Origin: Alphaproteobacteria bacterium
GTDB taxonomy: Bacteria > Pseudomonadota > Alphaproteobacteria > UBA8366
Length of the DNA stretch: 64,000 nucleotides
Direction: 5' to 3'
Assembly: GCA_965228425.1 (NCBI GenBank)
Contig: OZ245815.1
Span: forward strand, 2,957,234-3,021,233
Shown here: piece after piece, positions 1 to 64,000 of the stretch
Layout of the letters: the number at the start of each line of letters is the position of its first letter
Numbering within the stretch: the first letter of the stretch is position 1
Translations under genes and position numbers: made by a program
The notes under the pieces: model-generated
What the model was told of the DNA's origin: nothing
What the model saw: only the letters and a program-made list of their open reading frames with translations
Database searches by the model: none

Positions 1-338
1 TTCCGGCCACCACGTCGCCAACCCTGATCGAGGACATTATCCGGGGTGAAATGGGTTTCGACGGCCTTTTGCTGAGCGACGATCTGAGCATGAAGGCGCT
101 GCAAGGGGGCTTGGAAGACCGGGCGCGGGATGCGGTCGGGGCCGGATGCGACATCGCCCTGCACTGTAACGGCGATATGGCGGAAATGCGCGCCGTGGCC
201 GCGGGGACCCCGGCTTTGTCCGACTCGGGCGTGGACCGGCTGAAACGGGCCCTGTCGCACGTGGCCGGCGGTGGTATTGGCGATGTCGGGGATTGGCAGG
301 TCATGCTTGATGGTTTGTTTACAATAACAATGGGTTGA
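1..338 (+). CDS. nagZ: beta-N-acetylhexosaminidase (NagZ), C-terminal fragment running in from the window edge
   Basis: The frame is open from nt 3. The translation ...IEDIIRGEMGFDGLLLSDDLSMKAL... looks like a GH3 NagZ. The stop is at 336-338. Confidence 0.7.
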   Translation, partial: PATTSPTLIEDIIRGEMGFDGLLLSDDLSMKALQGGLEDRARDAVGAGCDIALHCNGDMAEMRAVAAGTPALSDSGVDRLKRALSHVAGGGIGDVGDWQVMLDGLFTITMG

Positions 339-431
339 AGAGGTTTTCTGAATGCCCGTCGCAGCAAACCGGTTCGCGTTGCAATCTTCCCGATGGGATA
401 AAATGTCCTCCTAAAGTATGATGCGCGGCTT

Positions 432-1259
432 ATGACGAACGAACCACCGTCGCAGGACGGCACGCCCTTTTTCGAAGAAGACACCCGCCCCGCAAAGCCG
501 GGGGAGTCGGGGCCGCTGCTGCTGGACCTGGAAGGGTTCGAAGGGCCGATCGATATCCTGTTGGCGCTGGCGCGGGACCAGAAAGTCGATCTCACGAAGA
601 TTTCGATCTTGAAGCTCGCCGACCAATATCTCGAATTCATCACCCAGGCGCGGGAGCTCCGCCTCGAACTCGCCGCGGACTATCTGGTCATGGCCGCCTG
701 GCTGGCCTATCTCAAATCGCGGCTTCTGCTGCCGTCGGTCGAGGAGGACGGCGAGCAGCTTTCCGCCGCCGAGATGGCCGAACGGCTGGCGTTCCAACTC
801 CAACGGCTGGAAGCGATGCGCAAGATCGGCCGCGCGTTGATGGACCGGCCCCGGCTGAACCGGGATTTCTTCGCCCGCGGTGCGCCGGAACCCGTCGAGG
901 TCGTGAACCACTCGGTCTACGACCTGACGCTCTTCGAATTGCTCAAATCTTATGGTGAATTCCGGACGCGCGAGAACATCACCTCGCTGCGGATCGATCC
1001 GACCGAGTTGTTTTCGACCGAGGCCGCGCTCGACCGATTGCGGTCCCTGCTGGGAGACGTGCCGGATTGGGCGACATTATCGACCTTCCTGCCGGACGAC
1101 ATGCCGCGCGGCTTGGTGGCGCGGTCGGCGATGGCCGCGACCTTTGCCGCGAGCCTTGAGATGGTGAAGGCCGGCGAACTGATGGTGCGGCAGGAAGGGA
1201 CGTTCGCGCCGATCTACGTTCGAAAAGCGACAGAAGAAACGCCAATGGGGACATCTTAG
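432..1259 (+). CDS. scpA: segregation and condensation protein A (ScpA)
   Basis: 275-aa ORF. The N-terminus LLLDLEGFEGPIDILLALARDQKVDLTKISILKLADQYLEF is typical of ScpA. scpB follows immediately. Confidence 0.85.
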   Translation: MTNEPPSQDGTPFFEEDTRPAKPGESGPLLLDLEGFEGPIDILLALARDQKVDLTKISILKLADQYLEFITQARELRLELAADYLVMAAWLAYLKSRLLLPSVEEDGEQLSAAEMAERLAFQLQRLEAMRKIGRALMDRPRLNRDFFARGAPEPVEVVNHSVYDLTLFELLKSYGEFRTRENITSLRIDPTELFSTEAALDRLRSLLGDVPDWATLSTFLPDDMPRGLVARSAMAATFAASLEMVKAGELMVRQEGTFAPIYVRKATEETPMGTS

Positions 1260-1261
1260 GA

Positions 1262-2023
1262 ATGGATCATTTCCAGCAGCTTCGTTTGCTTGAAGCCATG
1301 CTGTTCGCCGCCGCCGCACCGGTGCCCGTAAAGACGATTACCAGCCGCATGCCGGAGGGGACGGACGTCAAGGCGCTGCTCGAGGAGCTCCAGGGCATCT
1401 ACGCCAACCGGGGCGTCCATCTGTGCCGTATCGGCAAGGGGTGGGGGTTCCGCACCGCGCCGGACCTAGCGCCGCATTTGCGGGTCGAGAACACGGTGTC
1501 CCGGCGGATGTCGCGGGCGGCGATCGAAACGCTCGCGATCATCGCTTATCACCAACCGATCACCCGGGCGGAGATCGAGGAAATGCGCGGCGTCGCGCTC
1601 AGCCGGGGAACGCTCGATCTGCTGCTCGAAGCCGGCTGGATACGGCCGCGGGGGCGCCGGCGGACCCCCGGTCGTCCGGTGACGTGGGGCACGTCGGAGA
1701 ATTTTCTGGATCATTTCGGTCTGGAAAGCGTGGATGCGCTGCCGGGGGTCGACGAATTGAAAGCGGCGGGTCTGTTGGACCGCAAACCGGGCTTCGGGCC
1801 GTTGAGCGAAATCCGCGAGCAGCCCACCACCGAAGAATCCGATGAGGAGTCGGCCGAGGAGGAGGAATTGTCGGCGGAGGAAGCCGTCGAGGCGGAGTTC
1901 GGCGACGATCCCGGCCCCGAGGAAACCGCCGAGGAGACGCCTGAATCGGATGACGAGGAAGAGCGGCCGACCGCCGAGGTCGTCGATTTACCGCAGTTCG
2001 CACGCTCCCGGGGCGGCGAATAG
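1262..2023 (+). CDS. scpB: segregation and condensation protein B (ScpB) with a long acidic C-terminal tail
   Basis: LRLLEAMLFAA..., AIETLAIIAYHQPITRAEIEEMRGV and a winged-helix pattern. It starts 3 nt after the scpA stop. Confidence 0.85.
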   Translation: MDHFQQLRLLEAMLFAAAAPVPVKTITSRMPEGTDVKALLEELQGIYANRGVHLCRIGKGWGFRTAPDLAPHLRVENTVSRRMSRAAIETLAIIAYHQPITRAEIEEMRGVALSRGTLDLLLEAGWIRPRGRRRTPGRPVTWGTSENFLDHFGLESVDALPGVDELKAAGLLDRKPGFGPLSEIREQPTTEESDEESAEEEELSAEEAVEAEFGDDPGPEETAEETPESDDEEERPTAEVVDLPQFARSRGGE

Positions 2024-2116
2024 TCCGGATGCATACCTTGCGTTAACGCAATTGCGACTTAATCTAGGTAGCAGTATTAATGTCGTGTGACGCAGAAACA
2101 GCATCTGGGAAGACGG

Positions 2117-3184
2117 GTGACCACACCGGCAGCACTCGAATTGGAAGGGCTTGGCCACACCTACGGTGACGTTACCGCCGTGGAATCCTTCAGTCTTTCC
2201 GTCGCCGCCGGTGAAGTCGTATGCCTGCTCGGGCCTTCCGGATGCGGTAAAACGACGGTATTGCGGCTGGCCGCGGGACTGGAAGAGTTGCAGCTAGGCC
2301 GGGTCGCGATCAATGGCCAGGAGGTTGCCGGCCCGGGAATTTGGGTGCCGCCCGAGGATCGCAGCGTCGGGCTGGTGTTCCAGGATTTCGCATTGTTCCC
2401 CCATCTCACCGTCGCGCAGAATGTGGATTTCGGGCTGACGGGCATGCGCGGCGAAGCCCGCCGGGCGCGTTGCGACGAGGTTTTGCGCCGGGTCGGTGTT
2501 GCCGATTTGGCCGACCGCTATCCGCATGCCCTGTCGGGCGGTCAGCAACAACGTGTGGCGTTGGCCCGCGCCATGGCGCCGAGCCCGCCGCTGATCCTGT
2601 TGGATGAACCGTTCTCCGGCCTCGATTCCCGGTTGCGGGACCAGGTACGCGATCAGACGCTGCATCTCCTGAAGCATAGTGGTCAAGCCACGCTGATGGT
2701 CACCCATGATGCCGAGGAAGCGATGTTCATGGCGGATCGCATCGCCGTCATGCGCGACGGCAGCAATGTTCAGACGGATCGGCCGGACGCGCTGTACTAC
2801 GAGCCGGTAGACGCTTTCGTCACCGAATTCTTCAGCGACGTGAACCGGTTGACCGGCGTGGTTCAGAACGGAAGCGTCTATACGCCGTTCGGCAATCTGC
2901 CGGCCGATCCGATGCGGGACGGACAGTCCGCTGAAATCCTGATCCGGCCGGAAGCGTTGCGCCTGTCTGCAACCTCTAACGGCGAGGAAGGAACGGCGCG
3001 CGTGCTGGCGTCCCGTATGCTGGGGCGGTCAAGCTTGGTTCACCTTTGCACCTGCCGCCAAATCGGCGAGGAAATCCATCTTCATGCACGGGTTCCGGGG
3101 CGGTTTCTGCCGAAGGAGAACGAGGTCCTTCAGGTCACCTTGGATTCGACGCAAGCGTTCGTGTTCCCGGCCGCGCAGAGTTGA
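2117..3184 (+). CDS. ABC transporter ATP-binding protein (FbpC/PotA-like with a C-terminal TOBE-like domain); no permease or binding protein is adjacent
   Basis: Walker A GPSGCGKTT, signature LSGGQQQRVALARA and Walker B LILLDEP. The ORF is open from GTG 2087. I chose GTG 2117 because a GGAAG lies just upstream, so the start is uncertain. Confidence 0.8.
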   Translation: MTTPAALELEGLGHTYGDVTAVESFSLSVAAGEVVCLLGPSGCGKTTVLRLAAGLEELQLGRVAINGQEVAGPGIWVPPEDRSVGLVFQDFALFPHLTVAQNVDFGLTGMRGEARRARCDEVLRRVGVADLADRYPHALSGGQQQRVALARAMAPSPPLILLDEPFSGLDSRLRDQVRDQTLHLLKHSGQATLMVTHDAEEAMFMADRIAVMRDGSNVQTDRPDALYYEPVDAFVTEFFSDVNRLTGVVQNGSVYTPFGNLPADPMRDGQSAEILIRPEALRLSATSNGEEGTARVLASRMLGRSSLVHLCTCRQIGEEIHLHARVPGRFLPKENEVLQVTLDSTQAFVFPAAQS

Positions 3185-3366
3185 CCACATAAGCGTCGCG
3201 CGGAACGGCGTTCGAAGTCGATTGTCAGGGCGCTCAACGGCTTGGAATGCTGGGATTTCGGGATATCTCCTGGTATCAAAGGATCGTTGCGGGGCAGAGC
3301 GTGTTCTGCAATGATCGGCGCCATCTGACGCGTATCGACCCGCGCCGGTAACAAGGAGACTTCAGC

Positions 3367-3609
3367 TTGGGCACATTCAGTATTTGGCATTGGCTTATCG
3401 TCCTGGCCGTTGTCCTGATCTTATTCGGCGGCGGCGGGAAACTGTCGCGGCTTATGGGTGATTTTGGTAAAGGTTTGAAGTCCTTCAAGAAACAGGTGAA
3501 GGACGAGAACGGCGACAACGCCGACTCCCGGCCGGTCACGAATAACACGGAGGCCGAGAAGGTTGCCTCTCCGACGGCAGCGGAAAATGACAAGGCCGCG
3601 AAGGGCTAG
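3367..3609 (+). CDS. tatA: twin-arginine translocase subunit TatA
   Basis: [42 protein letters not shown] is a canonical TatA N-terminus. TTG start with AAGGAGA upstream. Confidence 0.9.
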
Positions 3610-3653
3610 CCGCGTCACCGTCCTGAAATCCGTTCAACGCATGACGTGCCGCC

Positions 3654-4073
3654 ATGTTTGACATCGGCTGGCAGGAACTTTTCCTCGTCGCCCTGATCAC
3701 CATCATCGTGGTCGGACCGAAGGAATTGCCGCGCGTGCTCCGCACCGTAACCCTCTGGATTCGCAAGGTTCGGTCGATGGCGCGCGAATTCCAGGACGGT
3801 ATCGACGATCTCGCCCGCGAAGCCGACCTGGAGGACCTCCGCAAGGATATCGAAAAGGGCGCCGGTGTCGATTTCGGAGACGAGATCGAGCGGACGATCG
3901 ACCCGTCCGGCGAGATGCGGGAGGCCGTCCAGGAGATCGGCGGCGCCGTCGAGGATACGAAGGACGCGGTCAACGACCCGAAGATCGCCGCCGACAGGCC
4001 CAAGCGGGTCGAAGGCGACACCGCCGGGCCTGATCCGAAAACTAACGGCAGCAAGACGGAAAGCGCCGGATGA
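3654..4073 (+). CDS. tatB: twin-arginine translocase subunit TatB
   Basis: MFDIGWQELFLVALITIIVVGPKELPRVLRTV... Its stop overlaps the tatC start (ATGA). Confidence 0.85.
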   Translation: MFDIGWQELFLVALITIIVVGPKELPRVLRTVTLWIRKVRSMAREFQDGIDDLAREADLEDLRKDIEKGAGVDFGDEIERTIDPSGEMREAVQEIGGAVEDTKDAVNDPKIAADRPKRVEGDTAGPDPKTNGSKTESAG

Positions 4074-4873
4074 GCGGGGATATCGAAGAAGCGAAAATGC
4101 CCCTGCTCGACCATTTGATCGAGCTTCGGCGGCGGCTGATCTACAGCGCGGTGTCCTTTCTGGTTTGTTTCTTGGTCAGCTTTTATTTCGCCGATCCGAT
4201 CTTCAATTTCCTCGTAGCGCCACTCGCCGACCTCTGGACCGGCCAGGAGTCCCGGCGGCTGATCTATACCGCGCTGCACGAGAAATTCTTCACCGAGATC
4301 AAGGTCGCGTTCTTTGCCGGAGCATTCCTCGCCTTTCCGCTGATTTCCAACCAGATTTGGATGTTCGTGGCGCCGGGACTGTATCGCCACGAAAAGCGCG
4401 CTTTTCTGCCGTTCCTGATCGCCACACCCTTCCTGTTCCTGCTCGGCGCGGCCTTCGTCTACTACTTGGTTCTGCCGGTTGCGTGGCAGTTCTTTGCGGG
4501 TTTCGAACAGACTGGCGGGGAAGGCCAACTCGCGATCGCCCTGGAACCCAAGGTCAACGAGTACCTGTCCCTGGTCATGCGGCTGATCTTCGCGTTCGGC
4601 ATCAGCTTCGAATTGCCGGTCCTGCTGACCTTGTTGGCGCGTGCTGGATTGGCCACCAGCCAGGGCATGCGGGAGAAACGGCGCTATGCGATCGTCGCGG
4701 CGTTCGTCGCCGCCGCGATCCTGACGCCGCCCGATCCGCTGAGCCAGATCGGGCTCGCGCTGCCGATCATCGCGTTGTACGAAATTTCGATCTGGTGCGC
4801 GCGGCTGGTCGAGCGCAAGCGCAAGGAGCGTGAAGACGCATTGGATGCTGAGCTCGAGGATGATGACATCTGA
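4070..4873 (+). CDS. tatC: twin-arginine translocase subunit TatC
   Basis: 267-aa polytopic protein. MPLLDHLIELRRRLIYS..., with the TatC-type six-TM pattern. Confidence 0.9.
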   Translation: MSGDIEEAKMPLLDHLIELRRRLIYSAVSFLVCFLVSFYFADPIFNFLVAPLADLWTGQESRRLIYTALHEKFFTEIKVAFFAGAFLAFPLISNQIWMFVAPGLYRHEKRAFLPFLIATPFLFLLGAAFVYYLVLPVAWQFFAGFEQTGGEGQLAIALEPKVNEYLSLVMRLIFAFGISFELPVLLTLLARAGLATSQGMREKRRYAIVAAFVAAAILTPPDPLSQIGLALPIIALYEISIWCARLVERKRKEREDALDAELEDDDI

Positions 4874-4937
4874 CGGCTGGACCCGTATAAAGCCGCAGAA
4901 TTCTTTATATATCCTCATTTGAGACCGGTTTAGAGCC

Positions 4938-6218
4938 ATGCACGACCTGCGCTTCATTCGTGAAAACCCGGACGCATTCGACGCGGGCCTCGCCCGCCGT
5001 GGTCTTGCGCCCGCCTCGGCGGAAATTCTGGAGTTGGATGTTCAACGGCGCGCGGCGCAGACGTCGATGCAGGAGATGCAGCAGCGCCGTAACGAGGCGT
5101 CGAAGCTGATCGGCGCGGCCAAGAAGTCCGGCGAGGACGCGGCCGATCTGATTGCCGAGGTGCAGTCGATCAAGGATCGTATGGACGCCGCCGAAAAGGA
5201 CGAACGTGTCCAGGCAGCCGCCTTGAAGGGAATTCTCGAAACCTTGCCCAACCTGCCGGCGGACGATGTGCCGGATGGGGCGGACGAAGGCGATAACCGT
5301 GAGGAGCGCACGGTCGGCGAGGCGCGCCCAATGACTTTCGAGGCGCGCGAACATTTCGATCTCGGTGAAGCGCTCGGCATGATGGATTTCGAGACCGCCG
5401 CAAAGCTCTCCGGCTCCCGCTTCGTGGTGCTGTCAGGCGCGTTGGCGAAGCTGGATAGGGCGCTCGCGAACTTCATGCTGACCCTGCATACCGAGGAGTT
5501 CGGTTACACCGAGGTCGTGCCGCCGGCCCTGGTGCGCTCGCAGACCATGTACGGCACGGGCCAACTGCCGAAGTTCGAAGAGGACCTCTATCGCGCCGGC
5601 GACGATTTCTGGCTGATTCCGACGGCGGAAGTGCCGTTGACGAGCCTGGTTGCCGACGACGTAACCAATGTCGACGAATTGCCGATCCGCGTGACCGCCT
5701 GGACGCCGTGTTTCCGCTCCGAAGCGGGTTCGGCGGGCAAGGATACGCGCGGCATGCTGCGGCAGCATCAATTCAGCAAGGTGGAATTGGTCAGCATCAC
5801 GCATCCCGACGAGTCGGAGAACGAGTTGGAGCGCATGACCGGGTGTGCGGAAGAGGTCTTGAAACGCCTCGGCCTATCTTACCGGCTCGTGACGCTGTGC
5901 ACCGGCGACATGGGTTTCAATGCCCGCAAGACCTACGATATCGAGGTCTGGTTGCCTGGACAGAACCGATACCGGGAAATTTCGAGCTGCTCGAATTGCT
6001 GGGATTTCCAGGCGCGGCGCATGAACGCGCGATTCAAGGTGCCGACCGAGAAGGGGACCCGGTTTGTCCACACGCTGAACGGTTCCGGCCTCGCTGTCGG
6101 GCGGACCCTGATCGCGGTGTTGGAGAATTACCAGCAGGAGGATGGGTCGATCGCCGTTCCCGATGCGCTGAAGCCCTTCATGGGCGGGCAGGATCGTATC
6201 GAGGTCGATCGAGGATAA
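4938..6218 (+). CDS. serS: seryl-tRNA synthetase
   Basis: 426 aa. [15 protein letters not shown]... N-terminal coiled coil followed by a class-II core ([39 protein letters not shown]). Confidence 0.95.
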
Positions 6219-6235
6219 GGGGCTGCGGCGAGACG

Positions 6236-7024
6236 ATGGTGGACTTGGCGAACGCCCGTATTTTGGTGGTGAACGATGACGGGATCGCCGCGCCCGGCCT
6301 CAAGGTAATGGAAAAGATTGCCCGCTCGCTGGGCAAAGAAGTGTGGGTCGTCGCCCCGCAGACCGAACAGAGCGGCGCCAGTCATGCCTTTACGGTGACC
6401 AATTCGATCCGGGTCGAGAAGCTTGGCCGGCGGCGGTTCGCCGTTTCGGGTAGCCCGACCGATTGCGTGTTGCTGGCGGTGAGCGAGATCATGGCGGGGT
6501 CGCCGCCGGACCTTGTGCTGTCGGGCGTCAACAAAGGCGCCAACCTCGCCGAGGAGGTGATCTATTCCGGGACCGTGGCGGGCGCCATGGAGGGCGCGCT
6601 CTTGGGGTTCCGGTCGATCGCGTTGAGCCAGGCCACCGGCCCCGGCCGCACGATCGATTGGTCGACGTCGCGCCGCTACGGCGCGGACATCGTTCGGCAA
6701 CTGCTGTCTGTCGACTGGACGCGCGATGTCTTCATGAACGTCAATTTTCCGGCCTGCCCGGCGAACGATGTGCAGGATACCGTCGTGGTGCCGCAAGGCC
6801 GGCGCAGCGCCGGGTACGAGATACATGGCGTGCCGCTGCGAGGCCGCCAGTACTACATGATCGGTGAAGCGCAACACGACAATCGTCGGAAACGGGGAGA
6901 TGCCGACTTCCGCGCGATCGACCGGAATGACATCGCGATCACACCGTTGCACGTCGATCTGACTCATCGCGGCTCGTTAACGACTATTCGCTCGCTTTTT
7001 GCTACAACAAGTCCCGAACGCTAG
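6236..7024 (+). CDS. surE: 5'/3'-nucleotidase SurE
   Basis: MVDLANARILVVNDDGIAAPGL... and SGVNKGANL motifs. The ATG at 6236 lies inside a longer spurious ORF (5708..7024) that overlaps serS. Confidence 0.9.
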   Translation: MVDLANARILVVNDDGIAAPGLKVMEKIARSLGKEVWVVAPQTEQSGASHAFTVTNSIRVEKLGRRRFAVSGSPTDCVLLAVSEIMAGSPPDLVLSGVNKGANLAEEVIYSGTVAGAMEGALLGFRSIALSQATGPGRTIDWSTSRRYGADIVRQLLSVDWTRDVFMNVNFPACPANDVQDTVVVPQGRRSAGYEIHGVPLRGRQYYMIGEAQHDNRRKRGDADFRAIDRNDIAITPLHVDLTHRGSLTTIRSLFATTSPER

Positions 7025-7048
7025 ACGCAAACCACACGGGACCTCGCG

Positions 7049-7699
7049 TTGACGCCGCCGACCCAAAAAATTCGTCTGATTCTCGAGCTTCGCCGCGCCG
7101 GTATCACGGACACCGGCTTACTGTCGGCGTTGGAGAAAGTACCGCGCGGCTTGTTCGTCCCCGACGCGTTTCAGGATCAGACGTGGGAAGACACCGCGCT
7201 GCCGATCGGGCATGGGCAGACCATCAGCCAGCCGACCGTCGTGGCACGGATGGTGCAAGCACTGACTCCCGACAACAACTTGAAAGTACTGGAGATCGGC
7301 AGCGGTTCGGGGTATCAGACTGCGATCCTGTCGTATCTGTTTCGCCGGGTCTATGCGATCGAACGCGAAGGAACTCTGATGCAACGCGCCGAGGACCGTA
7401 TCGCGGAGTTGCGCCGTCACAATGTGACCGGCCGCACCGGGGATGGAAGTCTGGGGTGGCCCGAACAGGCGCCGTTCGAGCGGATTCTGGTATCCGCCGC
7501 ATCCGAGGAAATCCCGCCGCTGTTGTGGGACCAACTCGCGGTCGGTGGGATCATGGTTTGCCCCTTGGGCGAAGATCGCGGCGAACAGCAAATCATGCGA
7601 TTCGTCAAAACGGACGGTGTACCGGACGTGCAAGAGCTCGGTCCGGTCCGGTTCGTGCCGCTCGTGTCCGGGCGGGCGCAACGGAAGATCGCGGTGTAA
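7049..7699 (+). CDS. pcm: protein-L-isoaspartate O-methyltransferase
   Basis: VPRGLFVP, GQTISQPTVVARM and the SAM motif VLEIGSGSGYQTA. Sits in surE-pcm-nlpD order. TTG start. Confidence 0.9.
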   Translation: MTPPTQKIRLILELRRAGITDTGLLSALEKVPRGLFVPDAFQDQTWEDTALPIGHGQTISQPTVVARMVQALTPDNNLKVLEIGSGSGYQTAILSYLFRRVYAIEREGTLMQRAEDRIAELRRHNVTGRTGDGSLGWPEQAPFERILVSAASEEIPPLLWDQLAVGGIMVCPLGEDRGEQQIMRFVKTDGVPDVQELGPVRFVPLVSGRAQRKIAV

Positions 7700-8955
7700 T
7701 GATCATGCAGCGATGCTCTCCTCGAACCCTCGGACTTGCGGCCACATTGCTTGCCTTGTTGATCGGCGCCTGTGCGCAGCCGGCTGATGTGGTGCTATAC
7801 GAAGAAAACGCGCGCGCAAAGGAACGGCAATTGGCCTCACGTCGGGGCATCAAGGAGCCGCAAGCACCGATTCCCCGCGCCAAGCCCCGGCAGGGACGCG
7901 GCAGCGGCGTCATCGAGAGCAAGCCGTTGCCTCCGCCGGGGGGCGCTTCCAAACAGCAGGCGCTCAGCGGTTTCACCCGCGGCAAGACCGCGGTAACGGC
8001 CTTCGATCGGAAGGGGGCCGCCGGAAAATACCAGCCGGTCCCGGCAAGTGGCGTTCATATCGTTACCAAGAAACAGACGGTCTACGCGATATCGCGCCTT
8101 TATGGCGTGCCGGTGCGCAGCCTGTTGATCATCAACGAGCTCGAGCCGCCGTATATCTTGGCGCTGGGGCAGAAGATCAAGGTGCCGGCGCAGCGCACCC
8201 ACCTGGTGAACAAGGGCGACACGGTCTATTCGATTTCCCGGCGCTACGACGTTTCGCGCAAGGAACTCATGCGGCTGAACGGCGTCGGAACGCCCTTTAC
8301 GATCAAAATCGGCCAGACGCTCCTGCTCCCGGCGACTCAGGCCGCCGTGACGACGGTGGCGGCCGTGGATCGGGGCGAAGGGGATAGGTCGAACATTCCG
8401 CCTGCGGCGGCCGCGCCGTCACGGCCTGCGCCGTCGCCGGAATCGCAGGTTGCCATCGCGCCGCCGCGACAGGTCATCGTGCCGCCGTCGACCAACATTC
8501 CACGGCCCAAGGGGCTCAGTCGGGGCGGTTTCATGTGGCCGATATCCGGGCGCGTGATCTCCCGGTTCGGCCCGAAGCGGGGCGGACTGCACAATGATGG
8601 GATCAACATCGCCGCGCCGCGCGGGACGCCGATCCTGGCGGCACAGAACGGCGTGGTGGCCTATCGTGGCAACGAATTGCGCGGATTCGGGAATCTCATC
8701 CTGATCAAGCACGCCAAGGGATACATGACTGCCTATGCGCACACCGACAAGATTTTGGTGAAGCGGGGGCAGCGGGTTTCGCGCGGACAGACGATCGCCA
8801 AAGTCGGCAGTTCGGGCAACGTGGCCAAGCCGCAGCTTCATTTCGAGATTCGCAAGGGCCGCCGTGCGGTCAATCCCAAGAAATACTTGCGGCAGCGGCG
8901 CGCCGCCCTGGGCGGGTCAGGAACCGTTAAGCTGCTGGCCAAGCCGTCCGGCTAG
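7699..8955 (+). CDS. nlpD: LysM-domain M23 peptidase lipoprotein (NlpD-like)
   Basis: Lipobox LLIGAC. Two LysM repeats (HIVTKKQTVYAISRLYGV..., HLVNKGDTVYSISRRYDV...). M23 domain (GINIAAPRGTPILAAQNG..., HFEIRKG). The start overlaps the pcm stop (TAATG). Confidence 0.85.
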   Translation: MIMQRCSPRTLGLAATLLALLIGACAQPADVVLYEENARAKERQLASRRGIKEPQAPIPRAKPRQGRGSGVIESKPLPPPGGASKQQALSGFTRGKTAVTAFDRKGAAGKYQPVPASGVHIVTKKQTVYAISRLYGVPVRSLLIINELEPPYILALGQKIKVPAQRTHLVNKGDTVYSISRRYDVSRKELMRLNGVGTPFTIKIGQTLLLPATQAAVTTVAAVDRGEGDRSNIPPAAAAPSRPAPSPESQVAIAPPRQVIVPPSTNIPRPKGLSRGGFMWPISGRVISRFGPKRGGLHNDGINIAAPRGTPILAAQNGVVAYRGNELRGFGNLILIKHAKGYMTAYAHTDKILVKRGQRVSRGQTIAKVGSSGNVAKPQLHFEIRKGRRAVNPKKYLRQRRAALGGSGTVKLLAKPSG

Positions 8956-9783
8956 ATCCTGTACGTATTGCCAGGCGACGCGGCCGGACCGCGCGCCGCG
9001 GGTGACCGACCATTCCTTCGCTTCCGCCTTCCAATCGATGTCGCCGGTCTTCAGGCCGTAATGCGCGATATAGCCTTCGATCATCGCGAAGAAGGTGTCC
9101 TGGTCGCAGTTGTGGAAGCCGAGCCATAGGCCGAACCGGTCCGACAGCGACACTTTCTCCTCGACCGCCTCGGAGGGGTTGATCGCCGTGGAACGCTCGT
9201 TCTCCATCATGTCGCGCGGCAGTAGGTGCCGCCGGTTGGAAGTCGCATAGAAAATCACGTTGCCGGGACGGCCTTCGATACCGCCTTCCAGCATCGCTTT
9301 CAGCGACTTGTAGCTGGCGTCGTCGCCATCGAAGGACAGATCGTCGCAGAAGACGATACAGCGGCGGCTGCTGCCGCGGAGAAGACCCAGCAGATGGGGC
9401 AGGCTCGGGATGTCCTCGCGATGGATTTCGACCAAGGCGAGGCTGCGGCCGTCCTCGGCATTGATCTGGGCGTGAACCGCCTTCACCAGCGAGCTTTTGC
9501 CCGTACCGCGCGCGCCCCAGAGCAGGGCGTTGTTGGCGGGAAGGCCATCGGCGAACCGCCGGGTGTTCTCCAGCAGGGTCTCAACCTGACGCCCTATACC
9601 TTTGAGAAGATTGATATCGATGCGGTTGACCACGGGAACTGGGTCGAGGGTGTTGGCCTCGGCGCGCCATACGAAGGCGTCGGCGGCGTCGAAATCCGCG
9701 GCGGCGACGGTCTCTGGGGCCAATCGCTCCAGCGCGTCGGCGATCCGCGTTAACAGGGTATGGGTCTTGTTATTGTCGTTCAT
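8917..9783 (-). CDS. P-loop ATP-binding protein (DUF815/AAA-like)
   Basis: Walker A GARGTGKSSLVKA and Walker B-like CIVFCDDLSF. The ORF is open to 9858, and I chose ATG 9783 to give ~288 aa. The 3' end overlaps the nlpD 3' end convergently by 39 nt. Confidence 0.7.
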   Translation of the reverse strand: MNDNNKTHTLLTRIADALERLAPETVAAADFDAADAFVWRAEANTLDPVPVVNRIDINLLKGIGRQVETLLENTRRFADGLPANNALLWGARGTGKSSLVKAVHAQINAEDGRSLALVEIHREDIPSLPHLLGLLRGSSRRCIVFCDDLSFDGDDASYKSLKAMLEGGIEGRPGNVIFYATSNRRHLLPRDMMENERSTAINPSEAVEEKVSLSDRFGLWLGFHNCDQDTFFAMIEGYIAHYGLKTGDIDWKAEAKEWSVTRGARSGRVAWQYVQDLAGRLGQQLNGS

Positions 9784-9967
9784 CGCATCGATATACCGGA
9801 AATGGCGTGCTTTTTCACGCCGGCGGCGGACCCTAGCGATGGGAGGGGCAGTCGTCAATTATGGGGCGGCGTGGCGGACCGGGCGTTTAGCTCGATTGAA
9901 ATTACGGCACGGACCGGTATAGTCCGCCCTCTGTGCACAAGCGTGCAAGCCCATCTGGGAGACTTTG

Positions 9968-10342
9968 ATGTTTATTTCGACTGCTTGGGCCCAGGGGGCC
10001 GGTGGTGGCGGGGGCGGCCTTCTGGAGGCGATGATCCCGCTGGTGCTTATTTTCGCCGTTTTCTATTTCCTCCTGATCCGGCCGCAACAAAAGAAGATGA
10101 AGGCTCATCGGGAGATGCTCACCGCGGTGCGGCGAGGTGACAAAATCATCACCGGCGGCGGCATTTACGGAACCGTGACCAAGGTGGTCAACGAGAACGA
10201 ACTCGCGGTGCAGATCGCGGACGGGGTGCGGATTCGCGTTTCGCGCGGCACGATCGCCGAGGTCTTGTCGAAGACCGAGCCGGTGCAAGCGGAAAAGAAG
10301 GAAAAGAGCGATAAAGCCGCCGGCGATGCCAAGGCGAGCTAG
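9968..10342 (+). CDS. yajC: preprotein translocase subunit YajC
   Basis: IPLVLIFAVFYFLLIRPQQKKMKAHREML..., GDKIITGGGIYGTV. Lies upstream of secDF. GGGAGA Shine-Dalgarno (SD) sequence. Confidence 0.9.
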   Translation: MFISTAWAQGAGGGGGGLLEAMIPLVLIFAVFYFLLIRPQQKKMKAHREMLTAVRRGDKIITGGGIYGTVTKVVNENELAVQIADGVRIRVSRGTIAEVLSKTEPVQAEKKEKSDKAAGDAKAS

Positions 10343-10375
10343 ACCGGTTCCGGACCTTAGCTGAAACAGAGGCCT

Positions 10376-11941
10376 ATGCTAGATTTCCCAACCTGGAAGC
10401 GAATCCTTGTCCTGGCCGTTTGCCTGCTGGGCGTTCTCTATGCCGTACCGAACTTCCTGCCGAGCGGATCGCTCGAAGGCGGGCCGGATTGGGCACCGGG
10501 CAAGCGCATCAATCTGGGCCTCGACCTTCAAGGCGGCGCGCATCTGTTGATGCAGGTCGATACCGACGGCTACGTCAACGACATACTCGACAAGAGTTAT
10601 AAGGCGACGATCCGGACGGCCATGCGCAGCGAACGGGTTCGCGGTACCGTCACGCTCGAAGGTCGCGATTTGATCTTTCAAATACAGGACGAGGACAAGG
10701 CCGATGCGGTGCGATCGCGGATTCGGCTCGAGAATCCCGATCTGCTGATTTCGTCGGAGGGCGATGGCAAATTCCGCGCTAGCTTGACCGACCAGGCGCT
10801 GCGCGACCGCATCACGACGGTGATTGGGCAGTCGATCGAGGTGATCCGCCGCCGGATCGACGAATTGGGAACCCGTGAGCCGATTATCCAGCGTCAGGGC
10901 GAGGATCGGATTCTGATCCAGGTTCCGGGCGCCCGCGACACGGAACGCCTGAAGGCCACGATCGGCAAGACAGCCAAGATGACCTTCCACATGATCAATA
11001 TGGCCTGCGATCCGAATGGGGCGAGGGTGCCGCCGGGATCGCAATTGCTGCCGTCGGACGAGCTGGGCCCCGACGGTCAGCCGTTCCAATACTGCATTCA
11101 CCGCCGTGTGCGGCTCAGCGGTCAGAATCTCGTGGATGCGCAGCCGAGTTTCCAAGACAGCCAGCCGGTCGTCAGCTTCCGTTTCGACACGCGCGGCGCG
11201 CGGATATTCGGGGATATCACCTCGAAGAATGTCGGCCGCCTGTTCGCCGTCGTGCTCGACGGCAAGGTTATTTCGGCGCCTCGGATCAATGAGCCGATTC
11301 TCGGCGGTTCCGGCATCATCCAGGGCAACTTCACCACGCAAAGCTCGCGGGATCTCGCGGTCTTGCTGCGCGCCGGTGCGTTGCCGGCCGACTTGACCTA
11401 TCTGGAAGAACGGTCCGTCGGACCCGGCCTTGGCCAGGATTCGATCGACGCCGGCAAGATCGCCAGCATCATCGGCATGGTGCTGGTGGTGGTCTTCATG
11501 ATCGTGACCTACGGCCTGTTCGGGGTCATGGCGAATATGGCGTTGGCATTCAACGTCGTGTTGATTTTCGGATTACTGTCCTTCCTTCAGGCCACGCTGA
11601 CGCTGCCCGGTATCGCCGGGATCGTCCTGACCATGGGCATGGCGGTGGATGCGAACGTGCTGATCTTCGAACGAATACGCGAGGAGACCAACGCCGGGCG
11701 GTCACCGCTGAATGCGGTGGACGCGGGGTACCGGCGCGCGTTGACGACGATTATCGACTCAAACCTGACGACGTTGATCGCCGCGATCCTTCTGTTCGCA
11801 TTTGGATCAGGACCCATAAAGGGTTTCGCGGTCACATTGTCGATTGGAATCATGACCTCGATGTTCACCGCCATCATGGTGACACGCTTCCAGGTTGTTC
11901 TGTGGCTGCGCAGCCGGCGCCCGCAATTGTTGCCGATTTGA
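10376..11941 (+). CDS. secD: protein translocase subunit SecD
   Basis: 521 aa. INLGLDLQGGAHLLMQVD, a periplasmic domain, and a C-terminal 6-TM region with AVDANVLIFERIREE. Confidence 0.95.
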   Translation: MLDFPTWKRILVLAVCLLGVLYAVPNFLPSGSLEGGPDWAPGKRINLGLDLQGGAHLLMQVDTDGYVNDILDKSYKATIRTAMRSERVRGTVTLEGRDLIFQIQDEDKADAVRSRIRLENPDLLISSEGDGKFRASLTDQALRDRITTVIGQSIEVIRRRIDELGTREPIIQRQGEDRILIQVPGARDTERLKATIGKTAKMTFHMINMACDPNGARVPPGSQLLPSDELGPDGQPFQYCIHRRVRLSGQNLVDAQPSFQDSQPVVSFRFDTRGARIFGDITSKNVGRLFAVVLDGKVISAPRINEPILGGSGIIQGNFTTQSSRDLAVLLRAGALPADLTYLEERSVGPGLGQDSIDAGKIASIIGMVLVVVFMIVTYGLFGVMANMALAFNVVLIFGLLSFLQATLTLPGIAGIVLTMGMAVDANVLIFERIREETNAGRSPLNAVDAGYRRALTTIIDSNLTTLIAAILLFAFGSGPIKGFAVTLSIGIMTSMFTAIMVTRFQVVLWLRSRRPQLLPI

Positions 11942-11963
11942 TCCGGGCCGGAGGACGTTTGGT

Positions 11964-12893
11964 ATGAAGACACTCAGATTGGTTCCCGCCGGGACGAAGA
12001 TCGATTTTATCGGCAAACGCTTCATAGCGATGGGCTTGTCGATTTTCCTGATCGTCGGGTCGATCGGTCTCTACACGACCAAGGGATTGAATCTGGGTAT
12101 CGACTTCCTGGGCGGCATCATGCTGGAAATCGAAACCAAGGGCCCGGCCGATCTCGGAGATTTGCGGGGCAAGGTCGGCAGTCTCGGCCTCGGCGATATC
12201 AGCCTGCAGGAATTCGGTTCGCCGGAAGTGGTGTTGCTCCGCGTCCAACGGCAAGAGGGCGGCGACAACGCGCAGCAGGAAGCCGTCGCCAAGATCAAGG
12301 GCGCCATCGGTAATCAGGTGGTGGAATACCGCCGGACCGAGCTGGTCGGGCCCACGGTCGGCGCGGAATTACAGGAATCGGCGATCTGGGCCGTGATCGC
12401 CGCCATCGGCGCGATCCTTTTGTATATCTGGTTCCGGTTCGAGTGGCAGTTCGGGATCGGCGCGGTGATCGCGTTGACGCATGACGTGATCACGACAATC
12501 GGGTTGTTTTCGCTGATCGCCCTCGAATTCAATCTGGCGACGGTTGCGGCGGTGCTGACGATCGCCGGCTATTCGATTAACGACACCGTCGTCGTCTATG
12601 ATCGGGTGCGGGAGAATTTGCGGAAATACAAAAAGATGCCGCTGCCCGATGTGTTCAACCAATCGATCAACGAGACCTTGTCCCGGACGGTCATGACGAG
12701 TGTGACCACCTTGCTGGCGTTGGGAGCGTTGTACACCTTCGGCGGAGAGGTCATTCGCGGCTTCACGATCGCCTTGATCTGGGGCGTTATCATCGGAACC
12801 TATTCGTCGGTGGCGCTTGCGGTGCCGTTGCTGCTGTATCTGAACGTGCATCGCGGCGACGAGCCGAGCAGCGCCCAAGAGGCGACGCCCTAG
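11964..12893 (+). CDS. secF: protein translocase subunit SecF
   Basis: MKTLRLVPAGTKIDFIGKR..., LGIDFLGG, GYSINDTVVVYDRVREN. The ATG at 11964 lies inside the longer ORF 11895..12893. Confidence 0.9.
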   Translation: MKTLRLVPAGTKIDFIGKRFIAMGLSIFLIVGSIGLYTTKGLNLGIDFLGGIMLEIETKGPADLGDLRGKVGSLGLGDISLQEFGSPEVVLLRVQRQEGGDNAQQEAVAKIKGAIGNQVVEYRRTELVGPTVGAELQESAIWAVIAAIGAILLYIWFRFEWQFGIGAVIALTHDVITTIGLFSLIALEFNLATVAAVLTIAGYSINDTVVVYDRVRENLRKYKKMPLPDVFNQSINETLSRTVMTSVTTLLALGALYTFGGEVIRGFTIALIWGVIIGTYSSVALAVPLLLYLNVHRGDEPSSAQEATP

Positions 12894-12911
12894 CGGGCGA
12901 ACCGCCGGTCC

Positions 12912-13292
12912 ATGGAATTCTCGACCACGGTTCCCGAAAACCGCCAAGTCATCGAAAGTTACGGTGCCGGGCGGTTTCGCGTGTCGGGCGTGGAGCACAG
13001 CGGCTCGGTTTTGGTGTTTCAAGACCGGACGATTCCCTGGAACGTCTCCCGCATGGACGATCTGGCGGTCGACAGTTTCGCTTCGATCATTGCGGCGGAA
13101 CCAACTGTCGAAATCCTGGTTTTGGGCTGTGGCGAAACGCTGCAATTCTTGACGCCGAATCTGCGGTCCGTTCTCCGGGAGCACGCGATCGGTTGCGACG
13201 TCATGGACACGGGCGCGGCCTGCCGGACCTACAACATTCTGATTGCCGAAGAACGCCGGGTGGCGGCGGCCTTGATTGTATTGCCGGACTGA
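12912..13292 (+). CDS. Mth938-like domain protein (DUF498; bacterial homologue of NDUFAF3)
   Basis: IESYGAGRFRVSGVEHSGSVLV..., EILVLGCGE, DVMDTGAACRTYNILIAEERRVAAALI. By eye it aligns along its length with the human NDUFAF3 C-terminal domain. Confidence 0.8.
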   Translation: MEFSTTVPENRQVIESYGAGRFRVSGVEHSGSVLVFQDRTIPWNVSRMDDLAVDSFASIIAAEPTVEILVLGCGETLQFLTPNLRSVLREHAIGCDVMDTGAACRTYNILIAEERRVAAALIVLPD

Positions 13293-13311
13293 TCCGCCAA
13301 AGCCGCTGAAC

Positions 13312-13340
13312 GAAAAACGGGGCCCGAAGGCCCCGTTTCC
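13312..13340. terminator. bidirectional intrinsic terminator between the Mth938-like gene and the convergent membrane-protein gene
   Basis: The hairpin CGGGGCC-cgaa-GGCCCCG (13318-13335) is flanked by an A-run on one side and TTT on the other. Confidence 0.5.
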
Positions 13341-13364
13341 CATCAAATCCGACTGGAAAGCCGA

Positions 13365-13967
13365 TTAAGAGGTTCCGAACAGGTTCTGCGCGGACACCAT
13401 GGCGAACAGCATGGGGACCGACAGCAACGTGTTGGTGCGCGAGAAGAGCATCGCGGTGCGGGCCGACGCGGCTTTTGTCGCGTCATCCGCCTCGACGATG
13501 CCGAGCGCTTTCTGTTGGGCCGGCCAGATGATGAACCAAACGTTGAACCACATGATGATTCCCATCCACATGCCGATACCGATCATGGTATGGCCCAGCG
13601 CGCCGCTCGTGGCGCCCACGGCAAGGGCGTCGACCAAGTAGCCGTTCAACATCGCCAGAATCAGCCCGGTGATGAGCGTGCCCATGGCGCCCCAGCGGAA
13701 CCACCAAAGCGCGGCCGGCGCGATGACCTTGCCGATCGCAGGCTTTTGCTCGTCCGGAATGTTGGGCATGTTCGGGATTTGAACGAAATTGAAGTACCAG
13801 AGTATGCCGATCCACATCACGCCGCTCAAAACATGGAGCCAGCGGAACAGGAATTTCCAGAATGCTATGTTGTCGAACTGCTGCGTCGCATATATGCCGA
13901 ACAGTATTGCCGCGAGAATGAATCCCGCGGTCACGGTCCTGGACAATGATGTAAGAATTGCAGCCAT
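13365..13967 (-). CDS. integral membrane protein of unknown function; I recall it as resembling the membrane domain of PuuD-type urate hydroxylases, and no cytochrome c domain is present
   Basis: About 5 TM segments. WLHVLSGVMWIGILWYFNFVQIPN motif. I chose ATG 13967 because GGGGGAGA lies 9 nt upstream. The ORF is open to 14012. Confidence 0.65.
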   Translation of the reverse strand: MAAILTSLSRTVTAGFILAAILFGIYATQQFDNIAFWKFLFRWLHVLSGVMWIGILWYFNFVQIPNMPNIPDEQKPAIGKVIAPAALWWFRWGAMGTLITGLILAMLNGYLVDALAVGATSGALGHTMIGIGMWMGIIMWFNVWFIIWPAQQKALGIVEADDATKAASARTAMLFSRTNTLLSVPMLFAMVSAQNLFGTS

Positions 13968-14062
13968 GTCTTTCTTTCTCCCCCAAGGTGCGATTGCGAC
14001 TAAATATAGCACAGGCTCGACATTCGGCTAGTCGGGTCAGGGAAAAGGGAAATTTCAGCGCA

Positions 14063-14923
14063 ATGCCAACGGAAGCCGGTGCCATGCGGGACCTTTCATA
14101 CTGCGGGAAAGAGGTGCGGCGGCATGATCCCGACCGCTTCGCGACCGCGATGTTGGCACCGCCGGCCCGTCGCGAAGGCCTTTTCAGCCTCTACGCGTTC
14201 AATCTCGAAATCGCCAAAACGCGGGAAGCGGTCAGCGAACCGATGCTGGGCGAGATCCGGCTGCAATGGTGGCGCGAGGCGATCGAAGGCATTTATGAGG
14301 GTACGCCGCGCCGGCACGAGGTGGTGCAGCCGCTGGCCAAGTTGGTTGCGGAGCGGGGGCTGACGCGGCAATGGTTCGATGATCTCATCGACGCCCGGGC
14401 GGCAGACCTCGCCGACGATGCGCCCGAGTCGGTGGAAACCCTCGCCGACTATGCGGAAGGAACTTCTTCAAACTTGATTTGGCTTGCCCTTGAAACGATT
14501 GGGGCGCAGTCCGAATCGGCGATTGAAGCGGCGCGTCACGTTGGGGTTGCCTGGGCATTGACGGGGCTAATACGCGCAATGCCGTTTCATCTCACGCGAC
14601 GGCGGGTCTATATGCCGGAAGAATTGTTTGCCCGCCACGGGATCGAACGGCGAAACCTTATGGAGTTGCGCCCGGAACCCGCAATCGCCGCGGCGGTGCA
14701 GGACATCGCCGTAGTCGCGCAGCAGCATTTGGAGAAGGCACGGGTGCTTCGGGGCGACATCCCGAAAAAGGCGCTTCCGGCGCTGTTGCCGGCGCCGATT
14801 GCCGACATGCATCTGCGACGGCTCGCCAGAGTCGGGTACGATCCGTTCGACACCCGCCTCACAATGCCGGTCCGGTTTCTTGGCATTCGATTGGCTTGGA
14901 AAATGATGGCCGGACGATACTAA
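14063..14923 (+). CDS. squalene/phytoene-synthase-family protein, NDUFAF6 (C8orf38)-like
   Basis: YCGKEVRRHDPDRF..., LYAFNLEIAKTRE..SEPMLGEIRLQWWREAIEGIY, LADYAEGTSSNLIWLALE, RAMPFHLTRRRVYMPEE. It is colinear with human NDUFAF6 by eye. Confidence 0.8.
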   Translation: MPTEAGAMRDLSYCGKEVRRHDPDRFATAMLAPPARREGLFSLYAFNLEIAKTREAVSEPMLGEIRLQWWREAIEGIYEGTPRRHEVVQPLAKLVAERGLTRQWFDDLIDARAADLADDAPESVETLADYAEGTSSNLIWLALETIGAQSESAIEAARHVGVAWALTGLIRAMPFHLTRRRVYMPEELFARHGIERRNLMELRPEPAIAAAVQDIAVVAQQHLEKARVLRGDIPKKALPALLPAPIADMHLRRLARVGYDPFDTRLTMPVRFLGIRLAWKMMAGRY

Positions 14924-14930
14924 GGCGCGG

Positions 14931-16289
14931 TTACTCGGCGGCGGCCTGGGCGCCGTTCAGCCAGCGATCGAGATCGGTCAGGGCGCGCTGCGAATAGGCG
15001 CGCTTCCGGTCGCGGCCGCGCAGCCGACGCTTGCCGGTCCCCGCATCCGGCAGGGGCGGGAACAATCCGAAATTAACGTTCATCGGTTGGAAGCTGTCCG
15101 CCACGGCGCCGCCGGTGATGTGGGTGAGAAGCGACCCGAGGGCCGTGGTCTCCGGCGGCAGCGACGGGGCAACGCCCTGTTCGTCCGCCGCGGCGAAACG
15201 GCCGGCGAGCAATCCGATCGCCGCCGACTCGACATATCCCTCGACCCCGGTCACCTGACCCGCGAACCTCAGATGCGGCGCCTTGTTCAGTCGCAGGGTC
15301 GTACCCAACAGACGCGGGCTGTTCAGGAAGGTATTCCGATGAATGCCGCCCAGCCGGGCGAAGCGCGCGTTTTCGAGTCCCGGTATCGCGGAAAATATCC
15401 GTTTCTGCTCCGCGTAATTCATCTTCGTCTGGAAGCCGACCATGTTGTAGAGCGTCCCCAGCGCGTTGTCCTGGCGAAGCTGGACCACCGCATAGGGCTT
15501 CTCCGGCGCATGCGGATTGGTCAGGCCGACGGGCTTCATCGGGCCGAAACGCAGGGTTTCGGGGCCGCGTTCCGCCATCACCTCGATCGGCAAACAGCCT
15601 TCGAAATAGGGCGTGATCGCTTCCCACTCCCGGAACTGGATTTTCTCGGAACCGATCAGGCCGTCGATGAAAGCTCTGTATTGCGCTTCGTTGAGTGGGC
15701 AGTTGACGTAATCGTCGCCGTCGCCCTTGTCGTAGCGGGATTGCATCCAGGCCTTCGACATGTCGATGGAGTCGCGGTAGACGATCGGCGCGATCGCGTC
15801 GAAGAAGGCCAGTTCCTCCTCGCCGGTCAGGGCCGAAACCGCCTCGCTGAGGGCGGCGGATGTCAATGGTCCGGTCGCGATAATGACCGATCCCCAGTCC
15901 GCCGGGGGTAACGTGTCGACTTCGCGCCGTTCGATGCTGACCAGCGGGTCGTTATCCAGGGCTTCGGTGACGGTGTCGCTGAACCTTTCCCGGTCCACGG
16001 CGAGCGCACCGCCGGCGGGCAACCGGGTTTTGTCCGCCATCGACAGGATGAGCGATCCGCACCGCCGCATTTCCTCATGCAGCAGGCCGACCGCATTGAA
16101 CTCGGCGTCGTCGGAGCGAAAGGAGTTGGAACAGACGAGTTCCGCCAGGCCGTCGGTCTGGTGCGCGTCTGTCGCGACCTGCGGCCGCATCTCATACAGA
16201 ATGGCGGGAATGCCCCGGCGCGCGAGTTGCCAGGCAGCCTCGCATCCGGCGAGACCGCCGCCGACGATATGAACGGGTCGTTGCGCCAC
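14931..16289 (-). CDS. trmFO: methylenetetrahydrofolate--tRNA-(uracil-5-)-methyltransferase TrmFO
   Basis: 452 aa. [49 protein letters not shown]. Confidence 0.95.
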
Positions 16290-16370
16290 CGTAGGTGTCC
16301 CTTTTGTCCTGAACCGTGAGAATTCAGGCCCTATGTCGCGCAGCGATAGCGCGATTGCAAGGACTCTGTC

Positions 16371-16682
16371 CTACGGCCTGTCGCCCGGCCAATCGGCAAA
16401 GGGGAAGGGCATCTCTTCCGTGTTGAAGGTGAGGAACCGGACGACCTGGTAAATGAAACGGCCCAATTTTTCGCCGAAATCCGTCAGCCGCTCGTTGCGG
16501 TCGCCGGTGAACAGGGTCGAGAGAAACTGCAATATGGCGACGGCGAACAAGACGATTTTGGAGATATAGAGGATCACCACAAAGAGCGCCATGAAGACCA
16601 AACGCAGCCACGTGCTGCGGGATTTCAGGTGTTCCTTGACGTCGTTGCCGGCCCCGGGGCCGTGATTAATTTGCTCACTCAT
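16371..16682 (-). CDS. small membrane protein, DUF4389-like
   Basis: 103 aa with two TM helices (WLRLVFMALFVVILYISKIVLFAVAILQFL) and a C-terminal FPFADWP. Confidence 0.65.
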   Translation of the reverse strand: MSEQINHGPGAGNDVKEHLKSRSTWLRLVFMALFVVILYISKIVLFAVAILQFLSTLFTGDRNERLTDFGEKLGRFIYQVVRFLTFNTEEMPFPFADWPGDRP

Positions 16683-16713
16683 CGAATTCCGTCCTTCGAC
16701 TGACTGTCGATCA

Positions 16714-16743
16714 TTAAAACGCCCCCTTTAGATGGGGAGGGCG
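16714..16743 (-). terminator. putative intrinsic terminator after the adenylate cyclase gene
   Basis: The minus strand reads CGCCCUCCCC-aucuaaa-GGGGGCG followed by UUUUA. Confidence 0.4.
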
Positions 16744-16784
16744 GCCGAAGGCTGCAAGCCGTGCGCGGCGCGAACCCGCCGGAC

Positions 16785-17984
16785 CTATCGATGACCGATC
16801 ACCGTGTCCACGGTTGGCTTGAGCGAATATGCGCGTTGATCGGCGGTGATGCCCTTGAGGGCATGATTGCCCAGATCGACGAATTCGCGCTGACTGTGCC
16901 GCACGAATGCGTCCGACAGGATGAGCGTCTGACTCAGCCGGGAGGATAGGTCTTGTAACCGGCTGACCAGGTTGACGTCGCGGCCGATCACTGTGAAATC
17001 GAGCCGGTGCTCTGACCCGACGTTCCCGAAGACCACATCGCCGACATGGAGCGCGACCCCGAAATCGACCGGCGGGTCACCGGCGGCCTGCCGCGAGGCG
17101 CTGAGCGACAGCACATTTTCGACCGCGTTTTCGGCGGCGGCCAGTGCGACCTCGCAGACGACATCGGCCGCCACCGCCCGCGACGGCAGTGGGAAAACAG
17201 CGAGCACGGCATCGCCGATAAATTTAAGGACCTCGCCGCCGCCTTCCTCGACCGGCCCGACGATGCACTCGAAATAGGCGTTCAATAGGGCGATCAAATC
17301 ATCGCTGCGCAAATGTTCCGACAATTGGGTGAACTGGCGAAGATCGGCATACCACAGCACAGCATTGATGCACTTCCCGGTGCCGCGCGCGATTTCGCCA
17401 GACAGGACCTGCCGCCCGGCCGAAGGTCCGACATATGTGTCGAGCATGGTGTGGACCATCTGGTCCAGCACAAGTATTTCGAATTGCAGGGAGGCGGCGG
17501 TTAGAACCGATTCCATGAGTGCAAGATTTTCGTCGGTGAAGCCGCCGTCGGCGTCGGTCGCAATGCTGAGGGCCTGCCGATCGCCGGCCCGGAAGGGAAT
17601 CGGAAAAATGGCGTAGTCGGTGAAACCTTCTTCCTGCAAGTCCTGGAGGATGGGAAATTCCAGGTCGGTGTCGTCGGGATCGATGCTGCGGTGGATTATC
17701 GGCGATCCGTCGAAAATCATTCGCACCGGGCTCTTTTCATAGGCGGCGCTCTCGAGCGGTGTATTGGTCCGGTAAAACCGGCGCATTTCGACGCCAGTCC
17801 GGCGCCACTCGAAACTCCGCGCAAGATACTCCGGATGGAGTTCGTGCACACTCAACGAGGCGCGCCGAATCGGCACGCCCTTCTCGACGAGTCGTTCACA
17901 TGTTTCTTTAAAGAGACCGCCGAGCGTTAAATCACGCGCCTCGCCATGCAGCCACCGCAGGATATCGACCGGTACGTCGATCAT
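16785..17984 (-). CDS. class III adenylate/guanylate cyclase with an uncharacterised ~200-aa N-terminal domain
   Basis: The C-terminal half carries cyclase motifs (INAVLWYADLRQFT, KFIGDAVLAVF, FTVIGRDVNLVSRL). ATG 17984 has a GGAAGG SD. The ORF is open to 18002. Confidence 0.8.
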   Translation of the reverse strand: MIDVPVDILRWLHGEARDLTLGGLFKETCERLVEKGVPIRRASLSVHELHPEYLARSFEWRRTGVEMRRFYRTNTPLESAAYEKSPVRMIFDGSPIIHRSIDPDDTDLEFPILQDLQEEGFTDYAIFPIPFRAGDRQALSIATDADGGFTDENLALMESVLTAASLQFEILVLDQMVHTMLDTYVGPSAGRQVLSGEIARGTGKCINAVLWYADLRQFTQLSEHLRSDDLIALLNAYFECIVGPVEEGGGEVLKFIGDAVLAVFPLPSRAVAADVVCEVALAAAENAVENVLSLSASRQAAGDPPVDFGVALHVGDVVFGNVGSEHRLDFTVIGRDVNLVSRLQDLSSRLSQTLILSDAFVRHSQREFVDLGNHALKGITADQRAYSLKPTVDTVIGHR

Positions 17985-18171
17985 GTCCGAACCCCTTCCC
18001 AATCGGCCAATTCGCGCCGTCGAAGCAGATGTAGCGACGATACCTTAAATTGCGAACCCTACTAGGGTAACGTGTCCGTGAGGGATTGGCCTACACGTGC
18101 CGATTGACGGGACGAGAGCATGATGAAAAGCTGAAGTTCTGCGAAACCTGTCGACCACAGGAGACTATCTG

Positions 18172-18966
18172 ATGCGCCGGATCGTTTTTGTTGTGAGTTT
18201 GCTCTTCGCGTTTCCGATCGGATTGGCCGAAGCCGCCCCGCAAATTCTCGGGTTGTTCGCAACCGGGCCGACACCGACGCAATTGCACTGCAAGGACGGT
18301 GTGTGCAGCGCCCGATTTTCGGCATTTTGCTTGCAGCAACAGCGCGACGCGCCGCTGAGCGGGCAAGCCTATGTGCCGGCCAAAGGGACCGAGCTGCACT
18401 TGGTGGTGACCGACAAGGACGGATACCAGCGCATGGTGCCCGGCGAGGGATTAACGATCCGCAGCGCAAGTCATTACACCTCGGTGATGATCAGTATCGA
18501 TGAACAGGCGATCCGAGCGCTCGGCGGCGAGACCGTGGCGCTGGTGGTGCCGTCCCGGGCGACGCTCCTGCCGGAATCGCTGGCGACGGACTCCAATCCG
18601 CAGACCGCGGCTGAAATCCAACAAGCCGTGGGCCAGCACCGACAAATCGGCGAAACCATGGTGGAGCAGGGCGGAAAACTCTCTGAAGCGGCGCAGGCCG
18701 CCATGGCGATGATCAATCGCTTGCGTGGCAATGCGGACCCGCTGCCGAAGGCGGCGCAGTCAACGGTCGCAAAACGTGTTTTGGAGCAAACGACGGTGTC
18801 GCGGCCGGCCCAGGACATGATGGCCAACCGGATACAGCTTTGCGAGAACCTGAATCAGAGCGCCTGGTACAAGGGTGGCCTTTCCACCTGCCTGCAAAGC
18901 TATCACGACAGCTTCGTCAGCACGCTGAACACGGAATTCTGGGAGGCGCTCGGGACCGGGAGTTAG
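18172..18966 (+). CDS. hypothetical exported protein (signal peptide, paired cysteines)
   Basis: MRRIVFVVSLLFAFPIGLAEA|AP signal. No motif I recognise. It fills the gap between the cyclase and uvrA. Confidence 0.6.
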   Translation: MRRIVFVVSLLFAFPIGLAEAAPQILGLFATGPTPTQLHCKDGVCSARFSAFCLQQQRDAPLSGQAYVPAKGTELHLVVTDKDGYQRMVPGEGLTIRSASHYTSVMISIDEQAIRALGGETVALVVPSRATLLPESLATDSNPQTAAEIQQAVGQHRQIGETMVEQGGKLSEAAQAAMAMINRLRGNADPLPKAAQSTVAKRVLEQTTVSRPAQDMMANRIQLCENLNQSAWYKGGLSTCLQSYHDSFVSTLNTEFWEALGTGS

Positions 18967-18972
18967 CGCCGC

Positions 18973-21825
18973 TTACGCGCTTTTCCGCCGGGCCGTCTGT
19001 TTCCGGAAATACGGCTGGAGATAGCGGCCGGTATGGCTGCGCGGTTCCTTCGCGATCTCCTCCGGCGTGCCGGTCGCGATGATTTCGCCGCCACGGTTGC
19101 CGCCGTCGGGGCCCAAGTCGACCACATGGTCTGCGGTCTTGATGACTTCCAAGTTGTGCTCGATTACGACCACGGTGTTGCCTTGATCCACCAGCGCCTG
19201 CAGTACTTCCAGCAGCTTGCGGACATCCTCGAAATGGAGCCCGGTGGTCGGCTCGTCCAGGATATAGAGCGTCCGGCCGGTGGCACGTCGCGATAGTTCC
19301 TTGGCGAGCTTGACGCGCTGCGCCTCGCCGCCGGACAGGGTGGTAGCCTGTTGCCCCACGTGGATATAACCGAGGCCGACACGCTTCAGCGTTTCGAGTT
19401 TGTCGCGGATCGACGGAACGGCCTGGAAGAAATCTGCGGCCTCCTCGACCGTCATCTCAAGGACATCGGCGATCGACCTGTCCTTGAAGGTGATTTCGAG
19501 GGTCTCTCGGTTGTAGCGTTTACCCTTGCACACGTCGCATTGGACATACACGTCCGGCAGGAAATGCATCTCGATCTTGATGACGCCGTCGCCTTGGCAC
19601 GCCTCGCAGCGCCCGCCCTTCACGTTGAAGGAGAACCGGCCTGGCGCGTAGCCGCGGGTCTTCGCCTCGGGCAATCCGGAGAACCATTCGCGGATCGGTG
19701 TGAAGGCGCCGGTATAGGTGGCCGGATTGGACCGCGGCGTCCGCCCGATCGGCGACTGATCGATGTCGATCACCTTGTCGAGAAATTCGAGACCCTTGAT
19801 CCGGTCGTGCTCGCCGGGATGGGTGCGGCTGTTGTGCAGGTGCCGGGCGAGTGCGCGATAAAGCGTCTCTACAACGCAGGTCGATTTCCCGCTGCCCGAA
19901 ACGCCGGTGAAGCAGACGAATGTGCCCAGCGGGATCGAGACGTCGATCGATTGCAAATTGTTCGCGCGGGCGCCGACGATTTCGATGGTTTGGCCCGGAT
20001 GGCCCTCGCGGCGCATGTCCGGCATCGGGATTTGCCGGAATCCGGTGAGATACTGCGCGGTAAGGCTCTCGCTCGATTGCATGACCTCGGCGGGTGTGCC
20101 GTGCGCCACCAGCCGGCCGCCGTGAATGCCCGCGCCGGGACCAAGGTCCACGAGATAGTCGGCTTCGCGCATGGCCTCTTCGTCATGCTCGACGACGATG
20201 ACGGTATTTCCCAGATCGCGCAGCCGCTTCAACGTCTCCAGCAATCGGTTGTTGTCGCGGGGATGCAGGCCAATCGACGGCTCATCGAGGACGTAAAGGA
20301 CGCCCATAAGGCCGGATCCGATCTGGGACGCCAACCGAATTCGCTGACTCTCGCCGCCGGACAGCGTTCCGGAGGCACGGTCCAGCGTCAGGTAGTCGAG
20401 TCCCACATCCACGAGGAAGCCGAGCCGCTCGTTGATTTCCTTCAGGATACGCTCGGCGATTTCCTTCTGCTTGTCGTTCAGCGTTGCGTCGAGCGACAGG
20501 AACCAGTCGCGCGCCTCGGCAATCGACATGCGCGACACGTTGGCGATCTGCAATCCATCGATCTTGACGGCGAGCGCTTCAGGCTTCAGCCGGTGCCCGT
20601 CACAGGCGGAGCAGGGATAGACGTTCTGGTAACGCTCCAGCTCCTCGCGCACCCAGCTCGAATCGGTTTCCCGCCAGCGCCGCTGCATGTTCGGCATGAC
20701 ACCTTCGAACGGCTTTTTGGTTTTGTAGCTGCGCAACCCGTCGTCGTACTCCATCGTCACCGGTGTCTTGCCGGTCCCTTGAAGAATGGCGTTCTGGGCT
20801 TCGTCCGGCAGTTCGCGGAAGGGCGTGTGCATGCTCACCGCGAAATGCTTTGCCAGGCTTTCCAACGTTTGCCGGTAGTACGGCGACGTCGATGTGGACC
20901 AGGGGCGGATTGCGCCATCGGAAAGCGACTTGTCGCGGTCCGGCACGATAAGGTCCGGATCGAAATGCATTGTGGTGCCCAGGCCGTCGCAGGTCGGGCA
21001 GGCCCCGAACGGGTTGTTAAAGGAAAAGAGCCGCGGTTCGATTTCGTCGATCGTGAAACCGGACACGGGGCAGGCAAAGCGGGCGGAAAAGATCGTCCGT
21101 TCCTCGGTCGTCGCATCCTCCGCAAAGGCGAGGCCATCGGCGAGTTCGAGGGCAGTCTCGAACGAATCCGCCAGGCGCGACGCGAGGCCGTCCCGCACGA
21201 TCACCCGGTCCACGACCACTTCGATGTCATGTTTCCGTTTTTTGTCGAGCGCCGGCACGTCTTCGATTTCGTAAAGCGTACCGTCGACCTTGACCCGCTG
21301 GAATCCTCGCTTCTGGAGGTCGGCGAACTCCTTACGGTACTCGCCCTTACGGCCCCGCACGATCGGCGCCAACAGATAGAGGCGTGTCCCGTCGTCCATC
21401 GCCATGACGCGGTCGACCATTTGGCTGACGGTCTGGCTTTCGATTGGCAGGCCGGTCGCCGGCGAGTAGGGAATGCCGACCCGGGCGAACAGCAATCGCA
21501 TGTAGTCGTAGATTTCCGTGACCGTGCCGACGGTCGAGCGCGGATTCCGGCTCGTGGTTTTCTGTTCGATCGAAATCGCCGGCGACAGGCCTTCGATCGT
21601 CTCCACGTCAGGCTTTTCCATCAATTCGAGAAACTGCCGCGCGTAGGCGGACAGGCTCTCGACGTAACGGCGCTGTCCCTCGGCATAGATCGTATCGAAG
21701 GCGAGCGACGACTTTCCCGATCCGGACAACCCGGTGACGACGATAAGCTGATCCCGCGGGAGATCGATGTCGATGTTCCGAAGGTTGTGCTCGCGTGCGC
21801 CGCGAATTGTAATCGTGTCGGGCAT
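18973..21825 (-). CDS. uvrA: excinuclease ABC subunit UvrA
   Basis: 950 aa. Two ABC modules ([23 protein letters not shown]), zinc-finger cysteines and [12 protein letters not shown]. Confidence 0.97.
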
Positions 21826-21991
21826 ATTTTGGTGATCCGGTGCGTCAGGAATTGGTCTCGTTCCGTAGATCGAATATAGGCCGCCCGGTCGGGTAGAGCG
21901 ACCCTTGTCGTGCAGGAAAATTGCCCGTGCGATAGCCAGGACGACGGAGTATGATGCCGCCCTGATTTGTCACGGTATAGGTAATGAAGCG

Positions 21992-22462
21992 ATGTCAGGG
22001 AGCGTAAACAAAGTCATTCTCGTCGGAAATCTCGGCCGTGAACCCGAAATCCGGACGATGCAGAATGGCGGCAAGGTCTGCAATCTATCCGTCGCCACGT
22101 CGGAACGTTGGAAAGACCGTAACACCGGCGAGCAGCAAGAACGTACCGAATGGCATCGCGTCGTCATCTTCGACGACCGACTTTGCGATGTCGCCGAACG
22201 CTTCCTGCAAAAAGGATCCAAGGTCTATCTCGAGGGGGAGCTGCAAACCCGCAAGTGGCAGGACCAGAGCGGACAGGATCGGTATTCGACCGAAGTGGTT
22301 TTGCGCCGCTTCCGCGGTGTGCTGACGATGCTCGACAGTCGCGGCGGCGGTGGCGGCGGCGGGGACTATGGTGGCGGGGGAGGCGGCGGCGACAACTTCC
22401 CGCAGGACGACGGAATGTCATCGGGCGCGCCGAACGATCTCGATGACGAGATTCCATTTTAG
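21992..22462 (+). CDS. ssb: single-stranded DNA-binding protein
   Basis: [29 protein letters not shown]..., a Gly-rich linker and the C-terminal DLDDEIPF tip. The ATG at 21992 lies inside the longer ORF. Confidence 0.95.
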
Positions 22463-22663
22463 AGGGAACGGTGTTCGACCATCCGGGCCGACTCGCAATC
22501 GATGAGCGGGAACGGTATCTGTGGACGGTCTAAGTTGCGCTTGTGATTGGATGTCTCTAAGTTTGTTCGATACTACGCGGATGAGCAGTTGGCATACGGG
22601 TTGGCGAACGCCTCAATCAGTCTTCGTGTGGTGATCAAAAAAGAAGGAGGTTCTGGAAGGACA

Positions 22664-23143
22664 ATGAAACAGATTCTGATTTTGGCATGTGCGCTTGCCG
22701 TGGGTGCATTGGGTGCCTGTGCGAGCATGGAAAGCGGATCCGGCAAATCCGATACGATGGCCAAGAAGGCCGACGCGCCGAAGAAGGCGAAAAAGAAAAA
22801 GAAGAAACGGCCGGCGTCGGGTAGTCCCTTCACGGTTTACTTCAAGCAGAATTCTGCTGAACTGACCGAGAAATCGCAGGGTGACGTTTTCGACATCATG
22901 CAGAAGGTTCGTGTTTACAAACCGAAGTCCGTGCACATCGTGGCGCACACCGATCTGACCGGGTCGGCGGCCGCCAATAAGAAAATGTCCGAGAAGCGCG
23001 CGGCAGAGCTTGCAGGTAAGATGAAGGGTGCCGGCGCCAAGACCGTCACAACGGAAGCGGCGGGTGATACGCAACCGCTTGTCGATGTAAAAGGACCGAG
23101 CGCGGCTAACCGCCGTGGCATCATCATCTTCAAGAAGAAGTAA
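22664..23143 (+). CDS. OmpA-like (peptidoglycan-associated) lipoprotein, paralogue 1, with a poly-Lys linker
   Basis: AAGGAGG SD. Lipobox LGAC. KKAKKKKKKR linker. OmpA_C-type domain (FTVYFKQNSAELT..., VAHTDLTGSAAANKKMSEKRA, NRRGIIIF). Confidence 0.8.
   Translation: MKQILILACALAVGALGACASMESGSGKSDTMAKKADAPKKAKKKKKKRPASGSPFTVYFKQNSAELTEKSQGDVFDIMQKVRVYKPKSVHIVAHTDLTGSAAANKKMSEKRAAELAGKMKGAGAKTVTTEAAGDTQPLVDVKGPSAANRRGIIIFKKK
22781..22810 (+). repeat. purine (AAG/AAA) low-complexity tract encoding KKAKKKKKKR
   Basis: aagaaggcgaaaaagaaaaagaagaaacgg, in frame within paralogue 1. Confidence 0.9.
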
Positions 23144-23188
23144 TCGGTTTCACTCACCGCGCCTATTCAGACGCGGAACGGTTCGGAG

Positions 23189-23221
23189 AGCGGGTCAATT
23201 TTGGCCCGCTTTTCGCTTTTT
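23189..23221 (+). terminator. intrinsic terminator after OmpA-like paralogue 1
   Basis: AGCGGGUC-aauuuu-GGCCCGCU followed by UUUCGCUUUUU. Confidence 0.6.
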
Positions 23222-23414
23222 GGGCATGGTGTGTGTTGCCAGAAAGATTGACTAGATTCAGGGTTGTAGAAAAAAACTTCCTCGCCATGGAGTTGCGCAT
23301 ACCGCGTTATGGGCATAGGCTCGCCGGAAGAGGGGCATAACTCTCGTAGCACCCCAATCTGAAGTTGGGGATTTAACGTACTCGGGGCACTAAATTTTGA
23401 GAGGTATCTTCACA

Positions 23415-24245
23415 ATGACTATGAGGATTGTACTGGCAAGCGCGGCCTGTGCGCTGATATTGGGCGCCTGCGCGAGTTCCGATCAGGTAAAGGAAGCTGC
23501 GAATGCGAAGCCGACCGGTTCCGCTTTCAGCCAAAGCCTGCATAAGGAATATGTCAACCTGGCCAAAGCCGAACTCGCCGAAGGCGATCGGGGCGATGCG
23601 TCGCATTTCGCACTCAAGGCGAAAGAGGCCGCCTCCGGCAAGTCCGTGTCGCCGGACGACTTTAAAATCCGAACGATCGGGGGCCCGGCGGGCAAGACCT
23701 TGAAAGGCGAACGCACGCGTTTGATTTCCGCTCTCGGGGGCGCGGAGGCCAAGCGCAAACCGGCCGTCGCCGCGAAGGCCCAGGGCATGTTCGATTGCTG
23801 GATGCAGGAGCAGGAAGAAGGCTGGCAGTCGAAGGACATTAAGGCCTGCCGAACCGGCTATGAAAAGGCCATGGCGCTGCTGACTCCGAAGAAGAAAAAG
23901 AAAAAGAAAAAGGCATCCTCCAAGAGTCCGTACACCGTCTATTTCAAGTTCGATTCGACGGACCTGACCGATAAGTCGGAAGGCGCGCTGTACGACGTCA
24001 TGCAGGACGTTCGGAAGTTCAAGCCGAAAACCGTGCACGTGGTCGCGTATACCGATCTTTCGGGCGACGCCGGTTACAACGCGAAGCTTGCCGCGAAACG
24101 CGCCGCGGATCTTGAGAAGAAACTCAAGGATGCGGGTGCGAAGAATGTAACGGTGGAAGCCAAGGGTGAGGCAGATCCGATCGTGGATACGGGCAAACCG
24201 AACCAACCCAATCGGCGTGCCATCATCGTCTTTAAGAAAAAATAA
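23415..24245 (+). CDS. OmpA-like lipoprotein, paralogue 2 (extra helical N-terminal domain, K8 linker)
   Basis: Lipobox ILGAC. K8 run. C-terminal domain YTVYFKFDSTDLT..., VAYTDLSGDAGYNAKLAAKRA, NRRAIIVFKKK is colinear with paralogue 1. The start could be 23397, 23415 or 23421. Confidence 0.8.
   Translation: MTMRIVLASAACALILGACASSDQVKEAANAKPTGSAFSQSLHKEYVNLAKAELAEGDRGDASHFALKAKEAASGKSVSPDDFKIRTIGGPAGKTLKGERTRLISALGGAEAKRKPAVAAKAQGMFDCWMQEQEEGWQSKDIKACRTGYEKAMALLTPKKKKKKKKASSKSPYTVYFKFDSTDLTDKSEGALYDVMQDVRKFKPKTVHVVAYTDLSGDAGYNAKLAAKRAADLEKKLKDAGAKNVTVEAKGEADPIVDTGKPNQPNRRAIIVFKKK
23889..23912 (+). repeat. eight consecutive Lys codons (AAG/AAA mix)
   Basis: aagaagaaaaagaaaaagaaaaag, in frame within paralogue 2. 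The longest pure A run is 5. Confidence 0.9.
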
Positions 24246-24449
24246 CGGCGTCTAGGAATCCGCGGGAACCGGGGTAGGGCAAATGCCTTTCCCCGGGGCC
24301 TGCGTATTTCTATCCGCACTGAGCATGGTGGTCGGTGCCATCGGACGCCGGAGGCTGGACCGGTGCCGGTCTAAGGGCGGACGGCCGCTCTCCGGCGGCT
24401 CGGCATGTGTGCAATAATCAAACCGCGATAATTCAGGGAATCGGGGAAA

Positions 24450-25271
24450 ATGGAAGAATCAGTCACAGAAACGGTCGATGCGATTGTCGAGGTCGTGGCC
24501 ACTTACGGTCTCGATGTCGTCGGCGCGATCGTCATTCTCGTCGTTGGATTGATGTTCGCCGGATGGGCGCATCGCACGAGCCTGAAGGGCTTTTCCAAAA
24601 TCGACAAGCTGGATCCGATGCTGCGGAGTTTCTTTGCCAGCATCATCAAGTATTTCGTCATCATCGTCGTCGTTTTGGCGGTGCTCAATCAATTCGGCGT
24701 TCAGACGACAAGTCTCATCGCTGTTCTTGGTGCTGCGGGCTTGGCCATCGGTTTGGCTTTGCAAGGCACGCTCAGCAATGTGGCGGCCGGCGTCATGCTG
24801 TTGATATTCCGGCCGTTCAAGGTAGGCGACGTGATCGATGCGGCCGGGCAATTCGGCAAGGTGCACAGCCTGACCTTGTTCGTGACCGAAATGAATACGG
24901 GCGACAACGTCCACATCATTATCCCGAACAGTCAAATCTGGGGCTCCGCAGTCAAGAACTTCAGTCACAACGCAACCCGCCGGGTCGATCTCGTGGTCGG
25001 CATTGGCTATGCGGACGACATCAACAAGGCGATAGATTCGATCCATTCGGTCATCAAGGCCGACGATCGCGCGCACGAGACACCGGACGTATTGGTGGCG
25101 GTAACGGAGTTGGCCGATAGCTCGGTCAATTTGGTGATACGCGTCTGGTGCGATGCCGGAAATTACTGGCCGTTGAAGTTCGACCTCACCAAGGCGATCA
25201 AGGAGCGCTTGGATGCGGAGGACATCTCCATACCGTATCCGCAACACGACATTCATATGGTGCAAGGTTAG
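24450..25271 (+). CDS. mechanosensitive ion channel family protein (MscS-type)
   Basis: 273 aa. Three N-terminal TM helices, then LSNVAAGVMLLIFRPFKVGDVI..G.VHSLTLFVTEMNTGDN..IIPNS, which is the typical MscS beta-domain. Confidence 0.85.
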   Translation: MEESVTETVDAIVEVVATYGLDVVGAIVILVVGLMFAGWAHRTSLKGFSKIDKLDPMLRSFFASIIKYFVIIVVVLAVLNQFGVQTTSLIAVLGAAGLAIGLALQGTLSNVAAGVMLLIFRPFKVGDVIDAAGQFGKVHSLTLFVTEMNTGDNVHIIIPNSQIWGSAVKNFSHNATRRVDLVVGIGYADDINKAIDSIHSVIKADDRAHETPDVLVAVTELADSSVNLVIRVWCDAGNYWPLKFDLTKAIKERLDAEDISIPYPQHDIHMVQG

Positions 25272-25310
25272 CCATATCGCGTTTCGCGGGGTTTACCCGC
25301 GGTAAACGGT

Positions 25311-25355
25311 CGGCGCCGAAGGCCATTTTTTGGCTTTCGGCGCCTTTTTCTATGT
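25311..25355 (+). terminator. strong intrinsic terminator after mscS-family gene
   Basis: GGCGCCGAAGGCCA-uuuuu-UGGCUUUCGGCGCC followed by UUUUUCUAUGUUUUU. Confidence 0.75.
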
Positions 25356-25393
25356 TTTTCAAATGCTTGGTGTCTGGCATTGGCTCGAATCCG

Positions 25394-25409
25394 TTAACAG
25401 TGTGTTAAC
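25394..25409 (+). promoter_or_regulatory. perfect CtrA-type box TTAA-N7-TTAAC
   Basis: TTAAcagtgtgTTAAC lies ~165 nt upstream of OmpA-like paralogue 3. A TTAACCAT half-site follows at 25469-25476. Confidence 0.45.
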
Positions 25410-25572
25410 CCGCACGAGCAAGAATCCTGGGAACTAGTCACGGCGGATTATCTCGTGATGCCAGGATGTTAACCATATTTCGCAGGCTGGCGTCCGTGGC
25501 CTTTCAAGGGACGAGAGTGCCCCGCTTCGTATGGGCGTTCCGTACGTGAGTTTTCGCACGGAGGAAGAGAGA

Positions 25573-25998
25573 ATGAAGGTAAGAATGATTCTGTTCAGCA
25601 TCGCCACGCTCACCTTGTTGGGGGCGTGCCAAACGATGTCTGAATACGGCGACAAGATGAAGAGCTGGGTCGCTCTGGAAGAGGATAAGAAATACGTTGT
25701 CTACTTCCGGTCCAACTCTACCGCATTGACCGAATCGTCCGAAGGCACGCTGTATGACGTCATGCAGCAAATCCGCCAGGACAAGGTCGAGAAAGTGCGG
25801 GTCGTCGCCTATACCGACAGTAAGGGAAGCCCGAAATATAACCAGCAGCTTTCGATGCGACGGGCCGAGTCGATCAAAAAACGTCTATCGACCAGCGGAG
25901 CCGATGCGATCGAGGTCGCCGGTGCCGGCGAGACGGACGCGACAAGTTCCGTCAGTGGTGAAAAGGCCCGTCGGGCTGAAATTTTTCTCAATAAATAA
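25573..25998 (+). CDS. OmpA-like lipoprotein, paralogue 3 (short, no poly-Lys)
   Basis: GGAGGAAGAGAGA SD. Lipobox LLGAC. YVVYFRSNSTALT..., VAYTDSKGSPKYNQQLSMRRA, RRAEIFLNK. Confidence 0.75.
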   Translation: MKVRMILFSIATLTLLGACQTMSEYGDKMKSWVALEEDKKYVVYFRSNSTALTESSEGTLYDVMQQIRQDKVEKVRVVAYTDSKGSPKYNQQLSMRRAESIKKRLSTSGADAIEVAGAGETDATSSVSGEKARRAEIFLNK

Positions 25999-26019
25999 CA
26001 GTTAGTTATAAGTCGATTT

Positions 26020-26058
26020 GGCGGAGGGACGAGAATTCGTCTCTCCGCCTTTTCTTTT
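26020..26058 (+). terminator. intrinsic terminator after OmpA-like paralogue 3
   Basis: GGCGGAGGGACGA-gaau-UCGUCUCUCCGCC followed by UUUUCUUUU. Confidence 0.7.
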
Positions 26059-26202
26059 ACCGCAGCCCGCACTGCGGTCGCGCCCTCGCATTGTTTGTGC
26101 GGCGCTGTTCTGCTACATTTCGGGCGTCGTTTGGGAGGGGTGCACGAGGCATTCTCTCAAGCAAACCATTCCCTTAACCCACATCGAATCCGATAACCCG
26201 AT

Positions 26203-28893
26203 TTGAGCAATCCGCCCACCGGCGACAAGCCGTTTGACATAAGCCAGGTCACGATTGAGGAGGAGATGAAGCGCTCCTACCTCGATTACGCGATGAGCGT
26301 GATCGTGAGCCGTGCGCTTCCGGACGTGCGCGACGGGTTGAAGCCCGTGCATCGGCGCATCCTCTATTCCATGAAGGAAGGGGGATACGATTCGAGCAAG
26401 CCGTACCGCAAGTCGGCCCGGATCGTGGGCGAGGTCATGGGCAAATATCATCCCCATGGCGACCAGGCGATCTACGACGCGATGGTGCGGATGGCGCAGG
26501 ATTTCTCGATGCGGCTGCCGCTCATCGACGGACAGGGCAATTTCGGGTCCATGGACGGCGATCCGGCCGCGGCGATGCGCTATACCGAGGCCCGGCTGGC
26601 CAAGGCGGCGGAGTCGCTGCTGGACGATATCGACAAGGAAACCGTCGATTTTCAGCCGAACTACGACGATTCCATCGAGGAACCGGCGGTTCTGCCCGCC
26701 CGTTACCCGAATATGCTGGTCAACGGGGCCGGCGGTATCGCGGTTGGTATGGCGACGAATATCCCGCCGCATAATCTCGGCGAAGTCATCGATGCCTGTC
26801 TGGCCTATATCGAGAATCCGGAAATCACCCCGGACGAGTTGATCGAAATCGTTCCGGGGCCGGATTTCCCGACCGGTGCGCTGATCCTCGGCCGCAACGG
26901 GATCCGGGCTGCCTACCATACCGGCCGCGGCTCCGTCGTGATGCGCGGCCGTACGCATGTCGAACCTGCGGGCAAAGACCGCGAAGCGATCGTCGTCACC
27001 GAAATCCCGTATCAGGTGAACAAGGCGCGGATGCTGGAACGCATTGCGGAGTTGGTGCGCGACAAGACGATCGAAGGCATTTCCGATCTGCGCGACGAGT
27101 CGGACCGAGAAGGTCTGCGCGTCGTGATCGAACTGCGGCGCGATACCATTGCCGACGTCATTCTGGCCCAGCTCTACCGGTATTCGCCGCTGCAAACCAG
27201 CTTCGGCGTCAACATGCTGGCCTTGAACCAAGGGCGGCCCGAGATGATGCCGCTCAAGGAGATCATTGCAGCCTTCGTGGAGTTCCGCGAAGAGGTCATC
27301 ACCCGCCGGACGGTCTACGAATTGCGCAGGGCCCGCGATCGGGCCCATGTCCTTGCCGGATTACTGGTGGCCATCAACAATATCGATCCGGTGATCGAGT
27401 TGATCCGTGCCGCGCCGGATCCCGCGACCGCGCGCGAGCAGTTGATGGCCCGCGATTGGCCGGCCACCGATGTCGAGCCGTTCATCAAAATCATCGACGA
27501 TCCGGGACATGAGGTGGTCGACGGCAAATACCGCCTTTCGGAAACCCAGGCGCGCGCGATCCTTGAACTGCGCCTGCAACGGTTGACCGGCATGGAACGC
27601 GAGAAGCTGGCCGAGGAGACCAACGAACTCGCCGCACGAATCAACGGCTATCTGGAAATTCTGCAATCCCGCGAGCGCCTCGTCGAAGTCATGCGTGAAG
27701 AGTTGGTGGAGATGCGGGATGCCTATGCCAACGATCGCCGCACGACCATCGAGGAAGCGGAATTCGAGCACGACATCGAAGACCTGATACAACGCGAAGA
27801 CATGGTCGTGACGGTAACCCATGCCGGCTACATCAAACGGGTGCCGTTGTCGACTTATCGGGCGCAGCGCCGTGGCGGACGGGGCCGGGCGGGAATGAGC
27901 ACCCGTGACGGCGATTTCCTAAGCCGCGTGTTCGTGACGTCGACGCATACGTCGGTGTTGTTCTTCTCGACCCGCGGCATCGTGTACGAGATGAAGGTCT
28001 ACAAATTACCGCTCGGCAGCCCGACGGCGCGCGGTAAGGCGATGGTGAACCTTTTGCCACTCGAGGAAGGGGAGTCGATCTCCACGGTCATGACGTTGCC
28101 CGAGGAGGAAGAACAGCAGCAAGAGAAGTTCGTGATGTTCTCGACTGCCGGCGGCAACGTTCGCCGGAACCGGCTGAGTGATTTCGTTAACATCAAGGCG
28201 AACGGCAAGATCGCGATGAAGCTCGCCGATGGCGACCGCCTCGTGAACGTCCGTATTTGCAAAGAAGATCAAGATGTTGTGCTTGCCAGCCGGAAGGGGA
28301 TGTGCATTCGCTTCCCCGTTACCGATGTTCGCGTCTTCACGGGCCGGACATCCACCGGCGTCCGCGGCATTCGCCTCGACAAGGGCGACGAGGTGATTTC
28401 CATGTCGATCCTGACGCATGCAGAAATCGACATGAACGTGCGGGACGACTATCTGCGCATCGCAGCGCATAACCGGCGGACCGACGGAAACGGCGGCGAG
28501 AACGGCGATAACCTGCCCGAAATGGCGGTTGACCAGTTCAACGAGCTTGCCGAACGCGAACAGTTCATTCTCGCCGTGACCGAAAAGGGCTTCGGCAAGC
28601 GGACCTCCGCCTACGAATACCGGGTGACGGGACGGGGCGGTAAAGGCATCGGCAATCTGGACGTGACCGACCGTAACGGGCCCGTCGCCGCGACTTTCCC
28701 CATCGATTCAAGCGATCAGATCATGCTTGTGACCGATGCGGGGCAATTGATTCGCTGCCCGGTTGACGATATTCGTATCGCCGGACGGAAGACACAGGGC
28801 GTGACGCTGTTTCGCGTCGACGATGACGAGAAGGTCGTGTCGGTCGCGCGCCTGCGGGAAGTGGGCGACGAAGACGACGAAGACGAGCAATAA
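26203..28893 (+). CDS. gyrA: DNA gyrase subunit A
   Basis: 896 aa. [37 protein letters not shown], active-site region AAMRYTE, a C-terminal beta-pinwheel and an acidic tail. TTG start at 26203, which is uncertain. Confidence 0.97.
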
Positions 28894-28921
28894 GGACCTC
28901 GGAGAAAAGGAATAACGAAGA

Positions 28922-29428
28922 ATGTCTGAGGATCGTGTGGGCCTATATCCCGGAACGTTCGACCCCATTACGAATGGGCATCTCGACATCATCACGCGTG
29001 CCGCGAACCATCTTGTGGACACGCTGATCGTGGCTGTAGCCCGCAATATCGGCAAAGGGCCGCTGTTTAGCGTCGACGAGCGCGTTCAGATGGTCAAAGA
29101 CGAGGTCACCGCGAACGGCGATCGGCTCAGGGCCGACATTATCGTGAAATCCTTCGACAATCTGCTCGTGGATTTTGCCCGTGAGAACGGCGCTGGGATG
29201 ATCGTGCGCGGCCTGCGCGCCGTCTCGGACTTCGAGTATGAATTTCAAATGGCCTCGATGAACCGGTGCCTGGACGATGGAATTGAGACCACATTCCTAA
29301 TGGCGTCGGATCGCAATCACTTCATCTCGTCGCGTTTCGTTAAGGAAATCGCGATGTTGGGCGGAGACATCAAACCCTTCGTGCCCGCGCGAATCGCCGA
29401 GATCGTCGATACGAAATTCTCCCGCTGA
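28922..29428 (+). CDS. coaD: phosphopantetheine adenylyltransferase
   Basis: VGLYPGTFDPITNGHLDIITRA..., GLRAVSDFEYEFQMA. Confidence 0.95.
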   Translation: MSEDRVGLYPGTFDPITNGHLDIITRAANHLVDTLIVAVARNIGKGPLFSVDERVQMVKDEVTANGDRLRADIIVKSFDNLLVDFARENGAGMIVRGLRAVSDFEYEFQMASMNRCLDDGIETTFLMASDRNHFISSRFVKEIAMLGGDIKPFVPARIAEIVDTKFSR

Positions 29429-29509
29429 CAAGATTTGGTTAAGCATTTCTTCGTTTAATACCCGCTGGGGCCGGCGTTTCCGCTGGTCATTGAACATGAC
29501 TCAGCGGGC

Positions 29510-30277
29510 ATGCGCAGAAATCGGCGATTCTTCCTCTTCTTCTTGACGGGCCTGTTGGCCGTATCGGCCCCCGCGGGCGCCGAAAATACGGTCGAACCGA
29601 CCGTCCCGTCGCGGTTGGCCCCAAGTTTTATCGAATTCTTCGACACGTTGGCGCTGACGGCGGATTTCGGGCCGTTTAACCGGCGTCCGGCATGGGTTCG
29701 CAAATGGAATGGTCCGGTCACGGTTACCCTGTCGGCCCCCGCGGAGAAGCTTCGCGACGATATCGAGCGGCTGACCCACCGGGTCTCCCAATGGACCGGA
29801 CTGCGATTTACCGTTGCGGCGCCGGGCACCCGGCCGATCGCCGACGGCAGCAATGTCATCAATATCCGGCTCATCCCACAGTCCGATACCGGCGCGACGT
29901 TTTCGTCCGGTGACATCGTCTGCCAAACCGAGACGCACGGGATGGGCGGCGCGCTCCACACGGGCTACATGGTCATCAGCGAGCGGTATGTGGATTGCCT
30001 GAAGCACGAGTTCATGCACGTGCTGGGGTTCGATTCACATTGGCGGCCGGCGGGACGGACGAATATCCGGTCCGTGCTGGCGCTCCGCGATACCGAAATG
30101 CGCACCGCCGATTTCTCGAGCTGGGATATCCTGGCGATCCAATTGCTGTACAACCAGCGTATCCATGCCGGCATGCCGCGCGGCCGCAGCCTGGTGATCG
30201 CGAACGAAGTAATCCGGCGTGGCCCGCAGCGGGCAGCATTGCCCGCGGCGGACGGTTTTCGGCAGACAAATTGGTAA
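29510..30277 (+). CDS. secreted hypothetical protein with an HExxH motif (possibly DUF2927-like; putative metallopeptidase)
   Basis: Signal peptide RRFFLFFLTGLLAVSAPAGA|EN. CLKHEFMHVLGF contains HEFMH. I could place no other domain. Confidence 0.55.
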   Translation: MRRNRRFFLFFLTGLLAVSAPAGAENTVEPTVPSRLAPSFIEFFDTLALTADFGPFNRRPAWVRKWNGPVTVTLSAPAEKLRDDIERLTHRVSQWTGLRFTVAAPGTRPIADGSNVINIRLIPQSDTGATFSSGDIVCQTETHGMGGALHTGYMVISERYVDCLKHEFMHVLGFDSHWRPAGRTNIRSVLALRDTEMRTADFSSWDILAIQLLYNQRIHAGMPRGRSLVIANEVIRRGPQRAALPAADGFRQTNW

Positions 30278-30519
30278 GGATTTCTCGGCTCGTCGATGCG
30301 GCATAAATGGCTGGCGTCGGGGGCACGATATCCGTATACCTCTTGCCGCTTCGGGTCGGTCACCGTACCGGCCCAAGAGAGACGTTCGCGGCGCAGCGAT
30401 CTCTGATGCATGCAGAAGAGCTCCCCCCGAAAACCGAATTTGCGACGAAACGCACGTGACCGGTTGGGACTCTGACCGGAATTGCGCGCCCGATAAGTGG
30501 GAATATTGGAGAACACTTT

Positions 30520-32697
30520 ATGACTGATCGAGTTCAAATCGGCGGTTTGGCCATCGCCAAGGTTTTGCATGATTTCGTCAACGACGAAGCGCTGCCGGGC
30601 ACCGGCGTGGACGCGGCCAAATTCTGGTCTGACCTCGATGCGATCGTCCACGATCTGTCACCGAAAAACCGGGCGCTGTTGGTGCGGCGCGATGAATTAC
30701 AGGCGCAAATCGATGCATGGCATCGTGAGCGGAAGGCACAGCCAATCGATTTGCCGTCGTATCGGTCATTCCTGGAAGAAATTGGGTATCTCCAACCGGA
30801 AGGGGGCGGATTTTCGGTTGGCACCGACAACGTGGATCCCGAGATCAAGTCGATTGCGGGGCCGCAGCTCGTCGTTCCGCTGACCAACGCCCGGTATGCC
30901 CTGAACGCGGCCAATGCGCGCTGGGGAAGCCTGTACGACGCACTTTACGGCACCGATGCGATTTCCGATGACGGCGGCGCGGCCATCGGCGACGCCTACA
31001 ATCCGGCGCGGGGCCAGAAGGTGATTGCCTGGGCTCGCGATTTTCTGAACGACGCGGTTCCGCTCGCGTCCGGGACCCATCGGGATACGACGGGTTATGC
31101 CGTTGTGGACGGTGCGCTCGCTGCGACCCTGTCTTCCGGCGCGACTGTCGGTCTGGAAGATCCGGACAAGTTCGTCGGGTATCAGGGCGATGCCGCTGCG
31201 CCCGCCATCCTGCTGTTCGTAAACCACGGCATGCATATCGAACTCCGTATCGATACGAACCACCCGATCGGCAAGGACGATCCGGCGGGAGTCAGCGATG
31301 TGGTGTTGGAAGCCGCGGTGACGACGATCGTCGATTGCGAAGATTCGGTCGCGACGGTCGACGCCGAGGATAAGGTCGAGGCCTACCGCAATTGGCTCGG
31401 CCTGATGAACGGGACCCTGACGGCGCGGTTTGCGAAGGGAGGCGGACAGGTCGACCGTCGCTTGAACCCCGACCGTATCTACACCGCGCCTGATGGCGGA
31501 TCGGTCACGTTGCCTGGGCGGAGCCTTCTGCTGATCCGGAATGTCGGCCACCTGATGACGATCGATGCAATTCTCGACAAGGACGGCGATCCGGTGCCCG
31601 AAGGCATTCTGGATGGCATGGTCACATCGATGATCGCGATGCACGACCTGCAAGGGCATGGCGATTTCCGAAACAGCCGGGCCGGGTCGGTTTACATCGT
31701 TAAACCCAAGATGCATGGCCCGGACGAGATCGCCTTCGCGAGCGAACTATTCGGCCGGGTGGAAATGGCGCTCGGGCTCGAACCCGCCACGCTGAAGATG
31801 GGGATCATGGACGAAGAACGGCGTACGACGGTCAATCTAAAAGAGTGCATTCGCGCCGCCAGCGACCGCGTCGTGTTCATCAATACAGGCTTTCTCGACC
31901 GGACCGGCGACGAAATGCATACCGCCATGGAAGCGGGGCCGATGATCCGCAAGGGCGACATGAAGGCGGCCGCCTGGATACAGGCTTATGAGGACTGGAA
32001 TGTCGATATCGGGCTCGAATGCGGCTTGCAAGGGCACGCCCAGATCGGCAAGGGCATGTGGGCCATGCCGGATTTGATGGCCGATATGCTGGAGGCCAAG
32101 ATCGGCCATCCGCAGGCGGGCGCGAACACCGCTTGGGTGCCGTCGCCGACCGCGGCCACGTTGCATGCCACGCATTATCATCAGGTCGATGTGGCGGCAC
32201 GCCAGTCAGCCCTGAAGTCCCGGGAACGGGCGAATCTGGACGATATTCTGACGATTCCGCTGGCCGATCGCCCGAATTGGTCGCCGGAAGACGTGCAGCA
32301 AGAGTTGGACAACAACGCGCAGGGCATTCTGGGTTACGTGGTGCGTTGGATCGATCAAGGTGTCGGGTGTTCGAAAGTCCCGGACATCAACGATATCGGG
32401 CTCATGGAGGACCGCGCGACCTTGCGTATTTCCAGCCAGCATATTGCCAACTGGCTTTACCACGGCATCTGCACGGAGGACCAAGTGGTCGAAACGATGC
32501 AGCGCATGGCGGCAGTCGTCGACCGGCAAAACGCGGACGATCCGGCCTATCGGCCGATGGCGCCAAATTTCGACGACAGCATCGCTTTTCAGGCGGCTTG
32601 CGACTTGGTTTTTAAGGGGCGGGAACAGCCGAGCGGCTACACCGAGCCAATCCTCCACGCGCGGCGGATCGAGCTGAAAAAACAGCGAGCCGACTGA
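30520..32697 (+). CDS. glcB: malate synthase G
   Basis: 725 aa. [39 protein letters not shown] and the C-terminal [10 protein letters not shown] are typical of GlcB. Confidence 0.95.
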
Positions 32698-33277
32698 CGC
32701 CGCAAGCCGTCAGTGCGGCGTCTTTGTCGTCAAGCACACCGGTCGGCAATCCGTCGATGCTGCGGGTGTTTTTCTCGAGCCGATAGGCCACGAGACCCTC
32801 TTCGCCCTTGGCTTCCGCCCAGCGCGCCATGGTGTCGCGCTCGCCGGCATAGTCGAACAACGGCACCCCGAAACCGCAGGATGTCTGGACCAGATCAACA
32901 TCGAGCCGAACGATCTGCCGCGCGCCCAGCGGTGCTTCGCCGTCAAAGGCGTCTTCGAGAAGCTTTTCAAAGGCTGCGCCGCCCACAGGAAGCGCTTCGC
33001 CGCGCCCATATAGACGAAGAATCAGCGGCGGCCCCTCGACCGAACACAGCATGATCGTCATGCGGCCATCCGCCCGCAGATGGGCCGCCGTCTCGTTTCC
33101 GCTGCCGGTAAGGTCGAGGTAGGTCACGGTGTGAGCGTCCAGCACTCGCAGAGCATCCGTGCTGCGGGGCGAAATGTTGACGCGCGACGTATCCGTCGCC
33201 GTGGCGGTGAAGAACATATGCTGCCGCGCGATGAAGTCGCGGTGCTTCGATTCGATTTGCGGGAATTGCTGGGCCAT
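32612..33277 (-). CDS. pyridoxamine 5'-phosphate oxidase family (FMN-binding split-barrel) protein with a C-terminal extension
   Basis: [13 protein letters not shown]..., [29 protein letters not shown]. The last ~35 codons run antisense into glcB. Confidence 0.7.
32696..32727 (+). terminator. putative glcB terminator lying inside the 3' end of the convergent CDS
   Basis: GACGCCGCA-agccgucag-UGCGGCGUC (9-bp stem) followed by UUUGUCGUC. The stem starts within the glcB stop codon. Confidence 0.5.
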
Positions 33278-33379
33278 CGCGCTCCTCCTTGTCCCACGCG
33301 GCCGAGGTCCGCGCCGGGCAACGCACTATACCGGGCGGAGTGCGCCCTTCCCAGAGTTCCGGTTGTGAGCAGTGCCGCG

Positions 33380-34663
33380 TCAGGCGATTTGCAGCATGCC
33401 GACGACCGTTCCGGTCATGCAGGTGGCAATCGTGCCGGCAATCAACGACCTAAAGCCCAATTTGATGATTTCGCGCCGCCGTTCCGATGCCATGGTCGTC
33501 AAACCGGCCAGCATGATGCCGAGACCGGCGAAATTGGCGAAACCGCACAGAGCATAGGTCATCATCAGCCGGCTCCGGTCGCTCAGTGCCTCTTCGGGCA
33601 GGGCGGCGAGCTTTGTATAGGCGATTAATTCATTGAGGATCAGCTTGGTGCCGAGCAATTCGCCGGCAATCTGCGCTTGTGACCAATCGTAGATGCCCAT
33701 CAGCCAAGCCACCGGCGCGAAGAACCAACCGAAGAGACGCGATAAGGTAATCGGCTCGTCATTTACGTAGGGCAGAAAATCCAAGAGATGATCGGACAAG
33801 GCGACAAAGGTTACCGCGACGATCAACATCGCAATGATGTTGACCACCAATTTAGCGCCGGCGATCGTACCTTCGGTAAGCGCTTCGAGCGTGCCGTGCG
33901 GACTGTCATCGGAATCGATGGTGCTCAGCGGAACATGTGCGCCGGTTGGCGGCGTCGTGTCCGGAACCATGATCCTTGAGATCATCAATGCCGCAGGCAG
34001 CGTGATGATCGATGCCGCCAGGAGTTGAACGATCGCGTTCGGTATGACCGGTTCGAGGATTGTCGCGAAGAGCACCATGACCGTCCCTGCGATCGTAGCC
34101 ATGCCGCAGGTCATAACCGCGAAGAGTTCACCGCGGCTGAGCCGATTCAGGTACGGACGAATGAGCAGCGGCGCTTCGACCATGCCGAGAAAGACGTTGG
34201 CGCCCGCCGCCACGCCCAAGGGGCCGCCGACGCCGAGGGTCTTCTGCAAGACCCAAGCAAGGCCGCGGACGATGAGCGGCAGAATCCGCCAGTGAAAGAG
34301 CACCGCGGACAAGGCGCTCATGACGATCACTAGCGGCAGGGCCTGAAAGGCGAAGACATAGGTCGCGCCCATTTTTGTCGGCTTGAAGGGTAGATCACCG
34401 CCGCCGAGGAAGCCGAAGACGAAAGTCGTTCCCGCGGTGGTTGCCGCCTGAAGCGCCCGAACCGCATTACTCAGCAGGATGAAGATCTCGGTGAATTCGA
34501 AGAGCTTCAGCAACAAGACGGCGAGGATAATTTGAAAGGCGAGACCGCAAATGATCGTCTTGGCTTGTTTCCGCCCTGCGACTTGCAAGCGATTCTCACT
34601 TAGCAACCACGCAATGGCGACGAAGCCGAAAAGTCCGAGTAATCCCTTGAGGATAAATTCCAT
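33380..34663 (-). CDS. NupC/NupG-family concentrative nucleoside transporter
   Basis: 427-aa polytopic protein. GTTFVFGFLGG, GELFAVMTCGMATIAGTVM, YALCGFANFAGLGI. Confidence 0.88.
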   Translation of the reverse strand: MEFILKGLLGLFGFVAIAWLLSENRLQVAGRKQAKTIICGLAFQIILAVLLLKLFEFTEIFILLSNAVRALQAATTAGTTFVFGFLGGGDLPFKPTKMGATYVFAFQALPLVIVMSALSAVLFHWRILPLIVRGLAWVLQKTLGVGGPLGVAAGANVFLGMVEAPLLIRPYLNRLSRGELFAVMTCGMATIAGTVMVLFATILEPVIPNAIVQLLAASIITLPAALMISRIMVPDTTPPTGAHVPLSTIDSDDSPHGTLEALTEGTIAGAKLVVNIIAMLIVAVTFVALSDHLLDFLPYVNDEPITLSRLFGWFFAPVAWLMGIYDWSQAQIAGELLGTKLILNELIAYTKLAALPEEALSDRSRLMMTYALCGFANFAGLGIMLAGLTTMASERRREIIKLGFRSLIAGTIATCMTGTVVGMLQIA

Positions 34664-34726
34664 GCGTGTCCCACCCTGCCCGAAGGCCGGGAATGCCTAC
34701 CGGACACCAGGGATACACCGCAATTT

Positions 34727-34752
34727 ATTTAACTATCGTTAAATACTGTTAA
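34727..34752. promoter_or_regulatory. palindrome ATTTAAC-tatc-GTTAAAT plus three TTAA at exact 10-bp phasing, upstream of the nucleoside transporter
   Basis: It lies in an AT-rich patch ~65-90 nt upstream of the nupC-family start at 34663. TTAA occurs at 34729, 34739 and 34749. Confidence 0.35.
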
Positions 34753-34869
34753 GTCATTTATTGATTTAGATTCAAGATATTATGGCGTGATGCTGAACCG
34801 TTTTGCACCCTCGCGAACCGGCGGGGCCGCGGGATCGTCCGTCCAGGCCGATCGGACCCGGAACGGGAC

Positions 34870-35928
34870 CTATTGATCGGGCATCGTACGGGGCTGTTTG
34901 CCGTCGGCGATGCGCTGAATATCCTCGAAACGCTCGCGGGGCATGGGAATACCCGCTTCGAGCGATTCCGCCATGCTCTGGGCTTCCGGTTCGCCGGGAA
35001 TCAGGACGGGAAGCGCCGGGTCCGCCGCCGGGGTGGCCTTGATGGTTCGGCAGAATGTCTCCATTTGCGCGTGGTAGGCCTCCTCGCCGAGCAGGCGGGC
35101 GGGATCCAGGGCGATGAAGAAATGAGCCACCCCTTGTGGTGTCTCATCCCGGCGAAAGAGTTGATTAACGCCCGTGGCCGCCTGACCACCGGAGAGCACC
35201 CCCGACAGCATGTCCACCGCCAATGCCAATCCGTAGCCCTTGTGGCCGCCGATCGGCAGCACCCAGCCCTTCATTCCAGCCAGCGGATCGGTCGTTAGAT
35301 GCCCGTCGGCATCCGCGGCCCAGCCTTCCGGGATCGTTTCGCCAGCTTCGTGGGCGTGACGCAGTTTGCTGTACGCGACCACGCTCTGCGCCATATCGAG
35401 GATGAAATCGGGACCGTCGCGGCGGGGTGCGGCGATCCCGATCGGGTTGTTGCCATGGGCGAGAGCCGCGCCGCGCCACGGCGCCATGACCGGCTGCGTA
35501 TTCGTGCCCATGATCGAAACCAAGCCGGCGTCGCAGGCGCGCGCCGCATAGGGGGCGACCGGGCCGAAATGGTGACTGTTGCGGCACCCGACATAGGCCA
35601 TGCCGCTTTCCTTGGCTAATCGGATGGCGGCTGCGACGCCGCGGCTGCCGATGACCGGTCCCATGCCGTTCCCGCCGTCGATAATGGCCAGGCAGGGCGA
35701 CCGTTCTTCGACCGTAATCTCGGGATCGGCAACGATCGCACCGTCCAGGATGCGCTGACAGTAGATGATGACGCGGCGGGTTCCGTGCGTGCTGATGCCC
35801 ATCAGGTCGCCGACCACGAGGATATCGGCGGCCGCGTCGGCGTCGTCGGCGGGTACGCCGACACGCTCGAAAGCGGCGCGGCAAACGGTGTGAAGGTCGT
35901 CTTTCGGGATGCGGATGATGTCGGTCAC
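34870..35928 (-). CDS. Ldh_2-family (malate/L-lactate/sulfolactate dehydrogenase type 2) oxidoreductase
   Basis: GISTHGTRR, NSHHFGP and GGHKGYGLA motifs. GTG 35928 has an upstream GGAAG. The ORF is open to 36021. Confidence 0.8.
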   Translation of the reverse strand: MTDIIRIPKDDLHTVCRAAFERVGVPADDADAAADILVVGDLMGISTHGTRRVIIYCQRILDGAIVADPEITVEERSPCLAIIDGGNGMGPVIGSRGVAAAIRLAKESGMAYVGCRNSHHFGPVAPYAARACDAGLVSIMGTNTQPVMAPWRGAALAHGNNPIGIAAPRRDGPDFILDMAQSVVAYSKLRHAHEAGETIPEGWAADADGHLTTDPLAGMKGWVLPIGGHKGYGLALAVDMLSGVLSGGQAATGVNQLFRRDETPQGVAHFFIALDPARLLGEEAYHAQMETFCRTIKATPAADPALPVLIPGEPEAQSMAESLEAGIPMPRERFEDIQRIADGKQPRTMPDQ

Positions 35929-36003
35929 GATGATCTTCCAAAGCGGGGTATGGCGTAAAAGGCTATGCGTTCGGCCGCGACGGCGCAAGACGAGGGGGGA
36001 CGA

Positions 36004-36036
36004 ATGAAAAACGGGCCCCATCGAAATGGGGCCCGT
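36004..36036 (-). terminator. intrinsic terminator closing the membrane-protein/vWA operon
   Basis: The minus strand reads ACGGGCCCCA-uuucgau-GGGGCCCGU followed by UUUUUCAUU. Confidence 0.65.
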
Positions 36037-36072
36037 GAGTCGGTCGAAATTTTCTTGAACGTCCGGGAGTGG

Positions 36073-36723
36073 TTAGTTCAACAAAACATTATCCAATCGG
36101 TCGAGATCGTTGATGACCTGCCATGCGCCGCCGCCGGATTCGACGCGGCCCTGCCAGTTATTCAAGCGGTTCATGTAATCCCGCGGATCGACGTTGTCGC
36201 TGCGCAATTTGGTGACGTTGAGCGCAACGACATTGACTCCGTCGAGCGGCAGGGAGATGTCGCGGATATATCCCTTCTTCAGGTCTTCGGCGAGATCCGA
36301 GAAGATCAGGATTGTCTTATTCCCCGGATTCTTCTCGGTCAGGTATTCCGAAGCCTGCAGCAGGCCGCCGGTAATATCCGTATACCGCGCCGGTCGGACC
36401 CGCTTGACGAAGGTGTTGATGGCATCGCGAAACTGGCGTTTCTCCTTGTTTGCGACGCTCGGCCGATCGTCGAAGGTGGCCTTCGCGACGATGTCCTTCT
36501 CGCTGAAGCTGCCGGTGTCGATCCGGGCGACGGCGAAGGAGTCGCCGGGATCCAGACGCGTCAGGATCACGTTGATGATCTGCTGCGCCTTCCGGAGCTC
36601 CTCGGTATAAGTCCCCGACGTATCGAGCAGCAGGTAGACGCCGCGGTTCTGCGGAGTCGCCTCGCCGCAGGCGGTCAACGCCAACAGGCCCAGAGCCGCA
36701 ATACATGAGGTCAGACGTTTCAT
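36073..36723 (-). CDS. von Willebrand factor A (vWA) domain lipoprotein
   Basis: Lipobox LALTAC. MIDAS-like residues LLLDTSGT, YTDITGG and LIFSDL. The ATG overlaps the upstream gene's stop (TAATG). This is the real 3' part of the 508-aa track ORF. Confidence 0.75.
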   Translation of the reverse strand: MKRLTSCIAALGLLALTACGEATPQNRGVYLLLDTSGTYTEELRKAQQIINVILTRLDPGDSFAVARIDTGSFSEKDIVAKATFDDRPSVANKEKRQFRDAINTFVKRVRPARYTDITGGLLQASEYLTEKNPGNKTILIFSDLAEDLKKGYIRDISLPLDGVNVVALNVTKLRSDNVDPRDYMNRLNNWQGRVESGGGAWQVINDLDRLDNVLLN

Positions 36724-38168
36724 TACAGCACCTCTCTTGCTGTTGCCGGATCGTGGTCGTCCCGCATATCGGCGTGATGCGCCTTGATACGCCGTTCGAG
36801 CCACAGCGGCAGGAAGATGATCATGTCGTACAGGTCCACCAGGATCGCGCCCATGTGATGGAACACGCTGCCCAGCAGCCGCAGGAAGAGCGCCAGCGCC
36901 CGCATCAGGGCGCCTCCGACGAGTCCGAGAACGGTCCGGAGCGAGTGCACGAAGGTTTCCAGCGGAATTGCGACGAACACCAAGGCGAAGGGCAGGATGA
37001 AGCCCATCCCCATTTGAGCCGCCGTGGTGATCCACACGAAGTTGGATGCATCCACGGCCAAGCTCTGCTGGGCGCCGCGTAGCAAGGCGCTGGTGGCCAA
37101 CTCGTCCTGTAACAGGATTTCCCGCATATAGGCGAGGCCGGCCTCGACGCTTGCCAACAGGAACAGGATCGAGAAGGTCGTCCAGATCATGCGGACGCGC
37201 ATCTTGTCGGGCAGCGCGCTGATGACCGGGAACAGTCGGGTGATCCGAAGCGATTCCATCAGGAACAGCCCCATGGATATCTCGACCATGATGATCACCA
37301 GCGCGGCGATATCGGAAATCTTGAAGGCACCGATCGTGTTGTTGCCGCCGACCATTTCGGCCATCGGGCGCGCGATCAGATGGAAGTTGATCATGGCGCC
37401 GCCGATCGCGATAGCCAACACAAGCGCGGACACGAAGAACTGCACCAGCGACGATGAAGACAGCATGCGCGCTGCGCGATCCGACCCTTGGAGGATGTTC
37501 TCGTACTCCTCCATATGGCGGTCGATGACCTTCGCGCGATGCAGCAGGGTATTGACGTTTTTGTCCGTCGCCGAAAGCTGCTGCTGAATCTTGCGCCAAT
37601 GGGGCAGCATGTTCCGCAGGAATTTGTGGCGGTCCCGCGTGGCGTCGCGATACTGATCACGGGCCTTCTGCTGCGCTTCCACCAGGGATTCGTGAATCTT
37701 GTCGAGAATATTCGCGACCATCGGGTCGCCTTTCGACGGGATGTTCGCCACCGCCTCGACGGCGTTGGCCCATCCGGGCGGCGTCGGAGGGACTTCGGCA
37801 CTCTGCCTATGGTCTTCCTCGACGCTTGCGATCTGTTCCTCGATCTTGCGTTGCAGGGCCGGGCATTCGGCCAGGTCCCGCTGAACGGCTGCGTCCATTC
37901 GCTCGAATTCACGCTCGATGATATGTTCCGCGGCTTCGCGCCCGGCAGCCAGCAGAACTTCGCGGTTCCGTTCGGTCATGCGCTTTTCCGCCTTGAAGAC
38001 GGAGTGCGCGGCAAGACGTAACGTCGCGTGCAGGACGCGCGCCAGTGACATGATGGCGTTATGGGCGGGTGCCCGGGTCAGATATAGGGCGATGACTGCG
38101 AGTAGTATGACCGTGAGCCAGGTCAAAACGGATCCTGACCCCGCCGACAGCGAGTTGAAGAACGGCAT
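36723..38168 (-). CDS. polytopic membrane protein with a ~200-aa charged coiled-coil insert; unknown function
   Basis: 481 aa counted from ATG 38168, which has GGAGGGGG upstream. One N-terminal TM helix, a long E/R/K/Q-rich helical region, then ~6 TM helices. I recognise no family motif. Confidence 0.7.
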   Translation of the reverse strand: MPFFNSLSAGSGSVLTWLTVILLAVIALYLTRAPAHNAIMSLARVLHATLRLAAHSVFKAEKRMTERNREVLLAAGREAAEHIIEREFERMDAAVQRDLAECPALQRKIEEQIASVEEDHRQSAEVPPTPPGWANAVEAVANIPSKGDPMVANILDKIHESLVEAQQKARDQYRDATRDRHKFLRNMLPHWRKIQQQLSATDKNVNTLLHRAKVIDRHMEEYENILQGSDRAARMLSSSSLVQFFVSALVLAIAIGGAMINFHLIARPMAEMVGGNNTIGAFKISDIAALVIIMVEISMGLFLMESLRITRLFPVISALPDKMRVRMIWTTFSILFLLASVEAGLAYMREILLQDELATSALLRGAQQSLAVDASNFVWITTAAQMGMGFILPFALVFVAIPLETFVHSLRTVLGLVGGALMRALALFLRLLGSVFHHMGAILVDLYDMIIFLPLWLERRIKAHHADMRDDHDPATAREVL

Positions 38169-38322
38169 TGTTAACCCCCTCCATGACCGGTCGACCGTGG
38201 CCATTTGACCATCGTTCGCCAGTCACCCTCCGACATTCTCCTAGCCGAATGATTGGCCGATATTGATAACAATTCGTTAATTAAAACTAAGGTTTCGTTA
38301 ATTTCGTGGTTAATCCGACTGA

Positions 38323-38375
38323 CTCAATATTCAGTGAAATCAAATATATACGATGTATTTGAAATTCAATATTGA
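38323..38375. promoter_or_regulatory. 53-bp imperfect palindrome in an AT-rich island upstream of the membrane/vWA operon
   Basis: The arms CTCAATATT (38323-31) and AATATTGAG (38367-75) match perfectly, with a further CAAATA/TATTTG inner match. The element is centred on TATATA. TTCGTTAATT occurs twice, 21 bp apart, at 38273 and 38294. Confidence 0.45.
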
Positions 38376-38553
38376 GTTAACTTTCATGAATACTGTCCCA
38401 TCCCTTAGCGGCGAGAATAAGGCGAGACTACGGCGGGAGCGGGAATTGCGGGGACGGTACCCGGTCTGGCCCGGTCCCTTTCGGTGTCGGCGGGACGGGG
38501 CGGGGAGCGGGCAAAGTCCTGCCGGCTCCCCGGGTTTGCGGCAGTCGGCTTGA

Positions 38554-39327
38554 CTACCGGCTCGCCATGACACCGCCGTCCACCGGCAAAATCGTGCCGG
38601 TGATCCAGGATGCTTCGTCGGAGGCCAGGAACAGAATAGCGCCGACCACATCGTCCGGCTGTCCGTTTCGGCCCAGCGGATGGAAATCATTGAAGGTCGG
38701 TAGAACGGCTTTGACTTCGTCGGGTGTCAAGAACGTGCCAAAAACCGGGGTTTCCACCACCGCCGGCGCGACCGCGTTGATCCGGATCTTCGACGGGGCG
38801 AGCTCGACCGCCAAATTTCGGACCATGGCGTGTACGCCGGCTTTCGCCGCCGAGTAAGCGCTGGAAGGGGTCGCTGTGACGGCGCGTTCCGCCCACATGG
38901 ACCCCGTTTGGACAATTGCACCGCCGCCGCGCTGTTCCATCGCCCTGGCCGCTGCCTGAGCCATGAAGAACTTCCCCTTCAGTATGGTCGTGATGTAGCG
39001 GTCGAAATCCTCCTCCGTATGGTCGAGAAAGGGCGTCGGTTTGAAGATTCCGGCATTGTTTAACAGGATGTCGACGCCACCGAAGTGGGTATGGGCGATA
39101 TCTACGGCACGCTCGCCGGTTTCCGGATGGCCGACATCGGCCGCCAAGGTGGCGACGTGTTTACCGGTCGGGTCGACCGCTTTGGCGGCGTCCGTAATGA
39201 CGTCTTCGCGGCGGCCAAGAATAACGGCCGAACCGCCTTGTTTCACGAATCGTTGGGCCGCCCGGAAACCAATGCCGGTTCCGCCGCCCGTTATGATCGC
39301 AACTTTGTTTTCGAATTTGGTCATCAT
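38554..39327 (-). CDS. SDR-family oxidoreductase
   Basis: VAIITGGGTGIG, NNAG, and YSAAKAG as the catalytic YxxxK. Confidence 0.9.
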   Translation of the reverse strand: MMTKFENKVAIITGGGTGIGFRAAQRFVKQGGSAVILGRREDVITDAAKAVDPTGKHVATLAADVGHPETGERAVDIAHTHFGGVDILLNNAGIFKPTPFLDHTEEDFDRYITTILKGKFFMAQAAARAMEQRGGGAIVQTGSMWAERAVTATPSSAYSAAKAGVHAMVRNLAVELAPSKIRINAVAPAVVETPVFGTFLTPDEVKAVLPTFNDFHPLGRNGQPDDVVGAILFLASDEASWITGTILPVDGGVMASR

Positions 39328-39345
39328 CTCTCGCTTTGTGAGTTA

Positions 39346-39408
39346 ATCTATCGATAGATAGGGAGCTAGGCCTTGCTGAGATGCAATTCAATGCCTATCT
39401 ATCGATAG
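39346..39408. promoter_or_regulatory. two copies of the palindromic core CTATCGATAG in the divergent SDR/TetR intergenic region (candidate TetR operators)
   Basis: ATCTATCGATAGAT at 39346-39359 is a 14-bp perfect palindrome. CTATCGATAG recurs at 39399-39408, so the cores are 51 bp apart. Confidence 0.5.
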
Positions 39409-39443
39409 GTCATAACAAGATCGTGAGAAGTGAGGGTGTAAGG

Positions 39444-40022
39444 ATGCCTGAGATGACGAGCACACGAGACCGTATCATCGCGGCGGCCGAGGTCCGCATG
39501 CGTGACGGCGGCTATCACGGGTTCTCGTTCCGGGAGATTGCGGCGGACGTCGGCATTAAGAGCGCAAGTGTGCACCATCATTTTCCGGCCAAGGAAGACT
39601 TGGCGTTCGCCGTTGTCGACGGGTACACGGAGCGCTTTATCGAGACGCTTGGCGATCCCGCCGATCCCGGCAAGAGCCCGGGAGCTCTGATTGACCGCTA
39701 CATTGATTTGTTTCGCCGGGCGTTGATCGTAGAACGCCGGATGTGCCTATGCGGCCTATTGGGATCGGAGGTAAAGGCATTGCCCGATCGGGTCAGCGTG
39801 GGCACCCGAACGTTCTTCCAGCGTCATATCGAGTGGCTGTCCAAGGTCTTTCGGTCGGCCGATCCGGCGGCAACCCAAGATGTGATCGACGCCCGGGCGA
39901 TGCGGTTCGTTGCGACGCTCGAAGGCGCACTTTTGGTCGCTCAGAGCCTTGATGAGCCGGAGGTGTTCGAAAGGATCGTCAGCGCAACCTTAGCGACCCT
40001 TGATATCGGAAGTTCGGAGTAG
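39444..40022 (+). CDS. TetR/AcrR-family transcriptional regulator
   Basis: RDRIIAAAEVRMRDGGYHGFSFREIAADVGIKSASVHHHFPAKEDL is the TetR helix-turn-helix (HTH). Confidence 0.85.
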   Translation: MPEMTSTRDRIIAAAEVRMRDGGYHGFSFREIAADVGIKSASVHHHFPAKEDLAFAVVDGYTERFIETLGDPADPGKSPGALIDRYIDLFRRALIVERRMCLCGLLGSEVKALPDRVSVGTRTFFQRHIEWLSKVFRSADPAATQDVIDARAMRFVATLEGALLVAQSLDEPEVFERIVSATLATLDIGSSE

Positions 40023-40056
40023 GGCCGCATCCGGGTCCGTTCGTCAGAAATCAAGA

Positions 40057-40947
40057 TTACCGTTTGGCGGTTGTGCGGCCGGGCAATTGGCCGATGAAGT
40101 CCGCGATCGTGTCTACCACGCCATCTTTTTCCTGGAAGGGTTCGGCGAGCGCCAACAGGATACCGATATGTCCAATGTCGTCGAGTTCGACAAGCCTGAC
40201 GGGAACACGCGCTTCTTTCAGTTTCTTGGTCAACTCGATCGAATTCTCGGGCCAGACGGTCGTGTCGTCCTTACCGTGCAGCAGGAGCGAGGGCGCTTGG
40301 CCGGGCATCACGAAGGTGACGGGACGGGCTTCGTCCGGGCGTTTCGCCGTCTCGAAGATGGGCCGGAGACTGGCATATTTCAACGGGTCGAAATAATAGG
40401 GTCCGGCGAGCCCGACGAGGCCCGCGATCGACGCCATGGGAACGCCAGCGGCCGTTAGATAATGGTCGTCATAGGCGAGGAGGGCAGCGATATGGGCGCC
40501 AGCCGAATGCCCGGATAGGATGATGCGGTTCGGGTCGCCGCCGTACCGCGAGATGTTCTTACGGACCCAGGCGACGGCGGCCGCGGCGTCCTCGACGAAG
40601 GCCGGGAATCGCACCTCGGGGTAGGTCCGGTAATCGGGAACGACGGTGACATAGCCGCGCGAGGCAAAGGCCTGGCCCGCAAACCTGTAATTCTCGCGCT
40701 TTCCGTTCTTCCAGCTTCCGCCATACAGAAAAATCACGACCGGCTTCTCGCCGTTCGCATTGTCGGGCTTGTAAACATCGAGACGTTGCCGGGCCTCGGG
40801 GCCGTAGGCGATATCGACCGCGCGCTCGTGACCGTCTTCCGGCACCAACGCGTTAATTGCCGACAAGGGCGAGCAACCGGGAATGAACAAAAGAGCGGCG
40901 GCCGCGAGGCCGAAACGCAAATACTGTAGATTGTACATCATCAGCAC
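40057..40947 (-). CDS. alpha/beta hydrolase (esterase/lipase-type) lipoprotein
   Basis: Lipobox FIPGCS. HGGSW-like oxyanion region IFLYGGSW. Nucleophile elbow GHSAGAH. Confidence 0.8.
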   Translation of the reverse strand: MLMMYNLQYLRFGLAAAALLFIPGCSPLSAINALVPEDGHERAVDIAYGPEARQRLDVYKPDNANGEKPVVIFLYGGSWKNGKRENYRFAGQAFASRGYVTVVPDYRTYPEVRFPAFVEDAAAAVAWVRKNISRYGGDPNRIILSGHSAGAHIAALLAYDDHYLTAAGVPMASIAGLVGLAGPYYFDPLKYASLRPIFETAKRPDEARPVTFVMPGQAPSLLLHGKDDTTVWPENSIELTKKLKEARVPVRLVELDDIGHIGILLALAEPFQEKDGVVDTIADFIGQLPGRTTAKR

Positions 40948-41007
40948 TATCTACGTATCCAAAACCCGATTGGATGACTCAGGCTTGGGATTTAACCGGA
41001 CCTAAGC

Positions 41008-42036
41008 TCAGATCTTGAATTTCGTCATCACCGTTTCGGACCATTCGCGCATGAATCGTTCCTTATCCGCGAAATGAACGCTCATCCAGAAATGATGCGC
41101 GCCGGCCTCCGCGGCCGCCTCGATCTTGGCCACGCAGTCGTCCACGGTGCCGACGATGGCGAATCGGTCCGCCAGATAGTCCACCAAGCCCAGGTCCTCG
41201 ATCATCGTCACGTTGTCGCTGCCGGGCATCTGATGTTGATCGAACCGGTAGCGCTTCTTGGCCTCACGAATCTTGTCGAGGAACTGGCTGGGGATATGTT
41301 TGCCCTCGGTCGTGAACCGGCCGAGATGCTTCGCGCCCGACGCGAGGGAATGCTTGATCTTGTCCACCGCTTCGTCGCGGGTGTTCGCCACGCTGACCCA
41401 AGGGAACCAAGTCTTGTCGATGGCGTCATAGTCGCGCCCCGCGCGCTCCGCGCCACGCCTGATGCAGGCAAGCGCGTCCTCGATGACTTCCGGCAGCAAG
41501 CCGGTCTGAATGATCACGCCGTCGGCGACTTCACCCGCCAATTCAAGCGTCTTCGGTCCCGAGGCGGCGAGATAGACGGGAACATCCGCGGGGCCCCACG
41601 TCAGTTTCGCAGTTTCACCCTGGTAGACGGTCTCGCCGGTGGTCAGCAATTCGCGGATCGATGCGGTATAGGCGCGGGTCTCGGCCATGCGGGCAGGGCG
41701 GACACCGGCGTTGTGAACGGAACTATCGCCACTTCCGACGCCAAGCACCGCCCGCCCAGGGGCCATTTCCGCCAACGTTGCTGCCCCGGACGCGGAAACC
41801 GCAGGATGACGCGTCATCGGGTTGATCACCCGCGGCCCGAACTTCACGCGCTCGGTTTCCTGCGCGCACAGCGCGGCTGTGATGAAGACCTCTCTATAGA
41901 GAGATTGCGAATCGCCGATACCGACGGTGTCGAATCCGTTGTCTTCGGCGGTCCGGCACCAGGACAGGAACTCGTCCAGGGCGTTCGGCAAGAGGGTGAC
42001 GCCGAAACCGACCCGTGTGTCTTCGCGTCGTAGCAT
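41008..42036 (-). CDS. LLM-class (luciferase-like) flavin-dependent oxidoreductase
   Basis: FGVTLLP...GFDTVGIGDSQ and a TIM-barrel LLM pattern. ATG 42036 has an AAGGAGA SD. The ORF is open to 42195. Confidence 0.8.
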   Translation of the reverse strand: MLRREDTRVGFGVTLLPNALDEFLSWCRTAEDNGFDTVGIGDSQSLYREVFITAALCAQETERVKFGPRVINPMTRHPAVSASGAATLAEMAPGRAVLGVGSGDSSVHNAGVRPARMAETRAYTASIRELLTTGETVYQGETAKLTWGPADVPVYLAASGPKTLELAGEVADGVIIQTGLLPEVIEDALACIRRGAERAGRDYDAIDKTWFPWVSVANTRDEAVDKIKHSLASGAKHLGRFTTEGKHIPSQFLDKIREAKKRYRFDQHQMPGSDNVTMIEDLGLVDYLADRFAIVGTVDDCVAKIEAAAEAGAHHFWMSVHFADKERFMREWSETVMTKFKI

Positions 42037-42068
42037 TCTTTTTCTTCTCCTTCGAAATACGGGATCGT

Positions 42069-43091
42069 TCAGACCGTGGCGACCGGGGTCGCGGGCGAAC
42101 CGACCGCGCCGGGCAGCCGAAGCGGCGGGGCCGTCAGCAGGAACCGCGACCGGTTGTTGGAGCGCAGCCAGCCCGCCAGTTCGGTGAGGTACCACAGTTC
42201 GCCGAGATGGATACCGAGCTTGAACAGGCAGTGTTCGTGCAACGGCAGGGCGGCGCCCCGGTCTCCGAGCCGGGGGTCCGGACCCAGGCTTGAAGATCGT
42301 TCGACGGCAAGATTATCCGAGATGATCGCAGCAACCCCGCTGTCGGTTATCCATTGCAGCAGTTTATCGTCGAAACCGTCCAGAACGGCGCAAAGTTCCC
42401 GGACCGAGTCATCCGGATCGCGTTTCATATCCAACAGCCGTTGGGACAATCCGGTGTGCAGGCAGACCATGTCACCGGTTTCCACCTCGACCTTGTCCTC
42501 GTCCATGATGCGCATAAGCGTGTCGTAACCGACGGCCTGTCGTTCGTCGCCGAGATGATGTCGCAGGTCGATCATCACGCCGCGGCCCTGCACGCAGGTT
42601 TCGGCCATCCGGTCTACGGTGAGCGCGGCGGCCCCGACCTCGCCTTGCGTCGGTTCGCCGGTATCGCTGGCGACGACCGTGTGTCCGTTGTAGTAGACCT
42701 TCTCGGGCACACCGTCGCCGTCGGCGTCGAACATGGAGCCTTTATGCGCGAAGGCGTCCCATTGGGTGGAATACTGGCTGTACAGCGTCACCGCTTCGTC
42801 ACAACTGACATCTGTGAACCGAGGGTCGATCTTCGATGCCTCCATGTGGAAATAGACATGGCCATGCGAATGCACCGGTTTGAACTTCGGCGGGAAGCGC
42901 GACGCGTTCAGCACGCTGCCGCCAGGGTAGTCGAGCGGCAGACTGAGACAGAAGACCTTACCGTCACGCACCTCGGAAATGGCCTTCAAGCGCCGTTCGG
43001 GGGTAAGCAAATTCATCCGGCCATATTGATCGTCCGGTCCGAAATCGCCCCAATTGGAACCTTCTGGCCGGTTCTTCCAGCGGTTCGCCAT
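42069..43091 (-). CDS. cyclase-family (kynurenine-formamidase-like fold) protein, tandem paralogue A
   Basis: GDMVCLHTGLS. QYSTQWDAFAH occupies the position of the family HxGTHxDxPxH motif. Colinear with the upstream paralogue, including the shared C-terminus GAVGSPATPVATV. Confidence 0.78.
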   Translation of the reverse strand: MANRWKNRPEGSNWGDFGPDDQYGRMNLLTPERRLKAISEVRDGKVFCLSLPLDYPGGSVLNASRFPPKFKPVHSHGHVYFHMEASKIDPRFTDVSCDEAVTLYSQYSTQWDAFAHKGSMFDADGDGVPEKVYYNGHTVVASDTGEPTQGEVGAAALTVDRMAETCVQGRGVMIDLRHHLGDERQAVGYDTLMRIMDEDKVEVETGDMVCLHTGLSQRLLDMKRDPDDSVRELCAVLDGFDDKLLQWITDSGVAAIISDNLAVERSSSLGPDPRLGDRGAALPLHEHCLFKLGIHLGELWYLTELAGWLRSNNRSRFLLTAPPLRLPGAVGSPATPVATV

Positions 43092-43102
43092 GATTTATCT
43101 CC

Positions 43103-44122
43103 TTAGACCGTTGCCACAGGCGTCGCCGGCGATCCGACCGCGCCCGGCATGCGAAGCGGCGGGCCGGTGAACAGGAAGCGCGAGCGCTTGTTTTCCCGCA
43201 GCCAGCGCGCCAACGGACCGAGGTTGAACATCTCACCGAGATGGACGCCGAGCCGGAACAGGCACAGGTCGTGCAACGCCAGCAACGGTCCCGGTTCGGT
43301 CGCGTCCATCACGCCGCCCCATTCGTACTCGACGGCCCGGTTGTCGCAGACGAGGACCGCGAGGCCGCTGTCGGTGACCCATTGCCGAAGTTTTTCGTCC
43401 CGCCCGTCGAAGGCGGCGCCCGATTGGAACATGACGTCGGGATCGGGATTGCCGGCAAAATCGATCAGCATGTCGCTCCAGCCGGTATGCAGGAGCACGA
43501 TATCGCCTTCCTCCACCTCGACCTGGTCGACATCCAGAATTTCCATCAGATCGTCATATCCGACCGGCTTATGCTCGGTCCCATAGTGGGCGTGCAGGTC
43601 GATCATGACGCCGCGTCCTTGGACGCAGGATTCGGCCATGTGCTCGATGCCGAGCGATGCCGCGCCAACCTCGCCCTGCGTGGGCTTGCCGGTCTCTTCG
43701 TCGACCACGGCAAAGCCGTTATAGAAGACAACCTTGGGTTTGCCGTCGCCGTGAATATCGAATTCGCCGCCGTAATGGGCGAGGGCGTCCCATTGGGTCG
43801 AATACTGGCTGTGGAAATACATCGCGTCGTCGCAGGTGGCGCTGGTCACCAACGGGTTGAACCGGCTCATCGGCTGGCAGAAGGCGATTTCGCCCTCGCG
43901 GTAGACCGGCTTCAACTCCGGCGGATGCCGCCGCGGGTTCAATGCGGTGCCGCCGGGCAGATTCAGCGGCAGACTGAGGCAGAAGTTCAGGCCCTCTTTC
44001 ACCTCCGCGACCCCTTGGCGGACCTTTTCCGGCGTGAGCAGGTTGAGGCGCCCCAGTTGGTCTTCCTCGCCGAAATCACCCCAAGTCGATCCTTCGGGGC
44101 GGTGTGTCCAACGCTTGCTCAC
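43103..44122 (-). CDS. cyclase-family protein, tandem paralogue B
   Basis: MSKRWTHRPEGSTWGDFG..., QYSTQWDALAH, GDIVLLHTGWS. It is 11 nt upstream of paralogue A. Confidence 0.78.
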   Translation of the reverse strand: MSKRWTHRPEGSTWGDFGEEDQLGRLNLLTPEKVRQGVAEVKEGLNFCLSLPLNLPGGTALNPRRHPPELKPVYREGEIAFCQPMSRFNPLVTSATCDDAMYFHSQYSTQWDALAHYGGEFDIHGDGKPKVVFYNGFAVVDEETGKPTQGEVGAASLGIEHMAESCVQGRGVMIDLHAHYGTEHKPVGYDDLMEILDVDQVEVEEGDIVLLHTGWSDMLIDFAGNPDPDVMFQSGAAFDGRDEKLRQWVTDSGLAVLVCDNRAVEYEWGGVMDATEPGPLLALHDLCLFRLGVHLGEMFNLGPLARWLRENKRSRFLFTGPPLRMPGAVGSPATPVATV

Positions 44123-44224
44123 GGTTGCCGTCTCCTCTGCCTAATCGGGATGCTGTGGCGGTCTTGCCGCATATGCCGGTATGATACAGTGAATTGCGTG
44201 CAGGGTCAGATTGAGGAGAATTGC

Positions 44225-44824
44225 ATGACGGAAGCCGACGAACGGGATCGCGCGGTTGCAGCCTCTCTAGCTCAAATCAGGGCCATTGAGGCGGCGGATG
44301 GCGTCACCGAGGCTTCGCTCGAGAGGATCAAAGGCGTGCTGCTGCAACTGGCTCAGAAGCGCGCGTTGTTCGACGGCCGGGCGTTTCCGCCGCCCGATCG
44401 GGATGGCATCAGCAACTTCTATAAATTGTCGATTGACGACGACGACCGCTATGCCTTGTATCTATCTGTCGGCCGGAAGGGCCGTGAGACCCCGCCGCAC
44501 AACCACACCACCTGGGCGGTCATCGTCGGCATGTCGGGAGAAGAGGAAAACCGCATCTACACGCGCGCAGACGATGGCACGATCGAGGGTGAAGCCGAGT
44601 TGAATCAGATCGACAGCAAGGTCCTTCGCGCCGACGACGGTCTCGTCTACATGCCCGACGCGATCCATAGCATTCACGTCATCAGCGACGAACCGACCCG
44701 GCATTTCCATATGTACGGCACCGCCCTGCATGCGCTGCACGAGCGTGTTCAGTTCGACACGGAATCCGGGCGATATACCCATTTCCCGGCGATCCCGAGC
44801 ATGCCCGCGAAGGCGGATGCATGA
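44225..44824 (+). CDS. cupin / double-stranded beta-helix metalloprotein (cysteine-dioxygenase-like superfamily)
   Basis: ETPPHNHTTWAVIVGMSGEE..., DAIHSIHV. GAGGAG SD. This is the real 3' third of the 527-aa track ORF. Confidence 0.65.
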   Translation: MTEADERDRAVAASLAQIRAIEAADGVTEASLERIKGVLLQLAQKRALFDGRAFPPPDRDGISNFYKLSIDDDDRYALYLSVGRKGRETPPHNHTTWAVIVGMSGEEENRIYTRADDGTIEGEAELNQIDSKVLRADDGLVYMPDAIHSIHVISDEPTRHFHMYGTALHALHERVQFDTESGRYTHFPAIPSMPAKADA

Positions 44825-45420
44825 CCGGGATCTTGCGCCGTTTGAGTTGTGCCCTGGTCGCGGCCGGGGTTGCTTGCTGGTCGGTCGCGGCGGCGGCGGC
44901 CGACGTCATCGTATCGACCAAGATTTGCGACCCGATTCCGGCGGGAGCGGCGATGCGGCTCTCGCCCGCGGACGATGCGGACCTGTACAAATGGGTCGAT
45001 GAACCGCTGCGCCACGCGTTGAAGAAGGCCGGACATCCGATATCGGACGGCGGTAGCGTGGATGTGTATTACGCCATCACGGAAGCACCGGTCGCGTATC
45101 GGAAGGACGGACCGTCCCTGGGCCGGCTGGAGGTCGATACGACGCGAAGCGGGCAGCGCGCCCTTTTGCTGCTCAACGTCTGGTCGACCCGGGAAGACAG
45201 TATTCTGGGCGGCCGCAAGAGCAAATCCGGCTCGCGGTTTGCGACCTATCTCTTCATGACCTTCGAGATCAATGATAAGCAAACGGGGAAGTGTCTGTGG
45301 CGCGGGGAGGGTGGAACGGCCCTCGTAGGCGACCGGAAATTGCTCATTGTCCAGATTACCGACACCGTGATGGACCATCTGGGGCAGGCGGTCGACCGGA
45401 AGTCGGTCGTTGTCGATTGA
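44821..45420 (+). CDS. hypothetical exported protein
   Basis: Signal peptide LSCALVAAGVACWSVAAAAA|DV. The start overlaps the cupin stop (ATGA). Confidence 0.6.
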   Translation: MTGILRRLSCALVAAGVACWSVAAAAADVIVSTKICDPIPAGAAMRLSPADDADLYKWVDEPLRHALKKAGHPISDGGSVDVYYAITEAPVAYRKDGPSLGRLEVDTTRSGQRALLLLNVWSTREDSILGGRKSKSGSRFATYLFMTFEINDKQTGKCLWRGEGGTALVGDRKLLIVQITDTVMDHLGQAVDRKSVVVD

Positions 45421-45435
45421 CAGGCCGGACTTGCC

Positions 45436-46146
45436 GTGAGGCCCTACGTCACACTCGTAACGGGGGCAAGCCGGGGCATCGGGCTCGCGATCGCAAACCG
45501 GTTGGCGGAGGCCGGTGGAACGGTTATCGGTGTTTCGCGTCGGCGTCCGGACGGTGATTTCCCCGGCGTCTTCTTCGAGATCGATCTTTCGAAACGGGAT
45601 GCGACCGAGCAAGGCCTCCGCGACATCACGACCACGCATTCGGTCGATCATCTCGTCAACAATGCGGGATACCTGATCGCGTCGACCTTGGATGACACGA
45701 CGTCGGAAGAATTCGATGCCCAGATCGCCGTCAACTTGCGCGCCTATATCCAGTGCGCCCAGGCGTGTTTGCCGGCGATGCGTGCGCAGGGACGGGGCCG
45801 GATCCTCAACATCGCCAGCCGCGCGACCCTGGGCCGGATAAAACGCACGGCCTATGCGGCGGCCAAGACGGGCGTCATCAGTCTCACCAAGACGTGGGCC
45901 CTCGAACACGCGCCGTCCGGGATTACGGTGAACACGATCGCGCCGGGCCCGATCGCAACCGAAATGTTCAAGACCAACATGCCGCCCGGCTCGCCGGAGT
46001 ATGAAACCGTCATCGCCGGCATCCCCATGAACCGTATGGGCACGCCGGAAGAGATCGCGGCCGCCGTCGATTTCTTCCTGAGCGATGATGCAAGCTTCGT
46101 GACGGGTCAGACGCTGTATGTCTGCGGCGGCGGCAGCGTCGGATAA
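45436..46146 (+). CDS. SDR-family oxidoreductase (FabG-like)
   Basis: TLVTGASRGIGLAIA, NNAG, YAAAKTG, PGPIATEM. GTG start. Confidence 0.9.
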   Translation: MRPYVTLVTGASRGIGLAIANRLAEAGGTVIGVSRRRPDGDFPGVFFEIDLSKRDATEQGLRDITTTHSVDHLVNNAGYLIASTLDDTTSEEFDAQIAVNLRAYIQCAQACLPAMRAQGRGRILNIASRATLGRIKRTAYAAAKTGVISLTKTWALEHAPSGITVNTIAPGPIATEMFKTNMPPGSPEYETVIAGIPMNRMGTPEEIAAAVDFFLSDDASFVTGQTLYVCGGGSVG

Positions 46147-46163
46147 AGAAGGGTTAGACGCCG

Positions 46164-47000
46164 ATGACTTCAGGAGATCCCGTGCCAAGCATACCGGAGG
46201 CCGATGCGACCGGCGAGATAGCGGCGCTTTACGAGGATATACGGCAGACGCTTGGCGTGCCGTTGGTCAATCTGATCTGGCGGAACCTTGCGACGATCCC
46301 CGGCGCGCTTGATTGGGCATGGACCACGCTGAAACCGGTCTACGAGGATGGCGGCATCCAAGCCGAAGCTCGCGCATTGCGCATGGGCCTGGCCCTGCCG
46401 GAGGTTGCCGCACTCAATCCGTCCGCGCTCTCGGAGGCGGGGCTGTCGGCGGCCGACCTGACGACGATCGAGACCATTCTCGATTCCTACGAACGGAGCA
46501 ATCCGTTGAACCTTGTCGCGATCGGTGCGTTGCTCGTGTTGTTGCAGGGTAGGTCCGACGAGGCGGCGGCGGCACCGGCCGAGCCTGTCACGGAACCGCC
46601 CGTCTCGGGAGATTTGCCCTCTTTGTTGTCGTTCGACGACATGACGGCGGAGACGGCGGACCTCGCCCGCGCGGTAAATGCGCTGGGCGCGCGCGGACGG
46701 ACACATATCATGGTCAGCATGCCGCGCCATCTCGCTCATTGGCCCGCTTATCTCGACCTTTACCGGTCGGTTATTTCGCCGTTGGACGCCGACGGGCGGC
46801 TCGCGGCGAGCATCGATGCGGTGATTGCTGATGGACGGTCTCGCGGGGCCTTGCTGGCGCCCCGATTGGCCGATGCTTCCGAGCCGCAAGGCGAAGCCAG
46901 GGCCGCAACGGTGGCAACGCTCGAGGACTTCTACGAGAACGCAATTGCCCGCATGATCCCCGTGGTCGGTCTGCTCAAAAAAGCGACGCTTTCTCCTTAG
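46164..47000 (+). CDS. DehI-like (halocarboxylic acid dehalogenase DehI family) protein
   Basis: The N-terminus ATGEIAALYEDIRQTLGVPLVNLIWRNLATIPGALDWAW resembles the DehI repeat as I remember it. The assignment is by recall only. Confidence 0.5.
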   Translation: MTSGDPVPSIPEADATGEIAALYEDIRQTLGVPLVNLIWRNLATIPGALDWAWTTLKPVYEDGGIQAEARALRMGLALPEVAALNPSALSEAGLSAADLTTIETILDSYERSNPLNLVAIGALLVLLQGRSDEAAAAPAEPVTEPPVSGDLPSLLSFDDMTAETADLARAVNALGARGRTHIMVSMPRHLAHWPAYLDLYRSVISPLDADGRLAASIDAVIADGRSRGALLAPRLADASEPQGEARAATVATLEDFYENAIARMIPVVGLLKKATLSP

Positions 47001-47003
47001 CGG

Positions 47004-47040
47004 GCAAAAGAAAACGGGCGGCCATTGAAGCAGCCGCCCG
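47004..47040 (-). terminator. intrinsic terminator after the 47065..47901 gene
   Basis: The minus strand reads GGGCGGC-ugcuucaaug-GCCGCCC followed by GUUUUCUUUUG. Confidence 0.6.
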
Positions 47041-47064
47041 CATCGCTTCTTACCGGAGAGCGGT

Positions 47065-47901
47065 CTACTTGCCGAAGAGCTTCTTCAGGCCTTTCTCCGC
47101 TTCGCCCGCACCTTCCTTCAAGACTTTGCCGGCATCGCCGCCTTTCTCCAGGGACTTCTGAATCCCCGCCGCGGCGCCGCCCAACTCCTTGCCGAGCGCA
47201 TCTTTAATGGCGCCGACATCCAGCTTGCCGACAGCACTCGTCGCTGCCGTGCTGATCGCGGCGATTACCTTTTGCGCAACTTCCGCCGGGGTGGCGCCTG
47301 AATTCTTGCCACCTTCCTTGCCGATGTCCTTGAGATGGATGTTCGGCAGCGATGCGCCGGTCGACTGGCCCTTCAGGAAGTCGGCGCTGACATTCACCTT
47401 GCCGTCGCGGACATAGACATTCTCGATGACCAGTTTCGGACCGCCACTGTCGTCGCCGCCGCTTGACGAACCACCGCTGCCACCGCCGGAAGACGCGCCG
47501 CCGGCGGCCTTTTCCACATTCTTCTGGATCGTGCCGATATTGCTGCCACCCGAGCCGAACTCATAGGTGACCTGCGGCGCGGCGATCACGACTTCCTTCA
47601 CGACAATGACGTCCGACGTGACGGTCGTGGGATCGACCTTGACGCTGACTTCGCCGAGTTTGAGTGCGGAATCCGTGTTGAAGCCAGCCGGGTTGCCAAC
47701 CGTCAAGCCGCGTATGCCGGCCTGGCCATCGGTGAGCTTGTCCACATCGACTGCGTCGAGGCTCACGCTGACCTGCGTCACTTCGGAACCGGCCTCTTCG
47801 ACCGCCGTCTTAATAATGGACCCTAAATTCGACCACACGAAATACAGCCCGCCGGCAACGATGACGACGAGTACCGCCAGTCCAATAAGAACCTTTTTCA
47901 T
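47065..47901 (-). CDS. membrane-anchored hypothetical protein with a Gly/Ser-rich linker and a Lys/Gly/Ala-rich tail
   Basis: N-terminal TM anchor MKKVLIGLAVLVVIVAGGLYFVW. A beta-rich region, then GGASSGGGSGGSSSGGDDSGG, then a repetitive KxxGxxA tail. Confidence 0.6.
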   Translation of the reverse strand: MKKVLIGLAVLVVIVAGGLYFVWSNLGSIIKTAVEEAGSEVTQVSVSLDAVDVDKLTDGQAGIRGLTVGNPAGFNTDSALKLGEVSVKVDPTTVTSDVIVVKEVVIAAPQVTYEFGSGGSNIGTIQKNVEKAAGGASSGGGSGGSSSGGDDSGGPKLVIENVYVRDGKVNVSADFLKGQSTGASLPNIHLKDIGKEGGKNSGATPAEVAQKVIAAISTAATSAVGKLDVGAIKDALGKELGGAAAGIQKSLEKGGDAGKVLKEGAGEAEKGLKKLFGK

Positions 47902-48063
47902 ATCTAATCTCTATTCCTGTCTCTAACCCAAGTGCCCTGCCCGTGCGGGGCGCACTGTACCCGCCGGAACCTATGACTGCACGAAAATATGGCGTCCGTA
48001 TGATGCCAAATTACCGTAGCGCGAACCAATCCATGACGACGGAATTGCCGACTCCGCGGGGAC

Positions 48064-48099
48064 ACAAAAAAGCCTCGCCGGACGAATGCCCGGCGAGGC
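48064..48099 (-). terminator. strong intrinsic terminator after the small ORF
   Basis: The minus strand reads GCCUCGCCGG-gcauucgu-CCGGCGAGGC (10-bp stem) followed by UUUUUU. Confidence 0.7.
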
Positions 48100-48140
48100 G
48101 GAGGCTTCAGCCACTGGGAGGAGGCTGGAGTAAAACTCTT

Positions 48141-48296
48141 TTACCGGCCCTGATGAAGGATCCGGCGCAGACCGTGGACCAAAAACTCGGCCCGGGCCCG
48201 GCTGGCCCTGCTGATCACGCTGGCAATTTCGTCGTCGGTGGGCAGCGCGCCGTTCGGCAGCGGGGCCAACCCTTTGATGTCTCGGTTATACGGCAT
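48141..48296 (-). CDS. small hypothetical protein (51 aa)
   Basis: MPYNRDIKGLAPLPNGALPTDDEIASVISRASRARAEFLVHGLRRILHQGR. AGGAG SD 8 nt upstream and its own terminator 41 nt downstream. Confidence 0.45.
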   Translation of the reverse strand: MPYNRDIKGLAPLPNGALPTDDEIASVISRASRARAEFLVHGLRRILHQGR

Positions 48297-48497
48297 ATTT
48301 CGAACTCCTAAGCTTGCATCCAATATTCAGAGAAATTTAACTGTAACAGTCCGCATCTTCTGGCAAGCGTTTAACGATTGTTAATGATATCGCCTATATT
48401 CCCTAGTGTTGCTAAGGTATATAGGCTTGATTCCTTGCCTGGACAAACGATCATTTTTCATGTTCAATTTTAGAAAATCTAAAGTTAGGAATATTTG

Positions 48498-49409
48498 ATG
48501 GCGACCCGCTTGCCGCCGCTGAACGCGCTCCGGGCATTCGATGCGTCCGCACGCCACCGTAGTTTCACGCGGGCGGCCGAGGATTTGAGCGTGACCCCGG
48601 CGGCCATAAGCCACCAAATCAAGGGGCTCGAGGAGTATCTCGGTGCGAAACTGTTCCGCCGCGCCAAGGGGACACTCATGCTCACCGAGGCGGGGCAACG
48701 CATCATGCCCGGCGTCCGCAAGGGGTTTTCGGCCTTCGAGGAGGCGATGGAGAATTTCGGACTGTACGACCAGACGGGACAGATCAACGTGGCGGTGACG
48801 CCGTCCTTCGGTGCGAAATGGCTGATTCCCCGCTTGGAACACTTCAACGCGGCGCATCCGGAGATCGATATCCGGATTTCGACCACGATGGAGATCATCG
48901 ATTACGAGCAGGAAGGGGTCGATATCGGCATCCGCTTCGGACGCGGCGAATATCCCGGTTTGGTGGTCGAACCGTTGCTCAGTTCCGAGGTCACGCCCGT
49001 TTGCAGTCCGGAGCTCTTGCAGGGCGACCACCCAAAGCTCGAGAAGCCGAGCGACCTGCGGCATTTCACGCTGTTGCACGATGAGAGCCCCTTGCTGGAC
49101 GAAGCGCATCCGAATTGGGCCATGTGGTTGTTGGCGGCAGGCGTCACCGACGTGGATGCGAGTCACGGCATGCGCTTTGACAGCGCAAGCTCGGCCATCA
49201 GCGCCGCGATCGAAGGGGTCGGGGTCGCGCTCGGACGCACCGCCCTGATCGGCCGCGATATCGCCGCGGGCCGGTTGGTGCGGCTGTTCAAGCTCAGCCT
49301 GCCGATCCGCTTCGGCTACTATGTCGTCTATCCCGAGCGTAGTCGCAATCGTCCGAAGGTCATGACCTTCCGCGACTGGTTGTTCGAGGAAGTCCGCGAG
49401 CCGGGCTAG
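48498..49409 (+). CDS. LysR-family transcriptional regulator (GcvA-like subfamily)
   Basis: MATRLPPLNALRAFDASARHRSFTRAAEDLSVTPAAISHQIKGLEEYLGAKLFRR closely follows the GcvA-type N-terminus. Confidence 0.85.
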   Translation: MATRLPPLNALRAFDASARHRSFTRAAEDLSVTPAAISHQIKGLEEYLGAKLFRRAKGTLMLTEAGQRIMPGVRKGFSAFEEAMENFGLYDQTGQINVAVTPSFGAKWLIPRLEHFNAAHPEIDIRISTTMEIIDYEQEGVDIGIRFGRGEYPGLVVEPLLSSEVTPVCSPELLQGDHPKLEKPSDLRHFTLLHDESPLLDEAHPNWAMWLLAAGVTDVDASHGMRFDSASSAISAAIEGVGVALGRTALIGRDIAAGRLVRLFKLSLPIRFGYYVVYPERSRNRPKVMTFRDWLFEEVREPG

Positions 49410-50464
49410 GGTATCGCCCGGCGCGCTGCGACATCTCCCGCCAGCTGTTCCAGGGCTGCTTCGGATGCTTCCCAATCGATGCAGCCGTCCGTGATGCTCT
49501 GGCCGTAGGTTAGCGCTTGCCCGGGCACCAAATCCTGGCGGCCGCCGACCAAATTGCTCTCCGCCATGACCCCGATGATCCGCCCGTCGCCGTCGGCGAT
49601 CTGTCGGCCGACATCCGCGAGGACATTTGGCTGGTTTTCCGGCCTTTTTGCGCTGTTGGCGTGGCTTGCATCGATCATCACCGCCGGCTGCAGCCCCGAC
49701 TTCACAGCGATCGCGCAGGCGTCGTTGACACTGTCGGCGTCATAATTCGGCTTGCGGCCACCGCGGAGGATGATGTGGCAATCCGTGTTGCCGGCGGTGG
49801 CGGCGATGGCGGACCGGCCGTCCTTGGTCACCGCCATGAAATGATGCGGATGGGAGGCCGAACTCACGGCGTCGACCGCGATCTGGACGTTGCCGTTGGT
49901 GCCGTTCTTGAAGCCGACCGGGCAGGACACGCCGGACGCCAACTCACGGTGGACCTGACTTTCCGTCGTCCGGGCGCCGATCGCGGCCCAGGACACGAGA
50001 TCCGCGATGTATTGCGGCGTGGTCATCTCCAGGAATTCGCAGCCCGCCGGCAGGCCGAGCGCGTTGATGTCGAGCAGCAGCTTCCGGGCAAGCCGCAAGC
50101 CTTGCTCAATCTCGAAACTGCCGTCCAGGTTCGGGTCGTTGACCAGGCCTTTCCAGCCGACCGTGGTGCGCGGTTTCTCGAAATAGACCCGCATGATGAC
50201 CTCCAGCGTGTCTGCATGACGGTCGCGCAGCGCGGCCAGACGCTCTGCGTAGTCCATGGCCGCTTTTGGATCGTGTATCGAGCAGGGGCCGATGATCACG
50301 GCCAGCCGGTCGTCCTGCCGGTGGATGATGCGCTGGATCGCGCTGCGCGCCCCGGTCACGGTGCGGGTCACCGCAGCGTCGCGCGGCAACTCGCCCATGA
50401 CCTGGGCCGGGGTGTCGAGGGGTTTGATTTCGCGAATGCGAATGTCGTCTGTCGTGTCGAGCAC
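49406..50464 (-). CDS. aroG: 3-deoxy-7-phosphoheptulonate (DAHP) synthase, class I (AroF/G/H type; feedback specificity unknown)
   Basis: IREIKPL, LAVIIGPCSIHD, KPRTTVGWKGL, IGARTTESQVHRE, GVSCPVGFKNGT. GTG 50464 has an AAGGAG SD. The ORF is open to 50689. Confidence 0.9.
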   Translation of the reverse strand: MLDTTDDIRIREIKPLDTPAQVMGELPRDAAVTRTVTGARSAIQRIIHRQDDRLAVIIGPCSIHDPKAAMDYAERLAALRDRHADTLEVIMRVYFEKPRTTVGWKGLVNDPNLDGSFEIEQGLRLARKLLLDINALGLPAGCEFLEMTTPQYIADLVSWAAIGARTTESQVHRELASGVSCPVGFKNGTNGNVQIAVDAVSSASHPHHFMAVTKDGRSAIAATAGNTDCHIILRGGRKPNYDADSVNDACAIAVKSGLQPAVMIDASHANSAKRPENQPNVLADVGRQIADGDGRIIGVMAESNLVGGRQDLVPGQALTYGQSITDGCIDWEASEAALEQLAGDVAARRAIP

Positions 50465-50502
50465 GGCGTAAACTCCTTGTTTATGCGTCACGCCGGCGGC
50501 AC

Positions 50503-50528
50503 AAAAAAACCGCCAGGGACTGGCGGTT
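50503..50528 (-). terminator. intrinsic terminator inside the aroG 5' leader (attenuator segments 3:4)
   Basis: The minus strand reads AACCGCCAG-ucc-CUGGCGG followed by U7. It ends 38 nt before the aroG GTG. Confidence 0.65.
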
Positions 50529-50552
50529 CTGAGACTTTCTTCGGTCTTTGGT

Positions 50553-50636
50553 TTAGACCAAACGCATCCCTTCCGCCGCCAAAGGCTTCGGATAGCCAAA
50601 AAACCAAAAATAGGACGTGGCGGTCGAGTGATGCAT
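50553..50636 (-). CDS. candidate aromatic-amino-acid leader peptide (27 aa)
   Basis: I translated it codon by codon as ATG CAT CAC TCG ACC GCC ACG TCC TAT TTT TGG TTT TTT GGC TAT CCG AAG CCT TTG GCG GCG GAA GGG ATG CGT TTG GTC TAA, which gives MHHSTATSYFWFFGYPKPLAAEGMRLV. There is no obvious SD. Confidence 0.5.
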   Translation of the reverse strand: MHHSTATSYFWFFGYPKPLAAEGMRLV

Positions 50637-50700
50637 AGCCGGTTAAATAGTACCGCCGGATCGGTTTGTCCACGGTTCATTTCCGGCAATGCGCGACCGG

Positions 50701-50723
50701 CGGTTCGTTACGCGGTTCGTTAC
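50701..50723. repeat. tandem 12-bp direct repeat CGGTTCGTTAC(g/c)
   Basis: cggttcgttac at 50701-11 and 50713-23. Related copies are CGGTTCAT at 50683 and CGGTTG at 50725. It lies in the divergent aroG-leader/nitroreductase region. Confidence 0.6.
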
Positions 50724-50796
50724 CCGGTTGGCGTGTGGCCCGGCTGCCCGTATAAGATGCCGCCCAGCCGATAACAACAGCCGACCAAGGACGACA

Positions 50797-51528
50797 ATGA
50801 GCGCAAATGCCAAATCCGTTGATATGACCCCGCCGAAAGAGGCGGATGTCGCCACATCCGTTGACGACGCCATCGCCTCCCGGCGGTCGATCCGTGCCTT
50901 CTTGCCGACCCCGGTGCCCCGCCATTTGATGGAGCATATCCTGGAAGTGTCGGCGCGGGCGCCGAGCGGCACGAACATGCAGCCGTGGAAGGTTTATGTC
51001 GCCGCAGGCGCCGCGAAGGAACGCATGTCGCAGGCGATCCTGGATGCGTTCGAAGCGGGCGAGGTGCATAAGCGGAGCTGGAAATACTACCCGGACGAAT
51101 TCTTCGAACCTTACAAGTCGCGCCGCCGTAAGGTCGGCTGGGACCTCTACGGCACGCTCGGGATCGAGCGCGGCGAGACCGAGAAGATGAAGGCGGCACG
51201 GGCCCGGAACTACGTCTTTTTCGACGCGCCGGTCGGCCTGATCTTCGCCATCGACGACAAGCTAGAAATCGGCAGTTGGCTCGACTACGGCATGTTCATG
51301 GAGAACATCATGATCTCGGCACGCGGCCATGGCCTGCACACGATCCCGCAAGCCGCTTTCAGCGACTACCACGCGATAATCCGGGAACATCTGGGCATCC
51401 CCGAGGATCACACGATCATTTGCGGCATGTCGGTGGGCTATGCGGATTTGGACGCGCAGGTGAACCAGTTCAGCACCGAGCGCGCGCCGGTAGAGGGTTT
51501 CGCGACCTTTATCGATTATCCGGCTTAG
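50797..51528 (+). CDS. nitroreductase-family protein
   Basis: AIASRRSIRAFLPTPVP, APSGTNMQPW and the rest of the nitroreductase fold pattern. ATG 50797 lies inside the longer ORF. Confidence 0.85.
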   Translation: MSANAKSVDMTPPKEADVATSVDDAIASRRSIRAFLPTPVPRHLMEHILEVSARAPSGTNMQPWKVYVAAGAAKERMSQAILDAFEAGEVHKRSWKYYPDEFFEPYKSRRRKVGWDLYGTLGIERGETEKMKAARARNYVFFDAPVGLIFAIDDKLEIGSWLDYGMFMENIMISARGHGLHTIPQAAFSDYHAIIREHLGIPEDHTIICGMSVGYADLDAQVNQFSTERAPVEGFATFIDYPA

Positions 51529-52333
51529 GCGGGGGTACGCGTGGGGGTAAGGCCGCCGTTTGCGCCCGGCTGTATCGCCGGAAATGAGTCAGCAACTGCC
51601 TGACATCTGGGTTGAGTGCGTCCCACAACGCCATCTGTGATGGCGATTGCCGGCGCATGTGGTGCCGGAAGTCCGCGCAGTACCGGTTTTCCATGCGCCG
51701 CCTGAACAGGACGATGGAGCGGGACTTCTTCGGCACGTCGAAATCCTGGTAAGCCTGTTCCTCGAACAGCGACGCCTCGCATTCGAGGTCCAACTGTCGG
51801 CCCGTCGCGATACGGCCCTGCAGATGCTGCCCGCCATGGCCCGCCAACTCGTGAACGATGATGGCGGCCAGTTCCGGCACCGGCCATTTGACGCCGAACT
51901 GGTTGATCACCACGACGAATTCCTTGCCGTCGCTCAACTTCACGCCGCGCTTGCGGAGGAAGTCCGGGAGGAAGAGGGCCACGTTCTGCGTGTTCAGGCC
52001 GGTGCGGCTACGGAAATTGTTCGGAAAATACGCCAGAAGGACGAGACCACGTCGTTTCAGGGCGTCGATCCGGCGGGCATTGCGGGGGGACCGGTCGTAG
52101 ATCAACTCGATCGCGGCGGCGATCTTGTCGAGGCTTTCCGCCGCCGGCGGTACGGAGACATCGAACCGACTGTTGGTGGTCGGGGCGAAGGCCATCAGCC
52201 GCATGCCGCGATGGACGCGATCCATCACCGGGTCGGCATGGCCGATCTCGGTCGGCAGCAAGACTCCCCAGAGTCCGCCGAGAATCAGGCAAAGTCGGGC
52301 AATCCGGCCATTGATGAATGACAGACGAGGCAT
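51509..52333 (-). CDS. hypothetical exported protein with an HExxH motif
   Basis: N-terminal hydrophobic signal-like segment. IIVHELAGHGGQH. The 3' end overlaps the nitroreductase 3' end by 20 nt. Confidence 0.5.
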   Translation of the reverse strand: MPRLSFINGRIARLCLILGGLWGVLLPTEIGHADPVMDRVHRGMRLMAFAPTTNSRFDVSVPPAAESLDKIAAAIELIYDRSPRNARRIDALKRRGLVLLAYFPNNFRSRTGLNTQNVALFLPDFLRKRGVKLSDGKEFVVVINQFGVKWPVPELAAIIVHELAGHGGQHLQGRIATGRQLDLECEASLFEEQAYQDFDVPKKSRSIVLFRRRMENRYCADFRHHMRRQSPSQMALWDALNPDVRQLLTHFRRYSRAQTAALPPRVPPPKPDNR

Positions 52334-52432
52334 AATTGAGGATTGTAGGGAGCGGGGATTAACGTGAGGTTGATGCCCAGCCTATACGTGTCGGATTTGC
52401 AGGGATCGAGACCCAAAAGGAGAGAATTTCAC

Positions 52433-53137
52433 ATGGCCAAGAAAGAAGCAGCAGTGATTGTCGGAAGCGGCCGGGGGCTCAGCGCGTCGTTGGCGCGTCT
52501 GTTCGCCCGCGAGGGGATACAGGTATCCCTGGCGGCCCGGGACGTGGATAAGCTCGCGGATCTGGCCAACGAAACCGAGGCCGCGGTCTATCCCTGCGAC
52601 GCGAGCCAGCCGGCGGATGTCGAGAAGCTTTTCGCCGGCCTGGTGGAAAGCGGCGGCGTGCCGGATATCGTGGTCTACAACGCCAGCAACCGCGGGGGCC
52701 GCGGCCCGATCGTCGACCTCGACCCCGAGGCGGTGCGCCAAGCGATTCTGGTGACCTGCTATGGCGGCTTCCTCGTCGGGCAGGTGGCTGCGCGGCTCAT
52801 GATGGAGCGAGGCCAAGGCACGATCCTGTTTACCGGCGCATCGGCGAGCTACAAGGGCTATCCAAACTCGTCCTCTTTCGCGATGGGCAAGTTCGGACTG
52901 CGCGGGTTGGCGCAGAGCATGGCGCGGGAACTCGCCCCCAAGAATATCCATGTGGCGCATTTTCCGATCGACGGCGGGATCCGCCAAGGCGACGACGATC
53001 CGCGGATCGAAGGACGGCCGGAAGACGGCTTGCTCCATCCGGATGCGATCGCCGAAACCTATCTGCATGTGCATCGTCAGCACCGCAGCGCTTGGAGCTG
53101 GGAGGTCGAACTCCGGCCCTGGACCGAATCCTTCTAG
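52433..53137 (+). CDS. SDR-family oxidoreductase
   Basis: AAVIVGSGRGLSASLA, YNASN, and the SSFAMGKFG Y/K region. AAAGGAGAG SD. Confidence 0.85.
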   Translation: MAKKEAAVIVGSGRGLSASLARLFAREGIQVSLAARDVDKLADLANETEAAVYPCDASQPADVEKLFAGLVESGGVPDIVVYNASNRGGRGPIVDLDPEAVRQAILVTCYGGFLVGQVAARLMMERGQGTILFTGASASYKGYPNSSSFAMGKFGLRGLAQSMARELAPKNIHVAHFPIDGGIRQGDDDPRIEGRPEDGLLHPDAIAETYLHVHRQHRSAWSWEVELRPWTESF

Positions 53138-53146
53138 GGCAGCAGT

Positions 53147-54265
53147 CTAGCGGATACTCGCCATCATGCGGCCGGCGAATTCGTCGATCTTGTTCTGATC
53201 GATCCAGCGGGCGACCACCACAAGGTCCAGCGCCGGATCGAGCCAAATGATGCTGGTGCCTGCGCCGACGGCGAAGAAGCTGCTTTCCGGCGCATTGGCG
53301 TAGTAGGACCGGTCCGGGTTGAGCCACCAGAGCAAGCCGTAGCCCGCGTTGATGTCGCAGGGCGCGTGCAGGGCGTCGACATAATCGGCGGGCAGAATTT
53401 CGGCGCCTTGCCATTGCCCGTTCTGCAGGATCAATTGCCCGACGCGGGCGTGATCGAGCGTGCTGATCCAAAGACCGCCGCCCCAATGCGAGCCGCCGGG
53501 CACCGATTGCATCTCGCTGCCGTCCAACTCGATGGTGGAATTGCGGTATCCGTGCCATTCCCAGTCGCTGGACGCGCCGATCGGGTCCATTACGCGCTCG
53601 CGCAGGACGTCGGGCAGGGGCCGCCGGAAAAGCTGCATCAGCGACAGCGAGAAGCGATTGACCCGGACGTCGTTGTATTCCCAATAGGTTCCCGGCGCCT
53701 GCAAGTCGCGGTGCTGTCCCTTCCGCGAGTTATCCGCCCCGGCGCCGACCTGCCGGTTACGGTCGATCAGGTCCGACTTGGTCCACAGTTCGCCTTCCCA
53801 CTCGCTGGTCTGGGTCAGCATGTGCCGCCAGGTGATGCCGCGGTTCTGCGGCGCGGCATAGCCGTCGTCGAGCGCGTAGTCGTGGATCGGATCGTCCAGG
53901 TCGTTGATCAGCTTGTCCTTGAGAGCGATGCCCGTCAGGATCGAGAGATAACTCTTGGCGATGCTAAAGGTCATGTCCGCGCGGGCGACGTCGCCCCAGG
54001 CCGCGACGAACTTGCCGCCGCGCATCACGACCCCGTTCGGCCCGGTGCGGGGCTTGGTAGGACCCAGGACTTCGTTCCAGGGCGGCGGTTCGATATCGCC
54101 TGATGCGGCGAGGCCCTCGCTCAGGTCGTAAGGCCAGGGCGTTTCCGCCTCGGTCTCCGCATATTGGATAGCGTCCTGTAGTTTTTCGGGATCAAATCCA
54201 CAATCCGCCGGGTCGGCACAGGTCATCGGATCGATTGCGCCGGCGATATCCCTCAAGTCGTCCAT
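53147..54265 (-). CDS. serine hydrolase (beta-lactamase/transpeptidase-like, class-C-type fold)
   Basis: SxxK motif FSIAKSY. The length and pattern are typical of the beta-lactamase-related serine hydrolase family. Confidence 0.75.
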   Translation of the reverse strand: MDDLRDIAGAIDPMTCADPADCGFDPEKLQDAIQYAETEAETPWPYDLSEGLAASGDIEPPPWNEVLGPTKPRTGPNGVVMRGGKFVAAWGDVARADMTFSIAKSYLSILTGIALKDKLINDLDDPIHDYALDDGYAAPQNRGITWRHMLTQTSEWEGELWTKSDLIDRNRQVGAGADNSRKGQHRDLQAPGTYWEYNDVRVNRFSLSLMQLFRRPLPDVLRERVMDPIGASSDWEWHGYRNSTIELDGSEMQSVPGGSHWGGGLWISTLDHARVGQLILQNGQWQGAEILPADYVDALHAPCDINAGYGLLWWLNPDRSYYANAPESSFFAVGAGTSIIWLDPALDLVVVARWIDQNKIDEFAGRMMASIR

Positions 54266-54350
54266 TTGTCCGCTCTCCCCTTCACCGAATAGTATCCGTT
54301 AGGCCGCGACGGCATGTGTCAAAGAATGAACCGAATTGGTGGAGGGAACA

Positions 54351-55148
54351 ATGGCGACGGAAACGCAATCGGATGCATCAAGCCCGGTTCTACTGGACTT
54401 CGACGATCGTGGCGATGCCGGCCGCATCGCGCGAATTACCTTCAACAATCCGGAGAAGCGGAATGCGCTCGGCCTCGCAGGCAAGGAGAAGTTCATCGAG
54501 GTGATGACGGGCCTCAAGCACGACGAAAGCCTACGCGCGGTCGTTTTGACCGGGGCCGGCGACCGGTCCTTCGTCGGCGGGACCAATCTCGCCGAGATGG
54601 CGAATTTCGACCTCGACGACGCCGAAGGCTCCTCGACGAAGACTCATCGTGTGTGCGATGCGGTGCGCACATTTCCGGTGCCGGTGATTGCCCGGATCAA
54701 CGGCTACTGCTTCGGCTCCGGCATGGAGATCGCCGCCTGCGCCGACATGCGGGTCGGTGCGGATCACGCCAAGTTCGGCATGCCCGAGACCCGCTTCGGC
54801 ATCCCATCCGGCATGGAGGCGTCGATCCTGCCGCAAATCATCGGCTGGGGTAAGGCGGTCGAATTGGTGCTGACCGGCGACCATATCGATGCGGACGAAG
54901 CCTATCGCATCGGATTCCTGCAGCGCCTGGTGCCGACGGCGGGGTTGGACGATGCGGTGGAGAGCTGGATTCAGTCATTGCTGGCGTGCGGCCCGTTGGC
55001 GGTGCGGATCCAGAAACGCCTGATCATCGATTGGGACCGGATGTCGACGACCGACGGCGCCCGGGCGGGCATCCAGGCTTACGTGGACTCGTACCGGACC
55101 GACGAGCCCAAGCGTATGATGACGGCCTTCCTGAACCGGAAGAAATAA
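54351..55148 (+). CDS. enoyl-CoA hydratase/isomerase (crotonase) family protein
   Basis: ITFNNPEKRNAL, VVLTGAGDRSFVGG, PVIARINGYCFGSGMEIAACADMR. GGAGGG SD. Confidence 0.85.
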   Translation: MATETQSDASSPVLLDFDDRGDAGRIARITFNNPEKRNALGLAGKEKFIEVMTGLKHDESLRAVVLTGAGDRSFVGGTNLAEMANFDLDDAEGSSTKTHRVCDAVRTFPVPVIARINGYCFGSGMEIAACADMRVGADHAKFGMPETRFGIPSGMEASILPQIIGWGKAVELVLTGDHIDADEAYRIGFLQRLVPTAGLDDAVESWIQSLLACGPLAVRIQKRLIIDWDRMSTTDGARAGIQAYVDSYRTDEPKRMMTAFLNRKK

Positions 55149-55167
55149 CGGCAGAAAGAGAGCAAAA

Positions 55168-56193
55168 ATGACCGATATCCAGTTCGGCCTGATGATCCGC
55201 GGCCAGTTTCCACAGGACGAGGACATGGGCGCGCGGTTCGAGGAGATGGCGGAACAGGTCCGTCTGATCGACCGGCTTGGCTTCGCGTCGCTAACGAAGG
55301 GGATGCATTACTCGTCGCATCCGCTGCAGGCGTTCAACCAGACCGTCTTTCATTCGCGCATGGCGGCGGAATCGCAGAACCTCCGGCTCAATTTCGGGAT
55401 CATCCTGTTATCCCTGCATAAGCCCCTGGATATCGCCGAACAGCTCGCCTCGCTCGACGTCATGACGAAGGGGCGGGTGATCTTCGGCGCGGCGCTCGGC
55501 TACCGGGAGGTCGAACTGGCGGCCTTCGGCGTCGAGCGGAAGCAGATCGTCCGGCGGTTCACCGAGAATATCGAGGCCATCAAGCGATTGTGGACCGAAG
55601 ACAAAGTGTCCATGAAAGGCACCTATTTCGACCTGCTGGACGCCAATGTGTCGGTCAAACCGGTACAGAAACCGCGTCCGCCGATCTGGATCGGCGCCAA
55701 CGCGGACCCGGCGATCGAGCGGGCGGCGCGGATCGGCGATTGCTGGTACGTCAATCCGCATAACCGGATGGACACGATCCACAAGCAGATCGACGTCTAC
55801 AAGCGGGCCTTGGACGACGCCGGCAAGCCCTTCCCGGAGGAGTTCCCCGGACGCCGCGAGTGTTTCGTCGCGAGCTCGCGCGAGGAGGCAATCCGGCTAT
55901 GCCGGCCGTATCTCGCCAAGAAATACGAGGTTTATCACGCCTGGGGTCAGGACAAGGTGATGCCCGAGGGGGACAACGACCTGGGACTCGATTTTGACGA
56001 GTTGATCAAAGACCGCTTCTTCCTGGGCGGGCCGGACGAGGTCGCGGAACAAATCATCGACTACACGAAACAGACCGGCATCAACCATCATGTCCTGAGC
56101 TGCCAGTGGCCCGGTATGCCGCAGAACCTGGTATTGGACACGCTGCAACTGCTGGCGGAAGAGGTGTTCCCGCGCGTGCGTCAGGGCGTTTGA
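55168..56193 (+). CDS. LLM-class flavin-dependent oxidoreductase
   Basis: 341 aa. FGLMIRGQFP..., a luciferase-like TIM-barrel pattern and PPIWIGANA. Confidence 0.82.
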   Translation: MTDIQFGLMIRGQFPQDEDMGARFEEMAEQVRLIDRLGFASLTKGMHYSSHPLQAFNQTVFHSRMAAESQNLRLNFGIILLSLHKPLDIAEQLASLDVMTKGRVIFGAALGYREVELAAFGVERKQIVRRFTENIEAIKRLWTEDKVSMKGTYFDLLDANVSVKPVQKPRPPIWIGANADPAIERAARIGDCWYVNPHNRMDTIHKQIDVYKRALDDAGKPFPEEFPGRRECFVASSREEAIRLCRPYLAKKYEVYHAWGQDKVMPEGDNDLGLDFDELIKDRFFLGGPDEVAEQIIDYTKQTGINHHVLSCQWPGMPQNLVLDTLQLLAEEVFPRVRQGV

Positions 56194-56214
56194 CGCGGCA
56201 TCCTCAGGCGTTGC

Positions 56215-57573
56215 TCACTCGGCTGCGTCCGCACTGGTTTTCCAGGCGCCGATTTCCGGTTTCGACAGGCCGAGATGGTCGCGCAGGGTATTGCCGGTGT
56301 AGTCCTTGCGGTAGATGCCGCGTTTCTGCAATTCCGGAACCACGTATTTCACGAAATCCTCGAAGGATCCGGGCTGGTGGGTTGGCCCGATGACGAATCC
56401 GTCGCAGGCGGGAGCGGTAAACCACTCCTCCATCATGTCGGCGATTTCCTTCGGTCCGCCGATCCATTTCGTGTTGAGCAGGCCGCGTCGGGTGATCCGC
56501 ATGAAATCGCGCACCGTCGGGTTCTGGATGCCGGTCGACGTGACGCGGTCGCGGAGGGCGTGCATGCCCTGAATGCTGGCGATTTCCTCTTCGGTGAACG
56601 GCTCGTCCAGCCCTTTGGTCGCGAAATCGAAGTTGAGGGCTTCGGAAAGCAGTGAGAGCTGATCGATGTCGGTGGTCAGCTTGTCGTAGGCGGCCTTTTT
56701 GTCCTCCGCTTCCGACTTCGACTCACCGGTCATGATGTAGGCCAGGCTCGTGATCTTCATGTGATCCGGATTCCGCCCGAGAGCGGCGGCGGACGCCTTG
56801 AGCTCCGCATAACGTTGTTTTCCTGATTCCACGTCGGGATAGACCACGAAGATCAACTCGCCCCAGCGGGCCGCGAACTGCTTGCCGCGGCCGCTCTGTC
56901 CCGCTTGGATCACGACCGGATGGCCTTGCGGCGAGCGCGGCACCGTGAACGGGCCGCGGGACTTGAGGAACTCGCCCTCATAGTCGAGCCGGCGGACTTT
57001 GTCCGGATGGGCGTAGAGGTTGTTGGCCTTATCGGCAACGATCGCGTCGTCGTCCCAGCTATCCCAATGACCGAGAACAGCCTCCAGGAATTCGTCGGCG
57101 CGGTCGTAGCGCGTGTCGTGTTCGATGACGCCTTCGCGGCCCATATTGCGGGCTTCGTTGTCGTTGACCGACGTGACGACATTCCAGGCGGCCCGGCCGC
57201 GCGTCATCAGATCGACCGTCTGGAACACGCGCGCCACATGAAAGGGTTCGTAGTAGGTCGTGGAATAGGTGGCGCCGAAGCCGAGTTTCTCGGTCACCGC
57301 CGCCATCGTCATCAGGCAGGCCACCGGATCCATCTTCACGCAGCGGATCCCGTTTTCCACCGTATGGGCGTGATCGCCGGAATACATGTCGGGCATGGCA
57401 AGCCGGTCGTCGAAGAAGCCGATATCGAACTTTCCGGCCTCCAGGACCCGCGCGATATGCTGGTAGTAGTCGGGCGAGTACGTGTCGGTCCGCGCGTCGG
57501 GATGCCGCCAGGACGCCGGGAGCGTCGTGCAATTCTGCGCCTGAAGGAAGGCCACGAGATTAAGTTGCCGCAT
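56215..57573 (-). CDS. LLM-class flavin-dependent monooxygenase (NtaA/SnaA/DszA subfamily)
   Basis: 452 aa. MRQLNLVAFLQAQNCTTLPASWRHP..., YEPFHVAR. The length and N-terminus are typical of the NtaA/DszA group. Confidence 0.85.
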   Translation of the reverse strand: MRQLNLVAFLQAQNCTTLPASWRHPDARTDTYSPDYYQHIARVLEAGKFDIGFFDDRLAMPDMYSGDHAHTVENGIRCVKMDPVACLMTMAAVTEKLGFGATYSTTYYEPFHVARVFQTVDLMTRGRAAWNVVTSVNDNEARNMGREGVIEHDTRYDRADEFLEAVLGHWDSWDDDAIVADKANNLYAHPDKVRRLDYEGEFLKSRGPFTVPRSPQGHPVVIQAGQSGRGKQFAARWGELIFVVYPDVESGKQRYAELKASAAALGRNPDHMKITSLAYIMTGESKSEAEDKKAAYDKLTTDIDQLSLLSEALNFDFATKGLDEPFTEEEIASIQGMHALRDRVTSTGIQNPTVRDFMRITRRGLLNTKWIGGPKEIADMMEEWFTAPACDGFVIGPTHQPGSFEDFVKYVVPELQKRGIYRKDYTGNTLRDHLGLSKPEIGAWKTSADAAE

Positions 57574-57677
57574 GGGAGCCGCCTTTCGCCGATAAAGTTC
57601 GGTCTACGGTAAAGCAAACCGGCGCGTGCGGTAAAACCGGCGGCGCGCGGTTCTTATTGGACGGCGTCGAAGGTGTT

Positions 57678-58871
57678 CTACGGGGCGACCTTGATAACGC
57701 GGCAGAACCCGCCCTCGGCCTTGATGCTGGCGCAAAGGGCCAGGGAGGCCGAGCGCGTGGGCACGGGATCGGCCAGCAACCGATACAACGTTCGCTTCGG
57801 CGTACCCAACTCGACCGGCTGAACGGCGTATCGCGTCCGCCCTTCCAGCGAGGCGTACTGGCGCCCGAAGATCGTCCACGCGCGATCGGCCTTCTCGCGA
57901 CTGGAGAAGGAGCCGATATGGACGCCATACCCGCCTTTTTTCGCCGGCTGCTTCAAGTGCGGCGGTTCGGTCTTTGGCGGCGCAGGGGTAGGCTTTTCGA
58001 CCAGGGGCATGCGAAGCGCGATCGGCGTGTCGTCGCGGCTGGCCACAAGCGTCCGTTTCGACGGCGCCGGGATTTCCGCATTCGTCTTCGAGCTTTCCGA
58101 CGGCCGCGTCAGGCCGAGCGGCGGATTGGTCGCAGCGACCTTCTCCGGTTGGACACGGGGCAGGCTATTGCCGTTCTGATCCCATTTGGCGATGGCCGCG
58201 TTCGACCAGCCGCCGGGCAGCGATTCGGAACCTTCAGACGCGATGCGCGGCGTGTTCCCGGCCTTGAAGGACAACAGGGTCCGTACGACCTCCTCGCCGT
58301 TTGCATTGGTCTCGGTCGTCGACACGGTGCTGTTCAAGGCGGGGGCGTAATAGGATTCGACCTTCTGGCCGTCGCTGCGCCGGCAAAATACCGGAAAGGC
58401 CGCGAAGTCGCCGGCCGGAACCGAAACATGCCGGGGATGGCCGGTGTAACAATTCCAAACGAAGAGGGCATGCCCCCGTTCCCCGCCGACGCGAACCGCC
58501 GATTTATACGTCAGCTTGTTGCCGGCCTTGAGCGGAAACAGGCTGCCGGTCCATTCCACGATGCGGCGCTCACCGGTTGACAGGTCGGCTTTTTGCCATC
58601 GGATCGGTGGCAGCAGCGGATCGTACATCGTCGTCTGGCGGTGGCCGAGGGTGCTTTCCCAGCTGATCAACCCATCCTGGATCGAGACGACGGTCCATTT
58701 TTCCCGAGGGTTATCGAAGACGTATTCGTCGCCCTTGGCATAGGTGGGCAGCTCCGCCGGCGGCAAGTCCGTTTGCAGCGAATCGGTAAAGGGAACCTCG
58801 GCATCGCGTTGCAGCCCACAGGCTGCAAGCAATGCTGCCAAGCAAATCGGCGACAACAGCCGACCCCACAT
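57678..58871 (-). CDS. SPOR-domain lipoprotein
   Basis: Lipobox LLAAC. The C-terminus YGVHIGSFSSREKADRAWTIF...YRLLADPVPTRSASLALCASIKAEGGFCRV is a SPOR domain. Confidence 0.8.
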   Translation of the reverse strand: MWGRLLSPICLAALLAACGLQRDAEVPFTDSLQTDLPPAELPTYAKGDEYVFDNPREKWTVVSIQDGLISWESTLGHRQTTMYDPLLPPIRWQKADLSTGERRIVEWTGSLFPLKAGNKLTYKSAVRVGGERGHALFVWNCYTGHPRHVSVPAGDFAAFPVFCRRSDGQKVESYYAPALNSTVSTTETNANGEEVVRTLLSFKAGNTPRIASEGSESLPGGWSNAAIAKWDQNGNSLPRVQPEKVAATNPPLGLTRPSESSKTNAEIPAPSKRTLVASRDDTPIALRMPLVEKPTPAPPKTEPPHLKQPAKKGGYGVHIGSFSSREKADRAWTIFGRQYASLEGRTRYAVQPVELGTPKRTLYRLLADPVPTRSASLALCASIKAEGGFCRVIKVAP

Positions 58872-59176
58872 CGTCCCGACCTCCCACTTTCGTTACCGAC
58901 ACTATAGAAAATTATTTCACCGGCGTCTTCCATGACAAATAGAGCCGTGTCGGTCCGGGCCTACAGCGGCGCAAGGCAAAATTAACGGATCGCGCGTAGG
59001 CTCAAGATATTTGCTCAAGGCTTTGGTTCGGCCGGACTTTTTACCGCCGGCCCGGTTACCCGCAACACCTTGGGCTAGAACGGAATCCTTTTCGAGTGAT
59101 CATAGTCACTTCGAGTTTACTCACAAAGTGGTTCACTACCACTTGTTTGAGGGTGGAACGATTGCACAGAGAAATC

Positions 59177-59374
59177 ATGATCAGCGAGCAGGAAAGTTGG
59201 CGCCTGGCTAAGATGCTGATCGAAGAGCATGGGGAAAAAGCTCTTCGGCATGCCCGCAATAATGCGGAAAAGCTGCTGTTCGGCGATGATATAGAAGGCG
59301 GCGCCGCCTGGATGCGGGTGGCACGGGCGGTCGGTACGCTGCTCGAGAACCAATGGACCGGTAGAGTCCACTGA
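59177..59374 (+). CDS. small helical hypothetical protein, tandem paralogue 1 (65 aa)
   Basis: MISEQESWRLAKMLIEEHGEKALRHARNNAEKLLFGDDIEGGAAWMRVARAVGTLLENQWTGRVH. It aligns without gaps to the next small ORF. Confidence 0.5.
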   Translation: MISEQESWRLAKMLIEEHGEKALRHARNNAEKLLFGDDIEGGAAWMRVARAVGTLLENQWTGRVH

Positions 59375-59559
59375 AATCTCAGTGGATTTGCGAATTCCTT
59401 CCTAAATCTCCCATAAATCCAACAATCTGCCCGTAATCGTCTCAAATTTTTTGACGATTCTCCTGATTTTGTGATCGGGCCGTGATCGTCATCACAGTCC
59501 GTATGGTTAAGATTTGAGAAACTATGTCTGCGCTTAACATAGCAAGGGGAAGGGTAGCC

Positions 59560-59757
59560 GTGTTCGTAAAGCCAGATGTGCACATCATCGCCAGGATGCT
59601 GATCCACCAGCATGGTGCTCAAAGCCATACGTTGGCCATCGAGAAAGCCGATGAATTGAGCGCCGAAGGGAACTCCGGTGGCTTTGCCTATTGGACGCGC
59701 GTTATCCAAGCCATCGAAGAAGAACTGGATACCCCTTTAAGCACCACGATTCACTAG
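59560..59757 (+). CDS. small helical hypothetical protein, tandem paralogue 2 (65 aa)
   Basis: The GTG start has a GGGGAAGGG SD. VFVKPDVHIIARMLIHQHGAQSHTLAIEKADELSAEGNSGGFAYWTRVIQAIEEELDTPLSTTIH. The ORF is open from ATG 59524. Confidence 0.5.
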   Translation: MFVKPDVHIIARMLIHQHGAQSHTLAIEKADELSAEGNSGGFAYWTRVIQAIEEELDTPLSTTIH

Positions 59758-59859
59758 GTATTCGCAGGCGGTCCGGCTTTCGGACGGCATTATTCCGCCC
59801 GCAAGGGCCTTGCATTGCAGGCAATTGGGATAAGGCGCTCGTTTCGAGTGCAGATCGAT

Positions 59860-59907
59860 AGAAAGACAAGAGAAAGCCCCGCCACAAATGGCGGGGCTTT
59901 CTTCTTA
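59860..59907. terminator. bidirectional intrinsic terminator
   Basis: AGCCCCGCCA-caaa-UGGCGGGGCU (10-bp stem, 59875-59898) has UUUCUUCUU on the plus strand and UUUCUCUUGUCUUUC on the minus strand. Confidence 0.7.
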
Positions 59908-59919
59908 ATCAAACCCGTT

Positions 59920-60140
59920 AACCGGGCTCTCCCCAATTTACCGGCCCGGGCGAGTGCCCCAGGCCAGGTCGCTACGCCGCATCCGTGATCGCCGGCGGAT
60001 ACCCTTACGGGACCGCAGCGACCGTCTATCACCTCTAAATGCCCGCACAGACTAGCCGCATCCGGTGCGGCGCTCAGTGAGCGACGTCACAAGGCTTCAA
60101 GTTTATTGGATCATCGGTTAGGGGACGGAGAGGGCCCAGG
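59920..60140 (-). ncRNA. unclassified hairpin-dense element: either a candidate structured sRNA (minus strand) or a MITE/RIME-like repeat
   Basis: There is no plausible ORF. The ends are complementary (GGGCTCTCCCC at 59924-34 versus GGGGACGGAGAGGGCCC at 60121-37). A 10-bp stem GGUCGCUGCG/CGUAGCGACC encloses two hairpins, one capped by GUAA in the minus sense. The 10-mer CGGAUGCGGC occurs twice, 80 nt apart. The bidirectional terminator lies directly downstream on the minus strand. Confidence 0.3.
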
Positions 60141-60334
60141 CTGCAAAGTAACAGGCTATGAGAGAGCGAATTTACAAGTATTAGGAATGCTTTATCACAA
60201 TTAACCATAATACAGTTCCTATTCCTACACTTGAACCAAAGACATATGTCTTATTAATAAAGTATTAATCCAAAATTTAAGTGACATTTGCGAAGCATTA
60301 ATACTAGCATTTCAGTTGTCAGGGAGTGGCGCAA

Positions 60335-61015
60335 ATGGGGAAACAAATGGATCAAGTGCGTATTTACTTAGTAGGGGGCTCGAACCTCTTCCGGCACGGA
60401 CTGCGGAGCTACCTCGATGGCGGGGACTTCGAGATCCTGGGCGAGGCGGACGGGCACACCGAATTCTTGAACGCGAAGGACCGCATGTCGGATCCGGACC
60501 TGGTGTTGTATGCCAAATCCGAAGCCGACCAAGATCCGGCGACGGCAATCCGGGAAATGCGCGAGCGGATGGGCGACACGCAATTCCTGGTGATGGCGGA
60601 AAGCCTTTTGCCGGCGGAATTCAGCGACTGCCTGGGCGCCGGGATCAGCGGTTATCTGCTGAGTGATATTTCCCGCGATGCATTGTTGCATTCCATCAAG
60701 CTGATCATGCTGGGCGAGAAGGTTTTTGCCACCGAGTTGGCCAAAATATGGATGAGCGGCGGTCTCGATCGTAAGCTGCAATGCGCTAAGAAGCTGGAAC
60801 ACAGCCTCACCAACCGGGAGAGCGAGATCCTCAGCTGCCTGTTGGAAGGTGACTCAAACAAACTCATCGCGCGCCGCCTCGAGATCACGGAATCGACCGT
60901 CAAAATTCACATGAAATCCTTACTTCGGAAGATCAACGTTCAGAACCGCACGCAGGCAGCGATCTGGGCGATGGAATCCGGCTTTAATTCGGATGCAGCA
61001 GGTTTGTCGAATTGA
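60335..61015 (+). CDS. LuxR/FixJ(NarL)-family regulator with a degenerate, aspartate-less receiver domain
   Basis: The C-terminal HTH LTNRESEILSCLLEGDSNKLIARRLEITESTVKIHMKSLLRKINVQNRTQAA is canonical. The receiver-like N-terminus lacks the conserved D, D, D, T/S and K residues. AGGGAG SD before ATG 60335. Confidence 0.8.
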   Translation: MGKQMDQVRIYLVGGSNLFRHGLRSYLDGGDFEILGEADGHTEFLNAKDRMSDPDLVLYAKSEADQDPATAIREMRERMGDTQFLVMAESLLPAEFSDCLGAGISGYLLSDISRDALLHSIKLIMLGEKVFATELAKIWMSGGLDRKLQCAKKLEHSLTNRESEILSCLLEGDSNKLIARRLEITESTVKIHMKSLLRKINVQNRTQAAIWAMESGFNSDAAGLSN

Positions 61016-61092
61016 TTTAGACGTTCTAGGGACAACACGGCATTACCGTCCCGACCCGCGATAAACGCAAAAGATAGTCGATTTATAGAAGA

Positions 61093-61133
61093 ACGGCCTG
61101 GCGTCCCATATGCGACGCCAGGCCGTAATTTTG
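61093..61133. terminator. intrinsic terminator between the LuxR-type gene and the convergent ABC permease gene
   Basis: ACGGCCUGGCGUC-ccauaugc-GACGCCAGGCCGU followed by AAUUUU. The minus strand shows UUCUUCUAU. Confidence 0.6.
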
Positions 61134-61145
61134 CGCGCCGACGGG

Positions 61146-62894
61146 TTAGTCGACTTCGAGGGCGCCTTTACCCGCGATCTTGCGGGCGATGACCACGGTG
61201 GCGACGCTCAGGAACGCGATCAGCACCGAGATCGCCGCGGCATGCTCGACCGCACCGTCATCCAGGAATTGGAAGACCGCGACGGCCATCGTCTCCGTAC
61301 CCGGCTGCGCGAGCAGGATCGACATCGCCAGTTCCCGCAGCGAGATCGAGAAGATCAGCACCCAGGCGACCCAGATACCCGTCTTCATAAGCGGGATCGT
61401 GATGTCCCATACCATGCGTGCCCAGGACGCGCCGGCGATGCGGGCGGCCTCCTCCAACTCTTCCATGATCTGCTTGATCGCGTTGCGCAGGAAGATGAAG
61501 GCGAAGGGGATCTTCTTCGCCATATAGGCAACGAAGAGGATCCACAACGTTCCGTAGATCCAGTTGATGTAGCCGATCAGGATGCCGACGCCCATGGCAA
61601 CCGCCGGGAAACCGAAGGTAATCATAATGATCACCGTGACCGACCCGCGGCCCACGATTTCCGTGCGTTCGACGATCCAGACATAGGCGATGCCCAATAA
61701 GACGCACAGCGTGGCCGTGCTGATCGAGAGGATGAAACTGTTCTCGATGGACTGCAGCACGATGAAGGAGTCGTCGAAGAAGATTTCGTAATTCTCCAAC
61801 ACCATGTTCTTGAATTCGATCGGCGCGCCGAAGGTGTTCAGCAAGGACAGGATCACGAGGCCCGCCATCGGCAACAGCACACTGAACGTGATGATGATGA
61901 AACAGACGCCGAAGGCCGCCCAGCGCCAGGGCCCCAGGTCCGTGGCCCGGGCCTGTCCGGCCTTGCCGGTCAATGTCGTATACCGTCCGCGTCCAAGCCA
62001 CCATTTCTGCACGAACAGGCAGGCGGCGGTGAAGAATACGATCGGCACGGCGACGGCCGCCGCCAACTCGAACTTCGGCGGATGCAGAATAAGTGTGTAG
62101 ATTTTTGTCGTGAGGACATGGAAGCCGCCGGCGAATCCCAGGGCGGCCGGCGCGCCGAACGACGCCAATGCGTCCAGGATACAGAGAATGGCGCCCGATA
62201 GGACCGCCGGGGTGACCAGCGGCAACGTAATCGACATCGCCGTGCGAAGCCGGCCGGCGCCCAAGTTCCGCGCCGCTTCCTCGTAGGACGGATCCATGTT
62301 GTCCAGGGATGCGCTCACCGCGAACAGCACAAGCGGATAGAAATGCATAACCAGGACGAAGACGAGGCCTTCCATCGTGAAGATGTCGAGGGGCGGGGAA
62401 TCGAGATTGAACCAGGAAACCAGAGTCTTGTTGATCAAGCCCGAGTTGGGCGCCATCAGGAAGATCCATCCGATGGTGCCGATGAAGGAGGGGATCACGA
62501 AGGCGATCCCGGCAAAGGCCCGGACGAACAGTTTGCCGGGCATGTTCGTGCGCGACACCAGCCACGCCATGGGCAGGCCCAGCACAAGACAGCCCAAGGG
62601 GACCAAGACGCCCAGCAAAAGCGTGTTCAGCAACGCGCTGAACAGGTCCTTGCGCTGCATGACCTCGATGTAATTCGCCGCCGTCAGCCCGCCTTTCGGA
62701 TCGACGATGCTGAATTGGAACAGCAGCCAAACCGGATAGACGACCAGGAGCGCGAGGATGATCACCGCCGCGATCAGCAGGGAGTATTTCATCGGCTCCC
62801 GAGCATAGCCGAGGCGGAAATCCGCCCAGCCCCGCGAGAATTTCGCGCTTAATCCGCTCAGATAAGAACCAGTATCGACTGTTGTTGTGGCCAT
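61146..62894 (-). CDS. ABC transporter permease, fused two-domain type (FbpB/iron(III)-like)
   Basis: About 12 TM helices with two EAA-type loops (YEEAARNLGAGRL..., LEEAARIAGASWARM). ATG 62894 overlaps the upstream ATPase stop (TAATG). Confidence 0.85.
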   Translation of the reverse strand: MATTTVDTGSYLSGLSAKFSRGWADFRLGYAREPMKYSLLIAAVIILALLVVYPVWLLFQFSIVDPKGGLTAANYIEVMQRKDLFSALLNTLLLGVLVPLGCLVLGLPMAWLVSRTNMPGKLFVRAFAGIAFVIPSFIGTIGWIFLMAPNSGLINKTLVSWFNLDSPPLDIFTMEGLVFVLVMHFYPLVLFAVSASLDNMDPSYEEAARNLGAGRLRTAMSITLPLVTPAVLSGAILCILDALASFGAPAALGFAGGFHVLTTKIYTLILHPPKFELAAAVAVPIVFFTAACLFVQKWWLGRGRYTTLTGKAGQARATDLGPWRWAAFGVCFIIITFSVLLPMAGLVILSLLNTFGAPIEFKNMVLENYEIFFDDSFIVLQSIENSFILSISTATLCVLLGIAYVWIVERTEIVGRGSVTVIIMITFGFPAVAMGVGILIGYINWIYGTLWILFVAYMAKKIPFAFIFLRNAIKQIMEELEEAARIAGASWARMVWDITIPLMKTGIWVAWVLIFSISLRELAMSILLAQPGTETMAVAVFQFLDDGAVEHAAAISVLIAFLSVATVVIARKIAGKGALEVD

Positions 62895-63985
62895 TATGCG
62901 ATCACCCAAGCCAGTTCAGGGTTAATGTTCACGTTCACCTCGTCGCCGAAGTCCATCTGCGGCACCTGGCACCGGAACTCCCGGCCCTTGATATCGAGGC
63001 GAAGATCGAAGCGATTGCCGAGGAAGGCGCTCGCCTTGACCCGCGCATTGATCGGCGGATTGTCGTCTTGCGCTGCGCCGTTGACTCGTATCGCCTCGGG
63101 GCGGACGGATACCGATACGCCGGCTCCTTTCGATAGGCCCGCGACAAGGTCTTTCGGGCCGCTCGCCCAAAAGGGCTCGCCGTATTCCTGCGCAACGCGG
63201 ACACGCCCGCCGGACTGATCGGTGTCTTCGACCTTTCCGTCGATAATGTTATTGATGCCGACGAAATCGGCGACGAATTGGGTCGCTGGGCGCAGATAAA
63301 TGTCCGTCGGCGCGGCAACTTGTTCGATCTTGCCATCGCTCATCACCACGATCCGGTCGGCGAGAACAAGGGCCTCTTCCTGATCATGGGTAACGTACAG
63401 CGTGGTCATTTCGATGCGTTCTTGCAGTTCTTTCAGTTCGAACCGCATCTCTTCGCGCAATCCGGCATCGAGGTTCGAGAGAGGCTCGTCCAGCAGCAGC
63501 ATCGACGGCTCGGCAACGATCGCGCGGGCGAGCGCGACGCGCTGTTGTTGGCCGCCCGACAACTCGCCGGGATAGCGATCCTGCAGACCGGACAACTGAA
63601 CAAGCTCCAGCGCCCGGTAGACACGGTCGCTGATTTCCTGTTTCGGCCGTTTTTGGATCACCAAAGCGTAGGCCACATTCTGGAACACCGTCCGGTGCGG
63701 CCAGACGGCGTAATTCTGAAAGACCATCCCGAGGTTACGTTTCTCGGGCGGCAGCATGTTGGTATCGGTGGCGATCACATTCCCATCGAGCAGAATTTCG
63801 CCCCCGTCTGGTTGGATGAATCCGGCGACGGACCGCAGGGTCGTCGTCTTGCCGCATCCACTCGGCCCCAGCAAGACGACGCTCTCGCCGGTGGCGATCG
63901 TAAGATCGATGCCATCCACCGCGCGAACATCGCCGAAAAATTTGGCTAATTTCCGGAGTTCAAGTTTGGAGCTGCCGTCCACCAT
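62894..63985 (-). CDS. ABC transporter ATP-binding protein (FbpC/PotA/MalK-like)
   Basis: GPSGCGKTT, LSGGQQQRVALARA, LLLDEPLSNLD, and a C-terminal TOBE-like domain. GGGAGG SD. Any substrate-binding gene is presumably beyond the window edge. Confidence 0.9.
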   Translation of the reverse strand: MVDGSSKLELRKLAKFFGDVRAVDGIDLTIATGESVVLLGPSGCGKTTTLRSVAGFIQPDGGEILLDGNVIATDTNMLPPEKRNLGMVFQNYAVWPHRTVFQNVAYALVIQKRPKQEISDRVYRALELVQLSGLQDRYPGELSGGQQQRVALARAIVAEPSMLLLDEPLSNLDAGLREEMRFELKELQERIEMTTLYVTHDQEEALVLADRIVVMSDGKIEQVAAPTDIYLRPATQFVADFVGINNIIDGKVEDTDQSGGRVRVAQEYGEPFWASGPKDLVAGLSKGAGVSVSVRPEAIRVNGAAQDDNPPINARVKASAFLGNRFDLRLDIKGREFRCQVPQMDFGDEVNVNINPELAWVIA

Positions 63986-64000
63986 GTTGTCGAACCTCCC

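Follow-up and report, generated by a model that had tools for sequence, protein, structure and literature searches.

The window, the whole 64,000-nucleotide stretch of DNA that was analysed, carries on its minus strand a pair of genes encoding a 481-aa inner-membrane protein followed by a 216-aa vWA lipoprotein (Table 1). The stop codon of the first gene (TAA, 36725-36723) and the start codon of the second (ATG, 36723-36721) have one base in common, giving the sequence TAATG. An Ldh_2 dehydrogenase gene and a NupC-type transporter gene lie on one side of the pair, and SDR, TetR regulator and alpha/beta hydrolase genes lie on the other. The GC content of the pair is that of its flanks, and the stretch upstream of it is AT-rich, with a GC content of 0.44 at 38150-38449 versus about 0.60-0.65 in the surroundings. 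The terminator-like hairpin at 36036-36011 has eight G-C pairs in its stem and is the sole such hairpin within 35800-38700, and an Rfam scan of 35900-38700 gave nothing beyond sub-threshold chance matches. The original prediction, made from the sequence, described a translationally coupled, self-contained two-gene unit that has a strong terminator of its own and an AT-rich region ahead of it; the TAATG overlap bears out the coupling, and leader and terminator are both confirmed.

Table 1. Features of the gene pair and its surroundings, in order of position in the window
Feature	Position	Strand	Basis or remark
Intrinsic terminator	36001..36036	-	11-bp stem, 4-nt loop, T-run
216-aa vWA lipoprotein CDS	36073..36723	-	ORF, sequence; VWA_2 and VWA profile matches
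MIDAS D143	36295-36297	-	Completes the motif with T115; invariant in 30 homologues
MIDAS T115	36379-36381	-	Completes the motif with D143; invariant in 30 homologues
MIDAS motif D34-T-S36-G-T38	36610..36624	-	Invariant in alignment of 30
Lipobox cysteine Cys19 (L-T-A-C)	36667..36669	-	Cys19 invariant in 30 homologues
481-aa inner-membrane protein CDS	36723..38168	-	ORF, sequence; start set via relatives
C-terminal helices (aa 400-469), then basic tail	36762..36971	-	Model helices 400-450 and 452-469
Core membrane domain TM2-TM5 (aa 241-399)	36972..37448	-	Four hydropathy peaks >2.0; model helices
Glu342 codon, TM4 outer half, second buried Glu (predicted)	37143..37145	-	E in 92, Q in 13 of 131 sequences
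Glu296 codon, mid-TM3, first buried Glu (predicted)	37281..37283	-	E in 91, Q in 16 of 131 sequences
Periplasmic loop motif P268-M-A-E271-M-V-G274 (aa 268-274)	37347..37367	-	Conservation, paired subfamily
Predicted cytoplasmic antiparallel helical hairpin (aa 32-226)	37491..38075	-	AlphaFold, pLDDT mostly >90; positive-inside rule
Hairpin tip, Pro-rich PPxPPxW loop (aa 124-148) with Trp133	37725..37799	-	Conservation, 131 sequences
TM1 (aa 14-30), predicted N-out/C-in	38079..38129	-	Hydropathy peak 2.15
Shine-Dalgarno GGAGGGGG	38175-38182	-	Kept in six alphaproteobacterial relatives
Conserved leader/promoter block with four in-phase TTAAC/TTAG half-sites	38225..38315	-	Comparison of relatives

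The start of the membrane protein is placed at ATG 38168, since GGAGGGGG is conserved and the ATG at 38204, which would give a 493-aa product, is missing from three close relatives; the longer start, being without conservation, was rejected. The half-sites in the leader block start at 38313, 38301, 38290 and 38280, with spacings of 12, 11 and 10 nt. The block is near-invariant in loci L001-L003 and partial in L004, L005 and L028, and TTAAC-N6-TTAR is found at just two places in the 64 kb, with 0.14 expected. The array resembles a CtrA box, and by its match to the published consensus the regulator may be CtrA.

The mature lipoprotein has 197 residues, about eight of which lie between Cys19 and the first beta-strand of the vWA domain. 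The lipobox is LALTAC in the window protein, with variants at other loci. The window protein matches VWA_2 with an E-value of 5.9e-5 (24.1 bits, against a Pfam cut-off of 27) and VWA with 4.2e-4, and all 30 homologues tested match VWA_2 at E <= 0.01, the best at 3.7e-9. The complete vWA/MIDAS signature that had been read from the sequence is intact, its residues being invariant in the 30 homologues, and DTSGT is present in all 69 automatically scored loci. The mean column identity of the alignment is 78%, and the homologues number more than 8,000. A PDB profile search with the lipoprotein gave TRAP alone (E 0.6). The +2 residue varies (G/S/D/E), and sequence rules leave outer-membrane sorting possible; the short tether and the natural fusions described below suggest that the lipoprotein resides in the inner membrane.

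The membrane protein is a member of no described family. The window protein has no family match in Pfam, NCBIfam or PADLOC, and Pfam matches of 93 divergent members are scattered coiled-coil noise. DUF7341 is above the cut-off in one homologue (P0022, 31.9 bits) and sub-threshold (E <= 1) in four of the 93, and was rejected. Nothing credible came out of PDB profile searches with alignments of 42 and 131 sequences, in which the AT1 receptor (E 0.002) and a methyl-accepting chemotaxis protein (MCP, E 0.02) ranked best. The MCP was rejected as a relative, as Pfam MCPsignal is not matched and the PDB match, over residues 148-225, is not significant. The 5:2 ion motors (MotAB, ExbBD, TolQR, ZorAB), in which the partner has one TM helix with a conserved Asp, were likewise rejected: the partner here has a cleavable lipoprotein signal peptide alone, no Pfam match to MotA, ExbB or TolQ was found, and the MotA match in the PDB (E 0.94) covers the coiled coil alone. 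Two AlphaFold models were searched, a first with pLDDT 72 and an improved one with pLDDT 92 and pTM 0.75, and neither has a Foldseek match in the PDB at E <= 1e-3. The original prediction had recognised no family for this protein, and after the profile and Foldseek searches that still holds. The homologues number more than 5,600 and the family has 767 clusters at 50% identity; the protein is encoded in at least 570 species-representative genomes from the Alpha-, Gamma- and Zetaproteobacteria. Alpha- and gammaproteobacterial members are about 60% identical, a housekeeping level of conservation between the classes.

The membrane protein is predicted to have an outside N-terminus, a cytoplasmic hairpin and five clear TM helices. 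The mean net charges in 131 sequences are -1.0 for the N-tail (0.2 K+R and 1.1 D+E), +2.9 for the 20 residues after TM1, -0.1 for loop 2-3, +2.6 for loop 3-4 and -2.1 for loop 4-5, and it is by the positive-inside rule that the hairpin is placed in the cytoplasm. The original prediction had left both cytoplasm and periplasm in play for the coiled coil, and the loop charges favour the former. The core-domain loops would then be periplasmic at 266-285 and 349-378 and cytoplasmic, and basic, at 307-325. With the hairpin in the cytoplasm, a periplasmic vWA domain could touch just two short loops of the membrane protein.

The charged coiled coil that had been proposed is modelled by AlphaFold as an intramolecular antiparallel hairpin with helices at aa 32-123 and 149-226, about 12-13 nm long in the model. 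At its tip, W133 is the sole invariant column in 131 sequences reaching down to 26% identity, and P127, P128 and P131 are conserved at 82-89%. The estimate of about six TM helices following the coiled coil stands for four strongly hydrophobic ones; the two C-terminal segments are weaker (hydropathy 1.4-1.7), and have E404, R411, R430, Y447-D448 and E458 at 85-96% conservation. In the first periplasmic loop, P268, E271, M272, V273 and G274 are invariant in the subfamily that is paired with a lipoprotein, with slight variation at 269-270 (M/L, A/S/G). The motif is variable in unpaired members, some of which keep E271.

In 79 of the 80 loci fetched, each from a different species of Alpha-, Gamma- or Zetaproteobacteria, the membrane gene is followed directly by the vWA gene on the same strand. 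The 80th is interrupted by a contig end, so that the genes are together in 79 of 79 testable loci, co-occurrence across genomes being the check that the original prediction had proposed. Of 69 loci, 48 have a stop codon that overlaps the next start codon, as ATGA or TAATG. Several contigs encode natural fusion proteins of 659 and 685 aa that keep the lipobox and the MIDAS with the same eight-residue spacing; the fusions require the C-terminus of the membrane part to be cytoplasmic. The pair is a conserved, tightly coupled unit and no local oddity. Cultured hosts include Microbulbifer taiwanensis LMG 26125 and Thiohalophilus thiocyanatoxydans DSM 16326. No conserved third gene is found in the 80 loci, and the neighbour clusters are lineage-specific, with FliA, Che, Fli, cytochrome oxidase assembly, transporter and SPOR proteins. 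A literature search for a vWA lipoprotein paired with a coiled-coil membrane protein gave nothing relevant. Two outcomes had been named as counting against the original prediction, a known family for the membrane protein and an absence of the pair from other genomes, and neither was found.

The pair had also been described as an autonomous module inserted between unrelated genes. As a mobile element it is not supported: its GC content is like that of the flanks, no relatives were found on 72,556 plasmids, 50,697 phages and 2.9 million viral contigs, and the housekeeping-level conservation speaks against it as well.

E296 and E342 are predicted to lie inside the membrane next to the conserved N261 and Q385, and they co-vary with the lipoprotein. 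Both Glu residues are kept in P0392, P0265, P0380 and P0335, which are 27-41% identical to the query and have an overlapping or abutting gene for a MIDAS-intact vWA lipoprotein. One or both are lost in P0383, P0334, P0281, P0401, P0260 and P0264, where the partner is absent, and in P0262, where the MIDAS of the lipoprotein partner is degenerate; in P0245 (E296Q) the partner is a truncated remnant. Glu loss thus accompanies an absent, decayed or MIDAS-free partner in eight of eight sampled lineages. Glu pair and MIDAS partner are kept or lost together in every sampled lineage; the sample comprises 12 distant lineages and one large clade, and shared ancestry may contribute to the co-variation. 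The losses are repeated events: a neighbour-joining tree from which the diagnostic columns had been left out shows at least 13 changes in the state of the Glu pair. Identity is higher for the partner (59-60%) than for the membrane subunit (36-41%). Members without a lipoprotein retain the hairpin and the cytoplasmic-face residues, so that vWA subunit and Glu pair have the look of an input module that joined an older core.

The joint evolution of the membrane protein and the lipoprotein points to an undescribed cation-dependent envelope complex. Our preferred reading, held tentatively and at somewhat less than even confidence, is that the two are subunits of one divalent-cation-dependent inner-membrane complex that acts as a gate or sensor. 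The lipoprotein would stay at the outer face of the inner membrane, on the eight-residue tether from its lipid anchor, and Mg2+, Ca2+ or Mn2+ bound by its MIDAS would be completed by an acidic side chain in the periplasmic loops of the membrane subunit. Candidates for this residue are E271, in the P-M-x-E-M-V-G-G loop, and E/D350; the loop at aa 268-274 is a candidate docking site for the MIDAS metal, and the choice of residue is a guess. The metal site would sit above the polar cluster of N261, E296, E342 and Q385. The assembly may then offer cations a regulated path or relay a conformational change that a cation triggers. The conserved charged residues E305, R324, E404 and D448 on the cytoplasmic face would pass its state to the hairpin, the tip of which would contact some cytoplasmic partner.

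Lipid-anchored extracytoplasmic vWA domains with a complete MIDAS are auxiliary to polytopic proteins in alpha2-delta of the CaV channels and in CLCA1/TMEM16A. In published structures of CaV channels, an acidic residue in an extracellular loop completes the coordination of the metal at the alpha2-delta MIDAS. The likeness to alpha2-delta is one of mechanism and not of family membership, since the membrane partners have no sequence or fold relation; the bacterial lipoprotein also lacks Cache domains and consists of a vWA domain alone. The original prediction had compared the pair to sensor or gated-channel architectures. That idea fits the buried Glu residues co-varying with the MIDAS partner, but PDB profiles, Foldseek and hhalign against CorA reveal no likeness to a known channel or transporter. 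The CorA/Mrs2 proteins have a comparable local layout, with a long cytoplasmic helix running into a TM helix that ends on the periplasmic side in a conserved Asn-Phe (I-N261-F versus G-M-N-F), a short acidic loop (P-M-x-E versus M-P-E-L), a return TM helix and cytoplasmic basic residues. The motif here is A-x-I-N-F and not G-M-N, and the number of TM helices and the domain plan differ. Homology to CorA (GxN channels) was rejected, with an hhalign probability of 0.6% against T. maritima CorA and no CorA among the Pfam matches, the PDB profile matches or the 50 Foldseek matches listed; a loose local analogy is kept. The MoxR-vWA/Bat operons (BatA/BatB, ViaA-RavA, BB0172/BB0173) also have inner-membrane-associated vWA/MIDAS proteins. 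Those proteins have TM helices of their own or are cytoplasmic, and their partners are a MoxR AAA+ ATPase and a DUF58 protein, neither of which was found as a neighbour in the 80 loci.

The lipoprotein may instead work as an integrin-like anchor, in which the MIDAS grips an external ligand in the envelope, for example an outer-membrane protein, a protein associated with peptidoglycan or a carboxylate of an exopolymer. The membrane protein would be the anchor or scaffold, with the hairpin linking the contact to a cytoplasmic structure (outside-in or inside-out), and the buried Glu residues would be merely structural or regulatory. MIDAS domains as a rule bind a separate ligand through one of its acidic residues, almost the entire vWA sequence is conserved, and the hairpin tip with W133, the most conserved element of the family, suggests a cytoplasmic binding partner. 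A precedent is CglB, a vWA outer-membrane lipoprotein adhesin of Myxococcus gliding that works as a MIDAS ligand-binder (PMC9946355). The two lipoproteins are alike in being essentially a vWA domain with a MIDAS that works with a trans-envelope machine, but CglB is the larger protein, sits exposed on the outer membrane, attaches to the substratum and is part of the multi-gene Glt system (PMC9946355). The pair, in contrast, has an eight-residue tether, a single inner-membrane partner and fusions, which hold the vWA domain against the inner-membrane surface. An anchor also leaves the joint loss of the intramembrane Glu pair and the MIDAS partner unexplained, and a conserved third gene that would encode the ligand is absent. 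We consider such an anchor unlikely, though well worth keeping in view.

A role as an accessory of a motility or polar-organelle regulon, with the pair as an envelope component that is co-expressed with flagellar or chemotaxis genes and acts at or near the flagellar or chemosensory apparatus, is suggested by the neighbourhood of some pairs. The fliA gene is directly upstream of the pair in 18 of the 80 loci, all from one group of Gammaproteobacteria (NCBIfam FliA, 296 bits), with cheR-cheD-cheB or fliG-fliK genes ahead of fliA. Promoters of sigma-28 type with a score of 10 or more out of 12 precede the pair in six of these 18 loci versus three of 61 others, and occur in 4.8% of background windows. 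The CtrA-box-like half-site array in the alphaproteobacterial clade of the window and the weak profile match to chemoreceptor hairpins would agree with such a role. That match is not significant, however, and the sigma-28 and CtrA-box signals are consensus matches in lineage subsets and serve as leads only. The other 62 loci have different contexts, such as cytochrome oxidase assembly genes and transporters, and non-motility has been described for some hosts, Microbulbifer among them. A literature search for links of the pair to FliA or CtrA gave nothing relevant, and a motility function seems improbable.

Equally improbable is a membrane-shaping or stabilising scaffold of the prominin/TTYH or PspA type, with the lipoprotein as a periplasmic brace. 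TTYH and prominin also have TM helices running into very long helical hairpins, the best Foldseek matches are TTYH1-3 (E 0.03-0.2), eight of 93 members have weak Pfam Prominin matches, and one homologue carries the JGI label 'phage shock protein A'. TTYH and prominin hairpins are extracellular, between other TM pairs, whereas the hairpin here is predicted to be cytoplasmic, between TM1 and TM2. The Foldseek matches are not significant (E >= 0.029, TM-score <= 0.2, rmsd about 40 A) and the Prominin matches are all below the cut-off (best E 0.023), so homology to TTYH or prominin was rejected. PspA_IM30 is not matched by the window protein, nor is it among the 25 most frequent of the 148 families matched by the 93 members at E <= 1. 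A scaffold would also leave the co-variation of Glu pair and MIDAS unexplained.

An anti-phage or other conflict module based on the vWA domain, close to the conflict or stress module of the original prediction, would suit a compact unit with its own terminator and has precedent in the vWA domains of several conflict systems (PMC7159879), but it is very improbable and a defence role for the pair is unlikely, given that PADLOC has no match for the vWA protein and, for the membrane protein, just a weak one to LeoA (E 0.13), that no MoxR/AAA+, nuclease or other effector gene is a neighbour and the contexts are not defence islands, that no relatives were found on the plasmids, phages and viral contigs searched, and that conservation is very high and uniform with a base composition like that of the flanks.

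Whether the two-subunit, cation-dependent complex would extend to a new class of divalent-cation channel or sensor is more doubtful. Such a class would combine a new fold, the Glu pair, a MIDAS subunit as cap or gate and signalling through a 13-nm hairpin, and would be widespread in metagenome-derived Alpha-, Gamma- and Zetaproteobacteria; we think it rather unlikely as a whole. If true, it would be a prokaryotic counterpart of the alpha2-delta auxiliary subunits. If the model is right, the membrane protein has a new membrane-protein fold, and a bacterial vWA/MIDAS domain serves as a lipid-anchored auxiliary subunit of an inner-membrane device, an arrangement for which animal ion channels have so far been the main example. 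The family is large and conserved across classes, yet neither Pfam nor NCBIfam has a model for it. Concrete point mutants follow from the repeated loss of the Glu pair jointly with the MIDAS partner.

The membrane-protein gene and the vWA lipoprotein gene downstream of it form a coupled two-gene unit, as the original prediction had it. The stop codon TAA of the first and the ATG of the second share one base in a TAATG junction, the leader is AT-rich (GC 0.44, against about 0.6 in the two genes and their flanks), and the region has a single terminator-like hairpin (36036-36011), followed by a T-run. A longer membrane protein starting at ATG 38204 is ruled out, since this codon is absent from three close relatives; the Shine-Dalgarno GGAGGGGG and ATG 38168 are conserved, so the start of the 481-aa form at 38168 is the real one. 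The neighbouring genes have no relation to the pair. Downstream lie those for an Ldh_2 dehydrogenase and a NupC-type nucleoside transporter; on the upstream side are genes for an SDR, a TetR regulator and a BD-FAE hydrolase. As called, the 383-aa Ldh_2 ORF starts inside the hairpin (35990-36021; MGPVFHSSP...), but its Pfam match begins only at residue 39, so the true start probably lies further downstream. The SDR and TetR genes (38554-40022), located between the BD-FAE hydrolase gene and the pair, are missing from the 96%-identical relative L001 (5570-6000). L001 keeps a mere remnant of the TetR C-terminus (..LEGALLVAQSL..), which indicates that the genes were recently deleted in L001 or inserted in the window.

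Genes of the pair, and segments of the membrane protein (AlphaFold model) with net charges averaged across 131 sequences
Feature	Position	Strand	Net charge	Basis or remark
Membrane protein CDS, 481 aa	36723-38168	-		ORF and sequence
vWA lipoprotein CDS, 216 aa	36073-36723	-		ORF and sequence
N-tail			-1.0	
TM1	residues 14-30			AlphaFold model
Segment after TM1			+2.9	
Two very long helices	residues 32-123, 149-226			AlphaFold model
Tip joining the long helices				Pro-rich; bears Trp133, sole invariant residue of the family
TM helices after the hairpin	residues about 241-265, 286-306, 326-348, 379-399			AlphaFold model
Loop TM2-3			-0.1	
Loop TM3-4			+2.6	
Loop TM4-5			-2.1	
Two further C-terminal helices	residues 400-450, 452-469			AlphaFold model

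The membrane protein had been assigned to no recognised family, and this assessment stands. It has no family match in Pfam, NCBIfam or PADLOC, 93 divergent members scanned singly against Pfam gave no consistent match, and profile searches of the PDB gave no credible one. AlphaFold reached pLDDT 72 with a 42-sequence alignment, and pLDDT 92 and pTM 0.75 with 131 sequences (down to 26% identity). Foldseek found no PDB match to the model at E <= 1e-3; TTYH1-3 rank first but are not significant, with TM-scores no higher than 0.2. The protein represents a large family without detectable relatives. It has a local likeness to CorA (stalk helix, TM helix, N-F, P-M-x-E loop, TM helix, basic residues), but homology is ruled out by an hhalign probability of 0.6%.

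The averaged loop charges and the K/R-rich C-tail predict that the N-terminus is outside and that both the hairpin and the C-terminus are cytoplasmic. The last two hydrophobic segments are weakly hydrophobic (1.4-1.7), and either both span the membrane or neither does. Natural fusions of 659 and 685 aa, in the P0249 cluster of homologues, continue from the membrane-protein C-terminus into the lipoprotein signal peptide, lipobox and vWA domain. This layout gives a periplasmic vWA domain only with a cytoplasmic C-terminus, in agreement with the predicted topology.

The window lipoprotein scores slightly below the cut-offs of Pfam VWA_2 and VWA, while VWA_2 is matched by all 30 aligned homologues (E <= 0.01). 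The lipobox Cys19 and the MIDAS residues D34, S36, T38, T115 and D143 are invariant in this alignment, and DTSGT is present in 69/69 scored loci. A PDB search found no solved structure close in sequence. The first beta-strand follows the lipidated Cys after only about eight residues, which confines the vWA domain to the surface of whichever membrane carries the anchor. A complete MIDAS would also serve in an integrin-like anchor that captures a ligand from outside, but this role is doubtful beside so short a tether.

The pair lies directly after fliA in 18 gammaproteobacterial loci (NCBIfam FliA, 296 bits), where sigma-28-like promoters are enriched upstream of it (6/18 loci; background windows, 4.8%). 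The window's clade shares a conserved leader block with four in-phase TTAAC/TTAG half-sites that look like a CtrA box. TTAAC-N6-TTAR occurs at only two places in the 64-kb window, upstream of the pair and of an OmpA-domain lipoprotein gene, against 0.14 expected. These motifs give weak regulatory leads to sigma-28 and CtrA. The fliA loci would suit an accessory of the motility regulon, an improbable role; a comparison of neighbour genes in the fetched loci found no further neighbour conserved across lineages. The site before the OmpA-domain gene (155 aa; 25531-25998, + strand) is a perfect CtrA-box consensus, TTAA-N7-TTAAC (25394-25408), and a TTAACCAT half-site lies at ~25469.

A second conserved non-coding block, GCAATTCCCGCTCCCGCCGTAGTCTCGCCTTATTCTCGCCGCTAAGGGATGGGACAGTATTCAT (38395-38460), lies ~230-290 nt upstream of the membrane-protein gene. 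It is near-identical in the relatives L001-L003, where its flanks are unalignable, and its core is retained in three further alphaproteobacterial loci (L004, L005, L028). Its start on the + strand coincides with ATG 38386, from which it reads MNTVPSLSGENKARL...; its variation looks codon-periodic, and the ORF diverges between genomes after ~22 codons. The block has no Rfam match; it may hold a small divergent ORF or leader peptide, or else serve to bind a protein. Another conserved motif, TCTGTGAACC-N5-8-GGTT (or TGAAC...GTTCA), 90-160 nt upstream of the membrane-protein gene, forms a short hairpin with apparent compensatory changes (AACC/GGTT, AACT/AGTT), often 4-6 nt past a GCCGATAA-like -10 element. 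The motif occurs in loci L019, L033, L037, L038, L050, L054, L061, L063, L064, L067, L070, L072 and others, and might act as an mRNA 5'-end stem-loop or as an operator.

Members of the paired subfamily show little or no variation in the periplasmic loop motif P268-M-(A/S)-E271-M-V-G-G, or at N261 (TM2), E296 (mid-TM3), E342 (TM4), R349-E/D350 and Q385 (TM5). In the family at large, all of these positions change in concert. Genomic context was examined for 12 distant lineages of the roughly 770 clusters.

State of the Glu pair and downstream gene in 12 distant membrane-protein clusters
Cluster	Identity to query	E296/E342	Downstream gene
P0392	36%	E/E	intact lipobox and MIDAS vWA gene, overlapping or abutting
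P0265	41%	E/E	as P0392
P0380	29%	E/E	as P0392
P0335	31%	E/E	as P0392
P0383	27%	Q/V	no partner
P0334	29%	A/S	no partner
P0281	35%	A/A	no partner; unrelated gene
P0401	31%	E/Q	no partner
P0260	46%	G/G	no partner
P0264	41%	Q/G	no partner
P0262	42%	S/H	divergent lipoprotein, MIDAS residues gone
P0245	49%	Q/E	53-codon remnant, reads VQLLVDNSVIY

Several lineages that lost a Glu are nearer to the query in identity than those that retain the pair. A neighbour-joining tree from which the diagnostic columns were left out needs at least 13 changes in the state of the Glu pair, so the joint losses of Glu and partner are repeated events. A membrane scaffold could be imagined for a protein with so long a hairpin, and is about as improbable as the motility role; the buried residues vary with the lipoprotein. 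In two lineages that lose the Glu pair (L081-L083 and L096) the membrane-protein gene lies in divergent orientation beside ppk (polyphosphate kinase) and ppx (exopolyphosphatase). Common descent may account for this arrangement, or it may mark a functional tie to polyphosphate and cation storage.

The pairing extends well beyond this genome, as had been proposed for checking: the vWA gene is directly downstream on the same strand in 79 of the best 80 loci, and in the 80th the contig ends 250 bp past the membrane-protein gene. Stop and start codons overlap in 48/69 loci. Homologues number more than 5,600 for the membrane protein (767 clusters at 50% identity in an exhaustive search) and more than 8,000 for the vWA protein. 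With each species represented by a single genome, the membrane protein is encoded in at least 570 species of Alpha-, Gamma- and Zetaproteobacteria. The host genomes are mostly metagenome-assembled, with two cultured hosts, Thiohalophilus thiocyanatoxydans and Microbulbifer taiwanensis. Between classes both proteins are ~60% identical, and database searches found no relatives on plasmids, phages or viral contigs. This conservation and linkage mark the pair as a vertically inherited core-type module, neither a mobile nor a defence element, and a defence role is very unlikely. In two distinct groups of Gammaproteobacteria (cluster 9: L010, L012-L014, L016, L022, L041; cluster 3: 17 loci) the pair is closely followed by genes for two different SPOR-domain proteins, one DamX-like with a coiled coil and the other Sel1+SPOR, possibly as local synteny only. 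Other lineages have cytochrome oxidase assembly genes upstream of the pair, or transporters beside it.

The two genes are coupled and in some lineages fused, and the topology of the membrane protein is predicted; the lipoprotein has a complete MIDAS on a short tether and co-varies with the buried carboxylates. In the function that we infer, the lipoprotein would stay in the inner membrane and dock via its MIDAS cation onto an acidic loop residue of the membrane protein, with a polar cluster beneath it in the outer half of the bilayer. The two proteins would jointly bind or admit a divalent cation, and the state so produced would be relayed to the cytoplasmic hairpin. A literature search found no described bacterial system pairing such a membrane protein with a MIDAS lipoprotein. 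The closest working analogy is alpha2-delta of CaV channels, likewise a lipid-anchored MIDAS subunit, which binds a carboxylate in a channel loop. The cytoplasmic features W133, R32, R180, E305 (E or D in every sequence), R324, E404 and D448 survive in all lineages, and we therefore read the hairpin and membrane domain as an old core that would have gained the Glu pair together with the MIDAS lipoprotein as one functional input module.

Follow-up and report, generated by a model that had tools for sequence, protein, structure and literature searches.

Introduction

In Escherichia coli, the entry step of the aromatic pathway is carried out by three isoenzymes, each of which is repressed through TyrR or TrpR. 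To our knowledge, transcriptional control of the DAHP step is poorly documented in most Alpha- and Betaproteobacteria. The locus described here raises the question of what controls an aroG-type gene in an alphaproteobacterial stretch of 64,000 nucleotides (the window, that is, the whole stretch of DNA that was analysed), where a short ORF rich in aromatic codons and a hairpin followed by a U tract lie directly upstream of the gene. We consider it likely, from sequence comparison and folding models, that this region is a ribosome-mediated (leader-peptide) transcription attenuator controlling a monocistronic aroG-type DAHP synthase gene. The anatomy of the leader, its conservation, the covariation of its terminator and the thermodynamic plausibility of the switch were computed directly, and the aroG leader is probably a real, functional attenuator.

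An aromatic leader ORF upstream of aroG

The gene downstream of the leader had been taken for a class-I DAHP synthase in the initial annotation, and this is confirmed by its product, which matches TIGR00034 (510 bits) and has E. coli AroG structures as its best PDB match (E = 4e-136). The minus strand also reads as had been described for the region ahead of this gene, with a 27-codon ORF that starts with ATG at 50636 and stops with TAA at 50555-50553, and with a run of aromatic codons.

49406..50464, minus strand: aroG-type class-I-alpha DAHP synthase gene, GTG start, 352 aa (TIGR00034 and PDB matches)
50473..50478, minus strand: Shine-Dalgarno sequence of aroG, AAGGAG (read from the sequence)
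50553..50636, minus strand: leader ORF, 27 codons plus TAA, encoding MHHSTATSYFWFFGYPKPLAAEGMRLV (read from the sequence; translation predicted)
50592..50612, minus strand: regulatory codon run Tyr-Phe-Trp-Phe-Phe-Gly-Tyr, codons 9-15 (read from the sequence)

This run is far beyond chance, because it is the sole mixed Tyr/Phe/Trp run with at least six of seven aromatic residues among 1,998 stop-to-stop segments in the six frames of the window, where 0.03 such seven-residue windows would be expected; the remaining two high-scoring aromatic matches in the window are poly-Phe translations of TTTCTT repeats. No further leader-peptide attenuator was found in a scan of the whole window, and no Rfam family reached threshold anywhere in it. 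When known leader families were searched in Rfam, the sole similarity of the leader was to Phe_leader (RF01859) at 27.9 bits (E = 0.016), which is below the gathering threshold of 55 bits. The peptides of seven representative leaders had no NCBIfam or Pfam HMM match at E values up to 10, and an exact-sequence look-up of the leader peptide returned only unnamed or 'hypothetical protein' entries, with occasional metagenome annotations. The aroG leader is thus covered by no Rfam, Pfam or NCBIfam family.

Conservation and distribution

The comparison set consisted of 80 orthologous aroG loci plus Paracoccus, with 78 distinct leaders, and 81 sequences were used for the promoter. A unit of promoter, leader ORF, terminator and aroG is present in 80/80 orthologous loci, whose AroG proteins are 68-94% identical, and the carriers span the Alpha-, Beta- and Gammaproteobacteria, including Bradyrhizobium, Devosia, Inquilinus, Kaistia, Bauldia, Achromobacter, Verticiella, Dyella and Rhodanobacter. 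A Paracoccus replicon, whose AroG is 58.5% identical, also carries the attenuator, which was detected there independently by the covariance model (40.7 bits, E = 2.8e-8). Alignment of the aroG upstream regions of these relatives showed that the aromatic run and the unit as a whole are conserved in all 80 loci and in Paracoccus, as the initial annotation had anticipated for a genuine attenuator. The covariance-model search of the fetched loci placed one copy per locus, directly upstream of aroG every time, with no second copy before other genes. The leader is not universal to class-I-alpha aroG, since the aroG homologues of Burkholderia YI23, Mycetohabitans and Salinivibrio are without an aromatic leader.

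An ATG-initiated leader ORF of 23-28 codons is kept in every homologue, with its reading frame and stop position maintained and with synonymous changes. The aromatic run is conserved while its flanking residues are variable, and Phe, Tyr and Trp interchange within it; outside the run, the peptide follows constraints at the RNA level. All three aromatic residues are present in 73/78 leaders, and a response of the leader to each of the three amino acids would be in keeping with this composition. Sensing of all three is nevertheless tentative, because there is about one Trp codon per leader on average, with none in 5/78, and because the Tyr codon of the Corynebacterium glutamicum AroR leader (Phe-Tyr-Phe) was without measurable effect.

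It is accordingly possible, although we hold it to be the lesser prospect, that the leader is an attenuator of the same kind which senses only Phe, or Phe and Tyr, with little contribution from the one Trp codon and, it may be, from the Tyr codons. The scarcity of Trp codons, the Phe_leader similarity and the response of C. glutamicum AroR to Phe and not to Tyr all fit such a leader, as does the strong bias of its Phe codons, which are TTT in 84% of cases in the leaders as against 5% in aroG. Retention of TGG in 73/78 leaders, across alpha and gamma clades, speaks for a role of Trp, however, and Tyr codons (mean 2.6 per leader) are as common as Phe codons (mean 2.4), while the Phe_leader score falls far under its gathering score.

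Predicted promoter and probable leaderless start

Upstream of the leader ORF, both boxes of a sigma-70-type promoter are predicted, with the -10 box close to the leader ATG.

50667..50672, minus strand: -35 promoter box TGGACA (5/6 match to TTGACA; predicted only)
50645..50650, minus strand: -10 promoter box CTATTT, 8 nt upstream of the leader ATG (predicted)

Nearly all of the 81 sequences share the position of a -35 box of the (G/A/T)TGACA type and its 16-nt spacer, and in 79/81, across three classes, 7-9 nt separate a CTATAT-like -10 box from the leader ATG downstream of it. The beta and gamma members have TGnTA at the -10 box, a motif that has been described in front of B. japonicum mRNAs that are leaderless. 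An SD-like core precedes the leader ORF in just 2/78 leaders and is found between the terminator and aroG in 77/78 loci. The conserved promoter and the missing Shine-Dalgarno sequence of the leader were both overlooked in the initial annotation. From the position of the -10 box, transcription is predicted to start at the leader AUG or within about 2 nt of it, and since the promoter adjoins the ATG and a Shine-Dalgarno sequence is missing, the leader ORF probably lies on a leaderless mRNA.

A rather unlikely variant, in which the attenuator is otherwise unchanged, would have the ORF on a short conventional 5' UTR with non-SD initiation, or a promoter further upstream. The promoter is a consensus match only, and a generic scan for sigma-70 promoters and terminators under strict rules found neither element in the leader region, for which comparative analysis was used instead. 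Against this variant stand the geometry of -35 box, 16-nt spacer, -10 box and 7-9 nt to the ATG, which is conserved in 79/81 sequences from three classes, the absence of a Shine-Dalgarno sequence from 76/78 leaders, and the finding that leaderless mRNAs are common in B. japonicum, where 192 TSSs lie exactly at start codons.

Terminator and proposed alternative pairings

Between the leader ORF and aroG, an intrinsic terminator with a U7 tract had been proposed, and the comparison bears this out, with an 11-bp GC-rich stem that is conserved and covarying. The distance from the U tract to the aroG GTG (50464) is 38 nt.

50506..50530, minus strand: segments 3 and 4, terminator hairpin GAACCGCCAG-UCC-CUGGCGGUUU, 11 bp with G-U pairing included (predicted, -16 kcal/mol)
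50503..50509, minus strand: U7 tract of the intrinsic terminator (T-run invariant in the alignment)

The hairpin was detected in 78/80 loci by a simple scan and in all of them by the covariance model. In the terminator alignment, 95% of cells are paired and three pairs are changed on both sides, with compensatory G-C to A-U changes and a covariation greater than that of all 500 shuffles; RNAalifold on the MAFFT alignment returned the terminator only. Termination in vivo would be expected at the U7 tract.

Upstream of the terminator lie two further segments that may pair with each other or, in the case of segment 2, with segment 3. The four complementary hexamers of alternating polarity that had been pointed out are there on the minus strand, with CCGCCA at leader nt 14-19 and 111-116 and UGGCGG at nt 56-61 and 122-127. 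The first two segments are likewise present, with coordinates that had been placed 1-2 nt off, as ACCGCCACG spans 50624-50616 and not 50625-50616, and UUUGGCGGCGG spans 50583-50573 and not 50584-50574.

50618..50636, minus strand: segment 1, core CCGCCA (50623-50618), with a 5' arm reaching the AUG (pairs with segment 2 in the free-RNA MFE)
50573..50581, minus strand: segment 2, UGGCGGCGG, able to pair with segment 1 or segment 3 (nearly invariant motif; folding models)
50531..50570, minus strand: middle helix of the antiterminator, GGGAU (50570-50566) with GUCUC (50535-50531) (stalled-ribosome folds of the window)
50540..50562, minus strand: apical hairpin of the antiterminator, UUUGGUCU/AGACCGAA, enclosing the leader stop UAA (folding prediction)

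The leader of the window is more stable than its shuffles (-74.4 kcal/mol, z = -3.2), and the free-RNA MFE contains the 1:2 pairing in the window and in seven other clades, with the AUG of the window sequestered in an extended 1:2 helix. The 1:2 duplex has -13.9 kcal/mol in the window and a mean of -18.2 kcal/mol over the 78 leaders, as against -13.3 with shuffled segment 1 regions; the corresponding means are -13.5 for 2:3 and -16.3 kcal/mol for 3:4. Cognate partners pair better than cross-clade partners in 76% (1:2), 67% (2:3) and 95% (3:4) of sequences, and for 1:2 they are better by 3.5 kcal/mol. The segment 2 motif GGC(G/A)G is nearly invariant and is kept in different reading frames, which indicates conservation at the nucleotide level. 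Complementarity of segments 2 and 3 is conserved as well, with 86% of cells paired in register and 18-76% when slid. Column-wise covariation was not significant for 2:3 (score 0.042, shuffled mean 0.040, reached by 132/500 shuffles), the invariant core being uninformative, and for 1:2 it was weak (45/500 shuffles reach the score), with an invariant core and registers that differ between clades. The predicted 1:2 and 2:3 helices therefore rest on invariant complementary cores and folding models only.

Folding of the 78 distinct leaders under a ribosome mask gave a probability of about 0.71 for upstream pairing of segment 3 when the first aromatic codons occupy the A-site, and this probability drops to 0.31-0.38 once the ribosome covers segment 2; the pairing partner of segment 3 in these folds is the GGCGG element of segment 2. 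The two-state fold is predicted alike in eight clades, the leader stop codon lies inside the stem closed by segments 2 and 3 in 8/8 clades folded, and inner helices analogous to the middle helix of the window are predicted in other clades. Segment 1 ends at the first aromatic codon and segment 2 mostly begins 7-10 nt past the last one. The core proposal, a translated leader ORF whose mutually exclusive pairings (1:2 plus 3:4, or 2:3) would control read-through into aroG, gains support from the conservation of the unit, from the masked folds and from the compensatory changes in the terminator, and the idea that a ribosome stalled on the aromatic codons would free segment 2 for segment 3 is in agreement with the masked folds and the segment spacing.

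A further step of the same proposal, in which a ribosome at the stop codon covers segment 2, was rejected on geometry. Stop codon and segment 2 are separated by 18 nt in the window and, for the most part, by 15-19 nt in the homologues, whereas a ribosome covers about 15 nt on the upstream side of its A-site. In the predicted folds the stop codon sits within the composite antiterminator instead. In ribosome-free equilibrium folds truncated before segment 4, segment 2 often favours segment 3 (mean seg3-paired probability 0.52, and 0.77 in one Bradyrhizobium leader), so that termination in the charged state must depend on kinetics and on the sterics of the ribosome.

Alternative hairpins ahead of a terminator are also the format of elements controlled by a protein or ligand (T-box, TRAP-like or riboswitch-like), in which the small ORF would be untranslated, and translation of the ORF is itself a prediction. 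Such an element is very improbable here, as no Rfam family reaches threshold and as the ATG, frame, ORF length, stop position and aromatic residues are conserved, all of which would be needless in an untranslated RNA. In the leader of the window, neither GAG nor UAG occurs ahead of the terminator, so that a TRAP-type (G/U)AG repeat array is also lacking. A last alternative, in which the hairpin is explained as a common constitutive terminator, as an insulator or as the 3' terminus of a gene for a small protein, and the aromatic peptide serves some purpose other than controlling aroG, is hardly credible, even though metagenome annotations now and then list the peptide as a hypothetical protein. 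The hairpin separates aroG from a promoter dedicated to it, and no second promoter is apparent, such that a permanent stop would silence an essential pathway gene. The unit is also seen only ahead of aroG, and the peptide outside the aromatic run tracks RNA-level constraints.

Proposed mechanism

In the ribosome-mediated attenuator that we favour, the sigma-70-type promoter (TGGACA, 16 nt, CTATTT) would fire with only about 8 nt between it and the leader AUG downstream, and because of this short distance the leader ORF, which is presumably translated, would be read from a 5' end that is leaderless or almost so. The aromatic run of seven codons would come to lie in the loop between segments 1 and 2. 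When aromatic aminoacyl-tRNAs are scarce, the first ribosome would stall on the aromatic codons and occupy segment 1 and the 1:2 loop, leaving segment 2 free. Its GGCGG would then pair with the CCGCC of segment 3 to form a long composite antiterminator, with the middle helix and the apical hairpin containing the leader stop, in which case segment 4 would be unable to make the terminator and RNA polymerase would continue into aroG. With all three tRNAs charged, the ribosome would pass segment 2, reach the stop codon and sit within the would-be antiterminator, segments 1 and 2 may re-form their helix behind it, segment 3 would be free for segment 4, and transcription would end at the U7 tract with release of an RNA of about 134 nt. 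The default state would be off, since 1:2 together with 3:4 is the minimum-energy fold without translation, and aroG is very probably switched on only when aromatic amino acids are short. A more elaborate reading, in which the leaderless AUG acts as a co-transcriptional timer that works only once, the leader integrates how far three tRNAs are charged, and the RNA of about 134 nt or the 27-aa peptide acts in trans on other aromatic-pathway genes, all within an undescribed RNA family over three proteobacterial classes, seems quite doubtful.

Significance

If the attenuator operates as proposed, a single gene of the aroG type would be governed by one RNA device in Bradyrhizobium, Devosia, Paracoccus, Achromobacter, Rhodanobacter and their relatives, and this device would read the charging of Phe, Tyr and usually Trp tRNAs together. 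A regulatory signal would be assigned to an intergenic region that is now unannotated in hundreds of genomes, a seed alignment would be at hand for a new Rfam family, and there would be a proteobacterial example of an attenuator on a leaderless ORF. The leader would also be a target for strain engineering, where deletion of segment 4 would give deregulated carbon flow into the shikimate pathway. The understanding of attenuation itself is unchanged by the aroG leader.

Comparison with known systems

The trpL, pheL and hisL attenuators consist of a short ORF with codons for the end product, four segments that pair as 1:2 and 3:4 or as 2:3, and an intrinsic terminator ahead of the first structural gene. 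The aroG leader shares with these enterobacterial systems the codon run, the four segments with their predicted pairings, the terminator and the predicted sensing of tRNA charging via the position of the ribosome. It is unlike them in that the entry enzyme of the common pathway and not a terminal branch would be regulated, codons for three amino acids are mixed in the run, the regulatory codons are placed in the predicted 1:2 loop and not within segment 1, the stop codon is inside the predicted antiterminator and not between segments 1 and 2, and the promoter adjoins an AUG that has no Shine-Dalgarno sequence. By sequence family it also differs from Phe_leader, as reflected in the sub-threshold score given above. 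Codons for several amino acids are combined in the E. coli thr leader (Thr and Ile) and the ilvGMEDA leader (Ile, Leu and Val). These are alike in that one peptide integrates the charging of several tRNAs for a shared pathway, and they differ from the aroG leader in their amino acids, in their families and in being SD-dependent.

The attenuation mechanism is thus classic and of a well-known kind, while its widespread aroG version is unannotated and we found no description of it. The literature search returned no published account of the aroG-leader family, and an earlier prediction is possible, as Merino's attenuator database, Vitreschak et al. (2004) and Neshat et al. (2014) lay outside the search. 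The initial annotation had known of no attenuator that reads all three aromatic amino acids in front of a DAHP synthase, and none was found in the literature either; the lack of precedent holds for this three-amino-acid version only, as leader-peptide control of a DAHP synthase has been shown in C. glutamicum and predicted elsewhere.

In C. glutamicum, the aroR leader (Phe-Tyr-Phe) lies upstream of the DAHP synthase gene aroF, and derepression upon Phe limitation has been shown experimentally (Neshat et al., 2014, via PMC11802643 and PMC4046766), with no measurable effect of the Tyr codon. Both this leader and the aroG leader represent leader-peptide attenuation, predicted in the latter case, of a DAHP synthase gene with mixed aromatic codons, where the former is actinobacterial, with three aromatic codons and no Trp, and the latter is proteobacterial, with 4-7 and usually including Trp, the two being compared by description only. 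A uORF with Phe codons is predicted in the uORFC-13-1 motif upstream of Acholeplasma aroF, where it is preceded by -35 and -10 boxes belonging to the motif and followed by an intrinsic terminator (Brewer et al., 2021, PMC8632094). Here too, a predicted uORF and a terminator stand before a DAHP synthase gene, as in the aroG leader, from which the motif differs in belonging to the Mollicutes and to a different RNA family, in having an RBS, and in a U-run coding for at least one Phe, with no Tyr/Trp run described (PMC8632094). Another example is trpL of Sinorhizobium meliloti, a ribosome-dependent attenuator whose terminated rnTrpL RNA and peTrpL peptide act in trans (PMC6614838, PMC7298713). This system senses Trp only and lies upstream of trpE(G), as opposed to the aroG leader, for which a trans function is not indicated; both are attenuators from the Alphaproteobacteria, the aroG leader by prediction.

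The aroG leader and its surroundings

The attenuator in front of aroG is real and conserved and, judged from sequence comparison and modelling, very probably functional. The initial annotation, which had proposed a Tyr/Phe/Trp leader peptide with a four-segment attenuator (seg1 to seg4) before a DAHP synthase gene, was essentially right in its interpretation; it is altered by one mechanistic correction, concerning the ribosome at the stop codon and seg2, and by two additions, a predicted promoter with a probable leaderless start and a composite antiterminator. Its leader ORF, aromatic codons, terminator and gap to the GTG agree with a reading of the minus strand over 50672-50462:

Features of the aroG leader (sequence reading)
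50636 (ATG) to 50555-50553 (TAA), minus: leader ORF MHHSTATSYFWFFGYPKPLAAEGMRLV, 27 codons
50612-50592, minus: aromatic codons 9-15, Tyr-Phe-Trp-Phe-Phe-Gly-Tyr
50530-50506, minus: terminator hairpin GAACCGCCAG-UCC-CUGGCGGUUU
50509-50503, minus: U7 tract, into which the hairpin runs
50478-50473, minus: AAGGAG before the aroG GTG
50464, minus: GTG start of the aroG-type gene (352-aa product), 38 nt past the U7 tract

The alternating hexamers were also found where they had been placed, with CCGCCA at leader nt 14-19 and 111-116 and UGGCGG at nt 56-61 and 122-127 (nt 1 being the A of the leader ATG), while two segment coordinates had been off by one and are corrected to 50624-50616 for seg1 and 50583-50573 for seg2. 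The downstream gene, described as a class-I DAHP synthase, is assigned to class I-alpha (TIGR00034, 510 bits; E. coli AroG structures, E = 4e-136). Its isoenzyme type is ambiguous: the protein misses the AroG equivalog cut-off (532.9 vs 568) and passes that of the AroH subfamily (484.7 vs 463).

The aromatic run is not of chance origin: among 1,998 stop-to-stop segments from the six frames of the window, the leader ORF holds the sole mixed Tyr/Phe/Trp run with at least six of seven residues aromatic, where 0.03 such seven-residue stretches are expected in the whole window. Two other high-scoring runs were rejected as poly-Phe artefacts of translated TTTCTT repeats; such repeats, on the minus strand at 22780-22810 and 23885-23911, correspond on the plus strand to runs of AAGAAA lysine codons and look like lysine-rich protein tails. 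The leader region folds more stably than its dinucleotide shuffles (z = -3.2).

With its stop included, aroG ends at 49406 on the minus strand, where it overlaps by 4 nt (49406-49409) the 3' end of a convergent gene for a GcvA-like LysR-family regulator (plus, 48495-49409; NF008352, 353 bits). Divergent from the leader promoter lies a gene (50689-51528) for a nitroreductase/BluB-like protein, with weak family matches. Long antisense ORFs opposite aroG (plus, 49517-50638, 373 aa) and the LysR gene (minus, 48381-49475, 364 aa) are typical for GC-rich DNA, with no evidence that they are genes.

Conservation and distribution

The AroG protein was compared with one genome per species and the best 80 loci were taken (identity 68-94%), including alphaproteobacteria (among them Bradyrhizobium, Devosia, Inquilinus, Kaistia and Bauldia), Alcaligenaceae and other Burkholderiales (Achromobacter, Verticiella) and Rhodanobacteraceae (Dyella, Rhodanobacter). 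Conservation of the aromatic run, a check proposed in the initial annotation, was seen throughout: a short ORF carrying it precedes aroG at all 80 loci and on a Paracoccus replicon. A GC-rich hairpin with a T-tract was found at 78 of the 80 by a simple scan, the other two being scan misses. Its end is typically 31-50 nt ahead of aroG, and its distance to the aroG match is 80-103 nt at five loci (L008, L070, L078, L079 and L080) and 31-54 nt at the others.

Leader peptides of homologous loci
Bradyrhizobium: MITVATSYFWYFSYDSSLAAGGSRSI
Devosia: MINAATFYWYFSYPLPAEAIARVS
Devosia, second example: MNLRAAYSYWYFTTGSRWQPKGRV
Achromobacter: MKFASPAFYFYFYGFLKPLAEEGTRSI
Rhodanobacter: MTFPSARLYFWFYGYQMPQAEPRVRS
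Paracoccus: MSQQMFYTASFYWFRCIQRGRVAV

A covariance model built from the leaders of 54 of these loci gives a single full-length match at each locus, each time preceding aroG, and detects the Paracoccus replicon, which had no part in training it (40.7 bits, E = 2.8e-8). Partial matches to its 3' half (17.6-21.1 bits) lie just 3' of aroG in L003 (labelled Mycobacterium sp. KBS0706; 4191-4272), L004 (4256-4316) and L040 (Inquilinus; 4194-4270), and probably reflect a similar GCCGCC-type terminator closing the gene. The leader is widespread yet not universal, because the aroG homologues of Burkholderia sp. YI23, Mycetohabitans and Salinivibrio are without an aromatic leader.

Predicted mutually exclusive pairings

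In the proposed switch, transcription would start at or just before the leader ATG, the leader ORF would be translated, and the leader terminator would work in vivo. A ribosome footprint was masked at every codon of 78 distinct leaders, and the probability that seg3 is paired upstream was calculated before seg4 exists. With the A-site on the first aromatic codons this probability is 0.70-0.71, the partner being centred on the GGCGG element, as opposed to 0.31-0.38 with the ribosome over seg2; it is 0.45 with the A-site at the stop codon and 0.52 with no ribosome. These folds bear out the claim that a stalled ribosome leaves seg2 to sequester seg3. The geometry is conserved: seg1 extends to the first aromatic codon, the distance from the last aromatic codon to the start of seg2 is mostly 7-10 nt, and that from the stop to the start of seg3 mostly 22-31 nt.

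The duplexes average -18.2 (1:2), -13.5 (2:3) and -16.3 (3:4) kcal/mol, the first weakening to -13.3 kcal/mol with shuffled seg1 regions. Swapping partners across clades costs 3.5, 0.9 and 1.8 kcal/mol, respectively, and the cognate partner is the better one in 76%, 67% and 95% of sequences. Pairing and covariation were also counted by column on a model-made alignment against 500 shuffles. For the 3:4 terminator, 95% of cells are paired, three pairs have changed on both sides, and covariation exceeds 500/500 shuffles. For 2:3, 86% of cells are paired (18-76% when slid), the core GGCGG/CCGCC is invariant, and 132/500 shuffles reach the observed score; for 1:2, 66% are paired, 45/500 shuffles reach the score, and registers differ between clades. 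The covariation result is clear for the terminator only. Helices 1:2 and 2:3 have good support from conserved complementarity and from modelling, though covariation does not prove them. Towards both ends the peptide is free to vary, yet CCGCC-like and GGCGG motifs are kept, and the reading frame of the seg2 motif differs (cuG-GCG-Gcg in Bradyrhizobium, uGG-CAG in the Devosia clade of L016), which argues for constraint at the RNA rather than the peptide level.

The predicted antiterminator and the ribosome at the stop codon

When the window leader was folded with a 28-nt footprint over the aromatic codons and with the RNA cut short of seg4, a long composite stem with three parts was obtained:

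Parts of the predicted antiterminator (fold; minus strand, leader nt)
nt 57-64 with nt 111-119: base, GGCGGCGG with CCGCC and the start of the terminator loop
nt 67-71 with nt 102-106: middle helix, GGGAU with GUCUC
nt 75-97: apical hairpin, whose loop-proximal pair takes in the U of the UAA stop

A seg2:seg3 helix closing a stem with the stop codon inside is predicted in all eight clades folded, Paracoccus included, and the antiterminator is thus predicted to be larger than seg2:seg3 alone. The distance from seg2 to the start of the stop codon is 18 nt in the window (mostly 15-19 nt in homologues), whereas a footprint extends only ~15 nt back from the A-site; seg2 is therefore left uncovered by a terminating ribosome. 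The contrary proposal needs revision: such a ribosome would instead occupy the antiterminator interior. In the charged state, termination could be due to this ribosome, to renewed seg1:seg2 pairing behind it, or to both.

A predicted promoter and a probable leaderless start

The initial picture is extended by a predicted promoter abutting the leader ATG and by a probable leaderless start. Of 81 sequences, 79 have a CTATAT-like -10 box that stops 7-9 nt short of the ATG, with a (G/A/T)TGACA -35 box upstream and a 16-nt spacer in nearly all; the comparative matches in the window are:

50672-50667, minus: predicted -35 box TGGACA
50650-50645, minus: predicted -10 box CTATTT

An SD-like core is present within the 15 nt ahead of the leader ATG in 2 of 78 leaders, as opposed to 77 of 78 before aroG. 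From this geometry, the -10 box adjoining the ATG and the near-absence of an SD, we infer a leaderless or nearly leaderless mRNA as the template for translation of the leader ORF. TGnTA, carried by all eight beta- and gammaproteobacterial members, is the extended -10 motif that has been reported ahead of leaderless mRNAs in B. japonicum, a species in which 192 transcription starts coincide exactly with start codons (PMC4842269). In the free-RNA MFE fold of the window, the leader AUG (nt 1-7, 50636-50630) pairs with nt 69-75 (50568-50562) as an outer extension of 1:2; the 5' end is likewise drawn into this helix in L003, L005, L010 and L081, and not in L016, L067 and L080. Such pairing could confine initiation to a co-transcriptionally loading ribosome.

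Amino acids that may be sensed

The mean codon numbers per leader are 2.4 (Phe), 2.6 (Tyr) and 1.0 (Trp). Trp codons are missing from five of the 78 leaders, which have Phe and Tyr codons only (L049, L052, L070, L076 and L080), four of them beta-proteobacterial (an Alcaligenaceae MAG, a 'Proteobacteria' MAG, Verticiella and Achromobacter) and one an unclassified alpha MAG, which suggests that the set of sensed amino acids differs between lineages. In the leaders, Phe is encoded by TTT in 84% of cases (156/185) vs 5% in the adjacent aroG of the same GC-rich genomes, and Tyr by TAT in 62% vs 40%; possible causes are selection for slowly decoded wobble codons, giving higher sensitivity, or for a U-rich unstructured 1:2 loop. 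Sensing of each of the three amino acids is the weakest point of the proposal, because there is about one Trp codon per leader, none in those five, and the Tyr codon of C. glutamicum AroR was without measurable effect, as summarised in PMC11802643 and PMC4046766.

Comparison with known systems

A search of Rfam for a known leader family, suggested initially, gave for the leader and the whole window a best match to Phe_leader at 27.9 bits, below its gathering score of 55, with no other family close. NCBIfam and Pfam models did not match the leader peptide, which, where called at all, is unnamed or a 'hypothetical protein'; PGAP annotates nothing at the Paracoccus copy. Sensing of several amino acids by one leader is known for the thr and ilv leaders.

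Leader-peptide control of DAHP synthase has precedents. In C. glutamicum aroR-aroF it has been demonstrated experimentally, with Phe-Tyr-Phe (PMC11802643, PMC4046766); a uORFC-13-1 motif is predicted before aroF in Acholeplasma (PMC8632094), attenuators of Vibrio aroF-tyrA are listed as predictions in Merino's database, and an attenuation hypothesis for E. coli aroF dates from 1980. No paper describing the proteobacterial aroG leader family was found in a search that did not take in Vitreschak et al. (2004), Neshat et al. (2014) or Merino's database, and it is rather unlikely, if quite conceivable, that the family has already been predicted somewhere. The leader is of use for annotation, Rfam and metabolic engineering, and conceptually unsurprising. 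Its apparent variant features are modest, namely the use of three aromatic amino acids, the placing of the regulatory codons in the 1:2 loop and, for Proteobacteria, a leaderless leader ORF, and it belongs to the same classical kind as the trp, phe and his attenuators, that of ribosome-mediated attenuation.
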